DNA of 11,122 nt from Oculatellaceae cyanobacterium bins.114. GTDB lineage: Bacteria; Cyanobacteriota; Cyanobacteriia; Elainellales; Elainellaceae. Under the pieces are notes generated by a model that was not told where the DNA came from, made no database searches, and worked only from the letters and a program-made list of their open reading frames with translations. Numbering within the stretch: position 1 is the first letter of the stretch; each line of letters begins with the position of its first letter. Shown here piece by piece: positions 1-11,122 of this stretch. Location of the stretch: NCBI GenBank assembly GCA_033764315.1, contig JANRJA010000071.1, positions 1 to 11,122 of the forward strand, given 5' to 3'. Made by a program: the position numbers and the translations under genes.

Positions 1-307
1 GGCTAGAGTTGCAGGTAGCCAAGAATTGCTCTACGAAAAGCTGGAATTCAGGTAATGGCAGTACAGAGCGTGCATCATCCTCCAAGTAAGGACGAATTTG
101 CTCCAATAACTGCGATCGCTGCTCCAAGTAGGGAGCTTCAACCTGCCGTATTTGCATTACCTGTTGAGCGATACGGCTATAAAGCTCCATCAATTGTTCA
201 TCAACCACAGCATCACACTGGACCTGCATAGCATGGTGAACCGTAAGGAGATGAGCGAAAAAGTCAGACATCATTTTGACCAACAGACTAAGAGGCACAA
301 TCAGCAT
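1..307 (-). CDS. Hypothetical protein, 3'-truncated by the window edge; probable paralog of the 307..1017 gene
   Basis: Hand translation (not in the ORF track): open frame from ATG 307 (TGATG overlap with the upstream stop) or ATG 274/271 to the edge: (MLIVPLSLLVK)MMSDFFAHLLTVHHAMQVQCDAVVDEQLMELYSRIAQQVMQIRQVEAPYLEQRSQLLEQIRPYLEDDARSVLPLPEFQLFVEQFLATCNSS... It shares a 21-aa motif with the upstream gene. Confidence 0.8.
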   Translation of the reverse strand, partial: MLIVPLSLLVKMMSDFFAHLLTVHHAMQVQCDAVVDEQLMELYSRIAQQVMQIRQVEAPYLEQRSQLLEQIRPYLEDDARSVLPLPEFQLFVEQFLATCNSS

Positions 308-1017
308 CAAGTATGCACTTGGGTAAATGTAGAGAGGAGTTGTTCCAAAGGGGCATCTTTGTGCTGCCAAAACGCCTCAACTCTTGCTTCTAAAGTAAAA
401 GCAAGTGCAGCGTAGCAAATAATGCAACTAGCTTCCTCCAATAGTTGGGGTAGAATGTCACTCTGTTGGGAAATTTGAGTTTCTAATTGTCGAGCAATCT
501 CTTCTTGCTGATTCTTAAAGTCTTGGCTGACAAAATTGAATGGGGAATCATACAACCGTCCCATCTGAACACCTTCAAGATCTGCGGTAAACTCATGCAG
601 GCGAACGGACAGTGCATAACAATAAATCACGCACGCTCTGCCATTCTCCTCTACCCTGCGCTGAGTCGATAGCTCAAAGTCAAAGAGTTCCATCTGCCCG
701 TTGAAGTCGTGAAGATTCCAGTTGTCTGGATCAGAGTCAATGGAAAGTAGTTTAGCTTGGGAGGCTCCACGGAAGTTTTTCAGACAGGTTTGAAAAAAGA
801 GGTGGAAATCGGGCATCGTGAGCACACGAGTGGTATCCGTTTCAATCACCTCATTGCAAAGGGAGAGTTTAGTCACAATGGACGACAGGGGAGGTAATGG
901 GGCATCTTGTAGGTCGTCGTTCAGTTGCCAAAGCAATTCCAGTTCAGGATGGAAGCGAGTAACAGAAGCTCGCAGAAAGGATTGATAGATTCCAAACAGA
1001 GGATGGGACTGCAACAT
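307..1017 (-). CDS. Hypothetical protein (236 aa), family not recognised
   Basis: Long ORF with ATG start and natural globular composition; co-oriented with and abutting a paralog. Confidence 0.8.
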   Translation of the reverse strand: MLQSHPLFGIYQSFLRASVTRFHPELELLWQLNDDLQDAPLPPLSSIVTKLSLCNEVIETDTTRVLTMPDFHLFFQTCLKNFRGASQAKLLSIDSDPDNWNLHDFNGQMELFDFELSTQRRVEENGRACVIYCYALSVRLHEFTADLEGVQMGRLYDSPFNFVSQDFKNQQEEIARQLETQISQQSDILPQLLEEASCIICYAALAFTLEARVEAFWQHKDAPLEQLLSTFTQVHT

Positions 1018-1191
1018 ATTCTGAACACTACTGTACAGGGCGTGATCAATTCATAAGCAGCATTCAGAAGTCTGGCATTTCAGTCCAAAACTGCCTGGAT
1101 GGAGAAGGGCTAAGAACATTCCTCTATCACAACTGAGGCATAGCCGGGAGTAACACCAGTCTGGATACTGCACTTGATTTAGTTTTAGAGA

Positions 1192-1236
1192 TGGCAGGTG
1201 CGATCGCCCTCAAATTGTTGAAGGCATCGCCCGTCA
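1192..1236. other. Imperfect GC-rich hairpin containing a HIP1 site, between the 1322..1627 gene and the paralog pair
   Basis: GCGAT-C-GCC-C-TCAA / TTGA-A-GGC-ATCGC arms around an ATTG loop; no clear U-tract. Confidence 0.3.
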
Positions 1237-1321
1237 CCAATGCATTCAGGAGAATAAACAAGTCATAGGAGAGATACAAGGGGTTTTAGAGCGACTTACT
1301 CACGATCTATGACCAATTCAT

Positions 1322-1627
1322 TTAGTCTCGTAGTGAGTCTTGGGGTATGGTCAGGTGCCCTGCTTGTTCAAGTGCTTTAATCTGGTTCAACAGGTCTGCT
1401 TGCCGTAATAGTCGCAACACGTACTGTGGTCGGCGATGAAAATCAGTTCCCCAGTTTTTAATGGTGCCAGCACTTAACCCTGTTGCTTCAGAGAGGACGT
1501 TGATGCAAACCTTTAGATAGCCCTTCCCTGGCTCGGCAGTCACCCAACGTTTGCAATAATCAGTAGGCTCCATTGGAATGTAGCGTAGCCGATCCAGTCG
1601 ATGGGAATAGGGTGATATTTCGGGCAT
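1322..1627 (-). CDS. Small cyanobacterial hypothetical protein, probable HTH-like DNA-binding protein (start 1627 or 1573; the track's 1720 start is probably too long)
   Basis: MEPTDYCKRWV...GYLKVCINVLSEATGLSAGTIKNWG: 'LSEATGLSxxTIxNW' is an HTH-like pattern. It resembles, from memory, small proteins seen next to cyanobacterial CopG-like genes. Confidence 0.7.
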   Translation of the reverse strand: MPEISPYSHRLDRLRYIPMEPTDYCKRWVTAEPGKGYLKVCINVLSEATGLSAGTIKNWGTDFHRRPQYVLRLLRQADLLNQIKALEQAGHLTIPQDSLRD

Positions 1628-1743
1628 CGATCCGGGAAGATTTCTCCAGTTGATTTGGGTTAATGAACGATCGCCTCTACCGCAAAACGATCCACTATCC
1701 AACTTGCTGCACCAAAACATTCCCTGAATTAGGCAGAGAAAAA

Positions 1744-2019
1744 TTACCTGCTCAATCGCAGAGTCAAGTAAAAACTTGTTTTTGTGGTACTTCTACCGTT
1801 TTGTTCAGCAGCAAGCATCAGAGCCAGGCTAGAGCCAAGCATCCAACTTGACAGACAAAACACTACCCAGCGGTTAAACCTTTGCCAGAAAGTCTCTTGT
1901 GCCGCATGATGGGTAAGAACTCCAACCCCAAAAGGGAGGGAGAAATTAAGCCAGTGTGAGACGGCAAATCTAAACACTGGCTTAAGCAAAATGAACATCC
2001 ACCTGGATTCAGGTGGCAT
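1744..2019 (-). CDS. Possible small hydrophobic protein, or simply a long 5' leader
   Basis: 91-codon ORF with two hydrophobic stretches; its ATG lies about 7 nt downstream of the predicted -10 box. No recognisable family. Confidence 0.25.
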   Translation of the reverse strand: MPPESRWMFILLKPVFRFAVSHWLNFSLPFGVGVLTHHAAQETFWQRFNRWVVFCLSSWMLGSSLALMLAAEQNGRSTTKTSFYLTLRLSR

Positions 2020-2074
2020 ATACCACCTTATAAGTCAATTCTCTGGCTCCGTCAATAGGTGGCATATGTCACCT
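1999..2074. promoter_or_regulatory. Operator array: AGGTGG-N6-(C/T)CACCT palindromes, probable RHH binding sites
   Basis: AGGTGGCATATACCACCT (2011-2028) and AGGTGGCATATGTCACCT (2057-2074), 16/18 identical. An extra half-site CCACCT (1999-2004) forms CCACCTG-GATT-CAGGTGG (1999-2016). Confidence 0.75.
2027..2055 (-). promoter_or_regulatory. Sigma70-like promoter firing leftward
   Basis: TTGACG (2055-2050), 17 nt, TATAAG (2032-2027); bracketed by the two palindromic operators. Confidence 0.55.
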
Positions 2075-2099
2075 GCCACTGACGTTAGCGGACGAAGCT

Positions 2100-2333
2100 A
2101 TGGCAAAGAAGGGGCATAAGAGCCGTAAAGGGGTTGGCGAATTTTATGATGAGGTCAAGGTAGACACTTTGCTGTCCTTAACACCAACAGCAAGAGAAAG
2201 CCTGGACCAGCAGGCTAAATCAATCGGTATCAGCCGCAGCGAAGTTGTAGAACGTCTTGCTCGTGGACTGATTGCGCCTCCCGGAACAGTGCCCTTATCT
2301 AAAGAGGAGAAACTTAGCCTGGGAAAATTCTGA
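2100..2333 (+). CDS. Ribbon-helix-helix (CopG-like) transcriptional regulator
   Basis: Basic N-terminal tail, a beta strand (TLLSLT), helix A (PTARESLDQQAKSIG) and helix B (ISRSEVVERLARG); typical cyanobacterial CopG/RHH_1 pattern. Confidence 0.85.
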   Translation: MAKKGHKSRKGVGEFYDEVKVDTLLSLTPTARESLDQQAKSIGISRSEVVERLARGLIAPPGTVPLSKEEKLSLGKF

Positions 2334-2503
2334 CGCAGGCGATCGCTCAAGCCGAAGCTGAATTGGCGGAATCAACTGAAGCAGGTTTATTGGAAGACCA
2401 ATCAGCAGAGGGCGATTCTCCTGCATCCCCCCTTAACGAGCGTGCCATTGGGTTACGGCGGCAAATCGAGCAATGGCAGCAGATCCTACAGAAGCTGGAA
2501 TAG
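2318..2503 (+). CDS. -1 frame extension of the RHH gene (58 codons after the slippery site; predicted 134-aa transframe product)
   Basis: The -1 frame opens after TAG 2315-2317 and reads GK-ILTQAIAQAEAELAESTEAGLLEDQSAEGDSPASPLNERAIGLRRQIEQWQQILQKLE, ending TAG TGA. It has no ATG or GTG. G_GGA_AAA is at 2321-2327. Confidence 0.6.
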   Translation, partial: PGKILTQAIAQAEAELAESTEAGLLEDQSAEGDSPASPLNERAIGLRRQIEQWQQILQKLE

Positions 2504-2522
2504 TGAATAGCTCAACTGATTC

Positions 2523-2546
2523 ACCTTATAGAGCCAGCTATAGGGT
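2523..2546 (+). terminator. Hairpin downstream of the RHH extension
   Basis: ACCTTATAG-agccag-CTATAGGGT (9-bp stem, one G-U); no U-tract. Confidence 0.3.
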
Positions 2547-2678
2547 AAGAGGCTTGGGTACTGTTTACAGAGCGAATGGGGAGGCTAAATAGGCTTTTGC
2601 CACATCTGAACCTGACGATTATTTTTCTATGTCGGAAGCTTTATCGTTACAATCAAGTAGCAGTAAGCTTTTCAGAGG

Positions 2679-2856
2679 TTCTCAAATTATGCTCACTTTA
2701 TGGCTTGTATTTTGAATGATGCTCACATTATGCTTGTTTTGGGCGAAACCGACTAGAATTTGAGATCGGAGAGATAGGGATTTCAGGCTCCCAGTTCTCT
2801 GGATTATGCTCAACTTATGCCTTGTAGCCTGCTCAACTTATGGTTGTGTGCTCAAC
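2679..2856 (+). repeat. Cluster of direct repeats TGCTCA(A/C)NTTATG, possible mobile-element end
   Basis: Copies at 2679-2691 (TTCTCAAATTATG), 2690-2702, 2720-2732, 2807-2819, 2830-2842, and a partial copy at 2849-2856. Four are followed by TTGT within 1-2 nt. Confidence 0.75.
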
Positions 2857-3101
2857 GCTCGTCAGGCTTTAGAGTTTCAAATGAATAAGGACTGTCAGGA
2901 GGATCAACCAGTAACTTTAGGGCTTTTAGGACAGCTTCTTCTAGTTCAAGAACAACACAAGGACGAAAGTGTTTGGAGCAAGCATTAGCTTTAGCCCAAA
3001 ATTTAGAGATGGAAGAAAATGTAAAACAGCTTCAGATCATAATTGATAGATTTGAGATAGCTGTGCAAACTATGGAATTAATGATTAGGCAATCAGCGTA
3101 A
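2857..3101 (+). pseudogene. 5'-truncated, frameshifted TPR-like gene remnant
   Basis: One frame reads ARQALEFQMNKDCQEDQPVTLGLLGQLLLVQEQH. After a -1 shift near 2955-2960 it reads QGRKCLEQALALAQNLEMEENVKQLQIIIDRFEIAVQTMELMIRQSA*. Joined, this gives a TPR helix pair (TLxxLGxL...CLEQALALA). Confidence 0.6.
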
Positions 3102-3204
3102 TCTTTAATATGATTGCCTCTGCAATTCTGAAAGTCTTGCTACAACAGCCGAGAGTCAAGTACGGTGATAGGATGTGCGATCGCCCTTCCAATACAGCCG
3201 AAAA

Positions 3205-4158
3205 TCACGAAGCAATCTTCCAATAATTGCGATGCCATTTTAAGGCATCAATTCTCGGTTGATACTCTAGTTGAGTTGGCATCAGGATTTGGTTTCCATG
3301 AAAGTCTCGGATTGACTTTGTAGCTATTGGAGTCTCTTCATAAAAGCGATCGTTAGGTACAACAATTCTGTAGCTGTCATCGATGCCAAACCAACCGTGG
3401 TCAAACGCCCAATGATGGTTTTTGCAGAGAGAAATACCATTATCAAAGCGATCGTCCCAAAATTCAGAAAACGGCTTGATGTGTGCGCCATCTACAATAT
3501 TCTGATTATCCTGGCTAATCACTTTTAGTTTACAGAAAACGCAACGCTGTTTGTAGAGAGAGACGACCACTCTTCTAAACGCTGCATTTCTGATAAATAT
3601 TTTCTCTTCATCCTTTAAATCTTCTATCTTATAAACTGCTCCCCCTTGTTCAGCCAGTTTACGCTGGATGTTTTCAAATTCGTCCACTTCATAGAGTTTT
3701 TGAAGCTGAATCTCTTGATGAGGAAACCATGTTTGAATTAAGATACTTGCAAATTGAAGTCGTGCGGTAGGAGATTGCAATAGCTCAAATAGGTTAGGAT
3801 CGGTATAAGCGTATCTCACCGCATTTCGCAGAACCGATAAGCTTGGTTTGATAGAGGAAAGGTTTCCTTCATAGCTCATATTAGGAGTCAAGTGCCAAAA
3901 TTTATCGCCTGTTAAATGAAAGAACGGAAGCGAAATATTTGACTGATGATGGGTTGTGACTAAATTAGACCAGTACTTTAAAAAGGTAGCAATTAGCTCT
4001 GGAGAAAGATAAACCTGGTTGCTTTCAATCTTTCTCTGTTCAATTAATTCTATAACCGCTAGCAAGAGGATTGGTTTGTGCGGAGCGTTCACTCCCCTAT
4101 TTCGGTTAACATTGAGCTTTGCAAATTTTTTAGCGTAGTAATTAAAGTCTTTTTTCAT
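3205..4158 (-). CDS. SBD-HNH endonuclease: putative phosphorothioated-DNA-binding type IV restriction enzyme
   Basis: N-terminal sulfur-binding-domain motifs APHKPILLL and LPFFHL. C-terminal HNH domain: RNAAFRR, CVFC, DGAHIKPFS, NGISLCKNHHWAFD. Confidence 0.9.
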   Translation of the reverse strand: MKKDFNYYAKKFAKLNVNRNRGVNAPHKPILLLAVIELIEQRKIESNQVYLSPELIATFLKYWSNLVTTHHQSNISLPFFHLTGDKFWHLTPNMSYEGNLSSIKPSLSVLRNAVRYAYTDPNLFELLQSPTARLQFASILIQTWFPHQEIQLQKLYEVDEFENIQRKLAEQGGAVYKIEDLKDEEKIFIRNAAFRRVVVSLYKQRCVFCKLKVISQDNQNIVDGAHIKPFSEFWDDRFDNGISLCKNHHWAFDHGWFGIDDSYRIVVPNDRFYEETPIATKSIRDFHGNQILMPTQLEYQPRIDALKWHRNYWKIAS

Positions 4159-4159
4159 C

Positions 4160-4555
4160 GCTTGTGATTAAGTCCCTCACAGCCATCTCCAAAATACGCG
4201 AGGGAATCTTAAAATCTATCAGCTTGTTAGATTTCTTTAACCAAGTGTTTGCATTTGATTTACCAGTGCTTAGTCAATACTGCCAACACTACTGGGACTA
4301 AAGCCTTGCTGATCTCATAGGGCACGCTCAAAACGGAAGATTGTCATTGTCACAACCTGGAAATTCTTTAAAGAGATGGCGCGATATCACAAGCTACTCG
4401 ATCGTAATCAGAATGGAACTTTATCTCAAGTTGATAACGCTCAAAAAGTTTGCGTAGTGGGTTTCTCAGGTAGAGGGCTTGTGAGATGGTTTTTGCCATC
4501 TCAAGGGCATGTTGTTGCAAGCGTTGACAGACTCACCTGAAAGATCTCTCAGGTA
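4160..4555. repeat. Dense cluster of short direct and inverted repeats upstream of the HNH gene
   Basis: GCTTGTGA..GCCATCTC at 4160-4189 and 4477-4502, with an inverted copy at 4373-4394. Also TGAGATGG-N6-CCATCTCA 4482-4503, TTATC-N7-GATAA 4421-4437, ACCTGA-N8-TCAGGT 4535-4554, and TCTCAGGTA at 4464 and 4547. Confidence 0.6.
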
Positions 4556-4631
4556 AAAGGTTTAGCCTTTATCGGGTTTCTATATTGGACTCCGGCAACG
4601 GGGTTGTAATGGGCGTCAGCGCAAAGCGAAC

Positions 4632-4785
4632 TAGAAACGACACAGATCAAAATAGAAACGACGCAGTCAAAAACTCAATTGGCACTACCAAAAATAGAAA
4701 CGACGCAGATCAAAATAGAAACGACGCAATCAAAAATTAAAGCGATATAGCCAAAAGTAGAAATGACGCATATCAAAATAGAAAT
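4632..4785 (+). repeat. 21-bp tandem repeat array (7 full units plus a partial) with 63-bp higher-order period
   Basis: Units start at 4632, 4653, 4674, 4695, 4716, 4737, 4758 and 4779. Consensus TAGAAACGACGCAGATCAAAA. Units 3 and 6 are divergent but exactly 21 bp. Confidence 0.92.
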
Positions 4786-4937
4786 TTAAAGACTCACCAC
4801 TGGGAATTACCGACTCTTGTTTCATCATAAGGAGACTTTTCAGTATCGATACGGAGTTGGAACTGCTTAAACTTTGGGCATTGATAAACTAACGCATTAG
4901 TTGGTGCATTTAGCTGAATCAAAAGGACCCAATCATA

Positions 4938-5387
4938 ATGAATCAAACAATCGATGCAACACTGACTCAGCAGGAAATGGAAGATATCATTACTGCTCTT
5001 AAAACCATTCGTGAGCAACTGCCCTTAGTGGGTTTATCCACGCAAGAGCGACGCCAGATCACCAAAATGGGGCGCAAAGCTCAAACCTTTACCGTTCGAG
5101 CCCTCAACATGGCAACACAACACCATGACATCATGCCTCGCCACTTAAATGTTGAAGAAGCCCGACGCGACTTAGCCTTATTTGAGGCGTTGAATCCTAT
5201 TCTGCAAGCGGTGAATCACTTACGCGAGTTGCTCGAAGATACACAAATAGTGGCAGGCAGTGAAGCGTATGCTGCTGCACGCTTGGCGTATAACTCGGCC
5301 AAGATGTCTGGAAAAAACTTGGGGCTAGATGAGATTATTGATGATCTCTCTCAGCAGTTTCGTCGCACTCGCAAACCTCAGGAATAA
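4938..5387 (+). CDS. Conserved all-helical hypothetical protein (149 aa)
   Basis: AGGA SD about 11 nt upstream of the ATG. Motifs LSxxERRxxxKMG, MPxHLNVEExRRD and LEDTxxxAGSEAYxAAxxxY resemble, from memory, an uncharacterised family found in cyanobacteria and Bacteroidota. Confidence 0.88.
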   Translation: MNQTIDATLTQQEMEDIITALKTIREQLPLVGLSTQERRQITKMGRKAQTFTVRALNMATQHHDIMPRHLNVEEARRDLALFEALNPILQAVNHLRELLEDTQIVAGSEAYAAARLAYNSAKMSGKNLGLDEIIDDLSQQFRRTRKPQE

Positions 5388-5463
5388 AGGAGTGAGGGAA
5401 CAGGCTCTTCGTCATTAGGAAACCCAATCGTCTCTGTTTAATTAATTGAATAAGTATGGTATC

Positions 5464-5505
5464 AGGCATCTCTCTATCAGAACGGTAAGGAGATGCTTAA
5501 CTTTT
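5464..5505 (+). terminator. Putative intrinsic terminator of the 149-aa gene
   Basis: AGGCATCTC (5464-5472) / GAGATGCTT (5490-5498) stem followed by AACTTTT. Confidence 0.45.
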
Positions 5506-5552
5506 AGGATTGCTGTTTTAGATTATGGCTTTAAATGAATTGAGGTACCACT

Positions 5553-5753
5553 ATGGGTATAAATAGTGTTTGATATCACTGTGTTAAGCCCTGCCTCCAA
5601 TCGACGAATCCGATCGCTTCACCCACAGATCAAGTTTGCTTTGAAGAAGCAGGGAATAGATTAGAAGATTGGTCAACAACCCAAGTAGAAGGGGTGACGG
5701 CAATTGATCGAGTAACGGGAGTTGCCTTGCGCCGTTTGAAATTGGGTGGCTAA
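5553..5753 (+). pseudogene. Possible small gene or remnant interrupted by an in-frame TGA
   Basis: GAGGT SD 6 nt before ATG 5553; MGINSV*YHCVKPCLQSTNPIASPTDQVCFEEAGNRLEDWSTTQVEGVTAIDRVTGVALRRLKLGG*. The final stop overlaps the cbiJ stop. Confidence 0.3.
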
Positions 5754-6511
5754 TCGTTCAATTCTAATACTCTCTTGAGCCAGCAGAGAGCACTCTCGAC
5801 ATCTGCAACTTGCTCACAACAGGGGACAGGTGGACGTTGCACCATCACCACAGGAATGCTTAACTCTCGTGCAGCAATAATCTTGGCATAGGTGGCATCA
5901 CCACCACTATTTTTACTAACGATCGCCCTTATCTCATACTGTTGTAATAGCGATCGCTCCTCGTCGAGTGAAAAAGGTCCCCGTTCTAATAACACTGTTC
6001 CAGGGGGGAGGGGTGCATGGGGTGAAGGTGGCTCAATCATTCGCATCAGAAACCAGAGATCTTGTAAATAGGCGTAGACATGGAGTTCTTGCCGACCCAC
6101 GGTGAGAAACACACGCTGAGCTAATGTGGGTAAAATCGCTGCTGCTGCGGCATGACTGTTTACTTCAATCCAGTGATTTGCTGATGCAGGTTTCCATGCA
6201 GGACGAAGCAGCATGACCTGGGGAATACCAACTGCGGTGGCAGCAGCAACGGCATTAAACGAAATTTGGGCGGCAAAGGGATGGGTCGCATCAATCAACA
6301 CATCAATGCTGTGTTGGCGCAGATACTCTGTGAGTCCTGCTATTCCTCCAAAGTTGCCAATTCGCGTTTTTTCAAACGATATCAGGGGTTGACGAGTCCG
6401 ACCTGCCAGTGAAGCAATCACCTCCATGCCTGATATTGCCGCTGCTTGTATGGCTAAATCGACCGCGTCACTCGTTCCACCGAGAATCAATACTCGCTTT
6501 TTTTTAGTCAT
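5750..6511 (-). CDS. cbiJ: Cobalt-precorrin-6A reductase CbiJ/CobK (alternative TTG start at 6523)
   Basis: ILGGTSDA, SLAGRT, IDATHPFAAQIS, LRPAW, FLTVGRQ, RGPF, SKNSGG...KIIAARELSIPVVMVQRP. Confidence 0.96.
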   Translation of the reverse strand: MTKKKRVLILGGTSDAVDLAIQAAAISGMEVIASLAGRTRQPLISFEKTRIGNFGGIAGLTEYLRQHSIDVLIDATHPFAAQISFNAVAAATAVGIPQVMLLRPAWKPASANHWIEVNSHAAAAAILPTLAQRVFLTVGRQELHVYAYLQDLWFLMRMIEPPSPHAPLPPGTVLLERGPFSLDEERSLLQQYEIRAIVSKNSGGDATYAKIIAARELSIPVVMVQRPPVPCCEQVADVESALCWLKRVLELND

Positions 6512-6851
6512 GTCCCTCAACACCCTACTTCTAACCAGGTATATAGCAATCCCAAATGGGTTGTGAGAGGCGCACCCTGCTCATCGCACAACTGATTTAG
6601 GGCAGGTATAGCAACTGTCGAGACGATTGAGATAGGGTTCATGAACGCTGATCCTTGCAACAGGGACGTTTTGCAAAACGCCTTAATGAAATTCATACCG
6701 TCGATCAGCACCGCCAAAAAGCTAAATCGGTAAGCTGAATTCGTTGTAGTTTAGTAAAGGCATGAAACCTCATGTCTGCCTGGGTTAGCCTAGCGTCATC
6801 TGTCCTACATTTAATTCTCCACTGCCCATTACCCGTTCCCTACTCTCTTTA

Positions 6852-7937
6852 ATGGCTCGTACTGGTTATACGCTTCCTGTCTTTGCAGTCGCTGCGGCTA
6901 AAGCAGCATTATTACATCTCCAAAATACTCTGCCTGATGATTTGCAGGTGGTCACGCTAGATTTATTGCCAAATGAAGCTACAATTCCCATTCAACAGGT
7001 CGCTCGATTAGAGCAAGATAGCGCATTGGCGATCGCCCTCAGTGATCCTGGTGACAACTTAGATCTGACCCGCAACACCCCCATTTGGGCATGGGTCAAG
7101 CTCCAACCCCGACAGTCAGACTCTTTGATTTTAGAGGCTGGGGAAGGCATTGGTAAAACTACAGCGGGTGATCCGGCGATCTATCGCTATGCCCGTCGAT
7201 TGTTTGAGGCAAATTTGCTGCCGTTGATCTCTCCTGACCAAACGGTCACCGTGTCTATCATCATGCCAGAAGGTCGGCAACTGGCTCAACGAACCTCTAA
7301 TGAAGCATTTGGAGTGTTGGAAGGGCTATCGCTGTTGGGGACTAGCGGCATTTCTCAACCCCTTTCAGCCGAAGATCATTTAGAGGATTTGCGTCAAATT
7401 TTGCAAACCAAGGTACGATCGCACTCTCACTTAGTCTTTTGCATTGGGAGTCATGGCATGCATATTGCTCAACAGATGGGTGTGCCAGAAACGGCGATCG
7501 TGCAAACAGGCAACTGGATCGGGGCGTTGTTGATCGAGGCTGGGTTGCGGGGAGCAAAATCAGTTTTGTTGTTGGGATATCAGGGCAAATTAGTGAAACT
7601 AGCCGGAAATATTTTTAATACTTCCAGTCATCTGGCTGACGCTAAGTTAGAAATCCTCGCGGCAGCAGTGGTTAGATCGGGGGGCAGCTTGTCAGTTGTG
7701 GAGACTGTTTTGGCCGTAAAAACTGCCGATGAGGCTTATAAAGCCTTGGTAGAGTTGAATGTGGCGGATGCCGTTTTTGCGGCATTAGCCACAACGATTT
7801 CCCAAAAAGCACAAGCTTATGTCAAGAAGTATGGCAATGTTGATCTCACTGTGGGAACGACGTTGTTTGATCGACAGGGGCACACGATTGGGCAAGATGC
7901 GATCGCCACTCGCTTAATACAAGCTTGGCAGTGTTAA
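6852..7937 (+). CDS. cbiD: Cobalt-precorrin-5B (C1)-methyltransferase CbiD
   Basis: RTGYTLPVFAVAAAKAA, SDPGDNLDLT, GEGIG, RTSNEAFGVLEGLSLLGTSG, GNWIG, GKLVKLAGNIFNT. Confidence 0.97.
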   Translation: MARTGYTLPVFAVAAAKAALLHLQNTLPDDLQVVTLDLLPNEATIPIQQVARLEQDSALAIALSDPGDNLDLTRNTPIWAWVKLQPRQSDSLILEAGEGIGKTTAGDPAIYRYARRLFEANLLPLISPDQTVTVSIIMPEGRQLAQRTSNEAFGVLEGLSLLGTSGISQPLSAEDHLEDLRQILQTKVRSHSHLVFCIGSHGMHIAQQMGVPETAIVQTGNWIGALLIEAGLRGAKSVLLLGYQGKLVKLAGNIFNTSSHLADAKLEILAAAVVRSGGSLSVVETVLAVKTADEAYKALVELNVADAVFAALATTISQKAQAYVKKYGNVDLTVGTTLFDRQGHTIGQDAIATRLIQAWQC

Positions 7938-7954
7938 TCGAGGGGATAAATGGC

Positions 7955-7982
7955 GTCAGGGCGGTTAGCAAACCGCCCCTAC
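7955..7982 (-). repeat. GTAG-type REP-like palindrome, possibly also a terminator between convergent genes
   Basis: Minus strand GTAGGGGCGGTTTGCTAACCGCCCTGAC; perfect 8-bp stem GGGCGGTT/AACCGCCC. Confidence 0.7.
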
Positions 7983-8003
7983 TGTCCTGTTGATTTGAAA
8001 ACA

Positions 8004-8019
8004 CCCCTCCCAACCTCCC
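8004..8019 (+). repeat. C-rich small dispersed repeat, with an inverted copy at 9470-9485
   Basis: CCCCTCCCAACCTCCC is the exact reverse complement of GGGAGGTTGGGAGGGG at 9470-9485. Confidence 0.65.
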
Positions 8020-8079
8020 CGTGGCAACTACTCTTCCAGATTGGGTGTAGGGTTGTTGCATGCGTATGAAAACCAGGCA

Positions 8080-8098
8080 TTGGGGGAGACTCCCCCAA
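8080..8098. repeat. G/C-run hairpin (dispersed repeat or terminator-like)
   Basis: TTGGGGGA-gac-TCCCCCAA perfect 8-bp stem. Confidence 0.55.
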
Positions 8099-8225
8099 GC
8101 TCCCTAGCAGACGGTGTTTCAGTTCACCCAAAGACGCGCTTCGCATCGGTTCCAAATCCGGGTGTTTCGGGTGAGGGCAAGGTTCACTGTTGAAAGTGAT
8201 ATTACAACTGATTTAGGACTGTATA

Positions 8226-9359
8226 TTACCCATTTAATTTGCTGTAAGTAAACCGAGTAAAGTTGGCTTCGTTGAGACTGTTCCAGGCATAAACGCGATC
8301 GCGAAACTCTCTCCATCCGGTATAAATTGCCTTGAATTCAGTATCTTTTGCTGCAAATTCGTCATATAACGCAAAAGCAGCTTGTTCCGCTGCATTCAAA
8401 ATATCATCGCTGTAAGCACGCAACTCCACGCCACTGTCTACTAACCGTTGCAACGCTTCATTGTTACGAGTTTCATAGCGTGACAGCATCATGGTGTTGG
8501 CTTCATAGGTAGCGGCATAGATAGCGGCTTGATATTCCGCAGGTAAGTTGTTCCATTCATTCAGGTTAATTTGCAACTCTAAGGTTGCTCCAGGTTCCCA
8601 CCAACCGGGGTAGTAATAATACTTCGCAACCTCATTTAACCCCAACTTTTCATCATCATAGGGACCAACCCACTCCGCTGCATCGATCGCCCCTGTTTGA
8701 AGTGCCTGAAAAATCTCGCCACCAGGTAAGCTTTGCACGGTCACGCCTAATTTAGACATGACCTGTCCGCCCAATCCTGGAATTCTCATTTTTAATCCCT
8801 GTAAATCGCTCACAGAGGTAATCTCTTTGCGGAACCATCCACCCATTTGAGTGCCCGTGTTACCCGCTGGAAACTGAATCACATTAAACTTGCTGGCGTA
8901 AAGCTCTTGCAGTTGCTTTAATCCGCCCCCTTCATAAAGCCAAGCACTTTGCTGTTGTGCAGTCAGACCAAAGGGAACAGTAGTGCCAAAGGCGAGAGCC
9001 GGACTTTTGCCAAGGTAATAGTAGGAGGCAGTGTGTCCGCAGGGAACCGCCCCTTGAGACACCACATCCAAAATTTCGAGGGGAGGAGCCAACTCACCAG
9101 CAGCCCGTGGAGTGATCTTAAACTTGCCTCCGGTTAAACTGGCAAGGCGATCGACAAACACCTGAGCACCACCAAAAATGGTATCCAGAGCAACAGGCCA
9201 ACTAGTTGCCATTTCCCATTCAATCGTTGGCAGATCACTGGTGCTCGCAGCAGAGCCAGACGCTGTTTCAGAAGAGACTGTTGCCGAATTGCAGGCAACC
9301 AATCCCACGGTGCTGGTGGCTCCAAGGGCAAGGCTATTTAGGAGGACACGACGTTTCAT
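8226..9359 (-). CDS. dctP: TRAP transporter substrate-binding lipoprotein (DctP/TakP-like; probably monocarboxylate 2-oxoacids)
   Basis: Likely start MKRR (Tat-like) with lipobox [65 protein letters not shown]. The track's 9431 start is 24 codons too long. Confidence 0.95.
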
Positions 9360-9431
9360 AGCAGGTTTCTCAAAAGCAGTTGTTAGCCAAAACAAATACC
9401 GTTTTATACGGAATCCTCTGTGGAGTGTCAC

Positions 9432-9487
9432 TTGCCCCCACTTCCTCAGGCACCGCCCCTTGAGTTAAAGGGAGGTTGGGAGGGGGT
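9432..9487. repeat. Degenerate C-run/G-run small dispersed repeat
   Basis: GCCCCCACTTCCT...CCCCTT...AAGGGAGGTTGGGAGGGGGT; partly self-complementary. Confidence 0.5.
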
Positions 9488-9644
9488 ACATTTTAGAGTG
9501 CTACTCTGTCACCCGAATTTCGTATTAGATATTTATCTCGCTTTTAGAGTATTTCAGAAGAAGAGCCTGCTAGAGCACTCGCTTAGAAAATATTTGAAAA
9601 CCCGATGTGCGACTATTCCAGATCCCCAGTTTCTAGGGATGTCA

Positions 9645-9768
9645 TACCAATTGAAACAGTCTTTACGACAGATCATTGCCCCGAACTGATCCCCCTCAGT
9701 CCCCCTTTTCAAGGGGGATGCCGGAGGCAGGGGGATCTGATGTGTCGCATTCATAACTCAAATTGGTA
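9645..9768. mobile_element. MITE-like element (124 bp) with imperfect TIRs, 3-bp TCA target duplication and internal nested hairpins
   Basis: Ends TACCAATT / AATTGGTA; the IR extends to about 31 bp (CGACA.ATCA shared). TCA at 9642-9644 and 9769-9771. Internal GATCCCCCT/AGGGGGATC and TCCCCCTT-ttc-AAGGGGGA. Confidence 0.75.
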
Positions 9769-9901
9769 TCACTAGGCACCTTTCAGGCAACTCCAATGAG
9801 GAACCGGGGATCTAGACCCCTAAATTGCCCATCACGTTTGAAAATCAGAAAATAGGGACACAGGTAGGAAGGCACAATGATTTGTTTGGAAGGGGTGCAT
9901 T

Positions 9902-10798
9902 TTATAGTGTGACTTTGCTACCCAAACTTCGTATGACACTGTGAAGCGCATTGGGCACTTTTTGAAACACTTTGGTTTGCCGATAAGTTGGTTTAAAGAG
10001 TGACGCTTGAGGATGAGCAATGAGACTCTCTGCTTGACCTAACAACAAAAAGCCAGTCGGCTGCAAGCTAAAGTGAAAGCGAACCAACGCTCGAACTTGA
10101 GTTTCTGAAGTGAGATACATCAGCAAGTTGCGGCAAACCAGCAGATCGATCTTAGGCATAGGGGCAGTTTGGATCAAGTCGTGAGGATGAAAGAGAATAG
10201 GGGGACAGTAATCGGGCCGCCAACGGTAGCCCTCTGGGGTGGGCTCAAAATATCGTCCCAACAGAACCGGAGGAATTTCCTCAGCCACTGCTGCTGAGTA
10301 ACAACCTTTGTGAGCTTGCCGAATAGCATCTTGGTCAACATCGGTGCCGTAGATGCGGACTCGTTGCAAAAATTGCTCTGGCCCCAACATCTCCGCCAGC
10401 AACATTGCCAGTGAATAGGCTTCTTCACCTGAGGCACAGCCTGCACTCCAGATGCGAATGGGTTCATTGGGGGCTTTGCTGGTAATAATGTGGGGAATAA
10501 CGTGATTGATTAAGTAATCCCAAACGGGGCGATCGCGAAAAAAACAGGTGAAGTTAACAAGAACAGTGTTTACCAGATGAGTTACTTCATCAGGCTGTTG
10601 TTGCAACTGATCAAAATAGTCTTGATAACACTCGACCCCAACCTGTTGCATCCGAAGTTGTGTTCGCCGCAACAAGCTAGGACGCTTATAACCCGTCAGG
10701 TCAATCTGGTGAACCTGCTTTAGATAAATAAGCAATTTCTCTAGTTGCTCTACTTTTAGCGACGGAGAGTGAGAGTGCGTACAGGTGAGATCAAGCAT
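9902..10798 (-). CDS. cheR: CheR-family protein-glutamate O-methyltransferase (stand-alone)
   Basis: YKRPSLLRR, TCFFRD, IRIWSAGCASGEEAYSLAM, IYGTDVD, HDL, DLLVCRNLLMY, GFLLLGQAESL. Confidence 0.93.
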   Translation of the reverse strand: MLDLTCTHSHSPSLKVEQLEKLLIYLKQVHQIDLTGYKRPSLLRRTQLRMQQVGVECYQDYFDQLQQQPDEVTHLVNTVLVNFTCFFRDRPVWDYLINHVIPHIITSKAPNEPIRIWSAGCASGEEAYSLAMLLAEMLGPEQFLQRVRIYGTDVDQDAIRQAHKGCYSAAVAEEIPPVLLGRYFEPTPEGYRWRPDYCPPILFHPHDLIQTAPMPKIDLLVCRNLLMYLTSETQVRALVRFHFSLQPTGFLLLGQAESLIAHPQASLFKPTYRQTKVFQKVPNALHSVIRSLGSKVTL

Positions 10799-10859
10799 AG
10801 ACTACAATGTCAACTTTGTTTGTAATTGAGCTTTTAATCAAATAAGTTAAACTCCCTAG

Positions 10860-10972
10860 GAGCATCCCAATTTTGTAAATTTGCCCTCATCCCCCAGTTC
10901 CTTTTCCCATAACAAAAAAGGAGAGCTGGGTTGGAGATCAAGCTTGGGGAAAGGAGTTTAGGGTAAGAGCGT
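10860..10972. repeat. Degenerate cyanobacterial dispersed repeat or MITE remnant
   Basis: GAGCATCCCAATTTTG start; the C-rich arm GCCCTCATCCCCC..TCCTTTTCCC loosely pairs with GGGGAAAGGAG..AGGGTAAGAGC. Confidence 0.4.
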
Positions 10973-11122
10973 TTTTCTTAAGAGCTTAGAGCCTATCCGA
11001 AAACCTGAATTGCCCTTATAGCAATACATGCAAAAGCAAGGTGGATCATCGCTAGATAGTTTTGTGGTTTCTTCTCCCAACGAATTAATAACCGTCGAAA
11101 GCGGTTCATCCATGAGTGTGTT

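Follow-up and report, generated by a model that had tools for sequence, protein, structure and literature searches.

A conserved slippery heptamer suggests programmed −1 ribosomal frameshifting in the gene of an RHH-like cyanobacterial regulator

In Escherichia coli, the single dnaX gene gives rise to two products, tau and gamma, at a set ratio through slippage on the heptamer A_AAA_AAG. The shift there also makes use of a strong stem-loop on the 3' side and leads to the shorter of the two products. In the insertion sequences IS1 and IS911, the product of the shift is a longer fusion that adds function to a small 0-frame regulator. To our knowledge, few bacterial cellular or mobile genes with programmed −1 frameshifting are known beyond insertion sequences, phage tail chaperones, dnaX, copA, and csoS2. 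Among the repressors of phage P22, Arc is an RHH dimer alone, and Mnt combines RHH with a C-terminal coiled-coil tetramerization domain that links two operator-bound dimers.

The use of frameshifting by insertion sequences is set out in the available part of PMC5009743. The available part of PMC4066793 reports that Shine-Dalgarno (SD) sequences stimulate −1 frameshifting, lists the upstream SD-like element as a recognized stimulator of frameshifting in prokaryotes, and states that downstream structure is not obligatory for −1 frameshifting in bacteria. Small DNA-binding repressors are also known from CRISPR-associated transposons (CASTs): the accessible text of PMC9938897 describes CvkR, Arc_1, and Arc_2 in type V-K systems, some of them RHH proteins of 53 to 72 amino acids, encoded next to the CRISPR effector genes of cyanobacterial Tn7-like elements, and a 2024 review, in the sections available, mentions no coopted regulators beyond those of type I-F3 and V-K systems (PMC11406308). 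As far as the available portions of the literature extend, PMC3711429, PMC5009743, and PMC9938897 included, no frameshifted RHH regulator is described in cyanobacteria or in type I-B CASTs, although the cluster lists of two genome-wide frameshift screens may contain the family; the accessible portions of PMC9881144, PMC11406308, and PMC4066793 likewise hold no description of such a regulator.

The window analyzed here, that is, the whole stretch of DNA under study, is an entire contig of 11,122 nt. On its forward strand, the ORF at positions 2100 to 2333 encodes an RHH-like DNA-binding protein of 77 amino acids (…LSLGKF), and its 3' end reads CTG GGA AAA TTC TGA, with the TGA at 2331 to 2333. 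A sequence-only reading of this DNA had proposed that a programmed −1 frameshift near the end of this ORF gives rise to a short and a long isoform. The candidate slippery heptamer, G_GGA_AAA, occupies 2321 to 2327 on the same strand in the X_XXY_YYZ phase of the 0 frame, and an internal SD-like GAGGAG, a candidate upstream stimulator of frameshifting, lies at 2304 to 2309, also on the forward strand and 11 nt 5' of the heptamer. The heptamer falls inside the stretch from 2318 to 2330, to which the overlap of the two open frames is limited because the −1 frame opens after the TAG at 2315 to 2317. The −1 continuation (2327 to 2503, forward strand) begins with ILTQAIAQAEAEL, passes through an acidic linker, and ends with RRQIEQWQQILQKLE; it would form a two-helix C-terminal domain of the long isoform. 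It runs for 58 codons past the Lys codon to the TAG at 2501 to 2503, which is followed by a TGA at 2504 to 2506, and it contains no ATG or GTG, its only start codons being TTG at 2363 and TTG at 2390. Re-reading the sequence confirmed the ORF and its end, the phase and position of the heptamer, the distance to GAGGAG, the limits of the overlap, and the 58-codon frame closed by TAG TGA, and the proposed isoform sizes of 77 and 134 amino acids agree with these coordinates.

We propose that most ribosomes would translate 2100 to 2333 and release the 77-amino-acid RHH-like protein, and that a fraction, carrying tRNA-Gly at the P-site GGA and tRNA-Lys at the A-site AAA, would slip back by one base on G_GGA_AAA, after which GGG and AAA would offer both tRNAs perfect pairing. 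The 16S rRNA tail, by pairing with GAGGAG, would aid the slip, and the 0-frame stop one codon downstream may aid it too. Ribosomes that had slipped would read the 58 further codons of the −1 frame and so make a 134-amino-acid protein, the extra part of which would complete a helix begun before the shift site and add a second one, giving an antiparallel hairpin. We put the probability that this locus uses programmed −1 ribosomal frameshifting of the dnaX and insertion sequence kind, with SD-assisted tandem slippage producing two proteins from one mRNA, at roughly 0.8; that slippage occurs, at whatever rate, is inferred from sequence. The genome carries genes for tRNA-Gly(UCC) and tRNA-Lys(UUU), and a search of the assembly with a pattern for the 16S rRNA 3' tail gave no match. 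In this genome, GAG makes up 43% of Glu codons, GGA makes up 24% of Gly codons, and CTG and TTG together make up 50% of Leu codons.

The locus resembles dnaX in having a tandem-slippery heptamer with an SD-like sequence about 10 nt upstream, and the dnaX heptamer itself, A_AAA_AAG, occurs in three of the relatives described below. It differs from dnaX in that no strong 3' stem-loop was found, the shifted product is the longer one, and the gene family is unrelated. The likeness to InsA and InsAB' of IS1, and to OrfA and OrfAB of IS3-family elements such as IS911, lies in a small DNA-binding 0-frame product, a −1 slip near the 3' end that yields a longer fusion, and the location of the genes in mobile elements; here, however, the added part is a helical hairpin of about 58 amino acids rather than a transposase catalytic domain, and the gene encodes no transposase. 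By analogy with P22, the short isoform would be Arc-like and the long one Mnt-like, and the two palindromes in front of the gene would be the counterpart of paired operators; Arc and Mnt are, however, encoded by separate genes, whereas a single gene would serve here, and no sequence or fold match to Mnt was detectable. The mechanism belongs to a known kind, and the gene family and setting appear new. If the proposal is correct, a transcription regulator with an oligomerization or partner-binding tail acquired through slippage would add a functional class to those known for this mechanism.

Within this genome alone, a site of the window's type is not above chance. It has 19,957 stop-to-stop ORFs with 70 or more codons, and 421 of them contain an in-phase heptamer within their last five codons; in 67 of these the −1 frame is also open for at least 50 codons, and 5 of the 67 have an upstream SD-like 4-mer as well, the window site among them. 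Because the pattern is not rare in a single genome, the question has to be decided by comparison with relatives, across which conservation of the shift arrangement is, to judge by the sequences, far beyond chance.

Related loci were collected from 57 genomes of the order (21 matched), from a sample of 401 genomes of the phylum (13 matched), and from contigs, which added four loci from genomes and one from metagenomes; two profile searches with the −1 frame domain matched 14 and 28 of the 401 genomes. The nucleotide comparison leaves out the DNA of the L-G-N homologs P0009, P0011, and P0012. Among 45 nonredundant matches to the domain, 15 occupy the −1 frame, 5 the +1 frame, and 1 the 0 frame relative to a neighboring RHH ORF of the window's family; the remaining 24 lack such a neighbor. 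Ten of these 24 were inspected: next to members of a second small DNA-binding family, five occupy the −1 frame and four the +1 frame, and L064 is preceded by a different ORF. Most of the remaining 14 are pieces of the last helix, and one is a duplicate. The domain is thus found in the −1 frame of an upstream DNA-binding ORF at 20 loci from about 14 lineages, and in the +1 frame, at a conserved CCAAAAGT, at 9 related loci. L007/L035 have lost the 3' part, and P0018 resembles a copy with an earlier ordinary frameshift.

The slippery heptamer before the stop, on which the sequence-only reading had hung its proposal, recurs in these relatives. It is perfect and in phase at 16 of the 20 −1 loci, in four types (GGGAAAA in seven, GGGAAAG in four, AAAAAAG in three, and GGGGGGA in two); the remaining four have GGGGGAA, of which only the in-phase G_GGG tetramer can slip. 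An SD-like motif lies 10 to 13 nt upstream at 14 of the 15 −1 loci of the window's RHH family, L088 being the one without it, and at none of the five loci of the second N-terminal family. The 0-frame stop follows one codon past the heptamer at 11 of the 20. All L/M-G-K junctions are spelled …G GGA AAR despite the minority usage of GGA, and L018 and L028 share all 42 nt surrounding the site despite 42 differences in the RHH part. At the protein level, a search with the 77-amino-acid query returned 14 homologs among 20 candidates; 10 of the 14 are exactly 77 amino acids long, and 11, with identities down to 61%, end in L-G-(K/N)-x-stop, which places the stop one codon past a conserved Gly-Lys/Asn.

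The −1 frame itself is under purifying selection, a point that the sequence-only reading had proposed to check. The sequence pairs were aligned on the −1 frame protein, a choice that somewhat favors that frame, and seven of them gave dN/dS values for it: 0.28 (L001-L008) and 0.10 (L008-L038), with the other frames at about 1 in these two pairs; 0.27 (L040-L041), 0.31 (L040-L057), and 0.65 (L041-L057); and 0.07 (L018-L028) and 0.15 (L067-L049). Thus, six pairs fall between 0.07 and 0.31 and the seventh is at 0.65, the other two frames range from about 0.5 to 7 in the comparison as a whole, and two further pairs have saturated dS. In the L018/L028 relatives, the RHH frame has a dN/dS of 0.10. 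In L018, L028, and L067, the −1 frame is open through the whole RHH part; only about 2.7 stops are expected there because few codons end in T, and we rejected an overlapping gene in this region, where the −1 frame has a dN/dS of 2.6. Independent initiation of the downstream frame at TTG 2363, which the sequence-only reading had named as an alternative, found no support: the corresponding codon is CTA in L008 and CTG in L038, and the conserved domain begins upstream of it, directly at the heptamer.

With a profile, 42 matches were obtained among 1.84 billion representative proteins, and these included natural in-frame versions of the joined protein; a further one came from a genome (L083). Five relatives carry RHH and the domain in frame, namely, P0024 (119 amino acids), L083 (117 amino acids), and the fragments P0029, P0036, and P0040, and all five join the two parts at the predicted point. 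The concern that the homologs might be in-frame fusions therefore holds for these five distant ones, but not for the close orthologs, all of which retain the −1 arrangement, as do many of the distant homologs. P0024 matches the window RHH protein at 46% identity (E = 2e-15), and its residues 73 to 117 match the window −1 peptide at 43% (E = 1e-8), with the two parts in the same order. The L083 junction has neither heptamer nor SD-like motif, so that the signals are confined to genes that need a shift. AlphaFold modeled P0024 with a mean pLDDT of 72.9 and placed the junction within a helix (residues 63 to 85) that pairs with a second helix (98 to 118), and the equivalent of the window domain is a helical hairpin with block-mean pLDDT values of 75 to 92. 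Of the strand-helix-helix core typical of RHH proteins, this monomer model has the two helices, at 32 to 41 and 46 to 54, and no strand, and residues 1 to 27 are mostly below a pLDDT of 50. On the strength of the in-frame relatives and the modeled helix across the junction, we conclude that the joined RHH-plus-domain protein is a natural structural unit. Foldseek found no match to the P0024 model in the PDB at E ≤ 0.001, and a wide VIA-align comparison matched residues 59 to 119 to generic antiparallel helical hairpins only (best Z, 8.1, within the noise for helical models); as modeled, the C-terminal domain amounts to an antiparallel helical hairpin of generic type, without a specific structural relative. 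Pfam, NCBIfam, and PADLOC gave no match for this domain or for the divergent neighbors described below. The comparative signal as a whole is unusually clean: the heptamer exists in four interchangeable types, the SD-like motif is conserved, and relatives with both parts in frame occur.

Assignment of the 0-frame product to the RHH family is sub-threshold at the sequence level. Pfam RHH_1 matches the window protein with E = 0.021 and 15.2 bits, below the curated cutoff of 20.5, and matches P0024 with E = 0.0022 and 18.3 bits; the distant homologs P0013 and P0015 carry precomputed PF01402 annotation. A search of PDB sequences with the RHH profile returned nothing under E = 0.1, the RHH antitoxin MazE6 appearing at E = 0.28. 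Atlas neighbors named RHH/CopG have a score of 0.92, which we take as a lead only. The identification of the protein as a type II antitoxin, in which a toxin-binding tail follows the RHH domain, is not supported: there is no conserved co-oriented neighbor and no adjacent toxin family, NCBIfam antitoxin matches to the protein are far under their cutoffs, and homology to related contigs stops at 2528. Databases contain only a 77-amino-acid "hypothetical protein" or a stray downstream ORF, the predicted long product being absent from current annotation.

No strong 3' stimulatory stem had been seen in the sequence-only reading, and folding and covariation analyses agree with it. Single-sequence folds of the region gave z-scores from +0.89 to −1.82, with nothing standing out from shuffled sequences, and the consensus fold of the window's subgroup has an energy of −7.4 kcal/mol and contains 0 covarying pairs. 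Within the AAAAAAG subgroup, an 8-bp hairpin is present but weak, with only 1 covarying pair in 3 sequences. Farther downstream, about 20 nt past the −1 frame stop, a hairpin that had been noted in that reading does appear as an 8-bp stem at 2523 to 2546 of the forward strand in the minimum-energy fold; its z-score is, however, a modest −1.66, with 9 of 200 shuffles folding equally well, and a terminator scan called no forward-strand terminator at this position. The end of homology at 2528 falls within it, and loose ends occur there in three of the four related sequencing runs.

These four runs, which come from four studies and include one RNA library, supplied contigs 95 to 99% alike to the window that cover 2100 to 2528; no run contained the exact sequence of the window (best share of words, 0.35). 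No indel was found between 2076 and 2528 in their contigs, which drop rare variants. All close orthologs and many distant ones share the −1 arrangement, and in them a slippery heptamer is found at the equivalent codon. Recurring as it does in other runs and in orthologs, the arrangement is not strain-specific, contrary to the reservation that a local indel or a sequencing error might account for it.

Three other explanations have to be weighed against programmed frameshifting. The two parts could be separate proteins, the C-terminal domain being a gene of its own that is translated by reinitiation or coupling at a non-AUG codon (CTG at 2330 to 2332, within CTGA) with GAGGAG as its RBS. The overlap of the 0-frame stop with the −1 Leu codon is compatible with coupling in several loci (CTGA in L001, L040, and L057; TTGA in L008), but L038 and L041 have CTA and TTA, respectively, at the overlap, neither of which is a start codon, and 14 of the 20 −1 loci lack ATG, GTG, and TTG near the junction (5 of the 20 have TTG or ATG within a few codons of it). 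Some of the nine +1 loci do place a GTG or TTG directly at the junction and have GGGAGG some 12 nt before it, so that some relatives may express the domain separately. Gene callers also predict the downstream part alone (P0016, P0017, P0019, and P0041), and stand-alone proteins carry the domain behind another N terminus (P0026, P0027, P0044, and P0046). Against this, GAGGAG lies 17 to 20 nt from ATT or CTG, which is too far for initiation and right for −1 stimulation; separate genes would need no in-phase tandem-slippery heptamer, of which 16 of 20 loci have one in four types; and in-frame fusions exist, with the modeled junction within a continuous helix. We regard separate translation as improbable for the window locus.

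We give even less credence to transcriptional slippage, in which RNA polymerase would add one base in an A4, A6, or G6 run. All of the sites do contain short A or G runs, and relatives use both −1 and +1 arrangements at A runs, where insertion or deletion of one A could serve either. Efficient transcriptional slippage, however, needs about 7 to 9 identical bases, more than the short runs present here, which are G3A4 for the window and G3A3 for the GGGAAAG loci. Both the strict X_XXY_YYZ phase and an SD-like motif at 10 to 13 nt are ribosomal features with no role in transcription, and the RNA-library contig crosses the site without an indel, although contigs drop rare variants. The explanation to which we assign the smallest share is that there is no recoding at all, so that a fixed frameshift mutation in a decaying gene, an assembly error, or phase variation at the DNA level leaves the short RHH protein as the only product. 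An indel could have split an ancestral fused gene of the kind seen in the in-frame relatives, and the apparent earlier frameshift in P0018 and the loss of the 3' part in L007/L035 also speak for this explanation. A fixed or erroneous frameshift is nevertheless hard to reconcile with a −1 arrangement that recurs in about 14 lineages and in contigs of four further runs, with purifying selection on the −1 frame, unlike a dead remnant, and with a heptamer and SD-like motif conserved at synonymous sites; a G3A4 tract is too short for phase variation.

The upstream DNA offers candidate binding sites for the encoded protein. Two operator-like sites precede the gene: an 18-bp palindrome, AGGTGGCATATACCACCT, at 2011 to 2028, conserved in L005, L006, and L008, and an 18-bp near-palindrome, AGGTGGCATATGTCACCT, at 2057 to 2074, the end of which is 26 nt ahead of the ATG. 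The pair spans 26 to 89 nt ahead of the ATG, with the two members 46 bp apart, and the same spacing is found in L005, L006, and L008; the palindrome core is unique in the genome. These putative operators support DNA binding and autoregulation. The divergent neighbor at 1322 to 1720 on the minus strand encodes 132 amino acids with no family match and heads a gene row on that strand that is conserved in the closest relatives, and the palindrome pair would fit an autoregulated repressor of this row. The helical hairpin of the long isoform could let RHH dimers associate or bind a partner, with the ratio of long to short isoform tuning binding to the two palindromes.

A broader and more speculative possibility, which we hold as tentative, is that the shift site is a reusable recoding joint and that the slippage rate would act as a switch between a short, dimeric repressor and a long, bridging or partner-binding one, and so set the activity of the element. 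Equally conjectural is its structural side, in which a hairpin module of about 55 amino acids would have been placed on at least two small DNA-binding domains, always with a frame change at the same residue, in genes carried on mobile and defense islands. If the switch reading were true, it would constitute an undescribed layer of translational control for CASTs.

The bearing on CASTs comes from the setting of the relatives. Those with AAAAAAG (L040/L074, L041, and L057) lie between tniQ/tnsD and cas5-cas7-cas8-cas6 of a type I-B CAST beside glmS. They share with CvkR, Arc_1, and Arc_2 a location next to CAST effector genes, but the latter belong to type V-K systems, for which no frameshift is reported in the available text of PMC9938897, and the window copy is not beside CAST genes. 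Because these relatives sit between the targeting and Cascade genes, they are candidate natural regulators of CASTs, systems that are being engineered for genome insertion. The idea that the window copy is itself a CAST-associated repressor is not supported: no Tns or Cas genes were found in the 11.1-kb contig or in the 20-kb context of the closest ortholog. That ortholog is located between a divergent five-gene row without assigned function and a tyrosine integrase gene. The relatives sit in mobile islands; L018 is in an island beside glmS, and others adjoin restriction-modification, ParA-like, DUF3854, or CHAT-TIR genes.

The two-helix C-terminal domain, which occupies the -1 frame of the window at 2327-2503, was also found on a second small N-terminal family (~90 aa, with the motif ...KTKAVRIPEAIAD...; loci L078, L086, L087, L093 and L085), to which it is linked by a -1 frame change. 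The candidate shift sites in this family are G_GGG_GAA, G_GGA_AAA or G_GGA_AAG, with the 0-frame stop 10 codons downstream, and a search upstream of the site in these five loci found no Shine-Dalgarno-like motif.

In nine related loci (L058-L062, from five species of a single genus, together with L077, L079, L094 and L082), the same domain is encoded in the +1 frame relative to the DNA-binding ORF that precedes it. At the junction these loci share a conserved CCAAAAGT, with the 0 frame read xCC AAA AGT, and purifying selection acts on the frame that encodes the domain (dN/dS 0.04-0.43). We looked for a start codon in the domain frame near the junction of L082 and found none; some of the other +1 loci have GTG or TTG at the junction. 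Ribosomes may shift +1 on AAA_A in these loci, or translation of the C-terminal domain may start separately.

The relatives with A_AAA_AAG (L040/L074, on genome:contig G423:C112; L041, on G087:C1; and L057, on G141:C1) are flanked by divergent tniQ/tnsD and convergent cas5b-cas7b-cas8b-cas6, with glmS adjoining. This setting is a type I-B CRISPR-associated transposon with a candidate frameshifted RHH regulator.

Partial and altered relatives were also seen. The last helix of the C-terminal domain (...QQLQQQIEAWQALLEKLGGNE) occurs alone in short open frames at L084, L089, L063, L069, L070, L091 and L092, at times in series of two or three, and these frames could be remnants or the end of a repeated element. 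The ortholog in the first 343 nt of an Oculatella sp. LEGE 06141 contig (L007/L035) shows 97-99% identity as far as residue 72-73; from there, 125 nt from the contig end, it diverges to ...LRAC and stops. It has neither the heptamer nor the C-terminal domain and appears to have been rearranged or interrupted. Two distant RHH homologs, P0013 and P0014, carry a Cys-rich, zinc-ribbon-like N-terminal extension of ~60 aa and lack both the conserved L-G-K end and the C-terminal domain.

Immediately 5' of the RHH start in the window are two 18-bp palindromes of the AGGTGG-N6-CCACCT type (2011-2028 and 2057-2074), spaced 46 bp apart. Both are kept in three orthologous loci, the core has no second occurrence elsewhere in the genome, and the pair are likely operators. 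Farther along, on the reverse strand at 3205-4158, is a 317-aa HNH endonuclease (Pfam HNH_2, E=1.6e-11) with similarity to phosphorothioated-DNA-binding restriction enzymes, at a level below the NCBIfam cut-off (E=1e-36). The four largest ORFs of the contig's right half, at 5750-6523 (-, 257 aa), 6852-7937 (+, 361 aa), 8226-9431 (-, 401 aa) and 9902-10798 (-, 298 aa), look by eye like ordinary chromosomal genes for cobalamin-pathway enzymes, a transporter binding protein and a methyltransferase.

Follow-up and report, generated by a model that had tools for sequence, protein, structure and literature searches.

The window analysed here is the whole 11,122-nt stretch of DNA from Oculatellaceae cyanobacterium bins.114, and within it an A-rich tandem array of 21-nt units is followed, on the same strand, by a gene for a 149-aa protein that defines what we call family A (Table 1). 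A preliminary description, made from the letters alone, had placed the array 150 bp upstream of a co-oriented 149-aa gene, which agrees with our measurement of 153 nt, and a sequence check found all eight units that it quoted at the places given. It had also reported a restriction nuclease divergent from the array; such a gene is present here, with an HNH_2 domain, but it is not a conserved neighbour across loci. The product of this ORF matched the NCBIfam model NF045808 (E 1e-36; 126.5 bits, below the 180-bit cut-off) and, by its sequence, resembles phosphorothioate-dependent restriction endonucleases. The module's neighbours at the window are this HNH nuclease and cbiJ, and clustering the flanks of 80 loci revealed no conserved neighbour gene.

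Table 1. Coordinates of the features at the array locus
Feature	Position	Strand	Remarks
Divergent ORF	3205-4158	-	HNH_2, E 1.6e-11
Inverted partial array unit GTTTCTATATTGGACTCCG	4576..4594	+	complementary to CGCAGATCAAAATAGAAAC; 37 nt before first direct unit
51-codon ORF over part of array	4585-4740		no Pfam match
Tandem array	4632..4785	+	7.3 direct 21-nt units, consensus TAGAAACGACGCAGATCAAAA; 63-nt block of units A, B, X duplicated
Full 21-mer units	starts 4632, 4653, 4674, 4695, 4716, 4737, 4758		sequence check
Partial array unit tagaaat	start 4779		sequence check
Leader, array to gene	4786..4937	+	conserved blocks ~4799-4814, 4837-4858, 4877-4913 (six orthologous leaders aligned)
Palindrome GTATCGATAC (I5)	4843-4852		in middle leader block 4837-4858; repeat search
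Shine-Dalgarno-like AAAGGA	4922-4927		in leader
Family A 149-aa protein gene	4938..5387	+	ORF; 153 nt after array

The array is locus-specific and non-coding

Tandem Repeats Finder resolved positions 4632-4784 into a period of 21 nt with 7.3 copies (63% matches, score 109) and a period of 63 nt with 2.4 copies (85% matches, score 213); these were its only periods, with no 7-nt sub-period in the window's array, and autocorrelation peaked at lags of 63, 42 and 21 (z of 5.6, 3.2 and 3.1, respectively). When the two 63-nt blocks are compared, unit A shows 1 difference in 21 positions, as does unit B, and unit X shows 10 in 21 (Fisher p 1.2e-4); the X units are of equal length with 11 of 21 bases in common. 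The A-B-X superstructure emphasized in the preliminary description is real in this array, but alignment of the leaders and arrays showed no regular every-third-unit pattern in orthologous arrays. Judged from these sequences, the superstructure is local and reflects duplication of a three-unit block, and the X units are diverged repeats of equal length rather than spacers. Together with the lack of regular spacers in orthologous arrays and of any predicted RNA structure, this leaves the earlier suggestion of a repeat/spacer-like RNA unsupported. The arrays are predicted not to be structured as RNA (fold z of +0.62 for the window's array, and -0.44 and -0.56), and strand composition skew was not seen family-wide across four groups. 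Unlike at a CRISPR locus, we found no cas domain in the window ORFs, and a search of the window against Rfam returned no CRISPR match and only a sub-threshold match to COG2908, outside the array.

The window's unit is locus-specific. Searching both strands of the whole genome with up to 4 mismatches, we found five occurrences of the unit in the array, whereas the remaining 6.6 Mb contained just two, each at 4 mismatches; the whole array gave one match in its own genome, and the module's flanks contain no repeat found elsewhere in the genome. Each of the other loci likewise has its own unit, unique in the genome. The unit has no dyad (best arm 2 nt), and dyad symmetry is not general: significant unit symmetry was found in 0 of 19 A1 arrays, 0 of 14 family B arrays (family B is described below), 4 of 50 A2 arrays and 2 of 8 arrays from Acidobacteria. 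The bending of phased A-tracts, raised as a possible role for the array, fails as a general principle, as paralogue and family B arrays mostly lack A-tracts.

With regard to coding capacity, the earlier observation that all six frames are closed within the array is correct (7, 1, 1, 4, 3 and 1 stops per frame), as is the heptad reading that accompanied it. Frames +1 and +2 contain one stop each and read as heptads, frame +2 giving ETTQIKIETTQSK. However, the alternative then offered, of a decayed coiled-coil gene, and the case of intact heptad ORFs in orthologues, which would have refuted the proposal, are contradicted by the closed frames and by the lack of a consistent open frame or of codon periodicity. 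Across a set of 21 related arrays, 4 lack an open frame altogether and in the others it switches strand and phase; the reading phase shifts within one orthologous array (L013), and in Nostoc arrays three frames are open simultaneously. Unit variation showed codon periodicity at p < 0.05 in 1 of 67 arrays (median p 0.55). We conclude that the arrays do not encode protein.

Conservation of the unit core and its spacing among orthologues

Members of one orthologous group differ in their flanking genes but share the core of the unit and its spacing from the gene. The core GAAWCGAC was found in 15 of 15 orthologous loci pooled for the matrix, drawn from several genera, and repeats at 21-nt steps in the orthologous arrays; in a scan of 17 loci, most had its proximal copy 178-188 nt ahead of the ATG. 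Similarity to orthologues in blastn begins at 4808-4839, and no similarity to orthologous loci was found by blastn in the flanks outside the module.

Further sites surround the direct units. At the inverted partial unit, a repeat search identified inverted repeats I1-I4, which are 79-92% complementary to direct units, and a search of 16 orthologous loci located a matching 13-mer with up to 3 substitutions 329-405 nt ahead of the ATG in 10, of which 4 had no more than 2 substitutions. The leader palindrome is a unit-like site no more than 1 nt off the array's 21-nt register, and it accounts for a unit-like match at -95 in the scan for orthologue cores. A consensus scan called neither a promoter nor a terminator at the array, upstream of it or in the leader; it returned just two promoter-like sites, one inside the gene (4962-4990) and one on the opposite strand (4429-4401). 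The conserved leader between array and gene looks like a promoter region, and the layout of direct units, far-end inverted partial unit and palindromic unit-like leader site is typical of protein-bound DNA.

Arrays and small-protein genes are paired in two phyla

The pairing of array and gene recurs in paralogues, in orthologues, in two phyla and in a second, unrelated protein family. As the preliminary description had anticipated, homologues of the 149-aa gene have nearby arrays with periods that are multiples of 21: an automatic rule detected arrays of 21-, 42-, 63- or 84-nt period at 64 of 80 family A loci, and a partly overlapping family A set had an array at 21-22 of 34 loci. Arrays also accompany 22 of 30 loci of family B, a second family of small proteins. 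Because homologous loci are kin and not independent, these counts overstate the number of separate events. No array was detectable at 16 of the 80 family A loci and 8 of the 30 family B loci. In Acidobacteriota, 7 of 11 family A loci have an array no more than 350 bp downstream and an eighth has one at 691 bp, and these loci are of quite different base composition (GC 0.39-0.63). Throughout, the sequence of the repeat turns over completely, yet its period stays at 21 nt or a multiple.

The window's own genome contains seven family A and five family B copies, all diverged, and arrays of 21-, 42-, 63- or 84-nt period lie within 600 bp of five of the seven and of all five, respectively. The sixth family A copy (C50) shows weak downstream autocorrelation at lags 21, 42 and 63 (z of 2.7, 2.4 and 2.3), and the seventh ends at a contig edge; Tandem Repeats Finder missed one array that autocorrelation found. 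A 21n period characterizes 94 of 108 arrays near family A genes and 21 of 28 near family B genes versus 93 of 677 genome-wide (75-87% versus 14%), where heptamer-based arrays number 122 of 677. About 18 intergenic 21n arrays of the genome adjoin unrelated genes with no A or B gene nearby, and we found no remnants of such genes beside them. These orphan arrays, and the homologues without a detectable array, speak against a reading in which the protein binds its array as DNA.

Within each clade, array and gene invariably share one orientation; the array can be on either side of the gene but is never far from it. The upstream placement described at the window also holds for close family A relatives (21 of 26), but in the more distant half of the family the array is downstream (38 of 54 distant homologues). 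Downstream arrays begin 3-175 nt past the stop codon, and a simple scan of 34 downstream-type loci gave inconsistent results, with no consistent terminator between gene and array. In the distant subfamily some arrays start only 3-27 nt after the stop codon, a position equally compatible with a 3' untranslated region and with a DNA site. The unit of one copy (C155) recurs in two extra arrays, both ahead of plus-strand genes and in the same orientation.

The module occurs in several copies, has a patchy distribution across genomes and is frequently interrupted by stops. In its own genome its neighbourhoods contain restriction, toxin-antitoxin, STAND and IS200 genes. A DNA methylase gene comes after 3 of the 7 family A copies there, but only 2 of 138 other loci have one. 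Among 60 relatives, 18 have both families, 6 only A, 3 only B and 33 neither. A plasmid collection yielded one match per family, A in Thiodictyon without a detectable array and B in Kovacikia, and a phage collection contained no family A homologue. Hundreds of cyanobacteria and some Acidobacteria from soil share the pairing, which looks like a two-part module, so far undescribed, of non-coding array and protein, as first proposed. Candidate carriers in culture include Nodosilinea nodulosa PCC 7104, Chlorogloeopsis fritschii PCC 6912/9212, and FACHB strains of Nostoc or Leptolyngbya. A full-text literature search found no description of such arrays or proteins, and the passages on tandem repeats in PMC4143802 concern repeats of 736-973 bp.

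Properties of the family A and family B proteins

Family A comprises 3,799 cluster representatives at E <= 0.001, with proteins of 145-165 aa that contain a helix of about 53 residues. The 149-aa protein had no match by sequence in Pfam, NCBIfam, PADLOC, PHROGs or the PDB, a protein atlas held nothing usable for the family, and longer fused forms were not found, which is weak evidence. Its AlphaFold2 model is all-helical (mean pLDDT 88.8), and it is predicted to form an intertwined homodimer, with a score of 0.82 in three runs versus 0.00 for the best control, at least 96% agreement of contacts and a partner pLDDT of 86; the score mark used was passed by 20 of 30 proteins solved as one-chain pairs and by 1 of 23 solved as single chains. 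Palindromes would be the expected sites of a symmetric dimer, and the lack of a dyad in the window's unit counts against DNA binding.

The N-terminal ~30 residues of family A are variable, residues 5-9 are part of the predicted dimer interface, and the C-terminal half is nearly invariant (DT..GSEAYAAAR.AY). Read by eye, the N-terminal pattern I-D-A-T-L-T, helix, G-L-S resembles a ribbon-helix-helix motif. Sequence searches gave this candidate no support, with 1 of 62 members matching RHH_8 (E 0.058) and no PDB profile match. Foldseek gave no match below E 0.5 (best E 0.52) and a wide structural search returned only generic helical hairpins (best Z 6.0), so that family A has no recognised DNA-binding fold; this, and the family's pI of 6.4, which is not basic, are further points against DNA binding.

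Family B, with 1,553 proteins, is not detectably related to family A (hhalign probability 0.8%). Nothing usable for it was found in Pfam, PADLOC or PHROGs, and structural searches gave only generic helical hairpins (best Foldseek E 1.9; wide-search Z 7.0).

Discussion

We propose, with a confidence that falls just short of even, that array and 149-aa gene belong together as a single conserved module of two parts, in which the array is an iterated platform putatively bound by the adjacent protein, recognition being more likely as DNA than as RNA. The array would be a row of head-to-tail sites for the gene's own product, the symmetric intertwined helical dimer. These sites would most likely be read on double-stranded DNA, where 21 bp is two helical turns and successive sites therefore fall on one DNA face, and cooperative loading could build a nucleoprotein filament or wrapped complex beside the gene. 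Through the one conserved palindromic site of the leader, which resembles a unit and keeps to the array's register, the same protein could regulate its own promoter. Specificity for each locus's own unit could come from the variable N-terminal third of the protein, and the nearly invariant C-terminal half may serve dimer formation or contact with a common partner.

An unlikely but serious alternative is that the array acts as RNA, whether co-transcribed with the gene as a long 5' leader (close subfamily and family B) or a 3' untranslated region (distant subfamily), or as a separate transcript, with repeated single-stranded motifs that bind the protein; the outcome could be feedback regulation of the protein's mRNA, an RNA sponge or a pair resembling type III toxin-antitoxin systems. 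This would fit the close and co-oriented arrangement within clades, the short distance from stop codon to downstream arrays with no consistent terminator between, the orientation of the two extra C155-unit arrays upstream of plus-strand genes, and an unstructured, A-rich array, as expected of a single-stranded binding track. The multi-copy, patchy and often stop-broken distribution, among restriction, toxin-antitoxin, STAND and IS200 genes, is also that of small selfish or defence modules. Type III toxin-antitoxin systems include ToxIN, CptIN and TenpIN, and their ToxI-type repeats are 34-45 nt, near-identical and folded into a pseudoknot, with a terminator between them and the toxin gene downstream. 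The window module is like these systems in its directly upstream, co-oriented array, its protein of ~150-170 aa, and its multi-copy, patchy occurrence in defence and mobile neighbourhoods. It differs in that its 21-nt units are diverged (63% matches in the window's array; units are 63-90% alike) and unfolded by z score, that the consensus scan called neither a promoter ahead of the array nor a terminator, and that half of family A has the array downstream. Moreover, the all-helical protein lacks the ToxN/AbiQ endoribonuclease fold and any Pfam or PADLOC match, strand skew is not seen family-wide, and the conserved leader between array and gene resembles a promoter region.

Still less likely, in our judgement, is that the array is a cis-acting DNA element with no role for the neighbouring protein: a platform for some other host factor, intrinsically curved or stiff DNA that would tune or insulate expression, or a minisatellite prone to slippage and promoted by the tendency of these genomes towards 7n repeats. 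Cyanobacterial heptamer tandem repeats are known as STRR. Intergenic TAACTGA repeats are described for Beggiatoaceae (PMC4679880). The window's array resembles both in being one of the abundant intergenic 7n-period direct repeats of filamentous bacteria, in which its own genome is rich, and differs in having only periods 21 and 63, a locus-specific unit and a tie to one gene family. That 21n and heptamer-based arrays are common in the genome (93 and 122 of 677), that about 18 of the former adjoin unrelated genes, and that two unrelated and co-occurring families have this feature in common, explicable by a common host factor, all favour a cis-acting element. However, the association with the A and B families far exceeds background and holds in Acidobacteriota of different base composition, locus-private units could not be read by a single common factor, and the unit core is conserved in orthologues when the flanks are not.

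It is very improbable that the module is a remnant replicon or partition cassette, in which iterons or a centromere and their binding protein derive from a mobile element such as an integrated plasmid. In pPS10, pSC101, R6K, P1 and F, iteron arrays accompany an initiator gene that regulates itself; their tandem direct repeats of ~17-22 bp, about two turns of the helix, adjoin the gene of the binding protein, with a partial inverted or palindromic repeat near the initiator promoter and units that are system-specific, and iteron origins have DnaA boxes and an AT-rich unwinding region next to the repeats. Among centromere-binding proteins, such as ParR on parC of R1 and pSK41 and omega on the heptad arrays of pSM19035, a small dimer is loaded cooperatively on direct repeats, which may be of mixed orientation, beside its own gene, and the complex represses the promoter. 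The window's 7.3 direct repeats of 21 nt, the 21-nt steps of cores in orthologues, the inverted partial unit and the unit-like palindrome near a putative promoter, whose position the scan did not call, mirror both iteron/operator and parC/ParR arrangements, and the genomic contexts are non-syntenic. In contrast to these systems, no Rep, ParA or ParM gene adjoins the module (ParM and ParA being the motor genes, or partition NTPases), and no neighbour is conserved in 80 loci. The DnaA box motifs TTATCCACA and TTTTCCACA are absent from 4100-5000 at up to 1 mismatch. The 149-aa protein is not a winged-helix Rep, having no Pfam or NCBIfam family, an all-helical model and a predicted obligate intertwined dimer; nor does family A, with its 145-165 aa and ~53-residue helix, have support for a ribbon-helix-helix N-terminus. 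The module lies on the chromosome, where each genome has 12 diverged copies (seven A, five B), its array may be downstream, long fused forms were not found, and the plasmid and phage collections yielded one match per family and no family A homologue, respectively.

Finally, a coding role for the array, as a heptad-repeat sequence either decayed or still in use, is hardly credible: the 21-nt period equals 7 codons, two frames read as heptads with one stop each and a 51-codon ORF covers part of the array, but all six frames are closed, the open frames of related arrays are inconsistent in strand, phase and number, codon periodicity is confined to 1 of 67 arrays and the 51-aa ORF product has no Pfam match.

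Returning to an array bound by the adjacent protein, a wider and rather doubtful reading is that these loci represent a new class of sequence-programmed nucleoprotein or ribonucleoprotein modules, in which at least two unrelated families of small dimeric helical proteins each have private arrays. The only universal property of the arrays would then be their 21-nt, two-turn period, the fold requiring the period and not the sequence, and the loci might be self-marking scaffolds, for example in defence, foreign-DNA silencing or chromosome organisation, rather than ordinary autoregulated genes. There are thousands of members in cyanobacteria and Acidobacteriota, here mostly in defence and mobile-element neighbourhoods.

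None of family A's 3,799 or family B's 1,553 members has a name, a domain or a solved relative. Each member appears to be paired with a readable partner site, and the families are thus directly testable. The persistence of a two-turn period across phyla despite free change of sequence points to a geometric recognition rule, which could explain part of the long-standing puzzle of 7n repeats in filamentous cyanobacteria. If it is true that each protein reads only its own array, these loci would provide a natural set of orthogonal protein-site pairs.

Results

The preliminary description had reported eight units of a 21-nt repeat (the last one partial), all of which were confirmed by a check of the sequence at 4632–4785. 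Tandem Repeats Finder resolved the array as 7.3 copies of period 21 (63% matches) and as 2.4 copies of period 63 (85% matches), with autocorrelation peaks at lags of 63, 42 and 21 (z = 5.6, 3.2 and 3.1). Stops interrupt all six frames, as had been claimed, and a search of the whole host genome (6.6 Mb in 251 contigs, of which the window is one entire contig, C24, of 11,122 bases) found just two chance matches to the unit outside the array, with four mismatches each. The gene for the 149-aa protein, which with its homologues we call family A, follows on the same strand (see table). The description therefore holds, and chance does not account for the array. The divergent nuclease resembles phosphorothioate-dependent restriction endonucleases (NF045808, E = 1e-36, under the curated NCBIfam cut-off) and is no conserved neighbour of the module.

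Elsewhere in the window, a 23-nt unit is repeated in tandem at 2807–2856 (83% matches over 2.4 copies), and three minus-strand ORFs have no Pfam family (307–1017, 236 aa; 1322–1720, 132 aa; 1744–2019, 91 aa). The COG2908 RNA motif matches weakly, and probably by chance, at 8004–8085, between cbiD and a DctP-type binding-protein gene (E = 0.0085; 24 bits, where the gathering score is 58.7).

Coordinates of the array-associated features. Positions without a prefix refer to the window; C, contigs of its genome (G000); L, stretches around individual loci.
Feature	Position	Remarks
149-aa ORF (family A)	4938–5387	same strand as array, 3' of it
AAAGGA before 149-aa ORF	4922–4927	
HNH_2 nuclease ORF, 317 aa	3205–4158	minus strand, divergent
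Palindrome GTATCGATAC	4843–4852	conserved leader block; unit-like
Inverted partial unit	4576–4594	37 nt before array
Family A homologue	L184:2986–3453	Candidatus Thiodictyon syntrophicum plasmid pTs417; 40% identical across 95% of the protein
Family B copy	C212:8299–8745	
Family B copy	C155:32819–33256	
Family B copy	C134:41209–41631	
Family B copy	C225:789–1226	
Family B copy	C113:51847–52242	
Methyltransferase gene after family A copy	L043:5357–7507	C206
Methyltransferase gene after family A copy	L044:2440–4314	C50
Methyltransferase gene after family A copy	L045:6628–8382	C196
Orphan array	C8:21073–21317	
Orphan array	C160:303–482	
Orphan array	C84:14236–14415	
Orphan array	C174:10270–10576	
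Orphan array	C241:386–658	
Orphan array	C241:12201–12359	
Orphan array	C41:13796–13967	
Orphan array	C246:4775–4930	
Orphan array	C12:15190–15512	
Orphan array	C40:5377–5592	21-nt unit of C155 family B copy; no B gene or remnant nearby
Orphan array	C172:74237–74353	21-nt unit of C155 family B copy; no B gene or remnant nearby

Arrays neighbouring the homologues, set beforehand as the test of the preliminary description, were present at 64 of 80 loci, kept as one genome per species from 279 stretches encoding a family A relative, by an automatic rule that accepted periods equal to or within 1 of a multiple of 21 at distances of at most 700 bp. Array position followed identity to the window protein. 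At 53% or more (26 loci), 21 arrays lay upstream (160–335 bp), none downstream, and five loci had none, one of which has no upstream sequence. At 52% or less (54 loci), 38 lay downstream (3–493 bp, mostly 50–175), five upstream, and 11 loci had none; at least three of these five upstream cases look spurious, two being a 1.6-kb repeat of period 126 and one two copies of a 22-mer. In the window's own genome, a genome-wide repeat scan showed that four of six family A paralogues (contigs C206, C187, C196 and C79) have a neighbouring array with a period of 21, 42, 63 or 84; the C50 paralogue has only weak downstream autocorrelation at 21/42/63, and a contig edge cuts the C213 locus.

At E <= 0.001, clustering at 50% identity leaves 3,799 representatives of family A. 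It occurs in 24 of 60 genomes of the window's relatives, filamentous cyanobacteria (25 of 61 counting its own); a set of 34 loci from this survey, which partly overlaps the 80 above, has an array at 21–22. It also occurs in 7 of 61 Acidobacteriota genomes (the order of a Pyrinomonadaceae assembly), where 7 of 11 loci carry a 21/42/63-nt array 70–350 bp downstream and an eighth carries one at 691 bp; the other three have a 20/40-nt array, a 17/33-nt array and none. Neither flank of the single plasmid-borne homologue, in the purple sulfur gammaproteobacterium Thiodictyon, shows a tandem array or 21-nt autocorrelation; this gene lies between polyamine and pyruvate kinase genes.

The 21-nt period is concentrated in the vicinity of these genes. 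Periods that are multiples of 21 nt (21n) were found for 94 of 108 arrays within 700 bp of family A genes, 12 of 37 farther away at the same loci, and 93 of 677 in the whole genome of the window. The period is common to clades; the repeat sequences are unrelated between different clades.

Among orthologues of several genera, whose flanks share neither similarity with the window nor a common neighbour gene, arrays keep the unit core GAAWCGAC at 21-nt steps despite the unlike flanks and differ in copy number at the end far from the gene, and at most of the 17 loci scanned a distance of 178–188 nt separates the nearest core from the ATG. Three conserved blocks occupy the leader between array and gene, and the palindrome in one of them stands 83 nt past the last core, at most 1 nt off the 21-nt register. 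A 13-mer resembling the inverted partial unit (at most three substitutions) is similarly placed at 10 of the 16 orthologous loci searched. When both copies of the 63-nt block are compared, one position differs in each of units A and B and ten differ in unit X (Fisher p = 1.2e-4), which could reflect selection or homogenisation among like units. The proposed divergence of every third unit is thus present in the window; judged by orthologous arrays it is a local duplication of a 63-nt block and not a rule.

Further 21n arrays in the window's genome precede ORFs of 130–148 aa that form a separate family B (~145 aa, N-terminus MPRPKRSS...), with periods of 21/42/84 nt upstream of all five copies. 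Relatives carry a 21/42/63/84-nt array 120–515 bp upstream at 22 of 30 family B loci, counting one with an 83-nt period only, and 21 of 28 arrays within 700 bp of family B genes have a 21n period. Public data hold 1,553 members (E <= 0.001), none with a Pfam match and nearly all named 'hypothetical protein', the few exceptions being stray automatic annotations (YoxC or YukE, for example). No relationship between the families was detectable by profile comparison (hhalign probability 0.8%). The two families tend to occur together: among the 60 relatives, which as kin are not independent, 18 have both families, six only A, three only B and 33 neither.

The family A model (pLDDT 88.8) has predicted helices at residues 11–27, 35–40, 46–61, 72–124 (53 residues) and 131–141, and that of family B has helices at 9–24 and 36–89 (54 residues) and a disordered basic tail; pI values are 6.4 and 9.7, respectively. 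Structural searches matched neither model to solved folds beyond generic helical hairpins. Homodimer prediction for family A scored 0.82 over three runs (best control 0.00), with at least 96% of contacts agreeing between runs and a partner pLDDT of at least 86. Of proteins with known structures, 20 of 30 one-chain pairs attained the score mark, as did 1 of 23 single chains. This supports a predicted homodimer in which the long helices cross antiparallel at residue 92 and residues 5–9 join the interface, although these values express model confidence and are not measured. Across family A the N-terminal third is variable and the C-terminal half (DT..GSEAYAAAR.AY) nearly invariant.

Modules in the window's genome sit amid restriction/modification genes, toxin-antitoxin pairs, IS200 transposases and STAND/NACHT genes. 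A same-strand DNA methyltransferase gene (N6_N4_Mtase in two cases, MmeI-type in the third) follows three of its seven family A copies, an arrangement found at only 2 of 138 loci elsewhere. In the C196 copy, a GC-rich long inverted repeat, GTAGGGTGGGC...GCCCACCCTAC (L045:6081–6152), separates the main array from one more unit at ~6158–6200 and has the look of a mobile hairpin element, small in size, that entered the array.

The same genome has about 18 other intergenic 21n arrays near which neither an A or B gene nor a remnant of one lies; their neighbours are TIR/NACHT/Roc-COR genes, HepT-MNT pairs and also ordinary genes. Those listed, apart from C40 and C172, adjoin TIR/NACHT/STAND genes, the C8 and C160 arrays lying directly downstream of HepT-MNT toxin-antitoxin pairs, and many of them contain GAGTTCAGAAC-like motifs that also occur in the arrays downstream of family A genes in Nostoc and Acidobacteria. 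Of the C40 and C172 arrays, both in the same orientation, one precedes an LRR-Roc-COR gene by ~400 nt and the other an IS200-like transposase gene by ~330 nt.

Discussion

The pairing of array and gene is very probably a real, conserved module, and a full-text literature search found no description of such arrays or proteins. Iteron-plus-operator and parC/ParR systems are alike in layout, and type III toxin-antitoxin loci superficially so, but for each of the three, defining features were looked for and not found. Tentatively, we favour the array as a platform of repeated sites that would bind the dimeric protein encoded next to it, combined with self-control through the leader site.

The main rival, an RNA-level interaction within the gene's own untranslated regions, seems somewhat unlikely; it would explain why the array, though found on either side of the gene, is always co-oriented with it and nearby. 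Third in rank, and quite unlikely, is a cis element that some other factor, or nothing, reads. A replicon remnant is very improbable and coding repeats the least probable of all: any open frame shifts strand and phase among 21 arrays, four of which have none; three frames are simultaneously open in Nostoc arrays; and unit variation lacks codon periodicity (p < 0.05 in 1 of 67 arrays, median p 0.55, two of 69 having been left out with their register lost).

Other candidate identities were rejected. Folding z-scores (+0.62, -0.44 and -0.56) do not indicate a folded RNA, and repeat periods together with domain and RNA-family searches of the window ruled out a CRISPR, a heptamer STRR or a known RNA family. 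Nor is it a palindrome array: dyad symmetry was found in 0 of 19 arrays in the window's group and 0 of 14 in family B, and in a minority of downstream-type arrays.

Under the favoured reading of a binding platform, the dimeric protein would occupy the repeated units, more likely on DNA than on RNA, and the unit-like site in the leader would let it control its own gene.
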